Below, piece after piece: positions 1 through 64,000 of a stretch of DNA of 64,000 bases. A model generated the notes under the pieces. The model made no database searches. It was not told the origin of the DNA and worked only from the letters and a program-made list of their open reading frames with translations. The position numbers and the translations under genes are program-made. Every line of letters starts with the position of its first letter. Positions within the stretch are counted from its first letter, which is position 1. The DNA comes from Candidatus Hydrogenedentota bacterium (GTDB lineage Bacteria; Hydrogenedentota; Hydrogenedentia; Hydrogenedentales; SLHB01), in the NCBI GenBank assembly GCA_020848835.1, contig JADLHJ010000061.1, positions 29,456-93,455 of the forward strand, in the 5' to 3' direction.

Positions 1-2
1 AT

Positions 3-3000
3 ACGTCCGATAAATTGACTTCAAGTCGGGACGGCTTTGCAGAGCTTCGCTCGACCTACGACGACAGAGGCTTCCTTGCTGGGGAATCGTTTTTTGATGC
101 GCACGGCAACCCCGTCTACGCGCCCGCCGGTTATCATCGGGTGCAATATGTTCGCGACGGCACCGGATTCGCGACCCGGACGGAATACTTCGGCGCGGAC
201 GGCAACCCCACGTTTGCCCGCGACGGTTTCGCGCGTAGCGAGGTGGTGCTGAGCGAGGATGGCCGCACCTTTGAAGCCTCCTACTTCGGTACGGATGGCT
301 CGCCAGTTTTGTCCGCGAATGGATGGGCGCGTATGACCGTGACTTTGGACGCGCGCGGAAAAATGATCGAAATGCGCGGCATGGACGCTGGTGGCAATCT
401 GCAATCCGGCGTGGACGGATACGCCGCCATTCGCTACGAATATGATGAGCGCGAAAATCTTGTCTCCACCGCCTGGCTCGGCGATGACGGAAAACCGGTC
501 GATACTCCGCGCACGGGTGCCGCTCGCAATCAGTTCAAATATGACGAGAGAGGCAACCTTGTCGAAACTGCGGCGTTCAACGCGGAAAATAAACTTTCTC
601 CGGGGGCAGATGGCATTGCGATGATTCGAAAAGAGTTTGACGATTCCGGTTTCGAAACTCGCACTGCGTACTTCGACGACAACAACCAGCCAGTCCTGTC
701 GCGCGACGGTTTTGCGGCAATCAACTACGAATACGATAGCTTTGGGTATCGTTCCCGCGAATCATATTCGGGTGTCGATGGGAAGCCGGCGCTGTCCAAG
801 CATGGCTACGCAAGCGTTACCATGAAGAACGATGCGCGCGGGAATCTCCTCTCCATCGCGCAGTTTGGAGTGGACGGAAAACCTGCACTGGATGAACAAG
901 GCGCGGCGGAAACCCGATGGACCTTGAACGAACGCGGGCTAACGCTGGAAATCGCCAACTTTGGCACTGACGGAAAGCCAACGGTCATCAAGGACCAATA
1001 TTCCAGGCAGGTTCGCGTCTTGGATGATCGGGGATGGATTACTTCGATTTCGTATTTCGGCAGCGATGGCGCGCCCATGTTGAACAAGGATGCTGTCGCG
1101 CGCATCGACTACGCGTATGACGAAAGGGGCAATACCGCCCGCGAGTCGCATTTCGACACAGAAGGAAGACCGGCGATTTCAGTCAAAGGGTATTCGTCGT
1201 TAGTCCGGATTTTTGATGACAGGGATCGAATCACCTCGCAAACGTTTCTAGACGCGGAAAGCAAGCCGACGCTTTCGGTGGATGGTTACGCGCGCGCGAC
1301 TTCAAAATACGATGACCGAGGCAATCTTGTTGAAGAAGCATATTTCGATGCCAATGGCGCCGCGACATGGACAGCCGACGGCTTTTCTCGTATCAAATAT
1401 GTGTACGATTCCCGAAGCAATCGAACAGAAACCAGCTACCTGGGAACGGATGATAAACCTTCCTATTGCATTGACGGTTACTGCATCGCGCGATTTGATC
1501 ACGACGCATACGGTCGCATAGTTCATGAGGCTTATCTCGGACCGGAGGGCGAACCTGCTGTCCATCGTTCCGGCTATGCATCGCTGACACGCGTATTCAA
1601 CAAGCGGGGCAGAATCGAGCGCGAAGAGTTCTTCGGCGTTGACGCGAAACCCACCCTGTGCGCGGAGGGCTATTTTCGTTTCGTGCGCGAGTACGACGCG
1701 CTCGGGAACGAAACACGCAGCCAGGCGTATGGTACCGACGAAAAGCCAATCGTCACCGTTAAGGGGTACGCCACCATGCGGCAGAGCTACGATGAGCGCG
1801 GCTATCCTGTTTCCCTCGCCTTTTTTGACGCGGAAGACCAACCCTCCGTCGACGTCAACGGCATTTCGCAGATTATGTTTGTGAACGACGCGCTCGGCCG
1901 CGTGGTCGATGAGTCGTATCTCGGAACGAGCGGCGAACCCACCGTGAGCACAAAAGGCATTTCACGGCGAACGCTGCGATTCGATGCGCGCGGGCGAATA
2001 ACCGAAGAATCGAATTTCGGCCTCGACGGGCTTCCAATCATGGTTCGAGACGGCGCTGCAATCACGCGCTATACCTATGACGAAGCCGCGCTCACAACGG
2101 TCTGCGAATTCTTCGGTCCATCCAACCAGCCCGTGCGTTTACCCAGCGGTGCATCGCGTGTGTTTCGGCGCTTCGGCGTTCGTGGCGAGTTGCGGGAAGA
2201 ACAATTCTTCGGTCCGAACGGCCAACCTGTAATTGCGGAAGATGGCTACGCCCATCTCATTCGGGAATATGACGCGCGCGGAAACGTTACGCGCGAACTG
2301 TTTCTCGACGCCACCGATAGACCATACGCAGCAAGAGGGTATTCTGCGGTGGTAAACGAATATGACGAACAGAACAACGCCGTGCTGACTGCTTTTCTCG
2401 GGCCCCGAGGCGAACTTGCGCCTGATGAAACCGGGGCCGCTTTAATCAAGCGCAGGTTCGATGGGCGGAGATTTGTGATAGAGGAATCCTACTTCGATAT
2501 GCGCGAGCAACCGGTAATCACGCGCGATGGCTTTGCGCGGCGGACTCTGGAATACAATCCGCAAGGCTACCAAGTTCGCGAGAGTTTCTTCGGGCCCGAA
2601 GGCGCGCCATTTCTTGCCGGCTCTACGTACGTCACCATAGTCACCGCGCCGGATCTCAATGGATTCCCTCGTGAAGAGTCGTTCCTCGATGCAAGCGGAA
2701 ACCTCGTAGAAAACGCAGCAGGCTTTGCGCGATATACCAAACGGCCCAACGCGCGCGGACAAAACGTTGAATCCGTTTATTACGATAGATACGGAAACCG
2801 TGCTATCACCTCGGAAGGGTTTTCGCGACTCACCGCCGAGTACAACGCGCAAGGCCGCGAAATCGCGCGTGCCTACTGGGGTGTAAACGACGAACCGGTC
2901 GCGCGCGGCGGTTTGTTTGCAAAATGGGCAGCGACCTATGACCCGTACGGAAACTGCACCGGGGAAGCCTTCTACGATATATACGACGCGCTAATCCCTG

Positions 3001-3353
3001 GTCCAAACGGTTTTTCAAAAATTACGCGGACATACGACGAGCAGCACAGGCTCACGGAAGAGATCTACTACGACCCCTCCGGCGCACCGTCGATTTATCC
3101 GTTTGGCTTTGCCCGCATCGTCTGGACCTATGACGACATCGGTAATCTCGTCCGCATCGAATATTCGGACACCGAGGGCAATCCTCAAAACAACGCCAAT
3201 GGCGTGGCCCGCGTCGAAATTACATACGACGAACACGGGCGTGCGCTGCAAACCAGCGAATTCGATGCAACCGGCAAACCGGTGTACGTCACGCCGGATA
3301 CTAATAACAAAAACGGCACCGCTGTCCAAACATCAGCAGAAGTCGGCCCTTAA
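3..3353 (+). CDS. Giant tandem-repeat protein (5'-truncated at window edge). About 29 copies of a ~38-aa unit: DG[FY]A-x5-YDxRGN-x6-[YF]FGxDGKP (YD/RHS- or WG-like beta-hairpin repeats).
   Basis: ORF track 15..3353 starts with TTG and no RBS. The frame is open back to nt 3 and the first residues are already mid-repeat, so the gene begins upstream of the window. Strict ~38-aa periodicity was read directly from the translation, with conserved YD-RGN and FG-DG-P positions. Confidence 0.8.
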   Translation, partial: TSDKLTSSRDGFAELRSTYDDRGFLAGESFFDAHGNPVYAPAGYHRVQYVRDGTGFATRTEYFGADGNPTFARDGFARSEVVLSEDGRTFEASYFGTDGSPVLSANGWARMTVTLDARGKMIEMRGMDAGGNLQSGVDGYAAIRYEYDERENLVSTAWLGDDGKPVDTPRTGAARNQFKYDERGNLVETAAFNAENKLSPGADGIAMIRKEFDDSGFETRTAYFDDNNQPVLSRDGFAAINYEYDSFGYRSRESYSGVDGKPALSKHGYASVTMKNDARGNLLSIAQFGVDGKPALDEQGAAETRWTLNERGLTLEIANFGTDGKPTVIKDQYSRQVRVLDDRGWITSISYFGSDGAPMLNKDAVARIDYAYDERGNTARESHFDTEGRPAISVKGYSSLVRIFDDRDRITSQTFLDAESKPTLSVDGYARATSKYDDRGNLVEEAYFDANGAATWTADGFSRIKYVYDSRSNRTETSYLGTDDKPSYCIDGYCIARFDHDAYGRIVHEAYLGPEGEPAVHRSGYASLTRVFNKRGRIEREEFFGVDAKPTLCAEGYFRFVREYDALGNETRSQAYGTDEKPIVTVKGYATMRQSYDERGYPVSLAFFDAEDQPSVDVNGISQIMFVNDALGRVVDESYLGTSGEPTVSTKGISRRTLRFDARGRITEESNFGLDGLPIMVRDGAAITRYTYDEAALTTVCEFFGPSNQPVRLPSGASRVFRRFGVRGELREEQFFGPNGQPVIAEDGYAHLIREYDARGNVTRELFLDATDRPYAARGYSAVVNEYDEQNNAVLTAFLGPRGELAPDETGAALIKRRFDGRRFVIEESYFDMREQPVITRDGFARRTLEYNPQGYQVRESFFGPEGAPFLAGSTYVTIVTAPDLNGFPREESFLDASGNLVENAAGFARYTKRPNARGQNVESVYYDRYGNRAITSEGFSRLTAEYNAQGREIARAYWGVNDEPVARGGLFAKWAATYDPYGNCTGEAFYDIYDALIPGPNGFSKITRTYDEQHRLTEEIYYDPSGAPSIYPFGFARIVWTYDDIGNLVRIEYSDTEGNPQNNANGVARVEITYDEHGRALQTSEFDATGKPVYVTPDTNNKNGTAVQTSAEVGP

Positions 3354-3533
3354 CCATTGTTTGCGCCTCTTTCCATTCGACTGGAATTAAGTAAATAGGT
3401 ACGCCTTGAAAATGAAACTTGCTGTTGCAGATAAATCTGTGGTTAAATGTGTTCGGGCTTATCTCTCGGAGCGGGTGAGAATAGCGTCGGCAATTTTTGC
3501 CAGCGCTAACGCGTACCAGCTCGGGAGAGAAGG

Positions 3534-6500
3534 ATGAGCGAACAAGACACCAGTCTTTTGTTTGGGGTTTTCGCGGTTCAGTTCAAGAAGATTACACCGC
3601 AACAACTCCACGAAGTCGCAGCCCTCTGGCAAAAAGAACCCTCCCGCCAATTGTCTCGAATGCTGGTTGAGGCCGGCTACCTATCCGAAGATGACTACAA
3701 CTTTGTCTGCGGCTTAGTCGAAGACGCGCGGCGCGCGCATAAAGGCGACGCGGCCGCAGCCCTGCAGACGTTTGGCGGGCAGCGAACAATCGACGAGACC
3801 TACCGCGGCAGCGTCACCTTAAGCCACGACCAGATTAATACTGTTCCAATGCCGGAAGGCGCCATTCCCGGGATTCCTCTGGATACCGTAGAAGCCGTGG
3901 ACGAAACACCCGGCCGGTATACGAACCAGAGTGAGTACGCTCGAGGCGGCATCGGACGAGTCCTCCTGGTACACGATCAACATCTGGGTCGTGAAATTGC
4001 TATGAAAGAACTGCTGCCCTTCACCGACTATGCCGATGAGTCCATGCGGCTTGAAAAATCGCCGGTCCGGCAAAGCATGGACCTCGTGGTGCGATTCCTG
4101 CAAGAGGCGCGGGTCACCGGGCAGCTCGAACATCCAGCGATAGTGCCGGTTTACGAACTCGGCCGCCGGCGCGACGGAACGCTCTACTACACAATGAAGC
4201 TCGTGCGCGGGCGCACGCTAGGCGCCGCCATACGCGAAGCAGGCACACTTCCGGATCGATTGGCGCTCCTTTCACACTTTGTGGATTTGTGCCAGGCCAT
4301 CGCCTACTCCCACAGCCGCCGCGTAATCCACCGAGACATCAAACCCAGCAACGTCATGGTGGGAAGATTCGGCGAAACGGTAGTGCTCGATTGGGGCCTC
4401 GCAAAAGTAAAGGACAAAAAAGACGAGGCGGCAGCACAGATAGAGGAGACCCTGAAAACGCTCCGCCTACCGCCAGCCGCAAAAGGACATGAAACGCACG
4501 CCGGCCAGGTACTCGGCACGCCGACGTACATGCCCCCAGAACAGGCCGCCGGACAAATAGACCGCATCGACGAGCGCTCGGACATCTATTCGCTTGGCGC
4601 GGTTCTCTATACCCTGCTCACCGGAAAATACCCCTACGACGGGGAAAACGTGAGCGAGATTCTCAATCGCGTACTGGTTGGACCGCCAAAGCCCGTGCTG
4701 GAAGTCGAACCAAACGCGCCACCAGAGTTGGCTGCCATTTGCGAACGCGCCATGCAACGCGAAGCGGACAAACGCTACAAAAACGCCAAAGACCTGGCCG
4801 ACGAAGTGGTTCGCTTCCAAACCGGCGCCTTGGTCCTCGCGCACAGCTACAAATTCAGCGACCATCTCAAACGCTTCGTCCAACGCCACAAACCCGCGCT
4901 CGCCACCGCCGCCCTTTTCACCATCGCGCTAGCCGCCTTCGCCGTCTACTCCTACGTCCGAGTCACCCACGAACGCAACGATGCAATCGTGGCCCGCAAC
5001 GACGAAGCCGAACAACGCAAAATCGCCGAGGAAGCCAAGGTCGCAGAAACCGAACAACGCAATAAAGCGGAGTCAAGGCTTTACTCGTCACAAATTGGCC
5101 TCGCGCAAAGTCAAATCGATGCCAGGCGATTTGATCTCGCGCAGAATGCGCTCGACAGTGCTCCAGAGGGGTTCCGAGGTTGGGAATGGCATTATCTTAA
5201 TGGTTTGTGCAATCAGGACGTCTTTACCTTTGCTAAGCACAAACGTACGGTGAGCAAGCTTGAGGTTAGCCCGGACGGAACGCTGATTGCATCGGGTGAC
5301 GAGGGTGGTGTCGTGTGTATTACTTCCGCATCGACGGGTGAACTGATCCGCGAATTCCCGCCTCTTGACGGAGCCGTTTCCGCGCTTGATTTCGATAGCA
5401 AAGGTACCAGACTCTTAGCCGCTAATCGAGGCGGCGAAATGCGAACCCCCGATGGGAGTGTAATCGTCTGGGACGTCGCGACCGGCCAGCAGACTGTAAC
5501 GATTACCGCTCAAGGCGGCACTTTGTGGGACCCGAGATTCTCTCCCGATGACAAGCTAATTGCAAGTTCAGTAACTAGCCTAGGCGTCCAATTATGGAAC
5601 GCCGCCGACGGAGCGCTGCTACACACATTCAAGTGTGTACCAGCAAATGAAGGTGGTTTGGCGTTTCACCCTTCTGGAAAGCAACTTGCTGCTTGTGTAG
5701 GTACAGATAAATTTGAAGTTAAAGTTTGGGATGTTTTACTGCGCGGCGAGGTTGCTTCGTTGGAAGCACAACCAGATCCAAATACTCAGCTACGATACAG
5801 CCCGGATGGACGCTCGCTGTTATCATGGCGTTCGACCGGTGGCATCGTGCTGTGGAACGAAAGCTACGTCCAGCCTGCGAGACAATTGTTGCCGCCTGAC
5901 GTGAAAGTCCTTTCGTTACAATTCTCGAACGATTCTAGCCGGATGTGTGCAGGTTTGAAAGATGGCTCTGCACAAATCCTCGATGTTGCAACTGGTAACG
6001 TCCTCACTACCCTCTCCGGCCATACCAAAGCGATTGATGATATTCAGTTTTCTTCGGATAACTTGCTCGTTGCTACTGGCTCCGGCGATGGTGCTATCGG
6101 ACTCTGGGACGCGGTGGCAGGAAAACAACTGCATGTGTATGTTGGGCATTCAGCTGAAGCCAGCAAGATACGTTTTACAAAGAATGATGCACTGCTCATT
6201 TCTTGCTCCAGTGACACCACAGTCAAAGCATGGCAAGTCAAGCAGGTACCGGTTCCGCAAAAAATTGTATTGCGAGGACATACAGGTGGCATCAGCCGAA
6301 TAGCGTTTAGCCCAGATGGGGAACGGGTTTTGACCGTTGGGCAAGCCCGCCCACCTTATGAAGAGGATAATACGGTTCGTATATGGAATTGTCGCAACGG
6401 GGTTCAACTTCATGAATTGGTTAGTGCAAACCTCATGATCCATGGTGCCACATGGAGTCCCGACGGTAATTATATCGTGACGAACGCCAGTAAGTCGGTC

Positions 6501-7280
6501 GTGGTATGGGACGCAAATACCGGTCAGCAACGTCACGAATTGGCGGGGCACAAGGGGCCCGTACATAAGGCTTTATTTAGTCCCGACGGAAAGACGATTC
6601 TTACAGTATCGGGCGATAAGACGGCAATTCTATGGCGCGTGAGCGATGGTTCCATAATCCACACGCTGGCCGGCCACCTGGCGCGGGTTGAGGGCGGCGC
6701 TTTCAGCCCTAACGGGAAGTTGATCGCGACCAACTCCGTCGACCGTTCAATCCGTGTTTGGGATACGGAAACCGGCAATGCAGTTGCTGTTCTTCAGGGT
6801 CACCAGGCGCCAATAAACGCAGTCATGTTCATGAACGACGGTAATCGTTTGATAAGCGCAGCGGGCGATGACACACTAATACTGTGGGATGTGGGCGAGG
6901 GGAAAGCTATTCGCGTCTTCCACGGACATTCCGGAATCGTCTTCGATGCAGCGATAAACGTCGATGAACGAGTGCTCGTGTCAGTCGCAACAGACGCAAC
7001 GCTACGGTTGTGGGATATCGAGTCCGGTAATCAGATTGCACAAGGCGATGGGCATTCGTTGGACGTGTTAAGTGTGGCTTTCAGTCCGGACGGTAGTAGA
7101 ATAGTCTCTACTGGAGATGACCGTACTGTGCGAATTTGGGACGCGAAAGATGCCAGAGAAGTAGCTGTATTTCGCGAACATAGCGATGTCGTTACAGATG
7201 CGGTCTTCAGTCCGGACGGATCAACTATCGCAACCTGCGGTGAGGATGGTATAGCGATCTTGCATAAACTTCCCAAATGA
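3534..7280 (+). CDS. Membrane Ser/Thr protein kinase: N-terminal GspE-N/MshEN-like helical domain, Hanks kinase domain, one TM helix, coiled coil, then about 14-16 C-terminal WD40 repeats.
   Basis: Kinase motifs HRDIKPSN, DWGLAK and GTPTYMPPE. TM segment ALATAALFTIALAAFAVYSYV. Repeated ...GH...V..V.FSPDG..L..S.D.T..(V/L)WD... units across the C-terminal half. RBS GGAGAGAAGG upstream of the ATG. Confidence 0.9.
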   Translation: MSEQDTSLLFGVFAVQFKKITPQQLHEVAALWQKEPSRQLSRMLVEAGYLSEDDYNFVCGLVEDARRAHKGDAAAALQTFGGQRTIDETYRGSVTLSHDQINTVPMPEGAIPGIPLDTVEAVDETPGRYTNQSEYARGGIGRVLLVHDQHLGREIAMKELLPFTDYADESMRLEKSPVRQSMDLVVRFLQEARVTGQLEHPAIVPVYELGRRRDGTLYYTMKLVRGRTLGAAIREAGTLPDRLALLSHFVDLCQAIAYSHSRRVIHRDIKPSNVMVGRFGETVVLDWGLAKVKDKKDEAAAQIEETLKTLRLPPAAKGHETHAGQVLGTPTYMPPEQAAGQIDRIDERSDIYSLGAVLYTLLTGKYPYDGENVSEILNRVLVGPPKPVLEVEPNAPPELAAICERAMQREADKRYKNAKDLADEVVRFQTGALVLAHSYKFSDHLKRFVQRHKPALATAALFTIALAAFAVYSYVRVTHERNDAIVARNDEAEQRKIAEEAKVAETEQRNKAESRLYSSQIGLAQSQIDARRFDLAQNALDSAPEGFRGWEWHYLNGLCNQDVFTFAKHKRTVSKLEVSPDGTLIASGDEGGVVCITSASTGELIREFPPLDGAVSALDFDSKGTRLLAANRGGEMRTPDGSVIVWDVATGQQTVTITAQGGTLWDPRFSPDDKLIASSVTSLGVQLWNAADGALLHTFKCVPANEGGLAFHPSGKQLAACVGTDKFEVKVWDVLLRGEVASLEAQPDPNTQLRYSPDGRSLLSWRSTGGIVLWNESYVQPARQLLPPDVKVLSLQFSNDSSRMCAGLKDGSAQILDVATGNVLTTLSGHTKAIDDIQFSSDNLLVATGSGDGAIGLWDAVAGKQLHVYVGHSAEASKIRFTKNDALLISCSSDTTVKAWQVKQVPVPQKIVLRGHTGGISRIAFSPDGERVLTVGQARPPYEEDNTVRIWNCRNGVQLHELVSANLMIHGATWSPDGNYIVTNASKSVVVWDANTGQQRHELAGHKGPVHKALFSPDGKTILTVSGDKTAILWRVSDGSIIHTLAGHLARVEGGAFSPNGKLIATNSVDRSIRVWDTETGNAVAVLQGHQAPINAVMFMNDGNRLISAAGDDTLILWDVGEGKAIRVFHGHSGIVFDAAINVDERVLVSVATDATLRLWDIESGNQIAQGDGHSLDVLSVAFSPDGSRIVSTGDDRTVRIWDAKDAREVAVFREHSDVVTDAVFSPDGSTIATCGEDGIAILHKLPK

Positions 7281-7349
7281 TAGGCTGCAAAACTCCCGCC
7301 AGCAGAATTGGGGATCGAGAATGTGTGACGAAACAAAGGAGGTAGGACC

Positions 7350-7661
7350 ATGGCGACCACGTGTACAGTAACCCTGCGAACCCAAAGTGCGAAGTACAAC
7401 CCACCGGTGAGTGGAAGGCCAACACCGCCAACTTTGGCAGACCTAAACGATGTTGTTGTTTTTGTTTACGGAAGGGAGTGCTTAATGATGAAAGGGGGGC
7501 CGACGTTTACTTTTGATTTGCGGCCAGGACAGTACGAATTGTTTGTTAAAGACCGGTCAACAGCTAACGACGATCCGCATATTAAGAAGTTGCTCCGAAT
7601 CACTGGATTTGAACCTGGTAATGCTATCAACATGCAAATATCAGTTTCGTGGCTTTCTTAA
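7350..7661 (+). CDS. Small signal-less hypothetical beta-rich protein (module A, partner 1); paralog of 8197..8487.
   Basis: RBS AAGGAGG 7 nt upstream of the ATG. Shares L(A/T)DL(N/D)(D/N)VVV..(Y/V)G.E....K.GGPT.TF.L.(P/R)G..E.FVKD...I.G.E.G...I.V with the downstream paralog. C-terminal ...PGQYELFVKD resembles the CarboxypepD_reg/transthyretin-like beta-sandwich ending. Confidence 0.65.
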   Translation: MATTCTVTLRTQSAKYNPPVSGRPTPPTLADLNDVVVFVYGRECLMMKGGPTFTFDLRPGQYELFVKDRSTANDDPHIKKLLRITGFEPGNAINMQISVSWLS

Positions 7662-7685
7662 TTATAGTTTTACTAGGAGAGGATA

Positions 7686-8084
7686 ATGAATAGTACACGA
7701 CGAGCATTTCTGCAATCTGCGCGTACGATCGCTGTAGCGGGAGCGGCCATTTCGGCGCAAGGCATAGCGGAAGAAAATGATCTAAAACATTCATTTATTG
7801 GGCCTTGTTGGTCTCCCCCTAATGACGATCTGACCATTCATGTCTACGACCAAATCTCTGGAGCATATATTGGAGATGCTTTAGTGCGTCTTGTACCTAG
7901 ATTTAACGGAACGGAATTAGAAAAGTACACAGGTGCCATGACGGGCAATGCTGTTTTCAGTTCCGGCCAAGACGGACGTTATGATGTTGAAATATCCCAT
8001 CCGAGCTATCCGTCTGGCGGCTTCCTGGGGAACAAAAACTTTACCTCAGCAACACTGCCGCAGACCGTACATTGTCCGCTCTAA
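7686..8084 (+). CDS. Tat-signal small secreted protein with carboxypeptidase-regulatory-like (CarboxypepD_reg/Cna-B-like) domain (module A, partner 2); paralog of 8544..8963.
   Basis: RBS AGGAGAGG upstream. Canonical twin-arginine motif TRRAFLQSA followed by an Ala-rich h-region. Core IHVYDQISGAYIGDALVRLVPRFNG...GQDGRYDVEISHPSYP matches the CarboxypepD_reg-like pattern. Confidence 0.7.
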   Translation: MNSTRRAFLQSARTIAVAGAAISAQGIAEENDLKHSFIGPCWSPPNDDLTIHVYDQISGAYIGDALVRLVPRFNGTELEKYTGAMTGNAVFSSGQDGRYDVEISHPSYPSGGFLGNKNFTSATLPQTVHCPL

Positions 8085-8196
8085 TATTAAGAGCCAGTGT
8101 TAATGTATTTGATACGCGATTTTCGTAAGAATTATACGGGAATTAGTGTTAGCGACTTATGGGAAAATTTCTTTTAAGGCAATGGAGGAAGAATTA

Positions 8197-8487
8197 ATGG
8201 GAAGTCACAGAAGGATTGACGTGGTTGTAAATACAAAGCGACTAACAGGGGCCGGTTCCACCGAAGACAATTGGACAGACCTGGACAATGTTGTCGTGTG
8301 TATAGTGGGAAAGGAGCCAATTATTAAAACAGGCGGGCCGACCTTAACATTCAGATTACCTCGTGGTCCGCATGAAATCTTCGTGAAAGATCTAACAGCG
8401 GGGCCCCGTGATATTTGTAAGCGTCATATTAATATTTCCGGCAGCGAACAGGGGGGGGCACTAAGTTTGACGATCGCTGTACCGTAA
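8197..8487 (+). CDS. Small signal-less hypothetical beta-rich protein (module B, partner 1); paralog of 7350..7661.
   Basis: ATG at 8197 with GGAGGA 7 nt upstream, the same spacing as the paralog. The ORF-track start at 8146 is probably an upstream in-frame Met. Conserved LDNVVVCIVGKE...KTGGPTLTFRLPRGPHEIFVKD. Confidence 0.6.
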   Translation: MGSHRRIDVVVNTKRLTGAGSTEDNWTDLDNVVVCIVGKEPIIKTGGPTLTFRLPRGPHEIFVKDLTAGPRDICKRHINISGSEQGGALSLTIAVP

Positions 8488-8543
8488 CGTTTCGCCGGAT
8501 TACTCTGCTTGATAAGCTTTTCATTTAAAATAGGATTTAAATA

Positions 8544-8963
8544 ATGCACAAAACACGCCGAGCCTTTTTAAAATCCGCGGGTGTCGTTGCAACGGGAACA
8601 GCGCTGGCTACACCCGATGCTGAAGCGGAAGCAAATGACAAGGCAGAAGATAAGGCAGCAGCAGTTGAAACTGCACCTGGGCCTGTTGATCCAGAGTTCT
8701 CGAACTTTGTAGTGCACGTGTACAATCAATCTTCTGGCGCCCATATACAAGACGCCATAGTGCATCTCGAACCTAGATTTAACGGGGTGGGGTATGACCA
8801 ACAAACGGGATCCAATGGTCAAGCAGCTTTCGGATCTGGCGATAACGGGCGCTATGATATAGAAGTTTCTCATCAGGACTACTATCCCGATTATGTGTTG
8901 AATAAATTGTTAAACGGCACTACAACACCAACGACGCTTGAGTTTCCACTTCAGCATTTATAG
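8544..8963 (+). CDS. Tat-signal small secreted protein with carboxypeptidase-regulatory-like domain (module B, partner 2).
   Basis: TRRAFLKSAGVVATGTALA Tat signal. VHVYNQSSGAHIQDAIVHLEPRFNG...GDNGRYDIEVSHQDYYP is paralogous to 7686..8084. Confidence 0.7.
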   Translation: MHKTRRAFLKSAGVVATGTALATPDAEAEANDKAEDKAAAVETAPGPVDPEFSNFVVHVYNQSSGAHIQDAIVHLEPRFNGVGYDQQTGSNGQAAFGSGDNGRYDIEVSHQDYYPDYVLNKLLNGTTTPTTLEFPLQHL

Positions 8964-9178
8964 TGCCACTGAAAATAGTATGGGCTGGACGTATACGGTA
9001 TTTCAGTGCAGTCGGCAGTGTCGTCGTGTGTTTGTTCGTTTGCTCTAACAGGGGAATTCTGCTCCCACGTCAACTGGCATTTCCGGCTCCCATTGACTAC
9101 CATGACGAAACATCCGTTTATGCATGATGCAACGGATTTCAGAACGGACGTACCACCTCGGATTGGGAGCGAAAATTC

Positions 9179-10492
9179 ATGAGCGATTGCACTTCTACAC
9201 AAACTTCCCGCAGGGACTTTATGCGTGTGGCGGGAACAGCCGCCGCGGCCGCTGCGACGACGCGGATATTGGCGGCGAACAGCGTGTACGCCGCGGAGAA
9301 TGGAGTGTTGCGGGTCGGCTTGTCGGGGTGCGGCGGGCGCGGGACGGGGGCGGCGCGGCAGGCCTTGATGGCGGACCCGGACACGAAACTGGTCGCCCTG
9401 GGCGATTTGTTCGCGGACAAAATTGATGGAGCGCTGAACAATCTCAAGAGCTACGGCCCGATTGCGGATCGTGTGCAGGTGGACGACGATCACAAGTTCA
9501 TCGGGTTCGATGCATATAAGAAGGTCATCGATTCGGTCGATGTGTTGGTGATGGCGGAGACGCCGGCGTTTCGTCCGATGATTTTGCGGCACGCAATAGA
9601 GCAGGGCAAGCATTGTTTCGTGGAGAAGCCTATCGCGGTGGATCCGTCGGGCGTGCGGTCCGTGTTGGAAAGCTGCGAGATGGCGAAGGGGAAAAATCTC
9701 GCGGTCGTCTCCGGTCTTTGTTACCGCTACAGCTTTTCCAAGCGCGAAATCCTGAAGCGCATCCACGACGGCGAGATCGGCGACATCATCGCGATGGAAA
9801 CGAAATACAACACGGGCACGCCGTGGCAACCGAAGGACCGCCTGCCGGAGTGGAGCGACATGGAATACCAGTGCCGCAATTGGTATTTCTACGATTGGCT
9901 TTCGGGCGACTTCAACGTCGAGCAGCACATCCACAGCCTCGACAAGCTGGCCTGGTCGATGAACGATGTGACGCCCGTGAAAGTGTGGGCAAACGGCGGA
10001 CGCGCGGTGCGCACGGCGGAGAAGTACGGCAACATCTACGATCACTTCAACGCCGTGTACGAATATGCGAACGGCGTGCGCGCGTACAGCTCCTGCCGTC
10101 AGTGGGACAACACGGACACGGACGTGAACGATCACATCATGGGCACGAAAGGCATCGCGCATCTGCAGGATCACAAGATCGAATTCCGCGACGGCAAGAC
10201 CTGGCAGCACGAACAAAAAGAAAAAGACGACATGTACCAGAACGAGCACGACGCGTTTTTCGCGTGCATTCGCAAGGGCGAGCCGATTAACAACGGCGAG
10301 TACATGTGCAAGAGCACGATGATGGGTATCGCCGCGCGCATGGCCGCGTACACGGGCCGGATCCTGACCTGGGACGAAGTGTGGAACAGCCCCTACAGCG
10401 CAATGCCGGAAAAGCTGGAATTCGGGCCGATTGCGCTGCCCGCGCTGGCGCGTCCGGGTGAGACCAAGCTGCCCTTCGCCGCAAAAGCGTAA
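9179..10492 (+). CDS. Gfo/Idh/MocA family NAD(P)-dependent oxidoreductase with Tat signal peptide.
   Basis: SRRDFMRVAGTAAAAAA Tat motif. Rossmann motif GLSGCGGRGTG. ...EKP... and the family-typical C-terminal alpha/beta domain. Confidence 0.85.
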   Translation: MSDCTSTQTSRRDFMRVAGTAAAAAATTRILAANSVYAAENGVLRVGLSGCGGRGTGAARQALMADPDTKLVALGDLFADKIDGALNNLKSYGPIADRVQVDDDHKFIGFDAYKKVIDSVDVLVMAETPAFRPMILRHAIEQGKHCFVEKPIAVDPSGVRSVLESCEMAKGKNLAVVSGLCYRYSFSKREILKRIHDGEIGDIIAMETKYNTGTPWQPKDRLPEWSDMEYQCRNWYFYDWLSGDFNVEQHIHSLDKLAWSMNDVTPVKVWANGGRAVRTAEKYGNIYDHFNAVYEYANGVRAYSSCRQWDNTDTDVNDHIMGTKGIAHLQDHKIEFRDGKTWQHEQKEKDDMYQNEHDAFFACIRKGEPINNGEYMCKSTMMGIAARMAAYTGRILTWDEVWNSPYSAMPEKLEFGPIALPALARPGETKLPFAAKA

Positions 10493-10511
10493 GGTATTTC
10501 GGAACAAATTT

Positions 10512-10545
10512 GAGGGCCGTGGCGCGCCACGGCCCTCTTCTTTTC
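10512..10545 (+). terminator. Rho-independent terminator: perfect 13-bp palindromic GC-rich stem followed by a T-tract.
   Basis: GAGGGCCGTGGCG|CGCCACGGCCCTC followed by TTCTTTTC, 20 nt after the stop of the 9179..10492 gene. Confidence 0.6.
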
Positions 10546-10702
10546 GCCCGGCAATTTTCGCGCGGATTTGATATACTATTTCCGCTAGTTACGGGGGACG
10601 GTTCGCGTGATGGGGAACACGCGCCGCGAACTTGATGGGGGTATTTGTCCTTCCAATTCTTCATTCTTGAAAAGCCAAGCAACCAGAGGGGGAATTCTGG
10701 TC

Positions 10703-11533
10703 ATGGGTAAGATCGGTATTGGGATCAATCTCGAATTCGTGCGGCACGAGGACAAGCCCTTCGAGTGGGGCGTCGAGAAGGCCGCGGAACTCGGCTACGA
10801 GTATGTCGAGCCGATGGTGCATCTCGGCCGCGAACTCCTGAGCGAGGCCGGCTACTTCCACAGCGTTTCGATGCTCGACGATCCGTATCGCGTGAAGCGT
10901 GCCTGCGAGAAGGTAGGTGTGAAGTTGTCGGGGTTCAGCGCGCATTGTCCCCTGTGCAAACCAGAGATCAGCACAGAGTATCTCAAACAGGCGATCCGCT
11001 TCGCGGCGGAGGCGGGCGCGCCGGTCTGCAACACGGACGAAGGCCCAAAACCGAAGTGGACGACCGTCGAAGAAGATCATGTGCTAATGCGATACGTACT
11101 GCGCGAGGCGAGCTATCTCGCGGAATCGCGCGGTATCCTCATCGGCATCGAGCCGCACCAGCAATACAGCAAACATCCCGACGGGCTCGACCGCATCTAC
11201 AACCTCGTGCAAAGCATGGCCATTGGTATCAACTTCGACACGGGCAACAGCTTTCTTTGCGGGCACGATCCATACGAATGGTTGGAGCGCGTCAAAGATC
11301 GGTTGGTCCACCTGCACGCGAAGGACATCTCAGTGCAACAGGCTGGGCAAGAACGAGGCAAGGTTACCGGCACGCCGGTGGGATGCGCCTGCGGCGACGG
11401 CGTGATCGACTGGAAGCGCGTCATCGAGATCGTCAAGACCGCCCCACGCGATATTGTGTTATCGGTCGAGTGCGGCACGGTGGAGCAAGGTAAGCGGAGC
11501 ATTGCGCATCTGAACGCGATACTTGGACGATAG
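10703..11533 (+). CDS. Sugar phosphate isomerase/epimerase (xylose isomerase-like TIM barrel).
   Basis: ATG at 10703 with RBS AGAGGGGG. The 10607 start in the ORF track adds an unlikely N-terminal extension. Sequence such as GIEPHQ...INFDTGN...HLHAKD is typical of AP-endonuclease-2/xylose-isomerase-like TIM barrels. Confidence 0.8.
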   Translation: MGKIGIGINLEFVRHEDKPFEWGVEKAAELGYEYVEPMVHLGRELLSEAGYFHSVSMLDDPYRVKRACEKVGVKLSGFSAHCPLCKPEISTEYLKQAIRFAAEAGAPVCNTDEGPKPKWTTVEEDHVLMRYVLREASYLAESRGILIGIEPHQQYSKHPDGLDRIYNLVQSMAIGINFDTGNSFLCGHDPYEWLERVKDRLVHLHAKDISVQQAGQERGKVTGTPVGCACGDGVIDWKRVIEIVKTAPRDIVLSVECGTVEQGKRSIAHLNAILGR

Positions 11534-11544
11534 GAGGAGCGGGC

Positions 11545-12480
11545 ATGTCGCGATTTACGGCTAGTGTTATCATCGCGCTGATCGTATTCGCGGGATTGGA
11601 CAGTGCAGCGGAATTGTCGCTGGTTTCGACAGGCGATAATGTTGGCTTGTATACACATAACCCAAATCGGGCGGCGCTACTTTATGTGTTTGGTAAGGAC
11701 CAATTCAAACCTTACGCGCAAGAGTTGTACACGCCGAATCGTGTCAACATCCTGCGCGATGCGCCTTCTGACCACTTGCATCATCACGGACTCATGTTTG
11801 CCATTCGGGTAAATGGCGTTAATTTTTGGGAAGAACGCGACAACCCGGGCAAGCAGAAAGTAGTTCCCGGAAAACTCGCAAGTGTTTCCAAGTCCGTACC
11901 AGGGGAAGGTATTACTGAATCGCTTGAATGGATCGGCCCCGGCGACAATGGCGTCATACTCAATGAAACGCGCACAATCGTCGCGCACCAAGTAGACGAT
12001 ACACCGGTCACGCTGCTCTCATGGCAATCGGTCCTGCACGACATCGACGGCAAGCCTGAGCCGAAATTTCACGGCACGAACTACAACGGCCTTGGCATGC
12101 GCTTTCTCGAATCCATGGACAAGGGCGGATCGTTCTTCAATGCCGACGGTGCTACGGGCGTGGCGGGCACGGTGGGCTCGAAATCGAATTGGTGTGCGTA
12201 CACAGCAAGTGCCGATGGAAAACCGGTGACGGTGGCGATGTTCGATCATCCAACGAATGAGCGGCATCCTGCGACGTGGTACACGATGGACACGCCGTTT
12301 GCGTATTTGTCGGCGACGCTTGCGCTGGACAAAGAACCGCTGCAAAAAAAGGACCTCACGCTCACCTATGGCGTTGCGGCCTGGGATGGGACGAAAACAA
12401 AAGAAGAAGTTGAGGAGATGTATCAACGCTGGTTGAAGCTTGTGGAACCGCTTGTTGCGTCCACGGCGCCGGCAAAATAG
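11545..12480 (+). CDS. Secreted hypothetical protein, possibly PmoA-like (DUF6807) family, as commonly co-located with Gfo/Idh/MocA oxidoreductases.
   Basis: N-terminal signal peptide MSRFTASVIIALIVFAGLDSAAE. HHHGLMFA motif. Sits within the oxidoreductase/isomerase operon. Family assignment is recalled from memory, not computed. Confidence 0.4.
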   Translation: MSRFTASVIIALIVFAGLDSAAELSLVSTGDNVGLYTHNPNRAALLYVFGKDQFKPYAQELYTPNRVNILRDAPSDHLHHHGLMFAIRVNGVNFWEERDNPGKQKVVPGKLASVSKSVPGEGITESLEWIGPGDNGVILNETRTIVAHQVDDTPVTLLSWQSVLHDIDGKPEPKFHGTNYNGLGMRFLESMDKGGSFFNADGATGVAGTVGSKSNWCAYTASADGKPVTVAMFDHPTNERHPATWYTMDTPFAYLSATLALDKEPLQKKDLTLTYGVAAWDGTKTKEEVEEMYQRWLKLVEPLVASTAPAK

Positions 12481-12496
12481 CTCCGGGGGGAGTGCT

Positions 12497-13792
12497 ATGA
12501 ACACAGAATCGAATTCGGTCAGGCCGACGCGCCGCAGCTTCATCTACACCGCCGGGGGAATGGCGGCGGGCACGGTGCTCTCGCAGTTCGCGTTGGGACA
12601 AACGCCGGTGGGTGCGAACGATCGCATTGGCGTGGGGTTCCTCGGTTGCGGCGGGCGCGGCTCGTATCACGCCAAGGAACTTGCGGGCATGCGCGATCGC
12701 GGCGAGGCGATTGAACTCGTTGCCGCATGCGACACGTATCGTCCGCGCATGAACGCGCTGGCGGCGAAGCAAAATCTAAAAGCGTATTGGGCGCAGCAGG
12801 AATTGCTCGCGGATGCAAATGTGGACGTCGTGTGTATCGCCACGCCGGATCATATTCACGGACAGCAGGCAATTGACGCGGTACACGCTGGAAAAGACGT
12901 GTATTGCGAGAAGCCGTTTACGCATTGGCGGCAGCTCGAATTGACGAAGACGGCCTGCGACGAAATTGGCAAATCGGACCGCGTGTTTCAACTCGGCACG
13001 CAAGGGTTGTCCGATCCCGTGTGGCACGAGATGGCGAAATTCATCAAAGACGGATTGATCGGCCAACCGATTCATGCGGAGTGCGGGTACTTTCGCGTAG
13101 GCGACTGGGGCGAACGGGGGATGCCCATCGACGATCCGAATGTGAAACCGGGCGACAATTTGAATTGGGACGCATTTCTCGGCGACGCGCCGAAGCGCGA
13201 TTTCGATGCGAGCCGTTATTTTCGTTGGCGCATGTATGAAGACTACAGCGGCGGACCCGTGACGGATCTGTTTCCGCATTCGCTGACCCCCGTGGTTTAC
13301 ATGCTGAACATCGGCGTGCCGTCGCAGGCCGTGGGTCTCGGCGGGATTTATCGTTATCCTGAGCGTGAGGTGCCGGACACGTTCAACATGCTGCTCGATT
13401 ACCCGGAGAAGTTGACGCTTGCCGTACTGGGCACGCAGGGCAACAACATGCAAGGGGCGCATGGCCGCGGTGCGGGCGGGCGTTGTCCGCACCTTCGCGG
13501 ATGGGACGGCACCCTCACCGTGATGCCAAACCGCGACACGAAACTGGACGAGATCGTGTTCACGCCCGCGGAAGGCGCGAAGAAGGACGCAGTGCGCATT
13601 CGTGTCGAAGGACACGAGAGCGTGCCGGACCATTGGAAAAATCTGCTCGATTGCATGCGTTCGCGCGAGAAACCGCACAGCTCGATCGACTTGGCGTATC
13701 GCGTGCAGACCGCGCTCCAAATGGCGGCGCACGCCACGCGAAACGGGAAGACAGCGAAGTATGACGCGAATGCGCGCGCGGTTGTCGTATAG
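12497..13792 (+). CDS. Gfo/Idh/MocA family oxidoreductase with Tat signal peptide.
   Basis: ATG at 12497 with GGGGGGAG RBS. TRRSFIYTAGGMAAG Tat motif. GFLGCGGRGSYH Rossmann motif. Confidence 0.85.
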   Translation: MNTESNSVRPTRRSFIYTAGGMAAGTVLSQFALGQTPVGANDRIGVGFLGCGGRGSYHAKELAGMRDRGEAIELVAACDTYRPRMNALAAKQNLKAYWAQQELLADANVDVVCIATPDHIHGQQAIDAVHAGKDVYCEKPFTHWRQLELTKTACDEIGKSDRVFQLGTQGLSDPVWHEMAKFIKDGLIGQPIHAECGYFRVGDWGERGMPIDDPNVKPGDNLNWDAFLGDAPKRDFDASRYFRWRMYEDYSGGPVTDLFPHSLTPVVYMLNIGVPSQAVGLGGIYRYPEREVPDTFNMLLDYPEKLTLAVLGTQGNNMQGAHGRGAGGRCPHLRGWDGTLTVMPNRDTKLDEIVFTPAEGAKKDAVRIRVEGHESVPDHWKNLLDCMRSREKPHSSIDLAYRVQTALQMAAHATRNGKTAKYDANARAVVV

Positions 13793-13850
13793 GGAGGAGA
13801 TTATCTAAATAATCTCAAGCATATTGCTTAATCGCAACAGACTCCACAAA

Positions 13851-13935
13851 TGTCATTCCGAGCGGTAGCAAGGAATCTGGAATAGCACGCAGACTATTTC
13901 CCCTTCCAGATTCCTCGCTACCGCTCGGAATGACA
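13851..13935. repeat. Long inverted repeat: 30-bp arms (29/30 complementary) with a 25-nt loop, between convergent genes. Candidate bidirectional terminator or REP/MITE-like palindromic element.
   Basis: Left arm TGTCATTCCGAGCGGTAGCAAGGAATCTGG (13851..13880). Right arm CCAGATTCCTCGCTACCGCTCGGAATGACA (13906..13935). Verified by hand reverse-complementing. Confidence 0.7.
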
Positions 13936-13960
13936 TCTCTTGCGGGTTAATACGGAGAAA

Positions 13961-15421
13961 CTACTTTCCGCCTTTACGAAGTAAGGTCTGTAATTTTGCA
14001 ACTATCGATGCGTGGTTCACTTCGTTTGTGAGGTTTTTCATTTCGGCGGGATCGCTCTCGTGATCGTACAACTCGACGCCTGCGCGGCCTTCGTCCCACT
14101 CGGTATAGCGGTACCGTTCGGTGCGGACGCTGCGACCCATGAAATCTTTTCCGTCGATCTTGCGCGTCACTTGCGAATAGGCTGCGTGGTCCCACTGCGC
14201 TTCTGGTTTCTGCACCAGCGGTTTCATGCTGTGGCCTTCGGTGCGCAAATCTGCGTTGATACCGCAGAGATCGGTGAGCGTCTTGTGCAGCGATACCAAT
14301 TCTACGGGCCGCGTGCAGTCCTTTCCATTCGCGCTATTATTCGGGACCGATATGATGAGGGGCACGCGCGCGGATTCCTCAAAGATGCTCATCTTTTGCC
14401 ATAGATTTTTCTCGCCGAGGTGGTACCCGTGATCGCCGTGAAATATGACGATGGTGTTATCCGTTAGTTTGTGTCGATCCAGTGCATCGAGCAATTGCCC
14501 GACTTGCACGTCCATGAAAGTCGTTGCTGCGGAGTAGGCCTGAGTCGCGGCGCGCTTGAGATCGTCGCTCATGGCAAGCTGCATGGGTTTTTGTGTGGCC
14601 AGCGCCGCTGCCGGAAACAAATCCTTGTTGTTGGGCGCAACCTCGGGCACCTTGATCGCCTCGCGCGGATACATGTCGTAATACTTCTTCGGAGCGATGT
14701 ACGGTGTGTGCGGGCGGAAGAAGCCAACGGCGAGATAGAATGGTTTGTCTTCCTTTGCGCGTGCTTCAAGCATTTCGATCGCGGTGCCCGCGATCTTTCC
14801 GTCCGTCTGGTCCGAATCGACACCGTCGGACGCCAACCAGCTCAACGTGCCGCCGGTATCCTCCAGTTTTTTACCGGTGACGGTGCGCGCATTACCGTCC
14901 GGCCCAAGTTCGAGCACTTCGACGATTCCGATGTCATCGATATCGCGTCCCTTCGGATTGATTCGCTGTTCCCATGATGTGGGATCATCAAGACCATCAG
15001 TGCCGATCTGGCGGGGCACGCCGTAGTGATAGATCTTCCCTACGCGCGCAGTGCTGTAACCGGCTTTCTGAAAACTTTGCGCGATTGTCACTGCGTCGTG
15101 GATTTCATCACGGAAATGTTTTTGATTGTCGTATAGCTTGAGTGTGTCCGGGCGCAGGCCCGTCATAAATGATGCGCGGCTGGGGTTGCAGAGCGGGAAC
15201 TGGCAATACGCATTTTGGAATTGCACGCCGCGCGCCGCGAGGCGATCGATGTTGGGCGATTTTACCATTGGATCGCCGTAACAGCCGAGGTGGTTGCAAA
15301 GATCGTCGGAGATAATGTGCAGCACATTCATCCGCTTTTGCGCAGCGTTAGCAGAAATCGCCGCCGTTGCGCATAGTGCTGCTGCCGAGCCGAGAAACTG
15401 TCGCCGATCCATGCTTTTCAT
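13961..15421 (-). CDS. Arylsulfatase-family sulfatase (formylglycine-dependent) with Tat signal peptide.
   Basis: CNPSRASFMTGL C-x-P-S-R formylglycine signature. Start refined to MKSMDRRQFLGSAAALCATAA (twin-arginine motif). The ORF track's 15691 start adds 90 unlikely residues. Confidence 0.85.
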   Translation of the reverse strand: MKSMDRRQFLGSAAALCATAAISANAAQKRMNVLHIISDDLCNHLGCYGDPMVKSPNIDRLAARGVQFQNAYCQFPLCNPSRASFMTGLRPDTLKLYDNQKHFRDEIHDAVTIAQSFQKAGYSTARVGKIYHYGVPRQIGTDGLDDPTSWEQRINPKGRDIDDIGIVEVLELGPDGNARTVTGKKLEDTGGTLSWLASDGVDSDQTDGKIAGTAIEMLEARAKEDKPFYLAVGFFRPHTPYIAPKKYYDMYPREAIKVPEVAPNNKDLFPAAALATQKPMQLAMSDDLKRAATQAYSAATTFMDVQVGQLLDALDRHKLTDNTIVIFHGDHGYHLGEKNLWQKMSIFEESARVPLIISVPNNSANGKDCTRPVELVSLHKTLTDLCGINADLRTEGHSMKPLVQKPEAQWDHAAYSQVTRKIDGKDFMGRSVRTERYRYTEWDEGRAGVELYDHESDPAEMKNLTNEVNHASIVAKLQTLLRKGGK

Positions 15422-15536
15422 AGTTGTCGTCCCCATGCATGTTTGCCCTTTGCAGTGGCGGCATCGTAACAAAGCGCATCCAAGAATGGTATATACTTTG
15501 AGGAGCGGTGGATCCGAACGAAATGGAGGGTGTGCC

Positions 15537-15704
15537 ATGAAACGCACCAAAGAAGTCTCCAAGAAGAAGCGCCTTTTTATTGACGAACTCGAACGACCGG
15601 CTATGGCATTGACGGTGACTACCGCAGCCAAATGCGAAGAAGGCGGCAAGTGGTGCTGGATGACGACCATGGCCGTTGGCGAAGAGAGCACGAAGGCCGT
15701 CTAG
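15537..15704 (+). CDS. Putative graspetide (omega-ester-containing RiPP, plesiocin-like) precursor peptide, 55 aa.
   Basis: ATG at 15537 with GGAGGG RBS 8 nt upstream. Sequence MKRTKEVSKKKRLFIDELERPAMALTVTTAAKCEEGGKWCWMTTMAVGEESTKAV: leader carries LFIDEL; core has two TTxxxxEE units. Lies immediately upstream of an ATP-grasp ligase gene. Hidden inside ORF-track frame 15294..15704. Confidence 0.6.
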   Translation: MKRTKEVSKKKRLFIDELERPAMALTVTTAAKCEEGGKWCWMTTMAVGEESTKAV

Positions 15705-15724
15705 TCCACCGTCATATCTCGCAG

Positions 15725-16639
15725 ATGGGCACGGTAATCATTGTCGGTGCGCCGCACGATCCTCAGGTCGCTCGCGTGCAAGACGAGATCCGGCTGCGAG
15801 GGGGGCGTTCGTTGCTGATCGACACCGACGCGTTTCCTGAAGAGGCAACGCTGTCTATGCGTGGTGCGGTGATCGATTACGAAGGACGTCCACTTCCAAA
15901 AGACATTTCGTCCGTGTATCTCCGCGCGCTGGGGGCCAATCCTCTTGCGCCGCGCTACAAAATGGATCTCAAGCATCGGACGCATGGGCTACTCGCACAG
16001 ATGGACGAGCGCCTCGCGCTACTGGCGTCGATTATTCTCACCCTGAAGAAGCGTGGTGTGCGCATTGTCAACGATCTGGAGGTCAACGCGCAGCATAGTC
16101 GCAAGCCCTATCAACTCTCGCTATTGAAGGAAGCTGGTTTGCGCGTTCCGCGTTTTGCTGCAACCAATGACCCGGAGACAGTTCTAAGTTTTGTGCGATC
16201 GGTAAAGCGAGCGGTCTACAAACCTGTTGGCGGCGGCGCTACGGTGCGTGCGGTGAACAAGCGCGATCTCACGCGCGCTCGCCTAGAATCGCTTGCACTT
16301 GCGCCGGTGCTGTTTCAAGAACGCGTGGACGGCGTGAGCCTGCGGGTATACGTCGTGGGCGGAAGTTGCGTTGCCTCGGCGGAGATTCATTCCTCGGAAC
16401 TCGACTATCGGCGAAAGGAGGATGCCGTCATCGCAACAGTATTGATCAAGGCCGAGCAGCGCGCATGCATCGATGCGGCGCGGGCGTGTTCGATGACGTT
16501 TTCGGGTGTCGATTTGATCCGGGGCGTGAACGGGTTTTACGTGCTCGAATGCAACCCTTCGCCGATGTTCGCTGTGTTTGAGAAGAAAACCGGTCTGGAC
16601 GTGGCAAAGCCTTTGGCGCGGTTTCTGCTCAAACGTTGA
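15725..16639 (+). CDS. RimK/MdnC-type ATP-grasp ligase (graspetide macrocyclase-like).
   Basis: N-terminus MGTVIIVGAPHDP...RSLLIDTDAFPEE parallels microviridin ligase MdnC (MTVLIVT...FRFDTDRFPTE). ATP-grasp core ...YKPVGGGATVRAV...LFQERVDGVSLRVYVVGG...LECNPSPMF. ATG at 15725. Confidence 0.75.
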   Translation: MGTVIIVGAPHDPQVARVQDEIRLRGGRSLLIDTDAFPEEATLSMRGAVIDYEGRPLPKDISSVYLRALGANPLAPRYKMDLKHRTHGLLAQMDERLALLASIILTLKKRGVRIVNDLEVNAQHSRKPYQLSLLKEAGLRVPRFAATNDPETVLSFVRSVKRAVYKPVGGGATVRAVNKRDLTRARLESLALAPVLFQERVDGVSLRVYVVGGSCVASAEIHSSELDYRRKEDAVIATVLIKAEQRACIDAARACSMTFSGVDLIRGVNGFYVLECNPSPMFAVFEKKTGLDVAKPLARFLLKR

Positions 16640-16645
16640 CGCGCA

Positions 16646-17449
16646 TTAAGTACCCGCTTTTGAAATGCATTGGAAGGGTTTAGCCGTCTCTATGGCGGGC
16701 TCCGAATGCCCGACAGGATTCGCCTTCGCCTGTTCCAGCGACCCGTGTTTGGCGAGTTCTTCCTCGGTGAGCGTGCGGCGCATGGTGCCGAACAGCCAGT
16801 CCGCAAGTGGCAACAGAAAATTCACGTTGGCTTCCATGTCCACATGGTGGATGTAGTGATGGACTTCCAAGAATTTGGACCATTTCTGCCGGGCAATCCA
16901 GGGGTGTAAATGCGGGTAGTGGATAACGTCATGCACGCGCACGAACAGATCGGAGACAATTGTGAGCGCGACGTAAAGCCCGATTAGGAAGGGGACACTA
17001 CCTGTAAGTAACCACGCCGGCAGGCAAATCGTGCAGGTGCCTAGCACCATGTAGAACGCGAAGTGGCTCAGCTTGACGGTCGCGTTGCCCAGCGGTGTGG
17101 TGTGCAGTTCGGAGACGTCACCACCGCCAATCGGATGCCGCCGGACCGGGCCGTTCGTAACGTAACGCCACGTTGGAAAAATTGCGCCGTGGTGTCCCTT
17201 GTGATGTATCTCGTATATGCGTCGTAAAAAAGGAATCACTACGCGGTGATAGACATAACGATGGACGAGCCACTCCCAGGGTGACGCGGCTATTGGCAAT
17301 GCCAGGACGCCCAGCCAGAACGAGATGCCCCAGCCTAAGCCATTGTCCGGCAAGAGCCGCACCGCGAATACAATGCTCGTGAGCACGGTGGTCAACAGCA
17401 GAAACATTGCAGCGACTCGCGGAAAAGAAATAGTGACTTGCGTCTTCAT
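16646..17449 (-). CDS. Fatty acid hydroxylase superfamily membrane protein (sterol desaturase-like).
   Basis: His boxes HRYVYH, HHKGHH and HHYIHH. Multiple TM helices. Confidence 0.7.
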   Translation of the reverse strand: MKTQVTISFPRVAAMFLLLTTVLTSIVFAVRLLPDNGLGWGISFWLGVLALPIAASPWEWLVHRYVYHRVVIPFLRRIYEIHHKGHHGAIFPTWRYVTNGPVRRHPIGGGDVSELHTTPLGNATVKLSHFAFYMVLGTCTICLPAWLLTGSVPFLIGLYVALTIVSDLFVRVHDVIHYPHLHPWIARQKWSKFLEVHHYIHHVDMEANVNFLLPLADWLFGTMRRTLTEEELAKHGSLEQAKANPVGHSEPAIETAKPFQCISKAGT

Positions 17450-17476
17450 GAATCCATCCCCCGATAGATTTGCGAT

Positions 17477-17833
17477 TTAGAACGCGTTGGATTTCCGTTC
17501 GTATTCCTGCCGCGCGCGGCGGAACTGCACCTGAATACCGGGATCGTAAGACGGGTCGTGGCTGGTGCGCCACATGTCAATGAGTTGGATGATGCGCATG
17601 TCGTACTGCGGCGTATAGTTGTTGATCAGATACATCAACTCGTTCTTGACGCGCATCGCCTTTCCGTCGCCGCCTTGTGCGCTCTTTGTCATCAACTCGC
17701 GCCGGCCCGCTTCAATCCGGTCACGAAATGCCTGATGGTCCTGCGTGGTTGCGTTCGACCCGCGAACTTTGCGTCTTGCCTCTTCGCGAATGCGCATCTT
17801 GAAGTCGGACTTTTTCATTGCTCCCATGGCCAA
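17477..17833 (-). CDS. Hypothetical protein (118 aa).
   Basis: ORF only; no recognisable motif. Confidence 0.4.
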   Translation of the reverse strand: MAMGAMKKSDFKMRIREEARRKVRGSNATTQDHQAFRDRIEAGRRELMTKSAQGGDGKAMRVKNELMYLINNYTPQYDMRIIQLIDMWRTSHDPSYDPGIQVQFRRARQEYERKSNAF

Positions 17834-17991
17834 GCTCCCATGTTGTGCGGTCCAGGATTATTATATGGCATTCCGGCCCTGTGTCGATCACTTGGTTCAA
17901 TCGTAGAATCTTGCGTGATATTCAGGGGTATGATAGCGTTTCCACCTGTATTTGTTTGGGGGATCGGCGCGGTTTTTCTAAGGAGTCGAGC

Positions 17992-18825
17992 GTGGCGGAC
18001 GGGGTCCAGATTTTCGATTTGACCGGTAAAGTTGCAGTAATTACCGGGGGCGGCGGGGCGCTGGGCGGTGCGATTTCGTGCGGACTTGCGCGGGCGGGTG
18101 CGCAGATTGCCGTCACTAACGTGACGCTCGATAAGGCCGACTACGTTGCCGGGCAGATGCGCGAGACCTGCGGCCACGCGGTGGGGTATCAACTCGATAT
18201 TTCCAAGCCCGGCGCGATCGAGCAGTTTGCCGATGATGTGTACACCGAATTTGGCAAAGTGGATATTCTTGTGAATTGCGTCGGCGGCAATTTGAAGGAA
18301 GCAACCACGTCCCCAGAGTTATCCTTTTTCGATATCGCGCCCGACGCGATGCGTAATGTGATGGACCTAAACTTTTTGTCGGCAATCATTCGCCCGTGCC
18401 AGGTGTTCGGGAAGCGGATGGTGAACAACGAGAACGGCGGCTCAATTATCAACATATCCTCGATGGCGGCGAGCACGCCATTGACGCGCATCGTCGGGTA
18501 TAGCGCAGCGAAGGCGGCGGTGGACAATTTCACGAAATGGTTTGCGGTGTATCTCGCGCGCGAATGCAAATCGAAGCTGCGGGTGAATGCAATTGCGCCG
18601 GGCTTCTTTCTGACGGCGCAGAACCAGTTTTTGCTTACCAACGATCGCACCGGCGAATTGACCGAGCGCGGCAAGCAAATCATCGATCACACCCCGATGG
18701 GCGATTTCGGCATCAGCAACGATCTTATTGGCGCGGCGGTCTGGCTGGCATCAGATGCGGCGCGATTCGTCACGGGGACTATCGTGCCGGTAGACGGTGG
18801 GTTCTCTTCGTTCGCGGGAGTTTGA
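17992..18825 (+). CDS. Short-chain dehydrogenase/reductase (SDR) family oxidoreductase.
   Basis: GTG start at 17992 with AAGGAG RBS. TGGGGALGGA cofactor motif. SDR Ser...Y-x3-K active-site pattern in YSAAKAAVD. The ORF-track start at 17818 overlaps the neighbouring gene and is unlikely. Confidence 0.85.
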   Translation: MADGVQIFDLTGKVAVITGGGGALGGAISCGLARAGAQIAVTNVTLDKADYVAGQMRETCGHAVGYQLDISKPGAIEQFADDVYTEFGKVDILVNCVGGNLKEATTSPELSFFDIAPDAMRNVMDLNFLSAIIRPCQVFGKRMVNNENGGSIINISSMAASTPLTRIVGYSAAKAAVDNFTKWFAVYLARECKSKLRVNAIAPGFFLTAQNQFLLTNDRTGELTERGKQIIDHTPMGDFGISNDLIGAAVWLASDAARFVTGTIVPVDGGFSSFAGV

Positions 18826-18831
18826 TTCCGT

Positions 18832-19404
18832 TCAGCCACCACCCTGCCAGCGGTTGAGGCTCTCGATCGGGTAGATCAGATTGATGATGTTTAACGTGAG
18901 ATTGTCGCGAATGCACACGAGCGTAAATAGCTCAAATGCAACGACAAGCCCTACCGTCGCCCACGCGTAAGCCCGCCATGCAAACAGGAACCCGGCGATC
19001 ATGGCCAGGTTGTCGCACGTGGAATTCAGGATGCTGTCGCCGACGTATCCTTGCGCGAGCGCTTGCTTGCGATAATGGTTGATAACCATAGGCGTGTTCT
19101 CGAGGATTTCCCAGCCCGCCTCAAGGCCAACGGCAATTGCGAATCGCCAGGCCACCGGGATTTTGGGAAACACGAGCTTCAGCAGGCCGTAGAAGGCCAA
19201 CCCGTGAATGATGTGCGAGAAGGTATACCAATCGCTGATGTGCTGTGAATTGCCGGAGCTCTTTACAACGCCTTCCCACAGCTTCACGTACCCGCAGGTA
19301 CAGATTGGCGGCTGGCCGAAAAGGTAAAGCACGGTAACTTGGGTGAACAAAATGCCTGCGGCGACGTAAATCGCGGCCGGGATTTTCTTGAGTTGCGCTT
19401 GCAT
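18832..19404 (-). CDS. DUF2585/UPF0314-family inner membrane protein.
   Basis: CGYVKLWEGVV...SQHISDWYTFSHIIHG...IRDNLTLN matches my recollection of UPF0314 proteins. Start refined to MQAQLKK (19404). Confidence 0.55.
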   Translation of the reverse strand: MQAQLKKIPAAIYVAAGILFTQVTVLYLFGQPPICTCGYVKLWEGVVKSSGNSQHISDWYTFSHIIHGLAFYGLLKLVFPKIPVAWRFAIAVGLEAGWEILENTPMVINHYRKQALAQGYVGDSILNSTCDNLAMIAGFLFAWRAYAWATVGLVVAFELFTLVCIRDNLTLNIINLIYPIESLNRWQGGG

Positions 19405-19521
19405 CGGCGGAGTGTAGCAGCGGCGGTGCCAGGAAAGCGAAGCGCTACAGTTCGTGGTCTTTGATCTGTACAATAGCAGGTCGATTTAGTCAGTTAACCA
19501 ACGGAATTCTTGGGGGAGTCC

Positions 19522-20412
19522 ATGTCCGATCCAGTTGCCGCATTGAAGAACCATAAACCGTCGCACGAATTTCTGATCGCCATCGATTCGGACGGATGCG
19601 CGTTCGACACGATGGAAGTGAAGCACAAAGAGTGCTTTATTCCGAATATCATCAAGTATTGGGACTTGCAACCCATATCGAAATATGCGCGCGCGGCCGC
19701 GGAGTTTGTGAACCTGTACTCGAAATGGCGCGGTATCAATCGCTTTCCCGCGCTTGTGATGACGTTTGACCTGCTTAGCGAGTGGGACAAAGTGCAACAG
19801 CGCGGCTGGAAAGCGCCGGACATTCCGAACCTACGCAAGTGGGTGGACACGGAAACAAAGATGGGAAATCCGGTACTCGCAAAATACTGCGAGCAACACG
19901 ATCATGCGGATATGAACCGAACGCTGGCATGGAGCAAGGCGGTGAACGTGACGGTGGGGGAAATCGTGAAAGAGGGATTGCCGCCGTTTCCGTTTGTGCG
20001 CGAGTGTTTGCAAAAGGCGCAGGCCAAGGCGGACATGCTCGTGTGCTCTCAGACGCCGACGGAAGCGCTTCAGCGAGAATGGGAAGAACAGGGCATCGCG
20101 CAGTACGTATTTGCCATCGCCGGCCAAGAAATGGGAACGAAGACCGAGCACATTCGCTTCGCTTCCGAAGGGCGATATAAAAGCACAAACATACTGATGA
20201 TCGGGGACGCGCCCGGAGATATAAAAGCTGCGCGCGGAAACAAGGCTTTGTTTTTTCCTATCAACCCTGGTGAGGAAGAGACGTCGTGGCAGCGTCTGTA
20301 TGAGGAAGGACTCGACCGCTTCTTCAATGGCACCTATGCGGGCGAGTACGAGGCTGGCTTGGTCAAAGAATTTGAGAAGTTCTTGCCGGATTCCCCGCCG
20401 TGGAAGAGTTAA
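19522..20412 (+). CDS. HAD-superfamily hydrolase.
   Basis: Motif I IAIDSDGCAFDT (DxD) and motif IV MIGDAPGDIKAA. ATG at 19522 preceded by GGGGGAG. The TTG at 19510 is an alternative start. Confidence 0.7.
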   Translation: MSDPVAALKNHKPSHEFLIAIDSDGCAFDTMEVKHKECFIPNIIKYWDLQPISKYARAAAEFVNLYSKWRGINRFPALVMTFDLLSEWDKVQQRGWKAPDIPNLRKWVDTETKMGNPVLAKYCEQHDHADMNRTLAWSKAVNVTVGEIVKEGLPPFPFVRECLQKAQAKADMLVCSQTPTEALQREWEEQGIAQYVFAIAGQEMGTKTEHIRFASEGRYKSTNILMIGDAPGDIKAARGNKALFFPINPGEEETSWQRLYEEGLDRFFNGTYAGEYEAGLVKEFEKFLPDSPPWKS

Positions 20413-20430
20413 ATTGCTGCAAGTCACCCG

Positions 20431-20943
20431 ATGAGCCAGACTGTTCAGAACTATTCCAGGCACAAATTTGCCTTGCTCCTGTTAGGAGTCTTTTTGGGAT
20501 TGCTTGTGTCCCGAGTTGCCTGTCGAGATAGTAAGCCAGATTTTCTGCAAGATGGTCCGCTCATCGTGGAAAATTATTCAAATAAGGTATTGAATGACCT
20601 TTCATTGGTTGCCGACCGAGGATTTGTGCAAGTGGGGACGGTTTTGCCCGGCCAGACCATCATCGATCAGCGGGCCGTTTCATTAGGTGAAATCGATTAC
20701 CACCTTATCTATGTTGTGGATGGTGTGCCACATATTACGGGCCATCTCTACAATGGTGGAAGACTGACGGAGTTTCAAATGTATCATCGCTACGAACTCG
20801 CTGAGGATGATGTTACAAAGTGGAAAGTTGGGAACCGCAACAAAGTAGACGGTGGCGAAACTTCTTCAGAAGCGAAATTTGATGCGAGTATGAAATTGCC
20901 ATGTTGCACGCCGAAATTCCCGCCAACATTCCTGCTGAAATAA
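20431..20943 (+). CDS. Hypothetical membrane-anchored protein (170 aa).
   Basis: N-terminal TM FALLLLGVFLGLLVS. No known motif recognised. Confidence 0.45.
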   Translation: MSQTVQNYSRHKFALLLLGVFLGLLVSRVACRDSKPDFLQDGPLIVENYSNKVLNDLSLVADRGFVQVGTVLPGQTIIDQRAVSLGEIDYHLIYVVDGVPHITGHLYNGGRLTEFQMYHRYELAEDDVTKWKVGNRNKVDGGETSSEAKFDASMKLPCCTPKFPPTFLLK

Positions 20944-20957
20944 CCCATCGGAAAATT

Positions 20958-22100
20958 ATGAAAATAGTAGTAGACGAAAACATTCCTTACGGCCGCGAAG
21001 CCTTTGAATCTCTCGGCGAAGTTGTGTTGCGCCCAGGGCGCGCGATCTCGCCTGAGGACGTGCGCGATGCGGACATGCTCATGGTGCGGTCGATCACAAA
21101 AGTGAATGCGGCACTGTTGGATGGTTCGAGCGTTCGGTTTGTCGCTACGGCGACAATCGGTGTGGATCACCTCGATGAGCCGTATCTGCGTGAACGCGGG
21201 GTTGCCTATGCCAGCGCGCCGGGCTGCAACGCGAATAGCGTTGGAGAATATATCGTCGCGGCGCTGCTGGTGTTGGCGGAAACGCGCAAATTCAAGTTGA
21301 CCGACCGTAAACTGGGTATCATTGGTCATGGAAATGTTGGCAAGCGTGTTGAGCAAAAGGCGCGGGCGCTGGGGATGGATGTCGTTCTCCACGACCCGCC
21401 GCTTGCGCGCGCGACGCGAAGCATGCGCTACCGCCCGATGGAGGAAATCCTTGCATGTCCAATCATTACAACGCACGTGCCATTGACAAAGTCTGGACCC
21501 GACGCAACGCGGCACCTTCTCAATGAATCGTTCTTCGCGCGTTGCAAGACGGGCACCATTATTCTGAATACTTCGCGCGGCTCGGTGTGCGATGGCAATG
21601 CGCTGCGGGCGGCGCTGGAATCGGGTAAGGTTGGCGCCGCGGCGCTGGATGTTTGGGAAGGCGAACCAAACGTCGATCTTGAGCTGCTATCGAATTGCGC
21701 AATCGCGACGCCACACATTGCGGGTTATTCCTTCGACGGGAAGGTAAACGGCACGCGGCAAATCTACGAAGCAGCTTGCGCATTTCTTGGAACTCCAGCC
21801 ACGTGGGATCCCGCGCCGCTACTGCCTGAACCCGAGGTTCCCGAGGTGCACGCGGACGGCAATTCGGAATCGGTCCAATCCGAACTCGCGGCCAAGGTAC
21901 GAGACGTCTACGACATTACCGCCGACGATAATCACATGCGGGCGCTATTGGCACTACCGGTGGAAGCGCGTGGTTCCCACTTCGATCGGCTACGCAAGGA
22001 GTATCCTCGCAGACGTGAATTTCATAACACGCGCGCGGTTGTGTGGCCCAGCAATGTCGCGTTGTCGGAAGCATTCCGAAATTTGGAATTCCGCCCGTAA
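20958..22100 (+). CDS. pdxB: Erythronate-4-phosphate dehydrogenase.
   Basis: MKIVVDENIPYGREAFESLGEVV...MVRSITKVNAALL...GIIGHGNVGKRV...VWEGEP...HIAGYS aligns closely along its length with E. coli PdxB (MKILVDENMPYARDLF...). Confidence 0.85.
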   Translation: MKIVVDENIPYGREAFESLGEVVLRPGRAISPEDVRDADMLMVRSITKVNAALLDGSSVRFVATATIGVDHLDEPYLRERGVAYASAPGCNANSVGEYIVAALLVLAETRKFKLTDRKLGIIGHGNVGKRVEQKARALGMDVVLHDPPLARATRSMRYRPMEEILACPIITTHVPLTKSGPDATRHLLNESFFARCKTGTIILNTSRGSVCDGNALRAALESGKVGAAALDVWEGEPNVDLELLSNCAIATPHIAGYSFDGKVNGTRQIYEAACAFLGTPATWDPAPLLPEPEVPEVHADGNSESVQSELAAKVRDVYDITADDNHMRALLALPVEARGSHFDRLRKEYPRRREFHNTRAVVWPSNVALSEAFRNLEFRP

Positions 22101-22168
22101 TTCGGCCGTGTGCCCAGCCTGCACACAATCGCTATACTGATCATCAATTACCTCTTGCGAGACCATTG

Positions 22169-22540
22169 ATGAATCGCGTGACACATTTTGAAATTGCGGC
22201 TGCCAATCCTGAAAAGGCGGCGCAATTCTATCGTGAAGTGTTCGGCTGGAACGTCGCGGGCTGGCCTGGCGACGATGAGTATTGGACTCTGACAACCGGG
22301 CCGGAAACCGAAGAAGGCATCGATGGCGGCGTTTATGGCAAGAAAAATGATGCTCAGCAGCCGGTAACGGTGTCCGTGTCGGTGAATTCGATTGATGACT
22401 ACGTCGCTCGCGTGATCGCACGCGGCGGAAGGGTCGTAGTGCCGAAGCGCGAGATATCGGGAGTGGGCTGGCTCGCGTATTGTTGTGATTGCGATGGCGT
22501 CGTATTTTGCCTCCATCAAGAAAATCTAGTCGCGGAATAA
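22169..22540 (+). CDS. VOC/glyoxalase-family protein.
   Basis: MNRVTHFEI...AAQFYREVFGW, a typical glyoxalase/bleomycin-resistance fold N-terminus. ATG at 22169. Confidence 0.65.
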   Translation: MNRVTHFEIAAANPEKAAQFYREVFGWNVAGWPGDDEYWTLTTGPETEEGIDGGVYGKKNDAQQPVTVSVSVNSIDDYVARVIARGGRVVVPKREISGVGWLAYCCDCDGVVFCLHQENLVAE

Positions 22541-22557
22541 CAGGATTACAGGCTGAC

Positions 22558-23817
22558 ATGTTGAAGTTAGTTCATGAAGAGGCGCCTTTAACACCAGAGC
22601 AGCTTTCGGAATTTGTGCAACGCGCTTTCGAAGGCGAGCAGGTTGACGGCAAACGCGTGTTGTTTATCATTCCCGATTCCACGCGCAGCATGCCGATGCC
22701 TGCAATGTTTCGGGCGTTGTTCGATACGCTCCGGGTGCGGGTAGCGAAGATGGATTATCTCATCGCGCTGGGTACGCATCCGCCCATGCCGGATGATGCG
22801 ACTAATAAGATGCTCGGTATCACCGGGCAGGAGCGCAATGGCGTTTACCGCGACGTGGGTGTTTTTAATCACGATTGGAAGAATCCCGCAATGCTCGCGC
22901 GCATTGGCGATCTCAGTGCAGACCAGTTGGCAGAGATTTCCGGCGGGCGCTTGCGCGAGACTGTCCCTGTCACGATTAACAAACGCGTGCTGGACTACGA
23001 TTTTGTCTGCATTGTCGGCCCGGTTTTTCCTCATGAAGTTGTCGGATTCAGCGGTGGTAACAAATATTTCTTCCCGGGAATCGCAGGCGAAGAATTGCTC
23101 AACGTGTTTCACTGGCTCGGCGCGCTGATCACCAATCCGATAATCAATGGCGCGAAATATACTCCCGTGCGTGCGGTGGTCGATGCGGCTGCTTCGTTGA
23201 TTAGGACCGAGAAGCGCTGCTTTTGCCTCAATGTCATGGGCAAAGATTGCAAAGCAATTTATTATGGCGCCCCAGAGGAGGCATGGTCTGCTGCTGCCGA
23301 CCTTTCCGCGAAGACGCACATCGTATATAAAGAGAAGCCGTTTAAGAGCGTCCTCGCGATGGCGCCGGAGATGTACGACGAGATTTGGGTGGCGGGCAAG
23401 TGCATGTACAAGCTGGAACCCGTGGTTGCGGACGGCGGAGAGCTGATCATTTATGGACCGCACATTGAAGAAGTCAGCGTTACCCATGGTGATTTGATAA
23501 AACGCATCGGCTACCACACGCGCGATTATTTCCTCGCGCAGATGGACAAGTTTGCCGATATTCCTGGGGGAATCCTTGCGCATTCCACGCACGTGCGTGG
23601 TATTGGCGCTTATGAAGACGGCGTGGAGAAGTGCCGCGTGCAGGTTACGCTTGCCACCTCCATCCCCGAAGAGGAATGCCGGGCGATAAACCTTGGTTAT
23701 CGCGATTGGCGCAGTATAGAGCCAGAGAAATGGCGTAATCGTGAGGACGAAGGATATCTGCTTGTCGAGCGGGCGGGTGAGGTTCTTTACAAATTGGCAA
23801 ATTCGATCGGCGTATAA
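22558..23817 (+). CDS. LarA-like (lactate racemase family, DUF2088 N-terminal domain) protein.
   Basis: LIALGTHPPMPDD (GTH motif) and ~420-aa length. No larBCE genes nearby, so substrate is unknown. Confidence 0.6.
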   Translation: MLKLVHEEAPLTPEQLSEFVQRAFEGEQVDGKRVLFIIPDSTRSMPMPAMFRALFDTLRVRVAKMDYLIALGTHPPMPDDATNKMLGITGQERNGVYRDVGVFNHDWKNPAMLARIGDLSADQLAEISGGRLRETVPVTINKRVLDYDFVCIVGPVFPHEVVGFSGGNKYFFPGIAGEELLNVFHWLGALITNPIINGAKYTPVRAVVDAAASLIRTEKRCFCLNVMGKDCKAIYYGAPEEAWSAAADLSAKTHIVYKEKPFKSVLAMAPEMYDEIWVAGKCMYKLEPVVADGGELIIYGPHIEEVSVTHGDLIKRIGYHTRDYFLAQMDKFADIPGGILAHSTHVRGIGAYEDGVEKCRVQVTLATSIPEEECRAINLGYRDWRSIEPEKWRNREDEGYLLVERAGEVLYKLANSIGV

Positions 23818-23855
23818 CCATTCGTCGCGGAAGCAAAGTAAAAGGTTGACCATCC

Positions 23856-24668
23856 ATGGATTGGCGAACACATATAACATTATTTGAGGACGCGGATACG
23901 GCATGCCTCGTGTTTCGTTCTACAGGCTTGCCGGTGGGGGATGTTTTACATTCAGCATCACAATCCAACCCGCCATCGATCGGCAGCATTACTCCCGACG
24001 ATTTGCAGGCGAGTTTGTCGCTGGCCGCTGAACTGATCGCATCGGCCGCGTACTTTCCGCATATACGCCAGGCGGCGCTGCAATTTGATGAGGGAGAAGA
24101 AGAGCAAGCAGTCCGCGCGTGTTTCGAGAATTATCGCAGCGCTGTGAATGAGAGCGACGGCGCGACGGCCACTTCCATTGTCAGCGCCAACACCTTAAAA
24201 CGATACGATGAAAATGCAAACCACGCGAAGCATTCGGACCGGGCGACGATCCAACTCTTGCCCTTAATCGATCAACTGACAATTCTGATGAGCCGATGCA
24301 AGATTTCAGCTTCCGAACTGGCAAATATTTCTGGCGGGGGATTGTTCGCTACGGCGGTCTCGGCGGGTTGGGTGAGCAAGAACGCGCTCTACGGGCTGAA
24401 TCTGGGAAGAATTGAAATCAAAGGTACTCGGGCAGAGGCTGAAGGAATCATCAACGGACGCGTCACGCCGGCGCCGCAAGTTTTTGTGTTCGAGGACGAA
24501 GATTGGAAGTACGATCTGGTGGCGACCTTTGACACGATTGAAGACGCATTGAGCCAGCTTGCGGCCCGGAACGAATTGTCTGCGCAGGAACTCGTCTTTA
24601 GCATGATCGAAAGTAACCTGGGCGAAGCGCCAAGTGAATCGATTTGGAATCCGCCCCACCCGCATTAG
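23856..24668 (+). CDS. Hypothetical protein (270 aa).
   Basis: ORF with consistent codon usage; no motif recognised. Confidence 0.45.
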   Translation: MDWRTHITLFEDADTACLVFRSTGLPVGDVLHSASQSNPPSIGSITPDDLQASLSLAAELIASAAYFPHIRQAALQFDEGEEEQAVRACFENYRSAVNESDGATATSIVSANTLKRYDENANHAKHSDRATIQLLPLIDQLTILMSRCKISASELANISGGGLFATAVSAGWVSKNALYGLNLGRIEIKGTRAEAEGIINGRVTPAPQVFVFEDEDWKYDLVATFDTIEDALSQLAARNELSAQELVFSMIESNLGEAPSESIWNPPHPH

Positions 24669-24793
24669 TCCGAGATTTGACGCATCTCCCGCGACGAACT
24701 TTCCGGCAAATACTTGGATAGCCCAATCCATTCAATTATTATTTCTGGCCTACGTTTTGAAGTTTTTGCCGAATCCAATTGCTTGGGGGAAGA

Positions 24794-26083
24794 ATGCCGA
24801 AGAATGTAATCGTGGCCCAGTCGGGCGGGCCGAGTCCGGTCATTAACAGTTCACTGCGCGGGATTATCGATACCTGCAAGATGTTCCCTGATAAGTTTGG
24901 GAAGATTTACGCGGGGTGGCACGGTATTGAGGGCGTCCTGAAGGAAGAATTGCTCGATATTTCGGCACAGACCGAAGAAGAGATCGCGCTGCTGCGCTAC
25001 ACGCCGGCGGCGGGATCGATTGGCACGTGTCGATACAAATTGAAAGCGAAGCAGACGGAAGATTTTGCGCGCGTCATCGAGGTGATGAAAGCGCACAACA
25101 TCGGCTATTTCTTCTACACCGGCGGAAACGATTCGATGGACACCTGTCACAAGGTGTCTGTGCTGGCGCATGAAAAGGGACTCGATCTCGTCGCTGTCGG
25201 CGTGCCGAAGACCATCGACAACGACGTCGGCGATTCGGAATTCAAGCTCATCGATCATACGCCGGGCTACGGAAGCGTGGCGCGGTATTGGATGGCGATG
25301 GTGCAAAATGCGAATGAGGAAAACGGCGGGTCGTGTCCTGCCGATCCGGTACTCGTGTTGCAGGCGATGGGGCGCAAGATTGGGTACATTCCCGCGGCGG
25401 CGCGTCTCGCTGATCCGAATCGCGAATTGCCCCTGCAGATTTATATGGCGGAGTCCGGCGTGACCGCGGAGGAAATGTGCGATCGCATCAACGATCAATT
25501 AAAGAAGGATGGACGTTGCATCGTTGTCGTGAGTGAAGGGTTTGAGTTGGGCACGGAAGGCGGCGAAGTGCTCGATAGTTTCGGACACAAGGTATATGGC
25601 TCCGCAAAGATGAGCGTGCAGGCGCAGGTCGTAGCGATGCTCAACGACAATGGCCTGCCCGTACCCGGATCGGCGCGCGGGCAAGTTTCTGGAACCGATC
25701 AACGAATGACTGCAGCATATGCGTCGATTGTCGATCTGGACGAAGCATACAAAGTTGGACAGAAGGCGGCGCTAATCGCGGAGTCCGGCGAAAACGGTTG
25801 GATGGCGACGATTCTGCGCAAGCCCGGTGTCATCTATAACGTGTACTACGACAAGGTGCCGCTGGAAAAGGTCGCGAATTCTGAACGCACGTTTCCCAAG
25901 GAATGGATCTCACCGAACAAGATCGACGTCGCCGATGACTTTGTGCGTTATGCCAAACCCCTTATCGGAGAAGACTGGGCCAGCGTACCGGTCATCAACG
26001 GCCGCCAGCGTTTCACACAATTTAGACCTGTGTTTGCGGATAAAAAATTGCCCGCGTACACCTTGGAGGCGTTGAAAAAATAG
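24794..26083 (+). CDS. pfk: 6-phosphofructokinase, probably pyrophosphate-dependent.
   Basis: GGNDS and PKTIDND motifs. Lys replaces the Gly of ATP-PFK PGTIDND, as in PPi-PFKs. MPKNVIVAQSGGPSPVIN N-terminus. Confidence 0.8.
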   Translation: MPKNVIVAQSGGPSPVINSSLRGIIDTCKMFPDKFGKIYAGWHGIEGVLKEELLDISAQTEEEIALLRYTPAAGSIGTCRYKLKAKQTEDFARVIEVMKAHNIGYFFYTGGNDSMDTCHKVSVLAHEKGLDLVAVGVPKTIDNDVGDSEFKLIDHTPGYGSVARYWMAMVQNANEENGGSCPADPVLVLQAMGRKIGYIPAAARLADPNRELPLQIYMAESGVTAEEMCDRINDQLKKDGRCIVVVSEGFELGTEGGEVLDSFGHKVYGSAKMSVQAQVVAMLNDNGLPVPGSARGQVSGTDQRMTAAYASIVDLDEAYKVGQKAALIAESGENGWMATILRKPGVIYNVYYDKVPLEKVANSERTFPKEWISPNKIDVADDFVRYAKPLIGEDWASVPVINGRQRFTQFRPVFADKKLPAYTLEALKK

Positions 26084-26138
26084 GATTTGGCCGTCCACAG
26101 GTTTCAATGATGATTCAGACGAAAGCCGTTTTTAATTG

Positions 26139-26162
26139 TCTGTGTAATCTGTGTAATCTGTG
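26139..26162. repeat. Tandem direct repeat CTGTGTAAT x2 plus partial CTGTGG copy in the gnd promoter region, flanked by a 9-bp inverted repeat CGTCCACAG (26091)...CTGTGGACG (26157).
   Basis: Read directly: ...aattgtCTGTGTAATCTGTGTAATCTGTGGACGaatt... Confidence 0.5.
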
Positions 26163-26195
26163 GACGAATTTTATTTAAAACGGAAGGACGGCACT

Positions 26196-27644
26196 ATGTC
26201 GCAAGCGGATATTGGCCTCATTGGCTTGGCGGTGATGGGGGAGAACCTCGTACTCAACATGGAGAGCAAAGGTTTCACGGTCGCGGTGTTCAACCGCACA
26301 GTTTCGAAAGTTGATGACTTTCTCAATGGCCGCGGAAAGGGCAAGAAGTTTGTCGGGGCGCACAGCATTGAAGAGTTCTGCAAGAGTCTGAAGCGTCCGC
26401 GCAAGGTGATGATGCTGGTGAAGGCCGGCAAGGCGGTGGACGATTTCATCGAGCTACTTCTGCCGCACCTCGAACCTGGCGACATCATCATCGATGGTGG
26501 TAACTCGCATTTCCCGGACACGGTTCGTCGCGTGAAGTTAGTTGAGAGTAAGGGCTTGCTTTACGTCGGCACAGGCGTTTCGGGTGGTGAAGAAGGCGCG
26601 TTGAAGGGGCCATCGATCATGCCGGGTGGATCGCCTGCGGCGTGGGAACACGTAAAGCCGATTTTCCAAAGTATTGCGGCAAAGACCGATAAAGGCGAGC
26701 CTTGTTGTGACTGGGTCGGTGAAGGCGGTTCGGGCCACTTCGTAAAGATGGTGCATAACGGCATTGAGTACGGTGACATGCAGATGATTTGCGAGACCTA
26801 TCATCTCATGCATCATGGACTCGGACTGTCAAACGATGAAATGCACGACGTTTTTGCGGAATGGAACAAAGGCGAACTCGATTCATACCTGATTGAAATC
26901 ACGCGCGATATTCTCGCGCACAAGGAAGATGGACGCCACACCGTTGATATTATTCTTGATACGGCTGGCCAGAAGGGCACGGGCAAATGGACCGTTGTGG
27001 AGGCGCTCGATCATGGTCAGCCGCTGACATTGATTTCCGAAGCAGTGTTTGCGCGCTGTCTTTCGGCGATTAAAGAAGAGCGCGTGGCCGCGGCGAAGAT
27101 ATTGCACCCGCACATCGCGCAGTTTGCGGGGGATAAGAAACAGTTTGTGGAAGACCTGAAGTACGCGCTTTACGCGTCAAAAATCGTGAGCTACGCGCAG
27201 GGGTATCAGCTCATGCGCGCGGCTGCGAAAGAGTACGGTTGGAACCTCAACTACGGTGGCATCGCGCTCATGTGGCGCGGCGGCTGCATTATTCGCTCGG
27301 CATTCCTTGGCAAAATTAAGGAAGCCTTCGACAAAGACCCAGGATTGGTAAACCTCCTGCTCGATCCGTTCTTCACCGATGCCGTGACCAAGGCGCAGCC
27401 CTCATGGCGACGTGTCATCAGCACGGCGGTGAATGTTGGCATTCCAGTGCCGGCGTTGGGCAGCGCCCTCGCATACTTCGACGGCTATCGCACGGGGCGC
27501 TTGCCTGCCAATCTGTTGCAAGCACAGCGCGATTATTTTGGCGCGCATACCTACGAACGCGTGGACAAACCGCGCGGCGAGTTCTTCCACACCAACTGGA
27601 CAGGTCGCGGCGGCACAACGAGCTCGACTTCGTACGTGGTGTAA
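26196..27644 (+). CDS. gnd: 6-phosphogluconate dehydrogenase (decarboxylating).
   Basis: [21 protein letters not shown]...IIDGGNS... classic Gnd motifs. ATG at 26196 with GGAAGGA RBS. Confidence 0.9.
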
Positions 27645-27647
27645 CAA

Positions 27648-28556
27648 ATGAACGGATCGATTCAAGACTACGCACGCGTAGGTATTGTTCATTTCATGGC
27701 ATACCCCGCCTGCGCTGGCGGCGAAGGGCCAATCCTGGAGAGCATCGAGCGCATTGCCAATGACCCTTATTTCGATGTCATAGAGTTGACGCGCGTAAAA
27801 GACGATGCACAGCGGTCAGCAGTCCGCTCAATCGCCGAACAAGCAAAAGTCGACTTGTACTTTGGCGCTCAGCCAATCTTGTTGGGCGGTGGGCTTGACC
27901 TAAATCACGCTGATAGTTCGGAACGACAGAAGGCGATCGACGCTGTGAAGGCTGGGATAGATCAAGCGTTTGCGCTGGGGTGCAAAGGCGTCGCCGTACT
28001 CAGCGGGAAAGTCTCCGCAGATAAAGAAGCAGCGACGCAGCGCTTAGTGAATTCATTGAGGGAACTGGCAGCGTACGCGCGGAGCAAGGGTATGCCGCTC
28101 GTTATGGAGACATTCGATCAGGTGCCGTTCGGCAAAAACTGCTTGATCGGACCGAATGCCGATGCTGTCGCGGTGTCGAAAGAAGTCCGGAAGGAATTTC
28201 CTGATTTCGGCATCATGCTCGATCTAAGCCATCTGCCCCTGCAATACGAAGAATCCGCGCCCGCCATAAAGCTTGCGGGCGAGCATCTGGTCCACGCGCA
28301 CATCGGAAACTGCGCCATGGATGACGCATCGCACCCAGCGTATGGCGACAACCACCCGCGCTTCGGCGCGCCGGGCACGTGCAACGACGTGAAGGAACTG
28401 ACCGAATACCTTCGCGCACTGTTGGACAACGGATACCTATCGACGACGAACCGCCGCGTGTTGAGCTTTGAAGTGAAACCGATGGCCGGTGAAGATTCGG
28501 AAGCGATTATCGCTGGATCGAAACGGACATTAGATCAGGCATGGAGGATACTTTAG
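27648..28556 (+). CDS. Sugar phosphate isomerase/epimerase (xylose isomerase-like TIM barrel).
   Basis: TIM-barrel AP-endo-2-like sequence. Only 3 nt downstream of gnd. Confidence 0.7.
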   Translation: MNGSIQDYARVGIVHFMAYPACAGGEGPILESIERIANDPYFDVIELTRVKDDAQRSAVRSIAEQAKVDLYFGAQPILLGGGLDLNHADSSERQKAIDAVKAGIDQAFALGCKGVAVLSGKVSADKEAATQRLVNSLRELAAYARSKGMPLVMETFDQVPFGKNCLIGPNADAVAVSKEVRKEFPDFGIMLDLSHLPLQYEESAPAIKLAGEHLVHAHIGNCAMDDASHPAYGDNHPRFGAPGTCNDVKELTEYLRALLDNGYLSTTNRRVLSFEVKPMAGEDSEAIIAGSKRTLDQAWRIL

Positions 28557-28578
28557 GAAGAGGAATTATCCCAGTTAA

Positions 28579-28791
28579 TTAATTATTGGGGCGAAATTTT
28601 TCCGCAGCGTAGGCAATTGCGGCATGTATGTGTTTGGGTTCAATTCTGGGATGTGCTTCTACGATATCATCAATCTCAGAGCCCTCCGCAAGCTCCTCCA
28701 AGATAATTTCGACTGTGATGCGAGTTCCTTTAATCACCGGCTTACCCAGCATGACTTCCGGTCTGCGTTCGATGTATTCTCGCCAATCCAT
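28579..28791 (-). CDS. DUF433 domain protein (antitoxin-like), orphan.
   Basis: GKPVIKGTRITVEIILEELAEG matches the DUF433 core. No DUF5615/PIN partner adjacent. Confidence 0.65.
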   Translation of the reverse strand: MDWREYIERRPEVMLGKPVIKGTRITVEIILEELAEGSEIDDIVEAHPRIEPKHIHAAIAYAAEKFRPNN

Positions 28792-28829
28792 TGTCTGTAA
28801 CTCCTATTCAAGAATAGCACATTTGGAGC

Positions 28830-29819
28830 ATGCCTATGCCACGGGTTTTTGTTGCACGCCAGATTCCGGATGCCGGATTGAAATTACTATACGACGCGTT
28901 TGGGAGAGACAGCATCGTCGTCTTTCCCGAAGACCGCATCATCTCGCGTGCGGAGTTGATTGCAGGAGTGAAGGGGGTAGATGCCGTCCTCCCAATTCTC
29001 ACGGACAAGATTGACGGCGAAGTGCTCGACGCCGCTGGTTCGCAGCTCAGGATCGTCGCGAATTTTGCGGTGGGATATAACAACATCGACGTGCCCGCCG
29101 CGACAGCGCGCAAAGTGCCGATAACAAACACACCGGGCGTTCTGACAGACACAACCGCAGATTTAACCTTCGCGCTGATTCTAAGCGTCGCGCGGCGCAT
29201 GGGCGAAGGCGAACGCATGGTGCGCGCGCGCCAATGGCCGGGCTGGGGGCCCATGCAATTAATGGGTTCGGACGTGTTCGGCAAAACCCTCGGTATCTTC
29301 GGAATGGGCCGCATCGGCCAGGCGGTCGCGAAGCGCGCGACGGGTTTCGATATGAAGGTGCTTTACACAAACCGTAAGCCGCTCGATACCGCACTGGAGA
29401 AGCAGCTCAACGCACGCTACGTCGATAAGGCGACCCTGCTCGCCGAGTCGGACTATCTCAGCATTCATTGCCCGCTGATGCCGGAGACGACACACGCATT
29501 CGGCGCGCCCGAATTTTCGACGATGAAGAAATCCTCATATCTCATCAACACATCGCGTGGGCCCGTGGTGGATGAGTCTGCCCTTGTTAAAGCGCTGAAG
29601 CATGGCGATATCGCAGGTGCTGGGCTCGACGTATACGAACATGAACCCACCTTGCATGAAGGTTTATACGATTGCGAGAACGCGGTCATCGCGCCGCACC
29701 TCGGCAGCGCCACGCTGGAAACGCGCGGCAAGATGGCGAGCATCGCAGCCACAAACATCATCGCGCGATTGCGCGGCGAACGTCCGCCCAATTGCGTTAA
29801 CCCGGAAGTGCTGGATTAG
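28830..29819 (+). CDS. D-isomer-specific 2-hydroxyacid dehydrogenase (glyoxylate/hydroxypyruvate reductase-like).
   Basis: GIFGMGRIGQAVAKRA NAD motif. ...HIAPHLGSAT... family pattern. Confidence 0.85.
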   Translation: MPMPRVFVARQIPDAGLKLLYDAFGRDSIVVFPEDRIISRAELIAGVKGVDAVLPILTDKIDGEVLDAAGSQLRIVANFAVGYNNIDVPAATARKVPITNTPGVLTDTTADLTFALILSVARRMGEGERMVRARQWPGWGPMQLMGSDVFGKTLGIFGMGRIGQAVAKRATGFDMKVLYTNRKPLDTALEKQLNARYVDKATLLAESDYLSIHCPLMPETTHAFGAPEFSTMKKSSYLINTSRGPVVDESALVKALKHGDIAGAGLDVYEHEPTLHEGLYDCENAVIAPHLGSATLETRGKMASIAATNIIARLRGERPPNCVNPEVLD

Positions 29820-29935
29820 GCATCGCCAAGAAACAAACCGAGGGCCGCCCACATGGACGGCCCGCGGATCGTTGGGTGCCAGTGACTGGCGAGTCGGGAA
29901 CCCAGCTACTGGCTGAGATGGGCGAATTAGGCGCG

Positions 29936-30364
29936 TTACGCCGTCGGCTCTTCGATCTTCACGCAGTCGTCTTTGTTGATCTCGCCGTCATCATTCTTGT
30001 CGAGCCGGTGAAACGCCGCTTCGTCTGCATTCGGGAATTCAGCCTGGAATTCTTCGAGCGTCACGCTACCGTCACCGTTAGTGTCCGCTTCCGTCAATCG
30101 CTTCAGAATGCGCGCCCGTTCGTGCCAAGGGATGTCTTCCTTTGACAGAACACCATCGTCGTTCTTATCAAGCACGTTGAAGCGATCTTCGGACGCGTTC
30201 GGGAACTTGGTCAGAAATTCTTCCAGCGTGACTTCCCCGTTCTGATCGGCGTCCGCTGCCTTGATTAAACGACTAAGCGGCGGGGGACATCCTCCACTAG
30301 GTTCTGCAAATACGGGGGCGACTGCGAACGCGAACAATGGTGCTAGCAAAAGATACCGATTCAT
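29936..30364 (-). CDS. Secreted EF-hand calcium-binding protein (4 EF-hand loops).
   Basis: Signal peptide MNRYLLLAPLFAFAVAPVFA. Loops DADQNGEVTLEEF, DKNDDGVLSKEDI, DTNGDGSVTLEEF, DKNDDGEINKDD. Start refined to 30364. Confidence 0.8.
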   Translation of the reverse strand: MNRYLLLAPLFAFAVAPVFAEPSGGCPPPLSRLIKAADADQNGEVTLEEFLTKFPNASEDRFNVLDKNDDGVLSKEDIPWHERARILKRLTEADTNGDGSVTLEEFQAEFPNADEAAFHRLDKNDDGEINKDDCVKIEEPTA

Positions 30365-30555
30365 ACATGTTTTCCTTTGTCGTTTTCCACAGTTACCCGA
30401 GTGCGCATCCCGGGGGTGCCGGTTCGCAGCATCCAACACGCCCTCGACAGAAAAGTTCCGCAGATTGGCGGGGGTGTTGGCGCTGAAGACAGTCAATTGG
30501 TTTTAAATGGGCGCCCGCATGGTAGATTGTAGTTAGGCAAAGGGTGTGGTGAGGC

Positions 30556-31278
30556 ATGGAAATTCTGGTTGGTAGTGATGACATGCGCGTGCGCTTGGCC
30601 GCGGTCGTGCCCTGTTACAACGCCGGCGCGCGCGTAGAACCGGTGGTGCGCAGCCTGCTTGAGCAGCTCGAGCACGTGGTCGTGGTGGATGACGGAAGCA
30701 CGGACGGCGCGACGGCCCCGCTGCAAGCGCTCGGCGCGAGCGTGATCCAGTTTCCAGAGAACAAAGGAAAAGGCTTTGCCATGCTCGCGGGGTTTCGCGC
30801 GGCGCTCGCCGCGGAACCTGTGCGCGGCGTAGTCATTGTTGATGCGGACGGCCAGCACGACGCCGGCGAACTGGCACACCTCTGGGAGACCTTTGTTCGA
30901 CAAGACGCCGATCTCGTCATCGGCACACGCACCTTTGATGGCGCGCAGGTGCCACTGCGCAGCAAGATTGGAAACAAGTTTACCGCTACGGCCACCCGCA
31001 TCTTGATCGGCGCTCCTATCGCCGACACGCAATCAGGCTTTCGCGTCCATTCGCGGCGCTTGCTGGAAGATATTTTGAAAACAATCAAAGGCGGCCGTTA
31101 CGAAACGGAAATGGAAATCCTCGTGAACGCTGCCCGCGGCGGTTACAAGATCGCGGCGTCACCCATTCAAACCATCTACGAAGCGGGCAATCCTTCATCG
31201 CACTTCAACAAATACCGCGATTCGTGGCGAGTCATACGGAAGCTCTTCGGCGCTGCCTTCAAACGCAAACGGAAGTAG
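30556..31278 (+). CDS. Family 2 glycosyltransferase (dolichyl-phosphate mannose synthase-like).
   Basis: VVPCYNAG...VVVVDDGSTDGA...DADGQHD GT2 signature (DxD). Confidence 0.8.
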   Translation: MEILVGSDDMRVRLAAVVPCYNAGARVEPVVRSLLEQLEHVVVVDDGSTDGATAPLQALGASVIQFPENKGKGFAMLAGFRAALAAEPVRGVVIVDADGQHDAGELAHLWETFVRQDADLVIGTRTFDGAQVPLRSKIGNKFTATATRILIGAPIADTQSGFRVHSRRLLEDILKTIKGGRYETEMEILVNAARGGYKIAASPIQTIYEAGNPSSHFNKYRDSWRVIRKLFGAAFKRKRK

Positions 31279-31285
31279 GCTCCAA

Positions 31286-32017
31286 ATGAGCTCCTCGCGA
31301 GTCGCCGGTCACGAAGATAACTCGAAGCGCTGGCGTGCAATCGCGAGCTCACCGCGATTGTGGGTCGGGGCACTTTGTTTACTCATGCTTTTCAATCCAC
31401 TTCTCGTGGGCAGCGGCGGAAGGTGGTTGTGTAGTCAGCCGCAGCAAAGCGTGATGTTCAACCTGCATCCCTTAATTTTCAATAATTATGCAGTTGTCGC
31501 AAGTTTGTGGGTCTTCGCTATCGCCGGAATATTCGTCACGCTTGTCTATCAGCTCTTTCAACACGATCGCCGGGAGCGCGTGTGGAAAACGATGCTTCCC
31601 CTTGGCGTTGGCGTTGCCGGCTTATTTACTCTGCCGTTCATGGTCGACTTTGACGCTGTGGAGAAGCAGGCGTTTATTCGTATTTCCGCAAATGCGCGCC
31701 CGATCATGGAGGCGCTGGAAAAATTTAAGGTCGAGAATAGCCAATATCCAATCACTCTGTCCCAGCTTGTTCCCATCTATCTTGAAGAATTGCCTAGTCC
31801 CGGCGTTGTGGGCGCGCGCGAATACGGTTATAGGTATCCCGGCCGTCGCTACGCATACATCACAGGTGAACGCGAGCCGGCAACTTACGAGCTATTCGTT
31901 CGCATAGGTATAGAAGACAATTTTTTCTATATACCGGATGAAGCCAGGCGATTGGACATTCTGAAGTGGGGCGTGTTCTCTCGGGAAGCCGACGGCTGGA
32001 TATACGAGAACACCTAG
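31286..32017 (+). CDS. Hypothetical membrane protein (243 aa).
   Basis: Several predicted TM helices; no motif. Confidence 0.45.
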   Translation: MSSSRVAGHEDNSKRWRAIASSPRLWVGALCLLMLFNPLLVGSGGRWLCSQPQQSVMFNLHPLIFNNYAVVASLWVFAIAGIFVTLVYQLFQHDRRERVWKTMLPLGVGVAGLFTLPFMVDFDAVEKQAFIRISANARPIMEALEKFKVENSQYPITLSQLVPIYLEELPSPGVVGAREYGYRYPGRRYAYITGEREPATYELFVRIGIEDNFFYIPDEARRLDILKWGVFSREADGWIYENT

Positions 32018-32201
32018 CCCTGCCTGATAATTTTCTGTAAACCGCAACTCACCCTCATACGTTAAAAATACCGTACGTTTATGCTTTGACGAATTGGGGA
32101 ACTTGTTGTGCACAGCGGATCAATTCATTACGACCTATTGTTTTGATTGGTATCCTCTGGTAACATATTGAAAATGCAAGAGTTGTCTATGTTTGGAGTA
32201 A

Positions 32202-33938
<1,737 letters not shown>

Positions 33939-33939
33939 G

Positions 33940-35151
33940 ATGCCGCAGTTCCAGTACGAGGTGAAGAAGGGGCCAGGGCCAGCCACGTCGGGTGTGCTCG
34001 AAGCGGAGAGCCGCCGCGCCGCTGCCGCGCGATTGCGCGACATGGGCTACTTTCCGATCTCGATCGAGGAGTACGCTGGCGAAAAGCAGAAGGATGTTTT
34101 GCTTCGCGCGATCACGCGCGTCCGCCTCAAAGAGCGCAATATTTTCTTTCGTCAACTCGCGACGCTAATCGAATCGGGCATGCCTTTGACGCGCGCCCTC
34201 TCAACCATCGCGCAACAAACCACGAATTCAAGATTAATCACCGTAGTCGAGCAACTTCGCGATGACGTGCAGAAGGGCAGCACCTTCGCGGAAGCGATGG
34301 AGCGGCACCCAAAAATCTTCACGTCCATGCACTGCAACCTTGTGCGCGCGGGTGAGACCGGCGGCATGATAGAGGAAGTTTTGTGGCGCATGGTGCAGTT
34401 CGGCGAGCAGGACGAGGAGCTTCGCGCCAAAGCGGTATCTGCAATGATTTATCCGGCCATCCTGATGTTCATGGGTACCGCAGCGATTTTCATTTTAACT
34501 TCGTTTGTTTTCCCAAAATTTCTATTGCTCTTCAAAGACTTTGGCGTGGAATTGCCCGTGCCCACGAAGGTTGTCCTCGCCATCTGCGGATTCATGGGCA
34601 ACTGGTGGTGGGCGGTGCTTCTCGTTGTCATCGCGATAACCTTCGGCGTCGTTTCCTATTGGAGGACGCCGGTGGGGCGCGTGTTTTTCGATCGCCTGGT
34701 GCTGCGCGTTCCCGTGTTACGAATGGTCATACAGAAATATGTGATGGCCCAATTCGCACGTACGCTAGGCACACTGCTCGATAACGGCGTGCCGGTGTTG
34801 CGGTCACTGCGGATCACTGTTGAAACCTTGAGCAACCGCGCAATTGCCGAAGAAGTCGATGTCGTGCAGTCGCGCGTGGCCGAGGGAGACAGCATCAGTT
34901 CGGGCCTTGCGCAGACGAAGCATTTTCCGCCGATGGTGGTGAACATGTTCGTAATTGGGGAAGAGAGCGGCAAGCTCGGCAACGTTACCAAGCGAATGGC
35001 GGATGCCTACGACATTGAAGTCGATCGCGCCGTGAAGACGCTGACGGCGCTGCTGGAGCCTTTAATGATTGTCATTATGGGCGTGCTCGTTGGGGGGCTT
35101 GTGATATCCATGCTCATGCCGATCCTAACCATGAGCGCAAACGTTTCGTGA
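33940..35151 (+). CDS. gspF: Type II secretion system inner-membrane platform protein GspF (two T2SSF domains).
   Basis: ~400 aa, 3 TM, duplicated GspF/PilC-type domains. Start overlaps the gspE stop (TGAGATG). Confidence 0.85.
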   Translation: MPQFQYEVKKGPGPATSGVLEAESRRAAAARLRDMGYFPISIEEYAGEKQKDVLLRAITRVRLKERNIFFRQLATLIESGMPLTRALSTIAQQTTNSRLITVVEQLRDDVQKGSTFAEAMERHPKIFTSMHCNLVRAGETGGMIEEVLWRMVQFGEQDEELRAKAVSAMIYPAILMFMGTAAIFILTSFVFPKFLLLFKDFGVELPVPTKVVLAICGFMGNWWWAVLLVVIAITFGVVSYWRTPVGRVFFDRLVLRVPVLRMVIQKYVMAQFARTLGTLLDNGVPVLRSLRITVETLSNRAIAEEVDVVQSRVAEGDSISSGLAQTKHFPPMVVNMFVIGEESGKLGNVTKRMADAYDIEVDRAVKTLTALLEPLMIVIMGVLVGGLVISMLMPILTMSANVS

Positions 35152-35169
35152 GACGTGGAGGAAACTAAG

Positions 35170-35574
35170 ATGAAAGCAAACGAAGGCTTTTCACTGCTGG
35201 AACTGATTCTCGTGATGGTCATCATGAGCATCCTCGCGGGCATGGTCGCCTTTGCCGTCGCGGGCCGCGGCAATCAGGCACGCGAAACACGCGCACGCGC
35301 GGACCTTTCAACCTATCAAAATGCAATTGAGGCATTCGCGCTGGAGCATCAGGACAAATATCCAAAGTCGATCAGCGAACTCGCGACGCCAAACAAGAAG
35401 GGTATCTCGTACATCCTCAAGATAAAGCCGGATGGATGGGGCAACGCCTACGTGTATTCCTATCCCGGTAAAAAGAACAAGTACGACCTGTATTCGATGG
35501 GCGCGGACGGAATTTCAGGAACCGAAGACGATCTTTCCGTGTGGGACGATGCAGAAAAGGAATCCGCGCAATAA
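35170..35574 (+). CDS. gspG: Major pseudopilin GspG (prepilin-type N-terminal cleavage/methylation).
   Basis: NEG|FSLLE prepilin site with Glu+5. C-terminal ...PDGWGNAYVYSYPGKKNKYDLYSMGADGISGTEDDLSVW matches the GspG signature. ATG at 35170, GGAGG 8 nt upstream. Confidence 0.85.
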   Translation: MKANEGFSLLELILVMVIMSILAGMVAFAVAGRGNQARETRARADLSTYQNAIEAFALEHQDKYPKSISELATPNKKGISYILKIKPDGWGNAYVYSYPGKKNKYDLYSMGADGISGTEDDLSVWDDAEKESAQ

Positions 35575-35583
35575 CGCGGTCGC

Positions 35584-36099
35584 ATGCGCGTGAGTTCGGT
35601 CAAGGATAAAGGCGGTTTCACCCTCCTTGAAATGGTCGTCGTTCTGATGATCGTTATGATCATGACCGCCGCGGTGTTGCCCATGTATCAAGGCTCGGTA
35701 ACCTGGGCGCGGCGCGATAAGTTCACGCGCGACATCGTAGCGCGAATGAAGTATGCGCAGGAACGCGCCATCGCGGACGTTACCGAATACCGCTTTTACC
35801 TTGACGAAAAAGAGGGCGAATTCTGGCTGATGCGTAGTGCGGGCAAGAAGGACGGAAAAGAAGAATTCGCCGAGGTCGATGACGCCGGTGCGACGCGTGC
35901 GCGGTTGCCTGAGTCGCTCGAATTCGACAAGCCAAAGGCCTCGCAGGACAAGGATCGCAAAGCGCATTACATTGCGTTTTACCCCGGCGGCGCCTGCGAC
36001 TATGCGACCGTGACGATGAAATATGATAAGACCGAGGAGATCACGATTAATACCAAAGGCCGGCTCGGTCAGCTCGAAGTAGAACGGGACGACAAGTGA
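35584..36099 (+). CDS. gspH: Minor pseudopilin GspH-like.
   Basis: KGG|FTLLEM prepilin N-terminus; position in operon. Confidence 0.65.
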   Translation: MRVSSVKDKGGFTLLEMVVVLMIVMIMTAAVLPMYQGSVTWARRDKFTRDIVARMKYAQERAIADVTEYRFYLDEKEGEFWLMRSAGKKDGKEEFAEVDDAGATRARLPESLEFDKPKASQDKDRKAHYIAFYPGGACDYATVTMKYDKTEEITINTKGRLGQLEVERDDK

Positions 36100-36581
36100 T
36101 CCGCGCGCGGCGTAATGAAGGCTGGGTGTTAATCGAGACGCTGGTGGCGATGGTGCTGCTGAGCGTTGGCGTCATGGCGATTAACCGCGCGCTGGTGGAA
36201 GCATTGCGAACGCGCGCAATCGCCAAAGACTATACGGTCGCGCGTTTCCTGCTCGATGAAAAGATGGGCGAATTGGAAATGCAGCCCGTGGTGAACGAAG
36301 GCGACAGCGGCGCGGGCGCGTTCAAGGATCAAGAACGCTTTTCCTATTCATGGTCGGTGGCGCGCGTCGATTTGCCGACGCCCCCGATTCCCGCAGAGTT
36401 GCAGCAGCTTTTCGTTGAGCCGCCAACCTTGCCGGAGCCGAATCTCGGACGCATATCGGTGACAATCAAGTGGACGCGCGCGGGCCGCGAGTTCGATGCG
36501 ACAGGGGAAACTTTGATCTCAGCGCAGCGTATTTTGACGCTGGAGGAGAAAAATGCGCTCGCGCAAACTCCAGCAAAATGA
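36096..36581 (+). CDS. gspI: Minor pseudopilin GspI-like.
   Basis: GTG start overlapping the gspH stop. NEG|WVLIE prepilin N-terminus, ~160 aa. Confidence 0.6.
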   Translation: MIRARRNEGWVLIETLVAMVLLSVGVMAINRALVEALRTRAIAKDYTVARFLLDEKMGELEMQPVVNEGDSGAGAFKDQERFSYSWSVARVDLPTPPIPAELQQLFVEPPTLPEPNLGRISVTIKWTRAGREFDATGETLISAQRILTLEEKNALAQTPAK

Positions 36582-37305
36582 TGGCTTCACACTGGCCGAA
36601 CTGCTCGTTGCAAGCACCGTGCTCGCGATCGTGCTCGGCACGGTGTATACCGCGTTTTCGTCGTCCGTGAGCATGTGGAAAATCGGTGAAGCGAATATCG
36701 CTGCGTTTCAAGACGCCCGCACGTCGTTGGATTTTGTCACGCGCGAGCTACAGAACATGGTGCCCGGCGCCGCGCACTTGTTCGTAGGTGACGATACAGA
36801 GTTTGAGTTTTATGCCGTTACCCGCCCCATGAACGTCGAAGACGGCGCGGAACCGCGTGTGCTCTGGATCAAATATCGCGTTAAGAACGATCCGAAATCC
36901 GAGGGTAAACTGTTTATTCGCGAAGAGCGCCCCGTGGAGAGTCCGCTGCCTTCCAAGGCGCCGGAAGACGGCAAGGTGGATGACACGATCGTGAAGCTTG
37001 GCAGCGAATCGCAATTCGAGCTGGCGGCCGGCGTGAAGAAGCTGGAGTTGCATTATTACTGGGTCCAGCCGAAGGAAGATGAAGGGCTGCTCGGCGCGGA
37101 TCCCGGCGCGCCCGCGGAATTTGTCATTCGAGACGAACACGAAGAAGGCGCGGGCATTCCGCAGGCGATTCGGATCGATCTGATCATGATCGATCCCAAC
37201 GCTGAAAAAGGAGAGACGAAGTTTTCGACTTATGCGGTAATGCATGGCCCGACGACGAAATTGACCGAAACATCGGTGGACGCCGAAGCCGTGGTGCCGC
37301 AATGA
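36553..37305 (+). CDS. gspJ: Minor pseudopilin GspJ-like.
   Basis: NDG|FTLAELLVA prepilin N-terminus, ~250 aa. Confidence 0.6.
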   Translation: MRSRKLQQNDGFTLAELLVASTVLAIVLGTVYTAFSSSVSMWKIGEANIAAFQDARTSLDFVTRELQNMVPGAAHLFVGDDTEFEFYAVTRPMNVEDGAEPRVLWIKYRVKNDPKSEGKLFIREERPVESPLPSKAPEDGKVDDTIVKLGSESQFELAAGVKKLELHYYWVQPKEDEGLLGADPGAPAEFVIRDEHEEGAGIPQAIRIDLIMIDPNAEKGETKFSTYAVMHGPTTKLTETSVDAEAVVPQ

Positions 37306-38285
37306 AGCATCGCGAAGAAGGCTTTGTCTTGGTGGCGATGATTTGGATCGTGGCGATACTCGCGGTGATTACGCTTGGATTCGCGCACCGCGCGTTGCTC
37401 GATCAGCGCGCCGCAGCGCTGGCGTTGGACCATAGCAAGGCACAATACATGGCGCGCGGCGCGGTGAACTACGCCGTTGCCGATATGCGTAACAAGGCAT
37501 ACGTGGACGGCCTCATCGAGCGTGCGCGCGCGCAGCTGACCGGCGCAGCGCAAGCAAACGCGCCGATCGGTGAAACAGTGCGACCACTTCGTAAATCGCC
37601 GAATCTACTTGCAGGCGATAGTTCGTATTCGGGTGCAAACGTTGGCGACGGCAACACCGCGTCGTATTCGGTCGCGGATGAAGAGGGCCACATCTCCGTG
37701 AACACGGCGCCGGAAGAGATACTTGATAATATCGATTCGCTCGGCATGCGCACCGTGTCCGCGATCATGCGCCGCCGCGATACCGAAGAAGCGCCAGAGG
37801 AGCGGGAGCAATTTCTCGCGATAGAAGAGATTCGTTTGCTCGACGACATTGACGAAGAGGACTGGCTGGGCGACGATGACACACCAGGCCTGCGAGATTT
37901 GTTCACCATCTACGGTGACGGCAAGATCAACGTGAACACAGCGCCCCGCGAAGTACTACTGGCTATTCCCGACATTGACGAAAGCACGGTTGATCGCATT
38001 GTCGGCTTTCGCCAGGGCGACGACGCGAAACTCGGCACCGAAGACGATCGCTATTTCCCGTCGCTTGAAACGATGTCGCGCCAGCTCGAAATCGATCCGA
38101 CAAGCCTTGCGCCACTCGCAAAGTATTGCACCTTCGAATCGCACTTTTTTACAATCACCGGCTTCGCCGCGCTGCGCCAGGGAAAAGTCCGTGCGTCAGC
38201 GCAGGCAGTCGTTCACGTACAGCCCGGGAGCGCCGCGGTGTTGACCTGGTCGGAGGGGGAATTTGGCCCGCAAGACGCATATTAG
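37302..38285 (+). CDS. gspK: Minor pseudopilin GspK-like.
   Basis: EEG|FVLVAM prepilin-like N-terminus lacking Glu+5, as in GspK. Two ...NVNTAP... motifs (HISVNTAPEEIL, KINVNTAPREVL) typical of GspK. Confidence 0.7.
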   Translation: MKHREEGFVLVAMIWIVAILAVITLGFAHRALLDQRAAALALDHSKAQYMARGAVNYAVADMRNKAYVDGLIERARAQLTGAAQANAPIGETVRPLRKSPNLLAGDSSYSGANVGDGNTASYSVADEEGHISVNTAPEEILDNIDSLGMRTVSAIMRRRDTEEAPEEREQFLAIEEIRLLDDIDEEDWLGDDDTPGLRDLFTIYGDGKINVNTAPREVLLAIPDIDESTVDRIVGFRQGDDAKLGTEDDRYFPSLETMSRQLEIDPTSLAPLAKYCTFESHFFTITGFAALRQGKVRASAQAVVHVQPGSAAVLTWSEGEFGPQDAY

Positions 38286-39744
38286 CATCCTGCAATTCGA
38301 CGAACGCACAATCACGCGTTTGCGCGTGAAGCGTTCGCCGAAGGGTGTGGATTGTGTGTCCTACGACGTCGAGTCCGGCGCGTGGTCCTATTCGGACGGC
38401 ACGCTTGCCGAAGCCGTGCGCACGTTCGCAAGGGCGCATCAGCTAGCAGAAGATTCCATTTGCACCGTGCTACCGCGTCATGAAATGACCGCACGTATCC
38501 TATCGCTGCCTACGCAGAGCGCCGTCGAAATCGAAAGCATGGTGCAGCTCAGCGCTGAGGAATATGTGCCCTATCCCGCGCACGAGTTGGTCATCGATCA
38601 GGCCGTGCTGCAAAAGAGCGGTGACGGCACATCGAAAGTCATTGCCGTGTTCGCGCACCGGGATGTTGTCGAGGCGCACGTCGATGTGTTGCGCAAATGC
38701 GGAATCGATCCAGAGCACATCTATGTCAGCACGGCATGCTTGGCATCGGCGCTGCAAGCGGCGCGCGTTGAGGAGCAGCGTTATGCGCTGGTAAATCTTG
38801 CATCTGGCGGAGTCGAAGTCCTGGTGATGGAAAATGGCAGGCTTTCCTATGGCCGCGGTGTAGCCGCACAGCACAATTGGAACAATCTCTCTCGCGCGGA
38901 TTCGCAGGAAATCGAAGACCTCGCGATGGAAGTCCGCGCATCGCTATCCGCGTATCGCCGTGAAAGCGAAGAAGGCGAAGGCGTTGACCGCATCTACGTG
39001 AGCTCCGACTATGCCGATTGTGCGGCCGCGGCGAACGCGCTCGCGGAAGCGACGGGATATGAGTGTGCCCCCGCGAAATTTGCGGCGTCGTTGTTCGAGC
39101 ACGGCTCAATTCCCGCGAAAGGATTACCGCTTGTCTCCGCAGGTGCGGCGCTTTCAGCGCAGGGCCGCGGCTCGCTCGCGATCAGCCTTGTGCCTGCGTC
39201 TTTGGTGCAGGCGCGGCAAACGGGCGAATTGCGGCGTTCGCTGCTCAAGGGCGGTGGCCTCGCCGCAGCGGTGGTGCTTTCCGCATTGGCTGTATTTGGC
39301 CAGGCCTATTATCAGCGCGCCTCGTACTCCGGCGAGCTTCAAAATCGCATTGACGCGATTAAGGAAACCGCGGAAACCGCGCGCAGCCGTCACGCGCAAT
39401 TGCTGCGGCTTCAGCAAAATCTCGATCGCCGCGGGAGCGCGCTCGAACTCCTGGCCGCGGTGATCGAGCTCATGCCGCGCGGCGGCATGACGATTACCCG
39501 CTTTGCTTATGCGCACAACGACGCACTGACGATTCAGGGGCGCGCGGAGTCGCAGGGTCTCGCGACGGATCTCGCCGATGCGATGCGCGCCGCAGGCGCG
39601 AAGGACATCCCGCAGTTTGCGCGCGTGCGCGGCGGTGCGTTCAAACAAGAGATGGAGCAGGACCGGCAGGTCTGGCAGTTCGAAATCATCGTGCCGCTCG
39701 CGCCGGAGGAAGTGACGGAAGAAGGCGAGGCCTCAAATGAGTAA
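38263..39744 (+). CDS. gspL: GspL-like protein: cytoplasmic actin-like (PilM-type) domain, one TM, periplasmic PilN-like domain.
   Basis: Domain order read from sequence: N-terminal ~280-aa soluble domain, TM GGLAAAVVLSALAVFG, coiled coil, C-terminal alpha/beta domain. Position between gspK and gspM. Confidence 0.55.
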   Translation: MARKTHISILQFDERTITRLRVKRSPKGVDCVSYDVESGAWSYSDGTLAEAVRTFARAHQLAEDSICTVLPRHEMTARILSLPTQSAVEIESMVQLSAEEYVPYPAHELVIDQAVLQKSGDGTSKVIAVFAHRDVVEAHVDVLRKCGIDPEHIYVSTACLASALQAARVEEQRYALVNLASGGVEVLVMENGRLSYGRGVAAQHNWNNLSRADSQEIEDLAMEVRASLSAYRRESEEGEGVDRIYVSSDYADCAAAANALAEATGYECAPAKFAASLFEHGSIPAKGLPLVSAGAALSAQGRGSLAISLVPASLVQARQTGELRRSLLKGGGLAAAVVLSALAVFGQAYYQRASYSGELQNRIDAIKETAETARSRHAQLLRLQQNLDRRGSALELLAAVIELMPRGGMTITRFAYAHNDALTIQGRAESQGLATDLADAMRAAGAKDIPQFARVRGGAFKQEMEQDRQVWQFEIIVPLAPEEVTEEGEASNE

Positions 39745-39756
39745 GGCGGCGCGCCA

Positions 39757-40851
39757 ATGCTAAAACGCTTCGCAAAACTTTCGCCGTCAGAGAAGCGGCT
39801 GTCCGTCATTGTGGCCGTGCTTTTTATTTTGGCCATTGCGATGGTGATCGGGTTTCGTTGCATGGACGCGCTGCAATTGCTGGACGAAACCATTGCGAGC
39901 CAGGAACTGCTGTTGCTCGATGATTCGCGCTATTCCGCGCTCGCGGGACCGGTAGACGAAGCGTACGACGCGATCGCCAAACAACATTCGAGCGAGTGGA
40001 CCCAGGAACAAATCCACGATCGGCTGCGCACCGAAATTGCGCGGTTGTCGTTGCGTCGGGTGCCGGACGAAGGCACAGCATTGCCCGCGGTGCAAAACCC
40101 CGGGGATTTGCTGGTCGATATTCGCGCGTGGCCCATGGGCGCGCTGGACGACAGCGGCGAAGGCTTCCGCACCTATCAAATCAACTTCCGCACAGAACCA
40201 ACGTCGATACAAAACATCGCGACATTTCTCGAACGCTTACAGCAAAGCCCGCAGGCCTTACGAGTGGAGGGTCTGGAACTCACGCGCCAGCCGTTGTCAA
40301 CCGAAGTAACCGCCGCATTCCGCGTCGCGCGCACAGTCATTGGTGAAGGGAAAGGCGCATCACCCGCGCCAGCCGTCGCGCAGGAAACGAGCGAAAAGCC
40401 AACGGGCAACTTAATTGAGAATGCCGATTTCGCCCAGTGGGACGCGCAAACTTCCAGCGCACCGGGGTGGAACGTATCGCAAGCGGCGTTGACCCTCGAA
40501 AAAGACATCGTTGCCGGCGGCGATAACGCGCTAGCGGTCCACGCGCAAGGCGCGAACGCCGAACTCTACCAGGATCGACAGCTTGTTGGCGGCGCGACAT
40601 ATGAAGTCACTTTTGTAGCAAAGGCGTCCGGCGCGGTGCGGTTGCGGATATTGAACAGCCTAAGCGGTGAAGCCATTGGCGGTGACGTGCAGTTGCAGCA
40701 AGGAGCTACCGGATATCAGTACCGGTACCGGTTCACGGCCCCGGGTGAAGCGGGCGCGAAGGTGTCCATTCGGCTCCCCATGTTTGTGATAGAGCAAAGT
40801 GGGGCCACACTCGTGCTCGACAACGTCAGCGTGCAGGAAGCGAGCGCATGA
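39757..40851 (+). CDS. gspM: GspM/PilO-like inner-membrane protein fused to a C-terminal CBM4/9-like (galactose-binding-like jelly-roll) domain.
   Basis: N-terminal TM VIVAVLFILAIAMVIGF followed by a PilO/GspM-like region (...YQINFRTEPTSIQNIATFLERL...LRVEGLELTR). C-terminal GNLIENADFAQWD...GATYEVTFVAKASG... resembles CBM_4_9. Confidence 0.5.
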   Translation: MLKRFAKLSPSEKRLSVIVAVLFILAIAMVIGFRCMDALQLLDETIASQELLLLDDSRYSALAGPVDEAYDAIAKQHSSEWTQEQIHDRLRTEIARLSLRRVPDEGTALPAVQNPGDLLVDIRAWPMGALDDSGEGFRTYQINFRTEPTSIQNIATFLERLQQSPQALRVEGLELTRQPLSTEVTAAFRVARTVIGEGKGASPAPAVAQETSEKPTGNLIENADFAQWDAQTSSAPGWNVSQAALTLEKDIVAGGDNALAVHAQGANAELYQDRQLVGGATYEVTFVAKASGAVRLRILNSLSGEAIGGDVQLQQGATGYQYRYRFTAPGEAGAKVSIRLPMFVIEQSGATLVLDNVSVQEASA

Positions 40852-41330
40852 TTAACAAGCAATACGCATACACCGCCGGATGGATCGCGCTCGCAGCGAT
40901 GGCAGTGTTCTTTGTTGTTGGGCTCGTGCGCGACCCCACGCAGGCCGCGCGAAAAGAAATAGAACGGCAGCTCGCCGAGGTCGCGAATGGCGAAATCGAT
41001 TTGTCGCTCGCGTCCGATGCGGAGTCCGCCGAATGGCAACGCGGCATATCCGGGCGTCCCAACATTTGGGGCCCGCTCGTGCCGCCGCAGAAGGTCGAAG
41101 CGCCGCCGCCGTCCCTGCAGGACATGCTCAAGGGCGTGGAGCCTACGCGCAACAAGATCGGTTCCGGCGCGGCCATGAAAGTGCAAATACGCGTTGACGG
41201 GAAGAAGGAATACTATGGCGTGGGGGACCAGGTAAAAGGCTGCGCGATCAAAGAGATTACCGACGCACATGTCCTGTTTACGCTGGTGAAAGACGGTAAG
41301 ACCTACGGAATTCCTTTGCCTCGAAGGTAG
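40848..41330 (+). CDS. Small bitopic GspC/PilP-like protein (TM plus C-terminal beta domain), putative secretin-interacting component.
   Basis: TM WIALAAMAVFFVVGLV. C-terminal KVQIRVDGKKEYYGVGDQVKGCAIKEITDAHVLFTLVKDGKTYGIPL resembles the PilP/GspC HR domain. Placed immediately before the secretin. Confidence 0.4.
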   Translation: MINKQYAYTAGWIALAAMAVFFVVGLVRDPTQAARKEIERQLAEVANGEIDLSLASDAESAEWQRGISGRPNIWGPLVPPQKVEAPPPSLQDMLKGVEPTRNKIGSGAAMKVQIRVDGKKEYYGVGDQVKGCAIKEITDAHVLFTLVKDGKTYGIPLPRR

Positions 41331-41463
41331 TCTGTTGTCTACCAACTACCGGGCTGATTCGTTATACTCTCTGCGTTGCGCCCACAAAGGGGCGGTCAAT
41401 GCGGAAACTGGGAAGGGGATTGTGCGGGGTGCGGCGTATCGTGCCGCCCGCGACGATACATTG

Positions 41464-43926
41464 ATGGCGCAGCGAATACTACAAATCGGGTTTACTTCGA
41501 TCGGGTTGGCAATATGTTGCGCCATGACCGCATTCGCTCAGCAAAGCCCATCGACGCCAACCCAACAGCCCACCGTCGAAAGCAGCGTGAACAGCATCCT
41601 CATGCAGGAACCGCAGTCCCAGCAAGAAGGCGGCGGTTCCCAGGGCGAAGCGCCACGTTCACGGCGCAATACAGAACCCGGCAAATCAGGCACGGGTGTA
41701 ACGGCAATTCAGGGCGAGCGCCGCTCTGTTACCGTTGGCGGGCAGGGTGCGTTTGAACCAATCTTGAATCAGAAGATTCCCACTGTTGAGCTCCCCGATG
41801 ACGGCGAATTGATAACAATGAACTCGTCGGACGGGGCGATGCCCGTGATTGAGATATTGGACGGCATTGCCGCCGCCACCGGTTGGAACGTCGTGGCGTC
41901 ACCTGGCGTGGAAAAGGAAGCCATTCGCTTCTGGGTGAAAGACGTCAAACCACGCCAGATCATGGAAATCCTCAAGTTCAATCACATTCACTACGATTTC
42001 GATCCGGCCACAAAGTTTCTATACGTAATGTTGGACGGCGAATTTCTCGAACGCGAATACGGCGACATGAAGAAGGCCGAGTTCAACGTGAAGCACGCCG
42101 ATGTGATGGACATGGAGCAAGTGCTGAACGGCCTGATGTCTACGACGGGCCGACTCATCAGCGACCCGCGCACCGGCAACGTGATCGTGTGGGACACACA
42201 GGCCAACCTCGACGCCATGCGCGATGCCGTGCAACAATTGGACGTACCGCTGCAGCCGCGCGTGTTCATGCTCAAACACCTTCAAGCCGATAGTTTGCTC
42301 GAAACGATTCAGAGCCTTTTGTCTGAGCGCGGCCTCGCCCAAGCCGACCCGCGCGCGAACAGCATTGTGGTTACCGACCTGCCCGCGCGCCAGGACCAAA
42401 TCGGCGAGATGATAGAAGCGCTCGATCAACCGCTCATCACCAAGACTTGGACACTCCGCTACATTGAACCCAAAGACGTCTCGGAGCGTTTGGAAAATAT
42501 CGTTCCCGAAGAAGCCGGAATCATCACCTTCGACGAAGATACCCACCAGATCAGCATGACTGCGATCGGCAGCCGCATCGACGAAGTGGATGCGATGATC
42601 AAGGAGTGGGACATCAAGGGACTTCAGGTCCAGATCGAGACGTTCCTCGTTTCCGCGAGCAGCAATGTCATTCGAGATCTATCCATCGACTGGGCCTACT
42701 TCGATGAGATCAGCGGCGTGCCCTTCGCCATCCAAAGCGGAGGTTCGCGTCCCAATTACACGACCGCTCCCGATGCCGGCCAGCGCGCAAGCGTGGGGCG
42801 CTACCCTTACCGCGCGTTTTTGCAAGACGACGTGACCGGCTCGTTCTTCCAGGAGTTGAGCAACCCAAGCGGACGCGAGGCCGGCGCGCCCACAGGCAAC
42901 CTCATCCTCGATCCCGATTTCAAAGGTAACCGAGTCGCAGTTGTGCTCGATTACCTTGACCGCACCGGCGAAGTGAACATCCTCGCGCGTCCCCGCGTGA
43001 CCGTACAAGACGGTGAAGAGGCCACCTTTGAAAACACCACCGATCAGCCGTTCCAAAGCGTTGGCTTCACGGGTTACGGTGGCACCGTGATTGACAATGG
43101 CGGCGGTAGCGACCCGGTGAATGACGTGTCCAGCCGCGTCATACCTGGCCAGGTTCAATTCATCAAAGTCGGTACGATCCTGAAAGTGAAACCGCGTGTG
43201 AACGATGAGGACAACATCCTCATGGATATCGAGACCGAAGAAAGCACCGCGGAAGACAAGACGATTCTCGCAGGCGGCCTCGCCAGCACGATTCCCCAAA
43301 AGACGCAGAACAAAGCCGAGACCCAAGTGCTCGTGAACGACGGCCAGACTATCGTTATCGGCGGTCTGCGCGCGGTCACGGTGCAAGACGACGTCGAGCG
43401 CGTGCCTGTCTTGGGTAGCATTCCTTTCATCGGCCGGCTGTTCAAATCTACAGAAAAAGATCATCGCGACCGCGAACTTGCCGTATTCATCACGCCAACA
43501 ATCGTAGACGAATACACGCAATCTGAAGCCGTGCGCGCCGCGGCCTTTGATGAAGAGATGGCCGACAAGGTACGGCATTCCCAGAAGGGCATTTTCGGTC
43601 GTGCGCAAGACCGCCTGACAGACGGCAAGAATGAACTCAGCGTTTCTGTCGGTCACACGGGCGCCATTCAGTCTGAGGGCAAAGTACTCACTGAAGAAGA
43701 ACTCGGCGACAAGTTCAATTCCTTCCGCGACGCCAAAGTGAAACCCTTGGTGATAGTCCGTATTCACCCCGATGCCCCAAGGGGCATTGAAGCGAGCATA
43801 CGCGAACTCGCAATGCTGGCCGGATTAAAGATGGAAACGGAGACACAGCGCACGCCATTTGTCCCCGCCGCCCGCGACCAAGTACCAGTGCCATTAGAGA
43901 CAATGGAAACTTCTCCGGAACCCTAG
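41464..43926 (+). CDS. gspD: Type II secretion system secretin GspD.
   Basis: Signal peptide MAQRILQIGFTSIGLAICCAMTAFAQ (ATG at 41464). C-terminal secretin signature VPVLGSIPFIGRLFKS...RELAVFITPTIV. N-domains after a Q/S-rich linker. Confidence 0.85.
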   Translation: MAQRILQIGFTSIGLAICCAMTAFAQQSPSTPTQQPTVESSVNSILMQEPQSQQEGGGSQGEAPRSRRNTEPGKSGTGVTAIQGERRSVTVGGQGAFEPILNQKIPTVELPDDGELITMNSSDGAMPVIEILDGIAAATGWNVVASPGVEKEAIRFWVKDVKPRQIMEILKFNHIHYDFDPATKFLYVMLDGEFLEREYGDMKKAEFNVKHADVMDMEQVLNGLMSTTGRLISDPRTGNVIVWDTQANLDAMRDAVQQLDVPLQPRVFMLKHLQADSLLETIQSLLSERGLAQADPRANSIVVTDLPARQDQIGEMIEALDQPLITKTWTLRYIEPKDVSERLENIVPEEAGIITFDEDTHQISMTAIGSRIDEVDAMIKEWDIKGLQVQIETFLVSASSNVIRDLSIDWAYFDEISGVPFAIQSGGSRPNYTTAPDAGQRASVGRYPYRAFLQDDVTGSFFQELSNPSGREAGAPTGNLILDPDFKGNRVAVVLDYLDRTGEVNILARPRVTVQDGEEATFENTTDQPFQSVGFTGYGGTVIDNGGGSDPVNDVSSRVIPGQVQFIKVGTILKVKPRVNDEDNILMDIETEESTAEDKTILAGGLASTIPQKTQNKAETQVLVNDGQTIVIGGLRAVTVQDDVERVPVLGSIPFIGRLFKSTEKDHRDRELAVFITPTIVDEYTQSEAVRAAAFDEEMADKVRHSQKGIFGRAQDRLTDGKNELSVSVGHTGAIQSEGKVLTEEELGDKFNSFRDAKVKPLVIVRIHPDAPRGIEASIRELAMLAGLKMETETQRTPFVPAARDQVPVPLETMETSPEP

Positions 43927-44162
43927 CCCGCCGTTCCTGCTTTTTATTTAAGCGCCTGTTATAACCCCGGTTAGAAAGATACAAAATAGTTGCAAATATA
44001 AAATGTATACTATACTCTTACAGTTGTCCGAAGTGTTTACCTAACACTAGGAAAAAATCTAAAGTCGCTCTCAACAAGTCAGACAGGACTTGAGAAATCC
44101 CCCGCTCAAGTAGGTCGTCCACCGAGCGCCACAAGTTGGCGTGTCGGACATTGGAAGATGCT

Positions 44163-46829
44163 ATGCGAATATCGACGCGGATATGGATTGCGATCGTGGT
44201 CTCGGCAGTCGCCACAGCGATTGCGGTTGGAGTTATAACCAACCATTACATAGAAGAAGCAATCCTTCCTGTCGCCTTAATTCACCTGCAATCCGAATCG
44301 CAGCGCATGCTGGATCGCCTTGGCGCCGATGTTTTGGCCGTGCGAGGCGATGTACTTGCGGGGCGTTCCGCGACTGCAGTGCAAATGCTCATGCATGCCG
44401 CCGAAGCCAAGGATGCAGACAGCTTCGCCGTCTGGGCTCAGCGTGTTGAACGCAGTTTCGGCACCCAACTCTCCGCCAAGACCTCTTACCTTCAGATTCG
44501 CGTGATTAACGCCGAAGATGGGCGGGAAATTATTGCGCTCGAACGCCTCTCGCAAAACAATAAACTCCGTATTGTTCCCGACAGCGAACTGCGTGACGTT
44601 TCCGGTCGCGATTACTACACACAGACCATCGCTTTGAACGACGGCGAGGTCTATGTCTCTGACATCACCCCCAACCGGGAGCACGGAACCGAATCGCAAG
44701 AATCTTTGCCGACGGTGCGCGTCTCCGCGCCGATTTTCAGCGAGACTGGAACGAAGCTCGGTATTTTCATAATAAACGTAGACATGCGGCCCTATATGGA
44801 GCAGCTTCGCAGCAGCAGGTCGGCGGATGCACGGTTTTATATGCTGAACGGTGCAGGCGAATATATATTGCACCCCGAAGGCATATCGGCGGCGGCAGGC
44901 GGCAACAGTACATTCTCAACCGATTTTCCCGTCTTCGACACGGTAAATCGGGAAGAGGGTGTCCATGTGAAAACGTTCAGCAGGGGAAGCAGCGAGCGCC
45001 TCGCTGCGGCGATGGTAACCGCGCGTCTGGCCAGCGGTCCCCTCGTATCGATCATTGAAACTTTACCGATAGAAACCGTCATGGCGCCGGCGCGTGATGC
45101 ACGAAAGACAGCATTTATTGTAGGCGGAATTGCTGCGGTCTTCGGGACCTTTCTTGCGTACTGGGTTGGACGTTCCATGTCGCAGTCTATGGACCAACTC
45201 ACCAAATCGTTGACCTCATTTCATGCGCAAAAACCCGTTGCACCACCGATAAACGCCGTCGGGGAGATTGGGGTCGCTGCGCGCGCGTTCGCAGAAACCG
45301 CAATGGAGATTCGCGAAAAGTCCGCGGAGTTGCGCGAGCGCGTGGAAGAGTTGCACCGGACGGAAAACGAACTCAGGAGTCAGATTGAACGAGTCGGACA
45401 CTTCGGCGCCGCGCTCGAGCACGCGCACGAAGCCATATTCACGATGCGATTGGATGGAACGATCACCGCATGGAACCGGGCGGCGGAGCGCTTGTTTGGA
45501 TACTCGGCGCCGGAAATGATCGGGAGAAATGTGTCGCGCATCGTGCCTGAGGAAAGAAACTCCGAACTGCGCCACTTGGCAACGCGACTAAGCGAAGGGG
45601 ATACCGTCAATGTTGTCGAGACGGTCCGGCTTGCCAAGAACGGATCCACCATCTTGGTGTCGCAGACGGTTGCGCCCGTCAAAACCGATCAAGGCGAAAT
45701 AATCGGGGCCGCCATCGTGATGCGCAGCGTTGCGGAGGAACGCAACGCAGAGGCGGTGCGGCTGGCGCTCGATGCTACGCCGGACGCGATGATCATGGCC
45801 GATTCTCGCGGGCGAATCGTACTCGTCAACGCGGAGACCGAGCGGCTCTTCGGATACCGGTCGAACGAATTAATTGGGGAGACCATCGAAATGCTCGTGC
45901 CTACCCGGTTCCGTTTCCGTCACCGGGAAATGCGCGGCGAGTACGATAAGTCGCCTCACATGCGGCATATGTCCGAATTGGCGCCGCTGCCTGCACTGCG
46001 CAAAGACGGCACAGAATTTAGCGCGGAGATAAGCCTGCACCCAATTGCGATGCACAATGGCAAGTACGTTTTGTCCGTTGTGCGCGATGTTACGGAACGT
46101 CTGGAATCGCAGCGAGCAATCCAGCGCTATACCGAAGAGTTGCGCCGTTCCAATGCGGACCTCGAACAGTTTGCATATATTGCTTCGCACGATCTTCAAG
46201 AACCGCTGAGGATGATTGCCAGCTATACCGAGCTGTTGTCCGAACGCTATTCCGGGCGCCTCGACGAAACGGCCGACAAGTACATTCACTTTGCAGTGGA
46301 TGGTGCAAAGCGCATGAAGCGTTTGATCAATGCACTCCTAGAGTATTCGAGAGTCGATAAGCAGTCTCTGCGACTCGAACCGACAGATACGAAAGAAGTG
46401 GTTAACACCGTTGTTACAGTCCTCGATACGCTGATAAAAGAAAAGAAAGCGGTAGTGCACTACGATGGTTTGCCGAAGATCAACGTGGATCGAAATCTGG
46501 TGGAACTCCTCTTTCAAAACCTCTTGAACAACGCCATCAAGTTCCATTCAGAACTGCCGCCGCGCATCAAGGTCACCGGGGAACCAAACGGCGACATGTG
46601 TATGCTGGCGGTTGAAGACAACGGCATCGGCATTGACGAGAAGTACGCAGACCGCGTGTTTCAAATGTTTCAGCGTTTGCATCCGCGCGATGCGTATGAG
46701 GGTAACGGTATTGGATTGTCGGTCGCGCGCCGTATTGTGGAGCGGCACGGCGGCCGCATTTGGTTTAAGTCGCGTCCGCTCATCGGAACGACATTTTATT
46801 TCACGCTACCGCTGAATAAGGACAACTGA
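44163..46829 (+). CDS. Sensor histidine kinase: TM, periplasmic Cache-like sensor, TM, coiled coil, two PAS domains, HisKA, HATPase_c.
   Basis: H-box IASHDLQEPLRMI. N/G boxes ...LLNNAIKFH...DNGIGI...GNGIGLSV. ATG at 44163 with GGAAG RBS. Confidence 0.85.
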   Translation: MRISTRIWIAIVVSAVATAIAVGVITNHYIEEAILPVALIHLQSESQRMLDRLGADVLAVRGDVLAGRSATAVQMLMHAAEAKDADSFAVWAQRVERSFGTQLSAKTSYLQIRVINAEDGREIIALERLSQNNKLRIVPDSELRDVSGRDYYTQTIALNDGEVYVSDITPNREHGTESQESLPTVRVSAPIFSETGTKLGIFIINVDMRPYMEQLRSSRSADARFYMLNGAGEYILHPEGISAAAGGNSTFSTDFPVFDTVNREEGVHVKTFSRGSSERLAAAMVTARLASGPLVSIIETLPIETVMAPARDARKTAFIVGGIAAVFGTFLAYWVGRSMSQSMDQLTKSLTSFHAQKPVAPPINAVGEIGVAARAFAETAMEIREKSAELRERVEELHRTENELRSQIERVGHFGAALEHAHEAIFTMRLDGTITAWNRAAERLFGYSAPEMIGRNVSRIVPEERNSELRHLATRLSEGDTVNVVETVRLAKNGSTILVSQTVAPVKTDQGEIIGAAIVMRSVAEERNAEAVRLALDATPDAMIMADSRGRIVLVNAETERLFGYRSNELIGETIEMLVPTRFRFRHREMRGEYDKSPHMRHMSELAPLPALRKDGTEFSAEISLHPIAMHNGKYVLSVVRDVTERLESQRAIQRYTEELRRSNADLEQFAYIASHDLQEPLRMIASYTELLSERYSGRLDETADKYIHFAVDGAKRMKRLINALLEYSRVDKQSLRLEPTDTKEVVNTVVTVLDTLIKEKKAVVHYDGLPKINVDRNLVELLFQNLLNNAIKFHSELPPRIKVTGEPNGDMCMLAVEDNGIGIDEKYADRVFQMFQRLHPRDAYEGNGIGLSVARRIVERHGGRIWFKSRPLIGTTFYFTLPLNKDN

Positions 46830-46831
46830 AG

Positions 46832-47275
46832 ATGAATAGACGTGTATGTGCACTTCTAGTGGAAGACAATCCCGCGGATGCGGAACTCGCACGCGACGCG
46901 TTGCAGGACGGAGCGCTCCCCATCGACCTCCACGTCGTTGGCGACGGCGAGCAGGCGTTGGCGTTTGTCTTTAAGCAAAACGATTATGTAACGGCGCCGG
47001 ATCCTGACATTGTACTTCTGGATCTAAACTTGCCAAGACTCAATGGCAAGGAAGTTTTGTCGAGACTGAAAAGCGACGAAACCTCCAAGTCGATCCCAGT
47101 CATAATCTTGACTTCTTCCGAGGCCGACGAGGACGTTGTGTCCAGCTATAGTCTGGGTGCGAACAGTTACGTAACAAAACCCCTCGACCTCAAGTCGTTT
47201 CGGCGCATCCTCGATCTGTTGAAGAGCTATTGGTTTGTTGTTTCGAAACTTCCCAATACTGGTACGACCTTATGA
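46832..47275 (+). CDS. Single-domain response regulator (CheY-like receiver).
   Basis: LLVEDNPAD...DIVLLDLNLPRLNGKEVL receiver motifs with phospho-Asp in LLDLNLP. Confidence 0.85.
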   Translation: MNRRVCALLVEDNPADAELARDALQDGALPIDLHVVGDGEQALAFVFKQNDYVTAPDPDIVLLDLNLPRLNGKEVLSRLKSDETSKSIPVIILTSSEADEDVVSSYSLGANSYVTKPLDLKSFRRILDLLKSYWFVVSKLPNTGTTL

Positions 47276-47284
47276 GGGCCCTAC

Positions 47285-48001
47285 ATGCAAACGCGCGGTA
47301 AGACATCCGCATCACCCTTGCGAGTTCTTCTAGTAGAAGACAACCCCGGCGATGTGGAATTGATCCGGACATATCTCGCACGGTTCCAGCCGACCTCCGT
47401 TACCGTCGAAAGCGTGGGCCTCCTTTCTTTGGCGTTGCAGATCGTTGTTCAGCGGGTATTCGACGTGGCGATTGTCGATCTCAAGCTCCCCGATGCACAG
47501 GGAACGGAAGCGATTGACGCGTTGCACATTGTCGCCAGTAATGTTCCCATCGTCGTGCTGACACAAATGCAAGACGAAGAGTTGGCATTCAAATGCATCG
47601 ATGCGGGTGCGCAGGATTTCTTGTATAAAGACGATCTGCACGAAAACACGCTGCGCTGCGCCATCCGCTTTGCAATATTGCGCCATCACGAGGCGCAGGA
47701 AAAAATGATGCTGCTTCGACAACTCGAAGCCACATTAACCAAAGTACTTTCGGGCTACGTGACGATTTGCATGCACTGCAAGCAGATCCGCGTGGGTAGC
47801 GCCTGGCAATCGCTCGAGACTTACGTGGAACGCCGCAGCAACGCCAAATTCACCCATAGCGTTTGTCCCGGGTGTGTCGAGGCGCATTACCCTGAATATG
47901 CCGAGAAACTTTGGCCGCAAGACCTCGGCAAGCACGATTTCACTGCGCCAGTACCGAACGAAAGAGGGGTGGACGGTTTTGTCGATGAGGTGCAAATTTA
48001 G
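47285..48001 (+). CDS. Response regulator: receiver domain plus Cys-rich C-terminal domain of unknown function (possible zinc ribbon).
   Basis: Receiver LLVEDNPGDVEL...VAIVDLKLPDAQG. C-terminal TICMHCKQIRVG...THSVCPGCVEAHYPEY (CxxC...CxxC). Confidence 0.8.
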   Translation: MQTRGKTSASPLRVLLVEDNPGDVELIRTYLARFQPTSVTVESVGLLSLALQIVVQRVFDVAIVDLKLPDAQGTEAIDALHIVASNVPIVVLTQMQDEELAFKCIDAGAQDFLYKDDLHENTLRCAIRFAILRHHEAQEKMMLLRQLEATLTKVLSGYVTICMHCKQIRVGSAWQSLETYVERRSNAKFTHSVCPGCVEAHYPEYAEKLWPQDLGKHDFTAPVPNERGVDGFVDEVQI

Positions 48002-48003
48002 CG

Positions 48004-48384
48004 TCAAGCGTTCGTGCGGCGCAATCCTTCTACGGCGATGCAGCACCAGCCCGCAATAAACGCCACGCCGCCAAAGGGAGTTATTGCGCCGAGCCAACGC
48101 GTATCGGTCACTGCCAGCAGGTAGAGGCTTCCCGAAAAGATGGCCACGCCGGCAAGCCAACACCAGCAAGCCCGCTTGAACCAAGCGTTATCGCCCGCAT
48201 GCTTCAGGGCAAGCGCCACAGCCAGTATGGCGATGGCGTGGTACATGTGATAACGGACGCCGACTTCAAAGACTGCCAATAGTTCAGGCGTTAGTCGCTC
48301 CTTCAGTCCATGTGCGCCGAATGCGCCGAGGGCAACGCCCAGCCCGCCCAATGTCCCCGCAATCGCTACCCATGTGTTTCGCAT
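48004..48384 (-). CDS. DUF423 (YgdD-like) membrane protein.
   Basis: GAFGAHGL...YHMYHAIA, a typical DUF423 pattern, ~125 aa with 4 TM. Confidence 0.7.
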   Translation of the reverse strand: MRNTWVAIAGTLGGLGVALGAFGAHGLKERLTPELLAVFEVGVRYHMYHAIAILAVALALKHAGDNAWFKRACWCWLAGVAIFSGSLYLLAVTDTRWLGAITPFGGVAFIAGWCCIAVEGLRRTNA

Positions 48385-48479
48385 GCTGCTCTCATGGCTC
48401 CAAAGTCGAAATGGTTTCCAGTATAGTCTATTTCATCGTCCGTGCAGATTGCTCAAAATCTAGAAGGAGGAATTGGTCC

Positions 48480-48908
48480 ATGGCGATTCAACCCGTCAAA
48501 GCGGCATCTTCATTAGTCTCGGAATTCAAGGCGTTCGCGCTGAAAGGAAACGTCGTCGATCTCGCCGTCGGCGTCATCATCGGCGCTGCGTTCGGCAAGA
48601 TCGTCGATTCGCTCGTCAAAGACATCATCATGCCCGCGATCAGTCTTGTCATGCCCGCCGACAAGACCTACACCGAATGGGCTTTCGCCGTCGGTGAAAA
48701 AACAATCCCCTACGGGAAGTTCCTCGGCGAAATCGTGAATTTCGTAATCGTCGCGCTCGCCCTGTGGATTTTCACCGTAAAGTTTCTCGGCTTCGTACTG
48801 AAATCCAAAAAGCAAGAGGAGGCCGGAGCCCCGCCTACGCTAACCAAAGACCAGGAACTACTTACGGAGATTCGGGACCTGCTGAAATCACAGGAACAAT
48901 CGGCATAA
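48480..48908 (+). CDS. mscL: Large-conductance mechanosensitive channel.
   Basis: EFKAFALKGNVVDLAVGVIIGAAFGKIVDSLV matches the MscL TM1 signature. ATG at 48480 with AAGGAGG RBS. The ORF-track 48312 start is spurious. Confidence 0.9.
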   Translation: MAIQPVKAASSLVSEFKAFALKGNVVDLAVGVIIGAAFGKIVDSLVKDIIMPAISLVMPADKTYTEWAFAVGEKTIPYGKFLGEIVNFVIVALALWIFTVKFLGFVLKSKKQEEAGAPPTLTKDQELLTEIRDLLKSQEQSA

Positions 48909-49043
48909 CCGCCGGGTCTTCTGTGGTGCATCGGGTGTATTTTACATCCCGCGCCGTCTTTTGCTAGACTATCTCGTTTGCTACGAATGACTTTTGGGCT
49001 GCGCAAGGCTTTGGTCTGCCCGCGCCCTCTTAGGAGAGTTACT

Positions 49044-49247
49044 GTGAAAGAAGGTATCCACCCCAACTACGTCGAGTCGAAGGTGACCTGCGCCTGCGGG
49101 AACACGTTTACCACGCGCTCGGTGAAGCCTGCGATAAACGTCGAAATCTGTTCGGCCTGCCACCCGTTCTTCACGGGCAAGCAGAAGTTTGTCGACAGCG
49201 AAGGCCGTGTCGATCGCTTCAACAGGAAATACGGGAAGAAAAACTAA
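49044..49247 (+). CDS. rpmE: 50S ribosomal protein L31 (Zn-binding type A).
   Basis: GTG start with [17 protein letters not shown]...CACGN...[12 protein letters not shown]...GRVDRFN matches L31. Confidence 0.9.
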
Positions 49248-49253
49248 GCCCGT

Positions 49254-50327
49254 ATGGAGCGCGTGATGTACGATCGGCTCCTCGCCTTGTGCGGGGAGCA
49301 TGAGCGCCTCTCGCGCGAGATGGCGACTGAGGAAGTTGCCACCGATCCCGAGAAGTACCGGTCGCACGCCAAGAAGGTCAAGTCTATCGACGAGACAGTC
49401 CAGGAATTCCGCCGCTACCAGCGCATCGAAAAGCATCTTGGCGAAGCCGAACAGATGCTGCGCGAAGAGACGGATACTGAACTGCGCCTCATCGCCGAAG
49501 AAGAGCGCGACAACACCACCAAGCAGTTGCAGGAGCTCGAACAGGAACTCCGCATTCTGCTCATTCCAAAAGACCCGAACGATGATAAGAATATCATCGT
49601 GGAAATTCGCGCGGGCACCGGTGGGGAAGAGGCGGGCCTGTTTGTGGGCGACCTCACACGCATGTACACCCGCTACGCGGAATTGAAGCGATGGAAAATG
49701 GAAGTGCTCAGCTCCAACTCGACCGGTTTAGGCGGCTACAAAGAAATCAGCTTCAAGATCTCCGGCGACAGCGTGTACAGCCAGTTGAAATTTGAAGGTG
49801 GCGTGCATCGTGTCCAACGTGTGCCCGCGACCGAAGCGCAAGGCCGTGTACATACCTCCGCGGTTACGGTGGCCGTGCTGCCGGAAGCGGACGAAGTCGA
49901 TGTGCAAATCGATCCGACTGAACTGCATATCGACGTCTACCGTTCATCGGGTGCCGGTGGGCAGCACGTGAATACGACCGACTCCGCCGTGCGAATCACA
50001 CACATCCCAACGGGTGTTGTCGTGGCGTGTCAGGACGAACGCTCGCAACACAAGAACCGTGCGAAGGCGATGTCTATTCTCCGCGCGCGTTTACTTGCGC
50101 ATAAGCAAGAACAGGAAGCGGCAAAACGCTCTGCAGAGCGAAAGATTCAGGTCGGTAGCGGCGACCGCAGCGAACGCATCCGCACCTACAATTTCCCCGA
50201 CAATCGTTGCAGCGATCACCGCATCAAACTCACCTTGCACTCGTTGGACCGCATTATGGAAGGCGAACTGCAGCCTGTCATCGACGCGCTAATCTCAGCC
50301 GACCGCACCGCGAAACTCTCCGAGTAA
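49254..50327 (+). CDS. prfA: Peptide chain release factor 1.
   Basis: GGQ motif [25 protein letters not shown] tripeptide (RVPATE) rather than the SPF of RF2. Confidence 0.9.
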
Positions 50328-51172
50328 TGACTACGGTCCAGGACCGTATTGAAGAAGCGGCTCAGGTCCTCGCCGAAGTGAGCGACACCCCCCGCGCCGA
50401 TGCTGAATTCTTAATGGCGCATTTGCTGAACGTGCCGCGCGCGAAACTTCCGTTATGCTTCAACGACGCGTTCGATACTCCCGAATTTCAGATTTTTGTG
50501 GAACGCCGCCTCGCCTGCGAGCCCGTTCCGTATATCCTCGGCGAATGGGAATTCTTCTCGCTGCCGCTCAAAACGCGCGCACCGGTGTTGGTCCCCAGAC
50601 CGGAGACAGAGCACCTCGTCGAAGTAGTCCTGCACTGGGCACAAAACAATACGGCGCCGAATATTCTCGATCTGTGCACCGGCAGCGGCTGTGTCGCGCT
50701 CGCGCTCGCGATGAACCTGCGCCACGCGTGCGTCACCGCTACAGACATATCAGACGACGCGCTCGCCTTGGCCAACGAAAACATCAACCTTCATAATCTG
50801 GATCAACGCGTCACAATCCGTAAAGGCGATTTGTTCGATGCCATCGGTCCTGCGCAGCAGAGATTTGATGTCATATGCGCGAACCCGCCCTATGTTGAAG
50901 ACGGCGAGTTTCCGGGCTTATCGCCCACCATTCGCCTCTATGAAGACCCGCGCGCGCTGGTCGCTGGGGGAGACGGCCTCGACATCGTCCGGCGTATCGT
51001 CGAAGTAGCTCCGCAATACCTCGCCGAGGACGGCCTGCTTGCGCTTGAGATGGGAGAGCGGCAGTATGATGCAGTCGCAGCATTGATGCAGGCGGCGGGT
51101 TTTCGCGATGTGTCCGCGCAAGACGATCTCGCGGGCATCAGGCGAATCGCCTACACAACAAAGGGAAAGTAG
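50327..51172 (+). CDS. prmC: Release factor glutamine methyltransferase (HemK/PrmC).
   Basis: NPPY motif ICANPPYV. SAM-binding LDLCTGSGCVALA. Start overlaps the prfA stop (TAATG). Confidence 0.85.
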   Translation: MTTVQDRIEEAAQVLAEVSDTPRADAEFLMAHLLNVPRAKLPLCFNDAFDTPEFQIFVERRLACEPVPYILGEWEFFSLPLKTRAPVLVPRPETEHLVEVVLHWAQNNTAPNILDLCTGSGCVALALAMNLRHACVTATDISDDALALANENINLHNLDQRVTIRKGDLFDAIGPAQQRFDVICANPPYVEDGEFPGLSPTIRLYEDPRALVAGGDGLDIVRRIVEVAPQYLAEDGLLALEMGERQYDAVAALMQAAGFRDVSAQDDLAGIRRIAYTTKGK

Positions 51173-51185
51173 CAATCCTGGTTAG

Positions 51186-51400
51186 CCCCAACGGATTGCA
51201 GTCTCCAGCCCATGTTTTTGGGGTAGGTAGTACTTAACATCTGGATCTTATCCCGAAGGGATTACGGCGTGCAGCCCAGGGTTGGACCGCCGGAGTCGCT
51301 TCGACGAAGGCGGACCTACCCTGGGTAAACTGCCAGCAACGGGGAATGAACCCCGATGGGGTTCCGGCAGTCTTGTGAGTTACTAAAACGGCAAGTAGGC
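51186..51400 (+). other. Highly structured ~215-nt intergenic region upstream of radC: candidate cis-regulatory leader or small ncRNA of unknown class.
   Basis: Long imperfect hairpin 51269..51335 (GTGCAG-CCCAGGG-TTGGACC-GCC...GGC-GGACCTA-CCCTGGG-TAAA-CTGCCA). Additional stem-loops GGGGaatgaaCCCC (51341..51354), ATCCCgaaGGGAT (~51249..51261) and ACTGCC/GGCAGT (51329..51334 / 51367..51372). No match recognised to tmRNA, RNase P, SRP or 6S cores. Confidence 0.25.
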
Positions 51401-51414
51401 GGAAGGAGGTTGCA

Positions 51415-52113
51415 ATGGATTACCCCCAATACTCGACCGCGGTACGCGAACTCCCGCCCGAAGAGCGTCCGCGCGAACGCCTCGCCAAGCTTGGCCCTGA
51501 AGCGTTGAAAGATGCCGAACTCATCGCGGTAATCATCCGCTCCGGCACGCGTGATTTAGGCGCGGTCGCATTGGCCGAGAGCATTATCCGCAAGTTTGGC
51601 GATCTCCGCGGTGTCGCGCGAGCGTCTATCGACGAATTGAAAGCCGGTGTGAAAGGCCTCGGTGAAGTAAAGGCAATCGAGATCAAGGCCGCGTTGGAAC
51701 TCGGAAAGCGGCTCGCTGCCCACACCGCGGATCTGCGCCCGAAGATTAATTCCGCGGAAGACGTATCGCGGTTGTTGATGATCCCTTTCAAAGATTGCGA
51801 AATCGAAGTGTTCAAGGCATTGCTGATGAATCCCAAGAACGAAGTCATCAAAATCGCGGACGTGTCGCGCGGCAGTCTCGACGCGTCGGTCGCGCTGCCC
51901 CGCGAAGTGTTCCGGCAAGCGGTACGCGACGGCGCGGTATCTGTGATCGTCTGTCACAATCACCCCAGCGGCGATCCCGAACCCAGCCGCGCAGACATCG
52001 CGCTCACGCGCCGCCTCCAGGAATCCGGTGAACTAATCGGAATAACCTTACTTGATCACATCGTGTTCGGTGACGGACGCTATGTGAGTCTGAAGGAAAG
52101 GAATATGATGTGA
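51415..52113 (+). CDS. radC: RadC-family (UPF0758) JAMM/MPN-domain protein.
   Basis: HNHPSGDPEPS JAMM motif. N-terminal HhH ...ELLAIIL-like AELIAVIIRSGT. GGAAGGAGG RBS. Confidence 0.85.
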   Translation: MDYPQYSTAVRELPPEERPRERLAKLGPEALKDAELIAVIIRSGTRDLGAVALAESIIRKFGDLRGVARASIDELKAGVKGLGEVKAIEIKAALELGKRLAAHTADLRPKINSAEDVSRLLMIPFKDCEIEVFKALLMNPKNEVIKIADVSRGSLDASVALPREVFRQAVRDGAVSVIVCHNHPSGDPEPSRADIALTRRLQESGELIGITLLDHIVFGDGRYVSLKERNMM

Positions 52114-52766
52114 AGGCTAAGTTCAGCGCATTCAACGAGGCATTTCCGTACTACGGCGGTCTAATGGTGATGACCATCGTGTTCTTAATCGTAGCGCAGT
52201 TTTATCCACTCGCTTATACCATTGCGGTCGTATTCATTATTTTTAAATTATATACGCTGTATTTCTTTCGTGATCCTAAAAGGACAATTACTACTGATGC
52301 TTCAGCGATTGTTTCCCCTGCAGATGGCACCATCGTGGCCATCGAGGATTTCACCGATTCGCCGCACTACGAAGGCCCATGCAAACGTGTTTCGATATTC
52401 CTATCAATATTCAACGTGCACATTAATCGTTCGCCATTCGAAGGCACGGTCGAATCCATTACCTACAAGCCCGGGCAATTTCTAGATGCGCGAAAGTCCG
52501 ACACTTCTGAATTAAACGAAGCCAACACTATCCGTATGACCACACCAAAAGGCCCAATGACCGTCCGCCAGATCTCCGGCCTGATTGCCCGCCGCATCAT
52601 CTGCAAGGTCGAAGTGGGGGAGACCCTCGCCAAAGGCGAGAAGTTCGGTATGATTAAGTTTGGGTCCCGCACGGAGTTATACCTGCCCGTGGACGCCCAG
52701 ATATGTGTTACACTTAAAGATAAGGTCCAAGGCGGGGCGACTATCGTCGCACGCTTCCCGGATTAA
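52110..52766 (+). CDS. psd: Phosphatidylserine decarboxylase proenzyme (short type).
   Basis: ~218 aa. ...FGSRTELY autocleavage-type G-S-(T/R) region. ...GEKFGMIKFGS. GTG start overlapping the radC stop (GTGA). Followed by pssA. Confidence 0.7.
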   Translation: MKAKFSAFNEAFPYYGGLMVMTIVFLIVAQFYPLAYTIAVVFIIFKLYTLYFFRDPKRTITTDASAIVSPADGTIVAIEDFTDSPHYEGPCKRVSIFLSIFNVHINRSPFEGTVESITYKPGQFLDARKSDTSELNEANTIRMTTPKGPMTVRQISGLIARRIICKVEVGETLAKGEKFGMIKFGSRTELYLPVDAQICVTLKDKVQGGATIVARFPD

Positions 52767-52784
52767 GGCCCCGGTACCAACAAA

Positions 52785-53702
52785 ATGCTGAACCAGAAGA
52801 AATCGAAGAAACGGCCAAACATCGCGCGCGGATTCCGTCTTGCCACCGCGCAGCGTCGACGCAAACTGGTCAATCGCCGTCGTCCTATCAACGTCCTCGC
52901 CAGTTTCATCACTACGCTCAATCTCTATTGCGGTATTGCTTCGATATTCGCGGCAATTGAAGGCATGGGGCTTGAGGACGCCGCAGCACAGGGGCTTCAA
53001 TTTCAGAAAGCGGCGTACTTCATTCTCGCGGCAATGGTCGTCGACACGCTCGACGGCGCGGTAGCGCGCATGACGCGCAGCGCCTCCGAATTCGGCAAGC
53101 AGCTCGACAGCTTGTGCGACGTTGTGTCCTTCGGCGTCGCGCCTGCCGTGCTGATCTACACCATGTTCCTGCCGGGCGAACAAGAGTACTTCGTGCGCAC
53201 GGGAGCCTTCATCGCAATCATCTACGCGATATGCACCGCGCTGCGTCTCGCGCGCTTCAACGTCTTCCAGTCGGACATACGCGAATACTTCATCGGTCTG
53301 CCGAGTCCCGCGGCAGCAGCGACTGTGGCGACCTTCGCCCTTTTCACTATCGCAACGAAATTCACGCCAAGCTTCTGGGTGTTCGGCCCGCCGATGCTTG
53401 GGCTTGCAATCCTGATGGTAAGCACGGTGCAATTCCCAAAGAACAAAATGAAAAGCCTGTTGCTTTCACCGCGCCTGGGTTTCCGCCTTTTGGTGGTGTG
53501 CGCCGTCGCCATTGCGGTATTCGACCTCGCGCGCCGTCAAGATCCCGCCCTGGTGCTATTTCCCGTGACCGCCGCCTACGCGGTCTACGGCATGTGCGAT
53601 ACGGCCTACCGGCGTTTCTTCCGGCGCACGCTCGTCTCGTCGTCGGGCGCTTCGGATTCGACAACACCTGCACCGCCCGCGAAGACTGGCGACGCTCTGT
53701 AA
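52785..53702 (+). CDS. pssA: CDP-diacylglycerol--serine O-phosphatidyltransferase (CDP-alcohol phosphatidyltransferase family).
   Basis: DTLDGAVARMTRSASEFGKQLDSLCDVVSFGVAP = D-x2-DG-x2-AR...G-x3-D-x3-D signature. Confidence 0.8.
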   Translation: MLNQKKSKKRPNIARGFRLATAQRRRKLVNRRRPINVLASFITTLNLYCGIASIFAAIEGMGLEDAAAQGLQFQKAAYFILAAMVVDTLDGAVARMTRSASEFGKQLDSLCDVVSFGVAPAVLIYTMFLPGEQEYFVRTGAFIAIIYAICTALRLARFNVFQSDIREYFIGLPSPAAAATVATFALFTIATKFTPSFWVFGPPMLGLAILMVSTVQFPKNKMKSLLLSPRLGFRLLVVCAVAIAVFDLARRQDPALVLFPVTAAYAVYGMCDTAYRRFFRRTLVSSSGASDSTTPAPPAKTGDAL

Positions 53703-55324
53703 TACGCGACGCCTTCCACAACGAGTACTTTCAAAGCCGCCGCGATTGGCACGGCCAACAGCAGGCCGAGGAACCCGAGAAAGTTTCCAAACACCATAAT
53801 CGCGAGAATCACCCACACCGGGTTGAGGCCCACCTGCTCGCCGACGATACGCGGCGTAAGTATGTTGCCTTCCAGAAATTGCACAAGCCCCACAACGACA
53901 AGAACGCCGACGATGTGCCAGTCGGTGCCGTGTTGTAATAGCGTGAGCAGAATTCCGAGCACCGCCGTCGTTGCCACGCCAACGAACGGAATGAAACTCG
54001 CGATAATTGAAAACATCCCAATAATGATCGCAAACGGAACGCCGCAGATGAGAAACCCGATGGTGTACATGATGCCAAGCAGAAAGCAGACCGTCATCTG
54101 CCCGCGCAAGAAACTGCGCAATTGTACATCGATTTTTCCGAGTATCGACAACGTCTTCGGCGCGTAGCGCGGCGGTATCAGTGTGCGCGCGGTTGCCTTC
54201 AGCGGATCGAAGTCCTTCAACAGATATCCTGCGACGATTGCGAACAGTGCGAAGTTCGCCAAGAACAACAGAAAATCGACCAGGCCCTGGCCGACCGATG
54301 TTGCAAAGCCGAAGATATTCACCCCTGCGCGCTGGCCGAATGATGCGAGGCTACTCGCGTGGGTTTTCATAAATTCGATCGCGAAATCGCGCACGTTCTT
54401 TCCGATATATTCCGCGAGCAATGCGCGCGCATCGACTTTGTCGATCGGTTCCGCGGGTAAGGATTCGGTTACTGCCGGTTCTTCAGCTGGCGCTTCATCG
54501 GTCGATACGGCCGCGGATTCGTCAGGCGTCGTAACCGGCGCCGCAGGAGCAGCGCTTACGACTGGCGCTGGTGGGGCTTCCGTGGTTTGAAGCGAACCTT
54601 CCGTTGGCGTTGAATCGATTGCACCATCGGGTTTGGTCGCATGGATTGGCGTGGCATCAGCGGCAGGTGTGTCAACGTCAGCTGGAGCCAATTCGAGCGC
54701 TACGGGCGCGGGTTTGTCCAGATCGAGAATCTTCACCAGCCGGTTAACGGGCAGGTAATCGAGAAGTGTGTCGAGCATTGAGCTGCGCCGTACACTGCCC
54801 CCGCTCGATCGCATGTACGCGTCCCACTCAACTTTAAGTATTACGTTGTCATGATCGAAATCGGCGATGATGAAATCGTTGCGATCAAAGCCGCGCGCCT
54901 TGGTAATCAGTTCGTCCTCGGAGATTTTTCCGTTGTTGTTTGCGTCAATCTGCTCGAAACTGTAGACCCCGCGCGCGGACGCGATCAGTGTTCCTGCTTG
55001 ATGAAAAATCGAAGGCACGATGATGATCGGTATGCTAAGGGCAAGCACAACCGCCACGGCCGCGAGACCAATAATCGTCGCCATGCGCGGAATGCGCCGC
55101 GCTTCGAAGAAATCGACGACGGGGTCCAGCACGTAGGCAACGATGAGCGCAAGGAACAGTGGTATTAACACCGGCTTGAGCGCGTAAGCCAGCAAACACA
55201 ACAGCACCAGCGCGAGTACAACGCCCAAGGCGCGTACCCATGGATTTTCCAGAACCGTCTTCACCGCGATACTTCCCCTTGCCGCGCTACTATTTGTCCG
55301 ATCCGCAACGCGGCATTCTAGCAT
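53606..55324 (-). CDS. AI-2E family (PerM/UPF0118) transporter with a large inserted loop carrying an EF-hand pair and a Pro/Ala/Thr-rich linker.
   Basis: C-terminal AI-2E core (...FIPFVGVATTAVLGILL...GNILTPRIVGEQVGLNPVWVILAIMVFG...). Inserted DANNNGKISEDE and DFDHDNVILKVE EF-hand loops. APADVDTPAADATP... low-complexity linker. Confidence 0.75.
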   Translation of the reverse strand: MLECRVADRTNSSAARGSIAVKTVLENPWVRALGVVLALVLLCLLAYALKPVLIPLFLALIVAYVLDPVVDFFEARRIPRMATIIGLAAVAVVLALSIPIIIVPSIFHQAGTLIASARGVYSFEQIDANNNGKISEDELITKARGFDRNDFIIADFDHDNVILKVEWDAYMRSSGGSVRRSSMLDTLLDYLPVNRLVKILDLDKPAPVALELAPADVDTPAADATPIHATKPDGAIDSTPTEGSLQTTEAPPAPVVSAAPAAPVTTPDESAAVSTDEAPAEEPAVTESLPAEPIDKVDARALLAEYIGKNVRDFAIEFMKTHASSLASFGQRAGVNIFGFATSVGQGLVDFLLFLANFALFAIVAGYLLKDFDPLKATARTLIPPRYAPKTLSILGKIDVQLRSFLRGQMTVCFLLGIMYTIGFLICGVPFAIIIGMFSIIASFIPFVGVATTAVLGILLTLLQHGTDWHIVGVLVVVGLVQFLEGNILTPRIVGEQVGLNPVWVILAIMVFGNFLGFLGLLLAVPIAAALKVLVVEGVAYYRASPVFAGGAGVVESEAPDDETSVRRKKRR

Positions 55325-55465
55325 TCACGACGCGGAATTCCGATTTGTGATAGGGGCACGGGCATCCTGCCCGTGGGCATTGGAGAGAAGGGCGGTTTTA
55401 CTTGAGCCTGCGACTTCGATTTAATCACGGGCAGGATGCCCGTGCTCCATTGGCGCTCAGCCAAG

Positions 55466-56875
55466 TTATTTCTGCGCCGGCTGGGTCGCCAAGCTGCCGC
55501 CATCCACGAGCGGATAATCGGGCATACGTTCGTCTTCGATGGGCGTGACGGTATCGGGCGAGTAATCGACGGGGCCGAAGTTTCGGGTAAAGACCTGGCG
55601 GTGTTGCAGGACCCAGACCAGCATCACCATGGAATAGGTGGTTCCGAAGGCAGCAACAATGACGCCAACCGGAGTGTCCAGCCCGAACCAGATGCTGGCG
55701 AACATGAATCCGGCGACGGACATCGCCGGTTGTCGCAAAAGTTCCAGAAGGAAGGCCCAGCGCTTGGCCTCGAAGATTCCACCCACGCAAACGAGCGTGA
55801 TAATCACGAGCCCCGCGACGCCTACCCGCGTCTGCCAAGTCATGGTGCGCTCGTAATTCAGAAATGCCGTCGCGATGATCAAGGCCGGCACAATCTGAAA
55901 CAAGGTATACAGGCTCAGTGCGACAGGAATGCGTGGGTGATATTTTTCGTAAAACTGCCGCGTCTGGTACGCGGGTGGCCCCTGCTTCTCAAGTCCCTGC
56001 GGACGCCACGCAGGTTTCTTAAACCAGATCAGGAAACGGTCTTGCCAGCGTGGCGCTTTCCAAGCCAGCTTAGCGAGGTCTACCCAATAGTGCAGGTCTG
56101 CCCACACCGGGTTCCAGCTCCGCAACGGAGTGGCCGTACCGTAGATCGGCTCCTCTTCTTCCTTGGCAAAAGTGCCGAAAAGTCGGTCCCAAATGATGAG
56201 TATTCCGCCGTGGTTCTTGTCAATATATTTCGGGTTCTTGGCGTGGTGGACGCGGTGGTGCGAGGGGGTATTGAGCACCCATTCCAATGGACCAAGCTTA
56301 CCTATCGTGCGCGTGTGAATCCAGAATTGATACAGCGTGTCAATCGAAGCCATCAGAATAAAGAGCGCCGGAGGAAATCCAATGAACGCGAGTGGTAAAT
56401 AAAATATCCAGAAAAAACACCCCTGAAACACGCCCTGCCGCAGTGCAACGGACAGGTTGTACTCCTCACTCTGGTGATGGGGGATATGCGAAGCCCACAT
56501 GATGTTCACGTCGTGGCTCGCGCGGTGCGCCCAGTAGTACATCAGATCGTAGGCAAGCAGACACGCGATCGCTGCGGCGATCGAAGTTGCGGAAATATCG
56601 AAAAGCCGGTGGTTATGGTAGAGGTATACATAACCCGCTCCAACGATGGAACGAAGGAACACGCCGCCGACCGTATCGATGATGCCCATGCTCAAATCGT
56701 TGATGCTGTCCGCGTAGTGGTATACGCGCCGTTTAATGAGATGGCTGACGAACAGCTCAAGAAAGATGAGAACGAAAAAGAACGGAATGGCGGATCGAAT
56801 GAGGTTTACCATGTGCCCGGACCTCGCAGTGCTCCCGATGCGCGCCATGATACGCCGCGCCGACCTACCGGTCAA
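55466..56875 (-). CDS. Fatty acid hydroxylase/sterol desaturase family membrane protein with C-terminal membrane extension.
   Basis: His boxes HRASHD, HIPHHQ and HHRVHH. The plus-strand ORF 55436..56398 is antisense noise. Confidence 0.7.
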   Translation of the reverse strand: MTGRSARRIMARIGSTARSGHMVNLIRSAIPFFFVLIFLELFVSHLIKRRVYHYADSINDLSMGIIDTVGGVFLRSIVGAGYVYLYHNHRLFDISATSIAAAIACLLAYDLMYYWAHRASHDVNIMWASHIPHHQSEEYNLSVALRQGVFQGCFFWIFYLPLAFIGFPPALFILMASIDTLYQFWIHTRTIGKLGPLEWVLNTPSHHRVHHAKNPKYIDKNHGGILIIWDRLFGTFAKEEEEPIYGTATPLRSWNPVWADLHYWVDLAKLAWKAPRWQDRFLIWFKKPAWRPQGLEKQGPPAYQTRQFYEKYHPRIPVALSLYTLFQIVPALIIATAFLNYERTMTWQTRVGVAGLVIITLVCVGGIFEAKRWAFLLELLRQPAMSVAGFMFASIWFGLDTPVGVIVAAFGTTYSMVMLVWVLQHRQVFTRNFGPVDYSPDTVTPIEDERMPDYPLVDGGSLATQPAQK

Positions 56876-57022
56876 TAGGTTTCTGCGCAGGTAAGCATAT
56901 TTGATGATAAGGCAAAGTCTGCGTTACGCTATTCGGTTTAACGGGATCATCTCCAGCCGCGCGAAATGGGGGAATAACGGCCAGCTACCGCGCGGCGCGG
57001 AATAAGCGAAGGAGTCACATCA

Positions 57023-58117
57023 ATGGAACAGCGCGTTTTTAACTTTTCTGCGGGTCCGGCGGGCCTGCCCTTGGCGGCGCTTCAAGAGGCCCAGCGCGAT
57101 CTCCTCGTCTACCCAGGCGCTGGCGCATCGATTATGGAGATCAGTCATCGCTCAAAGGCCTTTGAGCCAGTGTTGCAGTCCGCTCGGGACAATATAACCC
57201 AACTACTCAATATCCCGTCGAACTACAAAGTACTGTTTTTGCAGGGCGGCGCTTCGATGCAGTTCTCGCAAATTCCGATGAACTTCCTGCGCGGCACGGG
57301 CAAGTCCGCCGACTATATCCTCACGGGTGCGTGGGGCGCGAAGGCGATCAAGGAAGCGAAGAAAGAAGGCGCGACGCGCACCGTGTGGTCCGGCAAGGAA
57401 GAAGGTTATAAGCGCGTTCCGGCGCAAAGCGAACTCGATCTCGATGCGAACGCGTCGTATTGCCATTTCACGACAAACGAAACGATCGAAGGCGTGCAAT
57501 TCCAGACCGAACCCGAGGTGGGCACAGTGCCGCTCGTGTGCGATATGTCCTCGGACTTTTTGTCACGCACTTTCGACGTCACAAAATACGCGCTCATCTA
57601 CGCGGGCGCGCAGAAGAACATCGGGCCCGCGGGCGTGGTCGCCGTAATCATCCGCGATGACATGCTCGCAAAGGTGCCGGACGGCCTGCCTTCCATGCTC
57701 GATTACAAGCTCGCCGCGGACAACGATTCGATGTACAACACGCCGCCGTGCTTTGCTATTTACATCGTTGCGCTCGTGACGAAGTGGCTCATCAACGACA
57801 TCGGTGGCCTCGACAAAGTGGATGCGCGTAATCGCGAAAAGGCCAAGTACATCTACGACGCGATCGACAACAGCGATGGCTACTACCGCGGCCACGCGCA
57901 AAAGGATTGCCGTTCGCTGATGAACCCGACGTGGCGTTTGCCGAATGAAGAGCTCGAAGCGAAATTCGTAAAGGAAGCCAAAGCCGCAAGCATGGACGGC
58001 CTCAAAGGACACCGCAGCGTCGGCGGCATCCGCGCATCGATTTACAATGCGATGCCCGTCGACGGCTGTAAGGCATTGGCGGAATTCATGGCGGAGTTCG
58101 CTAAGAAGAACGGATGA
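57023..58117 (+). CDS. serC: Phosphoserine aminotransferase.
   Basis: FNFSAGPAGLP...MEISHRSK...GGASMQF... canonical SerC N-terminus; 364 aa. Confidence 0.9.
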   Translation: MEQRVFNFSAGPAGLPLAALQEAQRDLLVYPGAGASIMEISHRSKAFEPVLQSARDNITQLLNIPSNYKVLFLQGGASMQFSQIPMNFLRGTGKSADYILTGAWGAKAIKEAKKEGATRTVWSGKEEGYKRVPAQSELDLDANASYCHFTTNETIEGVQFQTEPEVGTVPLVCDMSSDFLSRTFDVTKYALIYAGAQKNIGPAGVVAVIIRDDMLAKVPDGLPSMLDYKLAADNDSMYNTPPCFAIYIVALVTKWLINDIGGLDKVDARNREKAKYIYDAIDNSDGYYRGHAQKDCRSLMNPTWRLPNEELEAKFVKEAKAASMDGLKGHRSVGGIRASIYNAMPVDGCKALAEFMAEFAKKNG

Positions 58118-58160
58118 TTCGGCTTCTCCGCACAACGCCCTGCGCGGAGGAGATCGGGCA

Positions 58161-58358
58161 CTACGCTGTCACGGCGTAGTCTACGCCGCGTGGGTTTTCG
58201 ATGCGTTGGGAGGCGTTGAGGACTTCGAGACCAACGAGGTTGCCGTCTTTGTCGTAGTCGAGAATGACGCCGGGATTGTTTTCGTCACTTTCCTGGATGG
58301 GTGCATCACGAAACAAAATTCGTAGCACGTCTACCTGAGAATCGTAAGTCACTTTCAT
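58161..58358 (-). CDS. DUF2283 family protein (antitoxin-like).
   Basis: YDSQVDVLRILF...ILDYDKDGNLVGLEVLNAS matches DUF2283. Confidence 0.7.
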   Translation of the reverse strand: MKVTYDSQVDVLRILFRDAPIQESDENNPGVILDYDKDGNLVGLEVLNASQRIENPRGVDYAVTA

Positions 58359-58615
58359 GGCTGCGTATTCCAGTACTTGTCGATCTTGCTTGTGCGATAT
58401 ACCGTCACAACAATCGGCGGATCCACCGTTTCATTCACCATCACGCGCAAAAGATATCGCTTTGTATCTATCGTCACTGCCGATTGGTAGCATATCACAT
58501 TGCCGTGTTCGGGTACCTTTTGATCCGGGGCAGTCAACACAGATTCGACAAGGGCGGGGGAAATGGCGCGTCGCGCCATTTCCGTGCTGGCGTGGCTGGA
58601 TAGTACGTAGTTCAT
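58355..58615 (-). CDS. DUF4258 family protein (toxin-like), overlapping the DUF2283 gene by 4 nt.
   Basis: SSHASTEMARRAISPALVESVL matches the DUF4258 N-terminal pattern. Confidence 0.65.
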   Translation of the reverse strand: MNYVLSSHASTEMARRAISPALVESVLTAPDQKVPEHGNVICYQSAVTIDTKRYLLRVMVNETVDPPIVVTVYRTSKIDKYWNTQP

Positions 58616-58652
58616 CCGCGCTGGCCGTGATCGCGGTCAGCGCGGTTTTTTA

Positions 58653-59705
58653 TTAAGCCGTTGCACGCCAGGTCACCGCTCCCTGCGGTTCGAAATTGAA
58701 ATCGATCGGCTGGCCGCCCATATCGCTCAAGCGCCGCATGATTACATGGCGTTTGTCGAAGGGCGCGAATACGAGCAGATAGCCGCCGCCGCCGGCGCCC
58801 AAAATCTTGCCGCCCGTTGCGCCGAGTTTGCGAGATTCGTCGTACATCTCATCGATGCGCGCGTTCGTGATCTTCGTCGCAATCTGTTTTTTCGCTTCCC
58901 ACGACGCGTGCATGAGCGCGCCAAACTCCGCGAGTTGACCTTGCAACAACGCGTTCTTCATTTGAATGCAGAGGTCTCTTAACGCATGCGTAGCGCGCAG
59001 GGCATCGTCGTTGCCGCGCGCGATATGCGCGATCTGTTCGTCGATGATCCCCGCGGACTCGCGCGTCTGACGCGTGTAACACAGGATGAGCGAGTAATGC
59101 AATTCGAGCAATGTCTCCGGGCTTAAACGCAGCGGGTTCACAATGGCCTTCGTCGCTTCATACTCGATGAAATTGAATCCGCCAAACGTCGCGCCATACT
59201 GGTCCTGCATGCCGCCCTTCATGCCGAGGTCTTTGCGCTCGATCTCGTATGAGAGTTCCGCGATTTCATACGAAGTGAGCGGACGTTTGAAATACTCCTT
59301 AAACAAACTCACCAACGCAACGACCATGGTCGATGAACTACCCAGCCCGCTTCCTGGCGGTGCGTCGCTGTGCATGAAGAGGTCAAAACCCTTGGCTGTA
59401 GCGCCGCGGCGCAATTTCGCGATCACCGCCTTCGCGAGATCAAGTTCGCCATCCATCACAAACGCCTGCTTGGTGGAGTATTTCGCGACGATGTCGTAAT
59501 CAAGCGAGCGCACTTCAATCGTATCGTCGTTGCGCGGCCGACAACTCACATACGCAAACTTGTCAATCGTTGCGCTGAGCGTGCAACCGCCGAACTGTGT
59601 GCGATAGGGATCGACGTCCGTTCCGCCGCCCGCAAAACTGATCCGCAGCGGCGCTTTTGCCCGCAGAATGGTTACAGGTTTTGGCATGGTAGAGAGCCAG
59701 GCCAA
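58653..59705 (-). CDS. GHMP-family sugar kinase, HddA-like (D-glycero-D-manno-heptose 7-phosphate kinase / fucokinase-type).
   Basis: PLRISFAGGGTDV N-terminus and PPGSGLGSSSTMVVA GHMP motif. Confidence 0.7.
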   Translation of the reverse strand: MAWLSTMPKPVTILRAKAPLRISFAGGGTDVDPYRTQFGGCTLSATIDKFAYVSCRPRNDDTIEVRSLDYDIVAKYSTKQAFVMDGELDLAKAVIAKLRRGATAKGFDLFMHSDAPPGSGLGSSSTMVVALVSLFKEYFKRPLTSYEIAELSYEIERKDLGMKGGMQDQYGATFGGFNFIEYEATKAIVNPLRLSPETLLELHYSLILCYTRQTRESAGIIDEQIAHIARGNDDALRATHALRDLCIQMKNALLQGQLAEFGALMHASWEAKKQIATKITNARIDEMYDESRKLGATGGKILGAGGGGYLLVFAPFDKRHVIMRRLSDMGGQPIDFNFEPQGAVTWRATA

Positions 59706-60899
59706 TTAAGCGGCATAGCTCAACACGGCTTCGATTACGCGGGCAAGTTCATCGTCGGTCATGCCGTTGTACATCGGCAAGCGAATAAGCCGGTCGCTGA
59801 TATCTTCGGTCACGGGAAGATCGCATTCGTTGTAACCAAGGCGCATTCCCATTTCGGAAGTGTGCAGCGGAAGATAGTGGAAAACGGCAGTGATCTTATT
59901 TTCCTTAAGATGGCCGATTAGTCCCTGCCGTGCCGCAAATGAGGGCATCAACAAATAGAACATGTGGTACGCCTGTTCGCAGTGTTCTGGAATGATGGGC
60001 ATGCGCGCGCCAACGGATGTCGCCCAATCGCGAAGTTCTATCGCGTAAGTCGTCCAAATCTGTTTGCGCTTTGCCTGGATCGTATCGCGCACTTCGAGTT
60101 GCGCGTAGAGGAACGCCGCAAGGATGTCAGACGGTAGATAGCTTGAACCAACATCCACCCACGTATATTTGTCCACTTGCCCGCGAAAAAAACGGCTGCG
60201 ATTCGTGCCCTTCTCGCGCAAGATTTCCGCGCGCTCTTCAAATTTCCAATCGTTAATCAAGAGCGCGCCGCCTTCGCCGCACGCGAAATTCTTCGTCTCG
60301 TGAAAACTTTGCGTCGCCATACACCCGAACGTGCCGAGCCATTGTCCTCGATATTTTCCGAACAGGCCGTGCGCGTTGTCTTCCACAACCGCGATTCCGT
60401 GCCGGTTTGCGATATCCATGATGGGGTCCATCTCGCAGCCGACGCCGGCGTAGTGCACCGGCAGAATCGCGCGGGTATGCGGGGTGATGAGGTCCTCGAG
60501 TACGGACTCGTCCATGTTCAACGTGTCCGGCCGGCAATCGATGAATACCGGCTTCGCACCGCGAAGCACGAATGCGTTGATCGTGGAAACAAACGTAAAC
60601 GAGGGACAAATCACTTCGTCGCCGGGAGCGATGTCGAGCAGGATCGCCGCCATTTCGAGCGCATGTGTACAAGATGTTGTGAGTAGGACTTTGTGTACCC
60701 CAAACAACGACTGCATCAATCCATGGCATTTGTGTGTGAAGGCGCCGTCGCCCGCAATCTTCCCGCTGGCGACCGCTTCCGCCATGTACTCGAGTTCCTT
60801 CCCGAGCGGCACGACCTTGTTAAACGGAATCGCTGGCAGACACTCCGCTGACAGGGCTTTTGCAATCGGTCGTTTCAGATTTTGACTTGCGTGTGACAC
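59706..60899 (-). CDS. DegT/DnrJ/EryC1/StrS-family PLP-dependent sugar aminotransferase.
   Basis: ...DEVICPSFTFVSTINAFVLRGAKPVFID... and the family-typical length/fold; adjacent to the sugar kinase. Confidence 0.8.
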   Translation of the reverse strand: MSHASQNLKRPIAKALSAECLPAIPFNKVVPLGKELEYMAEAVASGKIAGDGAFTHKCHGLMQSLFGVHKVLLTTSCTHALEMAAILLDIAPGDEVICPSFTFVSTINAFVLRGAKPVFIDCRPDTLNMDESVLEDLITPHTRAILPVHYAGVGCEMDPIMDIANRHGIAVVEDNAHGLFGKYRGQWLGTFGCMATQSFHETKNFACGEGGALLINDWKFEERAEILREKGTNRSRFFRGQVDKYTWVDVGSSYLPSDILAAFLYAQLEVRDTIQAKRKQIWTTYAIELRDWATSVGARMPIIPEHCEQAYHMFYLLMPSFAARQGLIGHLKENKITAVFHYLPLHTSEMGMRLGYNECDLPVTEDISDRLIRLPMYNGMTDDELARVIEAVLSYAA

Positions 60900-61033
60900 G
60901 AATTCTCCGTAACAAATACAGCCTCACATTGCACTCGAATTCTCGCTATACAGGCCACACATGTCAAGCGATTGGGCGAATATCGCGTTGAACTTCCGTT
61001 CGTGGAAAAACTAGGATTTTGACTTAGGGGGGC

Positions 61034-62887
61034 ATGACTATGTGCGGTTCATTCTTTCGTTACATTCTGACGTGCTTGTGTATGTACCAGTTTTGCACCG
61101 GCTGCGCGAGCACGGCGGCAAGACATGAGGCGACGCATGCGGTGAAACCCCTCGCTGCGGCCGAGTGGCTCTTATTGCCCATGCCGCGTACCCTGGAATT
61201 GCATAGGACATTCGAGAACAACAATATCCTTACGCACGGGTTCACGCGCGTTCGCTCCGAAATCGATCCCGCGCGCATGCCGCACCCGCAAGGTTACAAA
61301 CTTACCATTGCACGAGGGGGCGCAGTATCCATCGTCGCGCATGACGACGCCGGCGTATTTTACGCCACACAAACCCTTCTCCAGATGGCTGAGCAGGCAC
61401 GAAAAAAAGGTGTCCTTCCCGAATGCAGTATTGAGGATTGGCCGGATTTTCCCAATCGCGGCGTAATGCTCGATGTAGCGCGCTGCAAAGTGCCGGAGAT
61501 GAAGACGCTCTACGCGCTGGTCGATCGGTTTGCGTCGTGGAAATACAACCAGCTTCAACTCTACACGGAACACAGCTTCGCGTATCGCAACCACCGCACC
61601 GTGTGGGAAGACGCGTCGCCGATGACGCCGGAGCAGGTGCGCGATCTCGACGCGTATTGCCGCACGCGGCACATCCAACTTATCCCTAATCAAAACTCGT
61701 TCGCGCACATGGGGCGCTGGCTGATGCATCCGCAATATGCCCCACTCGCAGAGATGCCCGGCAGCGGCGATCTGTGTCCGACGGACCCCAAATCAATCGC
61801 GTTGCTGCAGGACATGTACGCGTCGCTGTTGCCGAACTTTTCCAGCCCGTTTTTCAATGTCGGCTGCGATGAAACCTTTAGTATCGGGAAAGGCCGCAGC
61901 AGCGCGGCGGTCGCGGAGAAAAGTGCAGGCCGCGTGTATCTGGAGTTTCTCCTGCAAATTCACGGCGTCGTCGCGGCACAGGGCAAACGCATGCAGTTTT
62001 GGGCCGACATCATCAACAATCATCCCGATCTCATCCCAAGGTTGCCGAAGGATGTCGTCGCGATGGAATGGGGCTACGACAAAGGCCATCCTTACCCAGA
62101 GCATACGAAGCGATTCCACGACAATAACGTGACGTATTACGTGGTGCCCGGTACGTCCTCATGGAATTCGTTGCTCGGGCGAACCGATAACGCGCTCGCG
62201 AACCTTCGCGAAGCCGCGGAGAACGGTCACAACAACGGTGGCGAAGGTTTCCTCGTGACGGATTGGGGCGATGGCGGGCACTGGCAATTCCTACCCGTGT
62301 CGTACCTGCCGTTTGCGTACGGCGCAGGCGTCAGTTGGTGCTACGACAGCAACAAGGACGCAGCCATTTCCAAGCAGGCGGACGCCTACGCATTTCACGA
62401 TGCTGCGGGTGTGATGGGCCAATTGGCGCATGACCTGGGAAATGCACACCAACTCTCGGGCCTGAAGCTGGGAAACAACACGGTCTACTACGCGTTCATG
62501 CAACATTTTTTGAGTCGCCCGATTCAAGGCACCGGCCTCGATACCTTGAAGCCGCAAGACCTTGATGCGACTGCGGCACGCATCGAATCGCTTGTAGCGC
62601 GGCTGGATGACACCCGCATGGATTTGCCGGACGCGGACTTGATCAAAGCCGAGTACCGCATGAACGCAGCCATGGCGCGTTTCGCCTGTCACTTAGCCGC
62701 TGCGCGAATTCGCGCAGGCGCATGCATGACCTCAGAAGTACCGAAGGAATTCCGCACCCAACTCGCGCAAGAACTCGAACCACTCATCCCCGAATTCTGC
62801 CAACTCTGGCTCGCCCGAAACCGATCGGGTGGACTCAAGGAAAGCGCCGGGATTCTGGACAATATTCTCACGGTTTTGAAGAACTAG
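61034..62887 (+). CDS. Glycoside hydrolase family 20-like beta-N-acetylhexosaminidase (lipoprotein/secreted).
   Basis: ...DWPDFPNRGVMLDVARCKVP... and ...FFNVGCDETF... (H/N-x-G-x-DE catalytic region). N-terminal signal with Cys. Confidence 0.65.
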   Translation: MTMCGSFFRYILTCLCMYQFCTGCASTAARHEATHAVKPLAAAEWLLLPMPRTLELHRTFENNNILTHGFTRVRSEIDPARMPHPQGYKLTIARGGAVSIVAHDDAGVFYATQTLLQMAEQARKKGVLPECSIEDWPDFPNRGVMLDVARCKVPEMKTLYALVDRFASWKYNQLQLYTEHSFAYRNHRTVWEDASPMTPEQVRDLDAYCRTRHIQLIPNQNSFAHMGRWLMHPQYAPLAEMPGSGDLCPTDPKSIALLQDMYASLLPNFSSPFFNVGCDETFSIGKGRSSAAVAEKSAGRVYLEFLLQIHGVVAAQGKRMQFWADIINNHPDLIPRLPKDVVAMEWGYDKGHPYPEHTKRFHDNNVTYYVVPGTSSWNSLLGRTDNALANLREAAENGHNNGGEGFLVTDWGDGGHWQFLPVSYLPFAYGAGVSWCYDSNKDAAISKQADAYAFHDAAGVMGQLAHDLGNAHQLSGLKLGNNTVYYAFMQHFLSRPIQGTGLDTLKPQDLDATAARIESLVARLDDTRMDLPDADLIKAEYRMNAAMARFACHLAAARIRAGACMTSEVPKEFRTQLAQELEPLIPEFCQLWLARNRSGGLKESAGILDNILTVLKN

Positions 62888-62985
62888 GCGGCGTGGAGAT
62901 TGAACCATATGACCAGAGGACCCTGCTGCTTTCTCCGCGCAATTCTTGACTTGGATCGCGTTCGTTCGATACCCTATCGGCTTAT

Positions 62986-63060
62986 TGCCGGATAGCCAAA
63001 TGGTAAGGCGCCTGCCTCTGGAGCAGGAGATTCTAGGTTCGAGTCCTAGTCCGGCAGCCA
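62986..63060 (+). tRNA. tRNA-Gln (anticodon CUG), CCA encoded.
   Basis: Cloverleaf folded by hand: acceptor UGCCGGA/UCCGGCA, D-arm GCC-AAAUGGUAA-GGC, anticodon stem CCUGC/GCAGG with loop CUCUGGA, T-arm CUAGG-UUCGAGU-CCUAG, discriminator G, CCA. Confidence 0.85.
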
Positions 63061-63102
63061 TAAGCCAACACTGAGGCGGCCTTCAAGCCGCCTTCTCTGT
63101 GC

Positions 63103-63177
63103 GGCCCGTTCATCTAGGGGTTAGGATGCGGGATTCTCAGTCCCGTCACAGGGGTTCGAATCCCCTACGGGCTGCCA
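63103..63177 (+). tRNA. tRNA-Glu (anticodon CUC), CCA encoded.
   Basis: Aligns position-by-position with E. coli tRNA-Glu (GGCCCGUUCAUCUAGGGGUUAGGAU...GGGGUUCGAAUCCCC...). Anticodon stem CGGGA/UCCCG, loop UUCUCAG, T-arm AGGGG-UUCGAAU-CCCCU. G1·U72 wobble, discriminator G, CCA. Confidence 0.8.
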
Positions 63178-63249
63178 TTTATTCTCTCCTCGAGTTCACC
63201 TGCAGGCACTTTGCCAAATCCGTACAATGAATGTGGAGAGGGGAGACCT

Positions 63250-64000
63250 ATGAAATCATCCAAAGGCACCTGGGGCTTGCGGTTCATTATCCACGCGCTG
63301 ACCGTCGCGCTTGGCGTGCTCGTTTATTGGCTGCTCGGCTTTATGTTGAGCGACATCGCGTCTATCGAGGGCCCAGACTACACGACAATCGAAGCGAAGT
63401 ATGTCGAGCCGTCGTTGTACGAGAAGCGCGATGACCTCGATCAGCGCATCGCGGATTTGGATCGCGACCTCACCAGCGCGCGCGAGCAGCAGGGCATTGT
63501 CAGCGCGAGTTCGCAGAACCTGCAGAGCACGATCAATCAGCTGCTCGAATTCAAGCGGCTCAGCTTCGAGAAGCAAGTGCCGCAAGCCGAAGCCGATAGC
63601 GACACCATTGCTACGAGCCAGGCGCGCTTCCTCGAAAACCAGACCAAATTTCAGGAACTGAACCAGCGCATCGCTGAGCTTGCCGCGCAGCGCGACGCGC
63701 TCGAACGGGAAAAAACAGACTTATCGCGCACAATTGACGATAAACTGGAACCTGCGCAGGAGGAGTATCAAAGACTCTACGACGCGCATCGCATTCGCCT
63801 CGCAACGTATCAGCTCGTACTGTTGATCCCCGTGCTGCTCGTCGCGGCGTACCTGCTTGCAAGGCGTCGTGGCAGTGCCTACTATCCGCTGTTCCTGGCA
63901 TTAGGCGGCGGCACGCTTCTACGCGTGGTACTCGTAATTCACGAATACTTCCCCGCGCGCTATTTCAAATATATTGTCACCATCGCGTTGCTGATAGTCG
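63250..64000 (+). CDS. Hypothetical membrane protein with central coiled coil (3'-truncated at window end).
   Basis: ATG at 63250 after GGAGAGGGGAG. Frame open to nt 64000 (hand-translated, no stops). N-terminal TM FIIHALTVALGVLVYWLLGF, heptad-like central region, C-terminal TM helices. Not in the ORF track because no stop lies within the window. Confidence 0.6.
   Translation, partial: MKSSKGTWGLRFIIHALTVALGVLVYWLLGFMLSDIASIEGPDYTTIEAKYVEPSLYEKRDDLDQRIADLDRDLTSAREQQGIVSASSQNLQSTINQLLEFKRLSFEKQVPQAEADSDTIATSQARFLENQTKFQELNQRIAELAAQRDALEREKTDLSRTIDDKLEPAQEEYQRLYDAHRIRLATYQLVLLIPVLLVAAYLLARRRGSAYYPLFLALGGGTLLRVVLVIHEYFPARYFKYIVTIALLIV

Follow-up and report, generated by a model that had tools for sequence, protein, structure and literature searches.

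The four small genes that follow a receptor-type Ser/Thr-kinase gene in the window (the whole 64-kb stretch of DNA analysed) are best explained as a lineage-restricted, fast-evolving, accessory cassette at the 3' end of that gene. They consist of two copies of one gene pair, A followed by B, and represent two clade-restricted small-protein families that were previously unrecognised, one of which was missed by the deposited annotation. The genes are real, and the analysis demonstrates the paralogy, the fold, the conserved twin-arginine (RR) motif, the A→B adjacency, the opposite charge of the partners, the linkage to the kinase, the GC shift at synonymous sites, and the recombination mosaic. 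The best overall explanation, in which A and B of the kinase-attached cassette would be exported together as periplasmic partners of the WD40 propellers, is a tentative one that we hold with somewhat less than even confidence.

Gene content and linkage to the kinase gene

The kinase gene and the cassette are arranged as follows.

3534..7280, + strand: receptor-type Ser/Thr kinase, with a Pkinase domain (aa 136-416), one hydrophobic helix (aa ~453-477), and then a coiled coil and ~700 aa of WD40 repeats (Pfam, hydropathy)
7336..7342, + strand: Shine-Dalgarno sequence AAGGAGG of A1, 7 nt before the A1 ATG, read directly from the DNA
7350..7661, + strand: A1, 103 aa, signal-less and basic (pI 8.7), an 8-stranded transthyretin-like β-sandwich
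7686..8084, + strand: B1 (IT366_14355), 132 aa, with a Tat-type signal, a linker, and an acidic CarboxypepD_reg-like β-sandwich (mature pI 4.9)
8197..8487, + strand: A2, 96 aa, a basic paralog of A1 (pI 8.8) without a signal
8544..8963, + strand: B2 (IT366_14360), 139 aa, a paralog of B1 with a Tat-type signal, a linker, and a β-sandwich at aa 55-139 (mature pI 4.3)

As the original prediction had it, the four genes are two copies of one pair, and all four are intact open reading frames at exactly the predicted coordinates; no additional A or B copies were found in the 64-kb window. A1 and A2 are missing from the deposited MAG annotation, in which B1 and B2 carry consecutive locus tags, and their exact sequences had no match in a collection of 15 billion proteins. 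Shine-Dalgarno-like motifs precede A1 (AAGGAGG), B1 (GGAGAGG), A2 (GGAGGA), and B2 (AGGA, weak), and such motifs were found before nearly all members of the two families. A2 could alternatively start at the GTG at 8146, and the ATG at 8197 is preferred because GGAGGA precedes it. No RNA elements were detected in the cassette spacers at E ≤ 1, and the promoter and terminator scans gave results that were not above shuffled expectation.

A1 and A2 are 42% identical over 69 aa (BLASTP, E 3e-16) and their paralogy is recognisable at the protein level only, while B1 and B2 are 40% identical over 139 aa (E 2e-30). Distant homology between A and B was ruled out at the sequence level (BLASTP not significant; hhalign probability 0.2%); A and B have a fold in common but are two unrelated sequence families. 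The proposal of an old duplication kept as pairs is borne out by the nearest relative of B2, a B-like gene of the lineage L007 that itself follows an A2-like gene, with A2 weakly similar to the latter (E 1e-4).

At all five known loci (the window, L001, L004, L005, and L007), the A/B cassette lies directly 3' of an orthologous Ser/Thr-kinase–TM–WD40 gene. In the window, 69 bp separate the kinase gene from A1, with no terminator-like site between them. Since the five loci are orthologous and belong to one narrow clade, common ancestry instead of recurrent selection may account in part for the kinase linkage and the A→B adjacency. The kinase protein has a single Kyte-Doolittle peak above 1.6, and this one peak, together with the likeness to PknB/PknD-type kinases, suggests that the WD40 part is periplasmic. 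The order of kinase domain, single TM helix, and C-terminal β-propeller is the same as in PknD of Mycobacterium tuberculosis; however, the propeller of PknD is of the NHL type and not of the WD40 type, no co-encoded small exported partner has been described for PknD, and a link between A/B and the propeller would be our own proposal. The ω values along the locus rise in steps, from 0.03-0.05 in the kinase domain to 0.11-0.25 in WD40 and 0.17-0.48 in A and B. The nearest relatives of the distal WD40 region differ from those of the A-B cassette, which does not speak for close co-evolution of B and the propeller.

Fold, family, and twin-arginine signals

The AF2 models of A1 (pLDDT 82.7) and of the B2 domain (pLDDT 78-96) are compact and confident despite very shallow alignments, and both are transthyretin-like 7-8-stranded β-sandwiches. 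It had been stated that the proteins could not be assigned to a named family, and indeed no named family claims A or B, as the Pfam search was either below threshold or empty. The suggested likeness to CarboxypepD_reg/transthyretin domains holds for the fold and does not extend to the gathering threshold of PF13620 (32.3 bits), with B1 scoring 20.2 and B2 25.7 bits and A1 and A2 giving no match; a precomputed PF13620 match of another B protein, P0004, is flagged as weak. The G-x-Y-(E/D)-(L/I/V) motif, thought to end all four proteins, does form a hairpin, but it is internal, and A2 has G-P-H-E-I at this position. In contrast to the PF13620/CPD transthyretin-like domain (PDB accession number 5aq0), A and B are free-standing single domains and not parts of peptidases, TonB receptors, or adhesins, and B has a family-specific LEPRFNG loop. 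A search of viral folds (BFVD) with A returned generic β-sandwich matches only, none at E ≤ 1e-3.

The products are free-standing, single-domain transthyretin-like (CarboxypepD_reg/CnaB-type) β-sandwiches of ~10-12 kDa that are inherited as A→B pairs, and β-sandwiches of this kind serve as modules that bind proteins or ligands, not as enzymes. Transthyretin-related HIUases have conserved catalytic His and Arg residues and a C-terminal Y-R-G-S motif. An enzyme of this type (YedX/PucM) was rejected, as the profile E values for 2igl and 2g2n are only 0.3-0.5 and the C-termini, ...VHCPL and ...PLQHL, lack YRGS. By sequence, the B profile matches a CnaB-type domain of RrgA (E 2.9e-6). By inspection of the A and B alignments, with only four sequences per family, no invariant isopeptide triad (Lys in the first strand, Asp/Asn in the last strand, and a catalytic Glu) was seen. 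Pilin-like subunits with CnaB isopeptide bonds were not adopted, in view of the lack of a conserved triad in these alignments and of a dangling donor strand in the A model; unlike the CnaB domains of pilins and adhesins (RrgA, SpaA, BcpA), A and B are single domains without a sortase signal in a diderm-type organism. An analog of Tat fimbriae was likewise set aside: the A model has no dangling donor strand, and the tafi subunits all have Tat signals and are haloarchaeal (PMC11821415). PADLOC and PHROGs gave no match for A1, B1, A2, B2, or B3 (a signal-less type of B protein, as in L001); a defence system was not adopted, the kinase matching PADLOC PD-T4-6, mad6, and PglW via its generic kinase domain only.

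A parallel is Kustc1130, a free-standing ~10-kDa protein with a transthyretin-like fold that is a purely electrostatic assembly factor (PMC6469936). This HDH assembly factor of Kuenenia stuttgartiensis (PDB accession number 6hif, chain Y) shows only 15-20% identity, without detected sequence homology, and it differs from A/B in its anammox hydrazine dehydrogenase context, in being unpaired, and in having neither a kinase link nor a reported Tat signal.

The canonical twin-arginine motif ascribed to the second gene of each pair is present, as TRRAFLQ in B1 and TRRAFLK in B2, in the following predicted signal peptides.

7686..7757, + strand: predicted twin-arginine signal peptide of B1, MNSTRRAFLQSARTIAVAGAAISA, aa 1-24 (TRRAFLQ...AISA); motif read directly, cleavage site placed by inspection
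8544..8609, + strand: predicted twin-arginine signal peptide of B2, MHKTRRAFLKSAGVVATGTALA, aa 1-22 (TRRAFLK...TALA); motif read directly

An acidic, disordered linker of ~30 aa separates the signal from the β-sandwich in B2. The B proteins P0004 and P0005 have SRRTFLQ, and (S/T)RRxFL(K/Q) is kept in all four proteins despite overall identities of 40-69%. Judged by inspection, these B proteins satisfy the Tat consensus S/T-R-R-x-F-L-K followed by an h-region and an A-x-A site. Their TIGR01409 scores, 13.9 (B1), 14.0 (B2), and 16.5 and 16.0 bits (P0004 and P0005), all lie below the cut-off of 16.7, and the PF10518 score of B2 (15.1 bits) lies below 22.7 bits. The organism uses Tat, because a neighbouring Gfo/Idh/MocA protein passes TIGR01409 with 17.7 bits.

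The signal is absent from four of the eight B-type proteins, namely, the three B3 proteins and L7x, the B-like gene product of L007 that follows the A-like gene and is the closest relative of B2. L7x starts with MQRKSNKTMSREPK... and has no RR and no h-region; the L007 contig is incomplete, and a longer L7x frame is ruled out by an in-frame stop 6 nt upstream of the start. As the signal-less L7x is paired with an A-like gene and the B3 proteins also lack a signal, Tat export is not a constant of the A-B pair. The seven-sequence B alignment is too diverse for patterns to be derived from it. The first gene of each pair was correctly described as lacking a signal peptide: neither A1 nor A2 can be extended upstream or has a hydrophobic N-terminus, and the A proteins are signal-less in every lineage that has them.

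Pairing and the proposed co-export

A precedes B in five of five cases (A1-B1, A2-B2, and the pairs in L001, L004, and L007), with gaps of 24-56 bp. The pair thus co-occurs in other genomes, and a pair of the A2-B2 type recurs in L007. The pI values are 8.7-10.5 for the five A proteins and 4.3-4.9 for the eight B-type proteins. Neither acidity in a secreted protein nor basicity in a small one is unusual. Given the invariable adjacency and the basic A and acidic B, an A·B complex fits. The β-sandwich of B is 85 aa long with no evident cofactor, and it is not obvious why such a domain would require Tat, except for export as a folded protein or as part of a complex.

We infer the formation of an A·B complex, its co-export, and any contact of the cassette with the WD40 part. 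The basic, signal-less A and the acidic B would be produced in similar amounts from their tightly spaced genes and would associate in the cytoplasm. Those B proteins that carry a twin-arginine signal (B1 and B2) would then be exported in the folded state by Tat with A as a passenger, and the periplasmic A·B complexes would be accessory or binding partners of the kinase WD40 propellers. The cassette would diversify through birth and death of its members and through recombination among relatives. That the cassette is a kinase-linked set of binding modules, the RR-bearing B proteins being periplasmic, is a reading towards which we lean slightly. Hitchhiking of A on B via Tat is plausible and, taken by itself, somewhat unlikely.

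In the known Tat hitchhikers (small and large hydrogenase subunits, PaoABC, MelC1-MelC2, and the γ and α subunits of FAD-glucose dehydrogenase), a signal-less protein is likewise encoded beside the sole twin-arginine carrier. MelC1 is a small Tat carrier protein. The γ subunit of glucose dehydrogenase is likewise a small carrier (PMC4273604, PMC6719666). The known passengers are cofactor enzymes, whereas here both proteins are ~10-kDa β-sandwiches without an evident cofactor, and they are a candidate hitchhiker pair. As in the known systems, a signal-less gene is conserved next to the gene of the signal-bearing family (5/5 A genes); on the other hand, the carrier signal does not accompany every pair, as L7x in L007 shows, and some B paralogs have none.

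A different arrangement, which we also consider rather unlikely, places the two proteins in separate compartments: B alone would be exported by Tat as a periplasmic binding module, and A would stay in the cytoplasm, for instance as a substrate or adaptor of the kinase domain, or as a dedicated chaperone or escort for the signal peptide or the fold of B, with the adjacency reflecting co-regulation. The consistent absence of a signal from A agrees with this arrangement, as do the cytoplasmic location of the kinase domain and the signal-less B3 and L7x, which make cytoplasmic family members possible. One Thr is invariant in the conserved A strand GGPTFTF (n = 4 sequences), which would suit a kinase substrate, but it belongs to a β-strand and may have no more than a structural role. 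Tat proofreading chaperones whose genes adjoin those of their substrates are well known; however, the known families (TorD/DmsD, NapD, and HyaE) have folds other than that of A, and their clients are cofactor enzymes. Moreover, the opposite charges and the 5/5 adjacency suit a stable complex at least as well.

An extension of the co-export explanation, to which we give little probability, regards the cassette as a source of self-made, diversifying ligands. A and B would fold together in the cytoplasm, cross the membrane as a heterodimer without a cofactor by means of the Tat signal of B, dock on the WD40 propellers in the periplasm, and set or tune the signalling of the kinase. Recombination among relatives would shuffle both cassette variants and propeller segments, to give a variable ligand-receptor Ser/Thr-kinase module that possibly serves in kin or strain discrimination.

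Base composition and variation among relatives

Two regions delimit the compositional and structural variation of the locus.

4990..9000, + strand (approximate boundaries): low-GC3 block, comprising the post-TM/WD40 part of the kinase gene and A1, B1, A2, and B2
8085..9176, + strand: variable slot (A2-B2 and flanking spacers), with no nucleotide counterpart in L001; the blastn alignment breaks off at 8085 and is picked up again at 9177

The predicted fall in GC to the mid-40s% is real, at 0.44-0.48 in 400-bp windows over 7401-9200 against 0.558 for the whole window. The drop starts earlier than supposed, before the kinase gene ends: GC is already ~0.50-0.55 across the WD40 half of that gene. 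Along the kinase gene, GC3 changes from ~0.67 to 0.39-0.57 at codon ~480-500, and the low values include the whole WD40 domain. A1, B1, A2, and B2 have GC3 values of 0.40-0.47, compared with 0.67±0.05 in background ORFs and 0.80 in the next gene. Amino-acid composition is not the cause of the dip, as GC2 is normal and GC3 lies 4-5.7 SD under the background.

This deviation is one argument for a horizontally acquired island whose product would be a secreted heterodimer (a bacteriocin, inhibitor, or adhesin pair) with no functional relation to the kinase, and the fast protein evolution, the differing gene content of close relatives, and the extremely narrow phyletic distribution point the same way. 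We nevertheless consider such an island improbable. GC3 already falls within the kinase gene, and L001 and L004 show the same pattern over WD40 and the cassette (three lineages in all), at orthologous loci separated by dS ~0.6-1.1; the block is therefore not a recent island. The cassette also occupies the same position in five lineages. No tRNA, flanking repeats, integrase, transposase, or mobility genes marking the block were found: tRNA genes come no nearer than 62986-63177, the one long repeat (71 nt) corresponds to the paralogous segment of B1 and B2, the other three direct-repeat families are two-copy repeats of 15-21 nt that do not flank the block, and the neighbouring genes are metabolic. 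A donor lineage was not detectable among 1.84 or 5.8 billion proteins. Nothing specific favours the adhesin- or bacteriocin-like role once proposed, given that no toxin, immunity, defence, or phage family is matched and that the β-sandwich shows no features of catalysis or pore formation. The data show recombination among close relatives, rather than acquisition of an island.

All members of both families belong to one narrow clade. A has 2 relatives among 1.84 billion representatives, and there are 7 B proteins among 5.8 billion clusters, including B1 and B2 themselves; searches with the A profile against metagenomes, the B profile against GTDB species genomes and JGI metagenomes, and the B3 profile against genomes found nothing. 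In the sister genome L001, the cassette is A-B-B3 and not two pairs. Its B is an ortholog of B1 (69% identical), and in place of the A2-B2 slot L001 has the gene of a B3 protein without a signal, along with 556 bp of non-coding DNA. The dN/dS values against L001 are 0.17 (A1 versus sA) and 0.41 (B), those against L004 are 0.38-0.48, and that among the B3 proteins is 0.13.

That the genes are non-functional or decaying remnants, whether as pieces split off a multidomain surface protein or as spurious ORFs, is very improbable: PGAP did not call A1 and A2, the upper dN/dS values (0.4-0.48) are relatively high, and content varies among relatives, but the ORFs are intact across five lineages with dN/dS clearly below 1, the paralogs are recognisable at the protein level only, the SD sites are strong, and the folds are confidently predicted.

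As it stands, the locus, from the little-studied phylum Hydrogenedentota, clearly exemplifies a cassette that recombines and undergoes birth and death of its members next to a conserved signalling gene. If co-export is true, the range of Tat hitchhiking would widen from cofactor enzymes to minimal binding modules that have no cofactor, and A and B would provide a very small natural carrier/passenger pair, usable for Tat-based display or selection. If the ligand-receptor reading is true, A and B would be the first natural Tat hitchhiker pair made of two tiny β-sandwich proteins. If the cassette communicates with the WD40 sensor, it would offer a rare handle on the signals sensed by bacterial β-propeller receptor Ser/Thr kinases, including those of the PknD type.

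Four small genes and the fold of their products

Downstream of a gene for a receptor-type Ser/Thr kinase with a transmembrane (TM) helix and a WD40 part (window 3534-7280, plus strand) lie four small open reading frames (ORFs), whose coordinates agree exactly with those of the original prediction.

Small genes of the window
A1: 7350-7661, plus strand, ORF of 103 aa
B1: 7686-8084, plus strand, ORF of 132 aa
A2: 8146 or 8197 to 8487, plus strand, ORF with two possible starts
B2: 8544-8963, plus strand, ORF of 139 aa

Shine-Dalgarno motifs precede A1 (AAGGAGG), B1 (GGAGAGG), and the ATG of A2 at 8197 (GGAGGA), which makes the latter, as originally chosen, the better start; the motif of B2 is weak. 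The proposed duplication into two pairs is upheld by BLASTP, with 42% identity over 69 aa between A1 and A2 (E = 3e-16) and 40% over 139 aa between B1 and B2 (E = 2e-30). No significant BLASTP match was observed between A and B, profile-profile comparison of the two gave nothing (probability 0.2%), and no additional copy of either was found across the 64-kb window. In the deposited records of this Candidatus Hydrogenedentes MAG, B1 and B2 have the consecutive locus tags IT366_14355 and IT366_14360, and a collection of 15 billion proteins contains neither the exact A1 nor the exact A2 sequence; thus, A1 (7350-7661) and A2 (8197-8487) were never annotated, despite strong Shine-Dalgarno sites and orthologs or paralogs under purifying selection.

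No named family could be assigned, as had been anticipated. B matches Pfam CarboxypepD_reg below the curated threshold (20.2 and 25.7 bits versus 32.3), B2 also has an Ig_DR_A0283-like match, A has no Pfam match, and NCBIfam, PADLOC, and PHROGs gave no match to the domains of the small proteins. The AlphaFold2 model of A1 is a confident eight-stranded all-β structure (pLDDT 82.7) and that of B2 a confident β-sandwich at residues 55 to 139, with residues 1 to 51 (signal and acidic linker) disordered; both were built from shallow alignments. The B profile matches a CnaB-type domain of RrgA (E = 2.9e-6), and the A profile gave no match in the same kind of search. Remote matches of the A profile in a scan of 1.84 billion proteins are CarboxypepD_reg/PEGA/NOMO-type repeats in giant proteins, centred on a TFTF-L-x-PG-x-Y-x-L hairpin. 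Taken together, the models, the RrgA match, and the hairpin matches place A and B in the transthyretin-like β-sandwich superfold, as two stand-alone proteins with no sequence relationship to each other. The suggested likeness to CarboxypepD_reg/transthyretin domains therefore holds for the fold; by curated thresholds, A and B belong neither to these families nor to the CnaB-type domains. The G-x-Y-(D/E)-(L/I/V) motif described as terminal in all four proteins is present, but the hairpin is internal, and A2 reads G-P-H-E-I at this position.

An identity as HIUase was rejected since the motif is lacking, no conserved isopeptide triad of the CnaB type was seen on inspection of four sequences per family, and neither protein matches a defence or phage family. 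Transthyretin-like β-sandwiches usually provide binding or assembly surfaces and not catalysis. The most apt precedent is Kustc1130, a small free-standing protein of the same fold (approximately 10 kDa) that glues a larger complex together via mainly electrostatic contacts (PMC6469936).

Distribution of the cassette and its neighbours

Both families are rare. A search of 5.8 billion clusters with A1 returned one relative (P0001, 82% identical), and when 1.84 billion representatives were scanned exhaustively with the A profile (HMMER), the only full-length relatives were P0001 and P0009. The B-profile search found seven proteins in total, including B1 and B2, and neither the GTDB species genomes nor the JGI metagenomes yielded further members in pattern scans.

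Gene order at the five loci (B3, signal-less B subtype; Gfo, Gfo/Idh/MocA oxidoreductase gene)
Window: kinase-WD40, A1, B1, A2, B2, Gfo
L001 (sister genome GCA_963852985.1, 6.6 Mb): kinase, A, B (Tat), B3 (111 aa, no signal), 556 bp non-coding, Gfo
L004: kinase, A, B (Tat), contig end
L005: kinase, B3, contig end
L007: kinase, B3, A-like (102 aa), B-like without RR (partial)

Between the loci, the C-terminal parts of the kinases share 73-90% identity; the loci are thus all orthologous and belong to one narrow clade. Despite the rearrangements, the cassette directly follows the kinase gene in every locus. All five A genes are followed by a B gene (gaps of 24-56 bp), so the predicted pairing does recur elsewhere, within this clade.

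Directly upstream of the kinase gene on the same strand is a 1006-aa ORF (333-3353) with no Pfam match at E ≤ 1e-5. At the same position L001 encodes a 1626-aa protein, also without a Pfam match, and only the 3' ends align (window 3001-3283, 78% nucleotide identity). The kinase domain (aa 124-440 of the product of 3534-7280) has strong matches to Ser/Thr-kinase models in the PADLOC defence collection (PD-T4-6, with up to 228 bits, mad6, MkoA, and PglW), which probably reflect generic Hanks-kinase similarity, the surroundings not being a defence island. The cluster downstream, also kept in L001, resembles a module for the periplasmic oxidation of sugars or inositol-type compounds.

Downstream cluster, window 9179-13792
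9179-10492: Gfo/Idh/MocA oxidoreductase with Tat signal
10610-11533: xylose-isomerase-like TIM barrel
11545-12480: DUF6807
12497-13792: second Gfo/Idh/MocA

The minus strand has a 518-aa ORF rich in Arg, His, and Val (8951-10507) that is antisense to the first Gfo/Idh/MocA gene and shares 13 bp with the 3' end of B2; it is almost certainly a shadow ORF cast by the GC-rich coding strand.

Variation, selection, and base composition

A core-domain identity matrix divides the B family into three subtypes: B1-type (B1 and the B proteins of L001 and L004; 64-74% identical), B2-type (B2 and the B-like protein of L007; 51%), and B3-type (66-70%). The sole relative of A2 beyond the A1 group of the window is the A-like protein of L007 (E = 1e-4). 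Since both members group with L007, A2-B2 is an old pair lineage that recurs there and was lost or replaced in L001; the nucleotide alignment of the window with L001 stops at 8085 and restarts at 9177. The B3 genes (L001 10877-11212, L005 807-1139, L007 413-763; 110-116 aa; dN/dS approximately 0.13), which are not in the window, encode well-conserved proteins without a signal peptide and with an acidic N-terminal extension. The 556 bp between B3 and Gfo in L001 (11213-11767) contain no called gene, do not align with the window at the nucleotide level, and gave no A2 or B2 remnants by tblastn.

dN/dS values
A1 versus L001 A: 0.17
B1 versus L001 B: 0.41
A and B versus L004: 0.38-0.48
Among B3 proteins: 0.13-0.14
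Kinase: 0.10
Gfo gene: 0.03

The small genes are under purifying selection, yet change several-fold faster than their neighbours; against L004, A has a dN of 0.46 and B one of 0.29, compared with only 0.077 in the kinase. Within the kinase gene, ω is 0.03-0.05 for the kinase domain and increases to 0.11-0.25 for the WD40 region. According to sliding-window identity, the nearest neighbour changes within 4 kb, which gives three distinct relations: in the kinase domain L001 and L004 form the closest pair (0.87-0.92), in the distal WD40 part the window and L004 do so (0.90-0.96), and in the A-B cassette the window and L001 (0.75-0.81), with L004 falling to 0.62-0.69. The window-L004 dS is as low as 0.18 in WD40 codons 901-1100 and as high as 1.95 in the kinase domain. 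The kinase locus (window 4014-8084 versus L001 and L004) is a recombination mosaic, and the cassette is a variable slot adjoining a conserved gene.

The reported GC dip is real (0.44-0.48 in 400-bp windows across 7401-9200 versus 0.558 for the whole window). It is an effect of synonymous sites, which removes amino-acid composition as its cause: GC3 is 0.47, 0.40, 0.45, and 0.40 in A1, B1, A2, and B2, respectively, versus a background of 0.67 ± 0.05 (34 non-overlapping ORFs, each ≥250 aa), and GC2 is normal or slightly high. The dip does not start right after the kinase gene, as had been described; GC3 falls from approximately 0.67 to 0.39-0.57 at kinase codon 480-500 or so, directly after the single hydrophobic helix, stays low across the WD40 repeats and on through A1, B1, A2, and B2, and jumps to 0.80 in the next gene. 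The step is sharp (window ~4970-5050; ~0.67-0.78 before, ~0.40-0.57 after) and has intragenic equivalents in L001 (~7600-7700) and L004 (~900-1000), so that it is kept in three lineages. Searches for tRNAs, RNA families, flanking repeats, and mobility genes revealed nothing that marks the block; the only tRNAs of the window, tandem tRNA-Gln(CTG) and tRNA-Glu(CTC), are far away at 62986-63177. For these reasons, low GC3 is an old, shared trait of the WD40 and cassette segment and does not mark a recent insertion, and the proposal of a horizontally acquired island is not supported in its original form. Candidate causes of the step are an ancient fusion with a foreign WD40-cassette block and codon selection that differs in the part encoding the extracytoplasmic region.

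Export signals and a possible A·B complex

The predicted twin-arginine motif is read in B1 (MNSTRRAFLQ) and B2 (MHKTRRAFLK), and the A ORFs, as expected of proteins without a signal peptide, have no hydrophobic N-terminus and allow no upstream extension. All four B proteins with a signal keep the (S/T)RRxFL(K/Q) motif, h-region, and A-x-A-like site, although they are 40-69% identical overall. Their TIGR01409 scores (13.9-16.5 bits) are just below the cut-off of 16.7; the adjacent Gfo/Idh/MocA oxidoreductase passes at 17.7, and the organism therefore uses Tat. The three B3 proteins and the B-like protein of L007 have no signal at all, and in the latter the reading frame is closed by a stop codon 6 nt upstream, so that no longer ORF is possible.

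The five A-type proteins are without exception basic (pI 8.7-10.5, net charge +2 to +7) and all eight B-type proteins acidic (pI 4.3-4.9, net charge −6 to −13), which would fit an electrostatic A·B heteromer without proving one. The kinase comprises a Pkinase domain (aa 136-416), one TM helix (~453-477), a coiled coil, and approximately 700 aa of WD40, which should be periplasmic by analogy with PknB/PknD-type kinases. The most plausible role of the cassette is that of an accessory to this receptor-kinase locus. A and B would form a basic/acidic heteromer; where B carries the RR signal (B1 and B2 in the window), Tat would export the folded complex, A being carried along as passenger, and once in the periplasm the binding modules would work together with the WD40 sensor or act upon it. 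We favour, with modest confidence, a kinase-linked cassette of binding modules whose RR-bearing B proteins are periplasmic.

The export of A on B is a more tentative and rather doubtful step. It is suggested by three features: a β-sandwich of 85 residues without an evident cofactor has no obvious need for Tat, the signal-less partner is always encoded just upstream, and the partners are oppositely charged. MelC1-MelC2 is a Tat hitchhiker pair with which A and B may be compared. Other examples described include hydrogenase subunits, PaoABC, and the GDH γ/α subunits (PMC4273604, PMC6719666), and A/B may work alike, although B, the putative carrier, does not always keep its signal. Such pairs are defined by assembly of a complex ahead of export and by a dependence of export on the carrier. 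Strict co-export is further weakened by the fact that the signal-less B paralogs include the closest relative of B2, by the sub-threshold Tat HMM scores, by the single origin of the five loci, and by the different recombination histories of cassette and distal propeller. The main rival, itself possible although rather doubtful, is that A, lacking a signal, remains in the cytoplasm, where it would serve the kinase as substrate or adaptor or else escort B, and that B is exported alone. A recently acquired bacteriocin or adhesin island might be read into the low GC, but fits the data poorly given the age of the segment and is improbable. Decaying pseudo-genes fit poorly too and are highly improbable for genes under purifying selection.

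What is new here is two clade-restricted families of small proteins of a common fold, and what is unusual is that they form a paired, kinase-linked, recombining cassette. Orphan small β-sandwich proteins are common, however, and the function proposed for these is inferred. For the specialist, a Tat signal on a minimal β-sandwich, the strict A-to-B pairing, and the mosaic locus are of mild interest.

Follow-up and report, generated by a model that had tools for sequence, protein, structure and literature searches.

Gene organisation of the locus

The window (the whole stretch of DNA analysed, 64,000 nucleotides from Candidatus Hydrogenedentota) carries a short PsnA-like precursor gene directly followed by a PsnB-like ATP-grasp macrocyclase gene. 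The precursor gene (15537..15704, + strand; 55 aa and a stop codon) starts with the ATG at 15537, ends with the TAG at 15702-15704 and is translated as MKRTKEVSKKKRLFIDELERPAMALTVTTAAKCEEGGKWCWMTTMAVGEESTKAV. A Shine-Dalgarno-like GGAGGG (15525..15530, + strand) was read from the sequence 6 nt 5' of this ATG, and the ribosome-binding site is kept in relatives as TGGAGGGTGTGCC or TGGAGG(G)TGT(G/A)CC (L081, L083, L084 and L086). The initial annotation had described the peptide as the tail of a listed frame with a ribosome-binding site and ATG of its own; both points were borne out, the ORF list showing only a TTG ORF at 15294..15704. Its description as unannotated was accurate for the ORF track but not for GenBank, where exactly the same 55 aa are entered as 'hypothetical protein IT367_01860' of a Candidatus Hydrogenedentes MAG (MCC6152470.1 and MCC6796307.1). 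The 55-aa gene was also predicted by gene callers in every close relative.

The ligase gene (15725..16639, + strand; ATG at 15725) lies on the same strand after a gap of 20 nt from the precursor stop, as first reported, and its product, given earlier as about 304 aa, is exactly 304 aa followed by a stop codon. This start was backed by homologue lengths of 303-307 aa and by the genes called in relatives. The GenBank version of the ligase (P0001) is 328 aa long, and its start would fall within the precursor gene.

On the other side of the precursor gene, a sulfatase gene with a 486-aa product is encoded on the minus strand (about 13961-15421). Its Pfam match begins at residue 32, so the precursor gene and the sulfatase gene do not overlap. 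The divergent intergenic region between these two genes (15422..15536) is a putative promoter site and presumably holds the promoter of the precursor gene; no sigma-70 consensus or promoter was found in a scan of 15300-16900, and a terminator scan of the same interval returned one intragenic terminator-like site, fewer than expected by chance.

Neighbouring genes were assigned by Pfam to GFO/IDH/MocA, sulfatase, an FA_hydroxylase-like protein, SDR, DUF2585 and a HAD-like protein; the gene pair is set among carbohydrate-metabolism genes. A 116-aa gene downstream showed local synteny only. Neither GNAT nor ABC/PCAT was detected among the Pfam-scanned neighbours and ten more ORFs elsewhere in the window, in agreement with the absence of an acetyltransferase and an ABC exporter noted before, and no gene for a leader-removal protease or exporter was found in the same set. 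All-against-all clustering of flanking ORFs yielded no conserved accessory gene in the Hydrogenedentota clade. The pair had been presented as a minimal, stand-alone one; this holds for the scanned genes but is not special, since an NHLM-type peptidase/ABC exporter is present in only about 31% of the 801 group 2 clusters on record and standing alone is thus usual for group 2.

Leader motif and core units of the precursor

The leader recognition motif LFIDEL (residues 13-18; 15573..15590, + strand) corresponds to LFIEDL of PsnA2 (residues 14-19), which is needed for PsnB binding and cyclisation (Song et al.). Phe15 of PsnA2, the residue matched by Phe14 here, occupies a hydrophobic pocket of PsnB (Song et al.), and the earlier comparison of LFIDEL with the group 2 leader motif was therefore upheld, LFIEDL being given as essential in PsnA2 by the same authors. 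The leader consensus of the clade is RL[FY]I[EDKRS]ELERP.

Two units of the plesiocin core type TTxxxxEE (Song et al.) follow the leader: core unit 1, TTAAKCEE (residues 28-35; 15618..15641, + strand), and core unit 2, TTMAVGEE (residues 43-50; 15663..15686, + strand), separated by the linker GGKWCWM (residues 36-42; 15642..15662, + strand), which contains Cys40. Core unit 2 is canonical and matches the family consensus TT[LMQ]A[VLI]GEE. Core unit 1 has an atypical loop, and of the two plesiocin-type units recognised initially, both are present but the first is atypical for group 2. By analogy with PsnA2, in which T32-E37 is followed by T31-E38, esters are predicted at T29-E34 and T28-E35 in core unit 1 and at T44-E49 and T43-E50 in core unit 2.

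The window contains a single match to LFI[DE][DE]L and a single pair of TTxxxxEE units (≤30 aa apart, in one frame); 200 codon-block shuffles of its sequence yielded neither, and lone TTxxxxEE matches occurred at a mean of 0.43 per shuffle. A third TTxxxxEE match, TTGPETEE at 22292, was rejected: it is a single unit, has no leader and is no more than chance would give (0.43 per window). The precursor had no Pfam or NCBIfam family match and is not a precursor of the microviridin type (PF12559, TxRxPSDxDE).

Affiliation and functional residues of the ligase

The best solved relative of the ligase was PsnB (7DRM), which was matched by phmmer at 2.4e-52 over residues 3-302 (181 bits). MdnB and MdnC reached 33-36 bits (MdnC 33), and RimK was matched at 4e-11 in the C-terminal part only. 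With a family profile, PsnB scored 1.7e-78 vs 3e-22 for RimK. An AlphaFold2 model of the ligase (pLDDT 92.8) was used for Foldseek searches, in which the top 15 matches were all PsnB chains (best TM 0.89-0.90; 7drm_A 0.89), followed by CdnC, AMdnB, MdnC, PruB and MdnB, and only afterwards by LysX and RimK. In a neighbour-joining tree without bootstrap values, PsnB was placed among ligases paired with TTxAxGEE precursors, beside the Hydrogenedentota clade. The initial annotation had made its reading depend on whether the ligase would group with graspetide ligases; by phmmer, profile and fold it groups with graspetide macrocyclases and not with RimK/GshB. Its initial description as MdnC-like was corrected, PsnB being much closer (PsnB 181 bits vs MdnC 33 bits).

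Among NCBIfam models, the best matches were graspetide maturases, full length yet under the curated cut-off, and these models describe other graspetide groups: TIGR04187 SAV_5884 (88.7 vs a cut-off of 350 bits), TIGR04185 MvdC (75.7 vs 425 bits) and TIGR04184 MvdD (64.7 vs 475 bits). The RimK family model TIGR00768 was matched at 70.8 bits (cut-off 143.4 bits; 1.2e-19) over residues 104-299 only, and PRK10446 at 46 bits (cut-off 331 bits). Pfam matches above threshold were limited to PF08443 (generic RimK-like ATP-grasp, 52 bits) and ATP-grasp_3, and the MvdD pre-ATP-grasp domain was matched weakly at ligase residues 5-72 (E 0.004). Ligase homologues are labelled 'glutathione synthase/RimK-type ligase-like' by JGI. 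Group 27, newly defined and rich in candidate phyla, was considered as the home of the clade and rejected; its precursors are unrelated.

Functional residues of PsnB were mapped onto the ligase. R72 and R213 correspond to R67 and R207, and D233-F234-R235 to D227-Y228-R229, with Tyr in place of Phe/Trp. The leader pocket residues Y171/I193/L196/V201/F203 correspond to Y165/L187/L190/V195/F197, R181 to R175 and R192 to R186. R67, R207 and D227-Y228-R229 were invariant in 16 clade members, as were most of the mapped residues; the leader-binding pocket residues are conserved mainly in group 2a enzymes (Song et al.). PsnB Arg101, by contrast, aligns with Asp94 of the ligase, and the clade consensus at this position is also Asp (AQxDEK). 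Arg101 binds the second Glu across the subunit interface; it is conserved in group 2a only and was largely dispensable when replaced (R101A; Song et al.), so it was taken as a subgroup marker and not as a requirement for activity.

Conservation of the gene pair

The ligase was found in at least 29 species-level Hydrogenedentota genomes, most of them with short one- or two-core precursors. Precursor homologues were found mainly by six-frame motif scans of the loci, which were far more informative than a k-mer-indexed search of proteins with the 55-aa query (3 clusters only). A homologous peptide was located directly upstream of the ligase on the same strand in 25 of 29 Hydrogenedentota-type loci, and an ORF with a [TS][TS]xxxGE[ED] core in 70 of the 80 species-level loci having a homologous ligase. 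One-core precursors occur in the clade (e.g., L012, L015, L016 and L027), and L010, L017 and L023 are clade members without an upstream precursor.

Synteny was identical in L081, L084 and L087. Codon comparison with the window precursor gave 16 synonymous and 0 non-synonymous changes in L083, 28 and 5 in L084, 20 and 6 in L081, and 15 and 3 in L086, and synonymous changes far outnumbered replacements in every peptide segment. Conservation of the small ORF in syntenic relatives, on which the initial annotation had also staked its proposal, was thus confirmed: the ORF is kept, under purifying selection.

The first core unit was set against a collection of 113 cores drawn from 56 loci. For its Ala3, Lys5 and Cys6 there was no counterpart in this set (0/113 for each residue), in which position 6 was Gly in 112/113 cores, so that core unit 1 departs at three positions from a near-invariant consensus. 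Within its own lineage it is conserved (8 synonymous codon alternatives vs 1 replacement, C33G), and its TT and EE persist in each of the nine distinct variants. The two cysteines occur together: 8 variants have both Cys33 and Cys40, and the P0127 lineage has neither (Gly33, Ser40). Among close relatives, the first unit is canonical in some and fully decayed in others; in L091, whose ligase is 70% identical, it has neither TT nor EE (AEKAAKCDK) and one core is left.

Interpretation and alternative readings

The two genes very probably make up a biosynthetic cassette for a plesiocin-type (group 2) graspetide of Candidatus Hydrogenedentota. That the small ORF is instead a chance frame between the sulfatase and ligase genes, with the real precursor encoded elsewhere, could be argued from its listing solely as part of the longer TTG frame and from the three clade members that have no peptide upstream. 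This reading was effectively refuted by conservation, given the peptide preceding the ligase in most clade loci, and neither the leader motif nor the paired cores arose in any of the 200 shuffles; the conserved ribosome-binding site and the 16/0 ratio of synonymous to non-synonymous changes in L083 point to translation. It is also highly improbable that the ligase works as an alpha-L-glutamate or amino-acid ligase of the RimK/LysX type, extending or charging the small protein or another substrate. Its sole above-threshold Pfam matches (PF08443 and ATP-grasp_3), the JGI naming of its homologues and the TIGR00768 match would be compatible with such an enzyme, but RimK matches span only residues ~104-300 and stay under the cut-off, whereas the PsnB match is full length and 3-4 times higher in bits. 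In addition, all graspetide macrocyclases outranked RimK and LysX in the fold search, the ligase retains the leader pocket and the counterpart of Arg213, a residue specific to graspetide enzymes, and the partner peptide has a plesiocin leader and cores.

A further reading accepts the family and differs on the first core: only core unit 2 (TTMAVGEE) would be cyclised, giving two esters (-36 Da), and TTAAKCEE would be a relic, either degenerating or put to another use, which the ligase leaves unprocessed. With neither Gly6 nor a hydrophobic residue at position 3 or 5, core unit 1 may be a poor substrate; it is off consensus at three almost fixed positions, PsnB Arg72 contacts the Gly36 backbone and efficient cyclisation required the native core (Song et al.). 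The single-core precursors of the clade and the decayed unit of L091 fit the same reading. The Arg72 contact, however, is with a backbone amide, which is available from any residue, and the retention of TT and EE in nine variants, with 8 synonymous changes vs 1 replacement, argues for a functional core 1. On balance, cyclisation of core unit 2 alone is considered rather unlikely. Cys33 and Cys40 may, judging from their joint presence, form a disulfide. A rather doubtful extension is that TTAAKCEE with Cys40 represents a new core variant, in which two omega-esters and a Cys33-Cys40 disulfide would form a tricyclic module and the peptide would be a natural bifunctional inhibitor. If so, the loop would show Ala and Lys in place of Leu or Met, each unit would have its own protease specificity (cf. 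the engineered plesiocin variant Psn-LLLR), and cores without the near-invariant Gly would be tolerated by PsnB-type ligases.

For the plesiocin-type cassette, the following course is proposed by analogy with PsnA2/PsnB. The strong ribosome-binding site would drive translation of the 55-aa precursor, whose basic N-terminal leader would be recognised through LFIDEL, with Phe14 entering a hydrophobic pocket (Y165/L187/L190/V195/F197, with R175 and R186 at its sides) of the dimeric ligase. The gamma-carboxylate of a core Glu, positioned by Arg207, would be phosphorylated by the ligase at the expense of ATP, and attack by a Thr hydroxyl would then expel the phosphate and leave a side-chain omega-ester. 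The inner rings (T29-E34 and T44-E49) would be closed before the outer rings (T28-E35 and T43-E50); the predicted product has two hairpin-like bicyclic units with four esters (-72 Da). Leader removal and export would follow, no gene for either step having been found among the scanned genes. The mature peptide is most likely a tight-binding serine-protease inhibitor like plesiocin, for which Ki values of 16 nM (elastase) and 7.5 nM (chymotrypsin) are on record.

Side-chain-cross-linked peptides of the plesiocin type are already known as a class and probably act as protease inhibitors. The understanding of this class is unchanged by the present locus, as mechanism, leader logic and the likely protease-inhibitor role were already established for PsnA2/PsnB. 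What is new is the conserved atypical first core TTAAKCEE, with its possible Cys33-Cys40 disulfide; the host phylum, Hydrogenedentota, is little studied. A putative function can be assigned from sequence to two proteins with uninformative names, 'hypothetical protein' in GenBank and the generic 'ATP-grasp domain-containing protein', and plesiocin-type graspetides appear widespread in this candidate phylum, which is represented here by metagenome-assembled genomes only. The 55-aa substrate, with a Gly-less Lys/Cys unit (TTAAKCEE) beside a canonical one, also offers a natural test of core tolerance. No paper mentioning graspetides in Hydrogenedentota was found; the accessible parts of the supplements of the 2026 RODEO update and of Makarova et al. 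2022 contained no match to the accessions, 'Hydrogenedent', LFIDEL or LFIEEL, an absence that is uninformative.

Comparison with known systems

RimK and LysX share with the ligase the ATP-grasp catalytic domain (PF08443) and the fold (TM ~0.75), but the similarity is confined to the C-terminal two thirds of the ligase, and its partner is a leader-plus-core peptide in place of ribosomal protein S6 or LysW. The group 1 system microviridin (MdnA with MdnB/MdnC) has the same overall ATP-grasp fold and a leader Phe in a hydrophobic pocket; MdnB and MdnC are 21-22% identical to the ligase in structure-based (Foldseek) alignments. Unlike the window pair, microviridin is made by two ligases, contains esters and a lactam in a cage topology and has a TxRxPSDxDE core and another leader.

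Within group 2, the Rheinheimera systems RcpA/RcpB and RapA also combine a TTxxxxEE precursor with a single ATP-grasp maturase (PMC11626197). RcpA/RcpB was reconstituted in E. coli, where co-expression gave 4-5 dehydrations, identified as esters by methanolysis (PMC11626197). In Rheinheimera the cluster sits in a multi-BGC locus and also encodes a peptidase domain, RcpC, which cuts at a GG site (PMC11626197); for the window pair, neither a peptidase nor an exporter was detected among the scanned genes.

The closest likeness is to PsnA2/PsnB of Plesiocystis pacifica (group 2, PDB 7DRM-7DRP), in which the T32-E37 ester and then the T31-E38 ester are formed via an acyl-phosphate intermediate. Both systems have a single ATP-grasp macrocyclase (36% full-length identity, TM 0.89) with the Arg72 and Arg213 equivalents, a D(F/Y)R loop and the leader pocket, and both have an LFI(E/D)(D/E)L leader motif, a gap of similar length between this motif and the first core (9 residues in the window peptide, 11 in PsnA2), repeated TTxxxxEE cores and a locus without tailoring enzymes. 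They differ in core number (two in the 55-aa window precursor, four in PsnA2) and in the ligase at Arg101 (Asp94) and DFR (DYR). The first core of the window peptide, TTAAKCEE, is not of the TTxAxGEE type, and two Cys residues are located in and after it. The host of the window pair belongs to Hydrogenedentota, and that of PsnA2/PsnB to Myxococcota.

Gene organization and motif analysis

The putative precursor gene extends from an ATG at 15537 to a TAG at 15702-15704 (+; 55 codons; product MKRTKEVSKKKRLFIDELERPAMALTVTTAAKCEEGGKWCWMTTMAVGEESTKAV), with GGAGGG in ribosome-binding position (15525-15530, +), 6 nt 5' of the ATG. The ATP-grasp ligase gene (ATG 15725 to 16639, +; 304 codons) starts 20 nt 3' of it. 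Read directly in the sequence, the coordinates, translation, spacing and lengths of the initial annotation were all right, as was its remark that the peptide has no ORF of its own in the track: in the mechanical ORF list it is hidden at the end of a TTG frame (15294..15704). The precursor is unannotated only in that list, since GenBank already holds the exact peptide as 'hypothetical protein IT367_01860' (Candidatus Hydrogenedentes MAG, same 164-kb contig as the ligase). The upstream sulfatase gene (13961-15421, -) has a real product of ~486 aa with its Pfam domain from residue 32, which leaves ~115 nt of divergent intergenic DNA 5' of the precursor gene. In GenBank the ligase is given as 328 aa; by arithmetic from the stop codon, its start would be at 15653 as against 15725, ~52 nt within the precursor gene. 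Because homologue lengths (303-307 aa) and the PsnB alignment favour ATG 15725, the deposited start was probably set too far upstream.

Motifs were counted in the six-frame translation of the 64-kb window and in 200 codon-block shuffles of that window. The leader pattern LFI[DE][DE]L had one match, inside the precursor ORF (LFIDEL, residues 13-18), and occurred in 0/200 shuffles; paired TTxxxxEE units in an open frame, no more than 30 residues apart, likewise occurred once, inside the same ORF, and in 0/200 shuffles. Lone TTxxxxEE matches averaged 0.43 per shuffle, and a third, isolated match at 22292 was dismissed as fitting that expectation.

Ligase family, fold and residue mapping

The best-ranked NCBIfam matches were graspetide maturases with full-length alignments, all three under curated cut-offs: TIGR04187 (4e-25; ligase residues 3-301, model positions 1-311 of 312), MvdC (3.5e-21) and MvdD (8e-18). 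The NCBIfam RimK family model aligned to residues 104-299 only. Pfam matches were the generic RimK-like ATP-grasp domain and, weakly and over residues 5-72, the MvdD pre-ATP-grasp domain. Solved structures were compared using a single sequence and then a family profile of 16 homologues. The plesiocin macrocyclase PsnB (7drm_A) scored 2.4e-52 (181 bits, residues 3-302) and 1.7e-78 (267 bits), respectively; RimK 4e-11 (C-terminal part only) and 3e-22 (82 bits); and the microviridin ligases MdnB/MdnC 5e-8/3e-7 and ~1e-15 (60-62 bits). The ligase thus groups with graspetide macrocyclases and not with RimK/glutathione synthetase, and the enzyme initially described as MdnC-like is nearest to PsnB. 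An AlphaFold2 model (pLDDT 92.8, pTM 0.90) was used for fold search. All PsnB chains ranked first (best TM 0.89-0.90; entries titled 'ATP-grasp ligase PsnB complexed with minimal precursor'), followed by the graspetide macrocyclases CdnC, AMdnB, MdnC, PruB and MdnB, with LysX and RimK lower still. In a neighbour-joining tree (no bootstrap support), PsnB fell within ligases paired with TTxAxGEE precursors, adjoining the Hydrogenedentota clade.

PsnB residues of Song et al. were mapped by alignment (chain offset 20 checked; all named residue types agreed). Core-binding Arg72 and Arg213 correspond to R67 and R207, the conserved D233-F234-R235 loop to D227-Y228-R229, the leader pocket Y171/I193/L196/V201/F203 to Y165/L187/L190/V195/F197, and R181 and R192, which flank that pocket, to R175 and R186. 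Arg101, which binds the second Glu from the neighbouring subunit, is not conserved (D94); it is group 2a-specific and mostly dispensable (Song et al.). The majority of the conserved PsnB-equivalent residues were invariant in 16 clade members.

Precursor distribution and conservation

Scanning one genome per species gave 80 loci with a homologous ligase, 70 of which had an ORF with a [TS][TS]xxxGE[ED] core. Loci L001-L029 (46-64% identity) were mostly from Hydrogenedentota MAGs, with a few labelled otherwise (e.g., Nitrospiraceae); remoter loci were from Actinomycetota, Planctomycetota, Omnitrophota, Melainabacteria, Paenibacillus and Thermoplasmatota. A short ORF lay directly 5' of the ligase on the same strand in 25/29 Hydrogenedentota-type loci, encoding a leader of the form MKRTKxxxK(K)RL[FY]I[EDKRS]ELERP and one or two TTxAxGEE cores. 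In three other Hydrogenedentota-type loci (L010, L017 and L023), no precursor could be recognised in the 450 nt 5' of the ligase; these ligases may be orphans or have precursors encoded elsewhere. Remoter clades shared the leader (KLFIE[ED]LE) and had up to 20 core repeats, one locus carrying 20 core-like units versus the 1-2 typical of Hydrogenedentota. Very long precursors, in which Pro-rich or acidic spacers set apart 5-13 or more TTxALGEE repeats, occurred in L033, L044, L047, L050 and L056 (Actinomycetota, Planctomycetota, Patescibacteria). Many Hydrogenedentota precursors (e.g., L012, L016, L025, L027, L028) had two features that the cited literature does not include in the group 2 motif: a Cys right after a core (GEEC...) and a basic tail of a few residues (K[GA][KVAS]).

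Relatives at 73-90% ligase identity had identical synteny (GFO/IDH/MocA, sulfatase (-), 55-aa gene, ligase, 116-aa gene (-), SDR, DUF2585), and gene callers called the 55-aa gene in each. The small ORF was conserved in these syntenic relatives, where lack of conservation would, by the initial annotation, have refuted the graspetide reading: synonymous/non-synonymous codon differences from the window copy were 16/0 (L083), 28/5 (L084), 20/6 (L081) and 15/3 (L086), and every peptide segment had more synonymous alternatives than replacements. Judged from these comparisons, the 55-aa peptide is a real, conserved gene.

Neighbouring genes

Neither a GNAT nor an NHLM-type peptidase/ABC transporter was found among the window ORFs scanned. 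The initial annotation was right on this point; the stand-alone pair it emphasized is normal in group 2, where a 2026 RODEO survey of 801 clusters found an NHLM-type peptidase/ABC transporter alongside in only 31%. When flanking ORFs were clustered all against all, none emerged as an accessory gene conserved throughout the Hydrogenedentota clade. Convergent to the ligase are genes for an FA_hydroxylase-like membrane protein (16646-17449, -; 267 aa; weak match, E 3.8e-5, below cut-off) and, beyond it, a ~116-aa conserved protein (17477-17833, -; no Pfam match; 81% identity to L084 6927-7274, -). The former is missing at this position in syntenic L081, L084 and L087 and is therefore a lineage-specific insertion. 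The latter is kept in close relatives, is not conserved beside the ligase in the wider clade, and probably reflects mere local synteny. A type II secretion/type IV pilus-like gene set at 32202-40851 (T2SSE ATPase with MshEN domain, T2SSF, N-methylation-motif pseudopilin, T2SSK-like and PilM-like proteins) is unrelated to the pair.

In distant clades (Omnitrophota, Planctomycetota, others), a HELGH-motif membrane protein lies directly 3' of the ligase (L031 2690-3646; also L034, L039, L041, L044, L048, L056, L062, L070, L074, L077, L080), followed in six loci by an SPFH/Band 7 protein (L031 3664-4434; also L034, L041, L044, L048, L056). In Bacillales loci (Paenibacillus and relatives) the HELGH protein alone clustered. 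This HELGH protein, which matches Peptidase_M50 weakly (E 0.0013) and is missing from the Hydrogenedentota clade, is a candidate for the leader peptidase. Two Omnitrophota loci (L031 ~1302-1700, L041 ~693-1100) have, 5' of the ligase, an ORF with a Cys-rich SPASM-like end (CKECPYRLKCRGGCKNTAY), and no TTxxxxEE precursor directly precedes the ligase; this may be a radical-SAM-associated variant.

The atypical first core

Cores were compared with a set of 113 distinct TTxxxxEE sequences drawn from 56 loci. Position 3 was mostly L, M or Q (also F, Y, R, E, H; Ala 0/113), position 5 was V, L or I in 107/113 (Lys 0/113), and position 6 was Gly in 112/113. Unit 1 of the window peptide, TTAAKCEE, departs at all three positions, and in L091 (70% ligase identity) 'AAKC' is kept with TT and EE lost; the first unit is canonical in L004 and L090. 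Both departures would fit a peptide in which only unit 2 is cyclised, yet all nine distinct peptide variants of the lineage keep unit 1, save one C33G change, and we consider cyclisation of unit 2 alone unlikely. Taken together, the breached rules, the retention and the L091 loss leave two readings of unit 1: a new variant that functions, or an intermediate on the way to its loss. Within residues 28-42 (15618-15662), Cys33 (core 1) and Cys40 (linker) are both present in eight variants and both replaced in the P0127 sequence lineage (Gly33, Ser40). This joint presence and absence, with a single evolutionary event behind it, suggests a disulfide.

Predicted product and comparison with known graspetides

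In the plesiocin precursor PsnA2, LFIEDL (residues 14-19) is required for binding and cyclisation, with Phe15 in the pocket (Song et al.). PsnB cross-links the TTxxxxEE core via acyl-phosphate intermediates (T32-E37 first, T31-E38 second), Arg213 setting the glutamate beside ATP. We infer the chemistry, ring order and a protease-inhibitor role of the window pair by analogy: unit 1 would gain esters T29-E34 and T28-E35 and unit 2 T44-E49 and T43-E50, for a predicted product of two hairpin-like bicyclic units (total -72 Da). Plesiocin inhibits elastase and chymotrypsin with nanomolar Ki, and replacing Leu by Arg in its core (variant Psn-LLLR) conferred inhibition of trypsin.

No paper treating graspetides together with Hydrogenedentes was found, nor were the pair's accessions in the portion of the graspetide surveys' supplement text that was covered. 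Group 27 (recent, rich in candidate phyla) was rejected as its precursors are unrelated. The graspetide interpretation is supported. Besides the plesiocin pair, RcpA/RcpB of group 2 have also been reconstituted, in E. coli (PMC11626197). The window pair belongs to this well-understood class, its first core being a modest twist.
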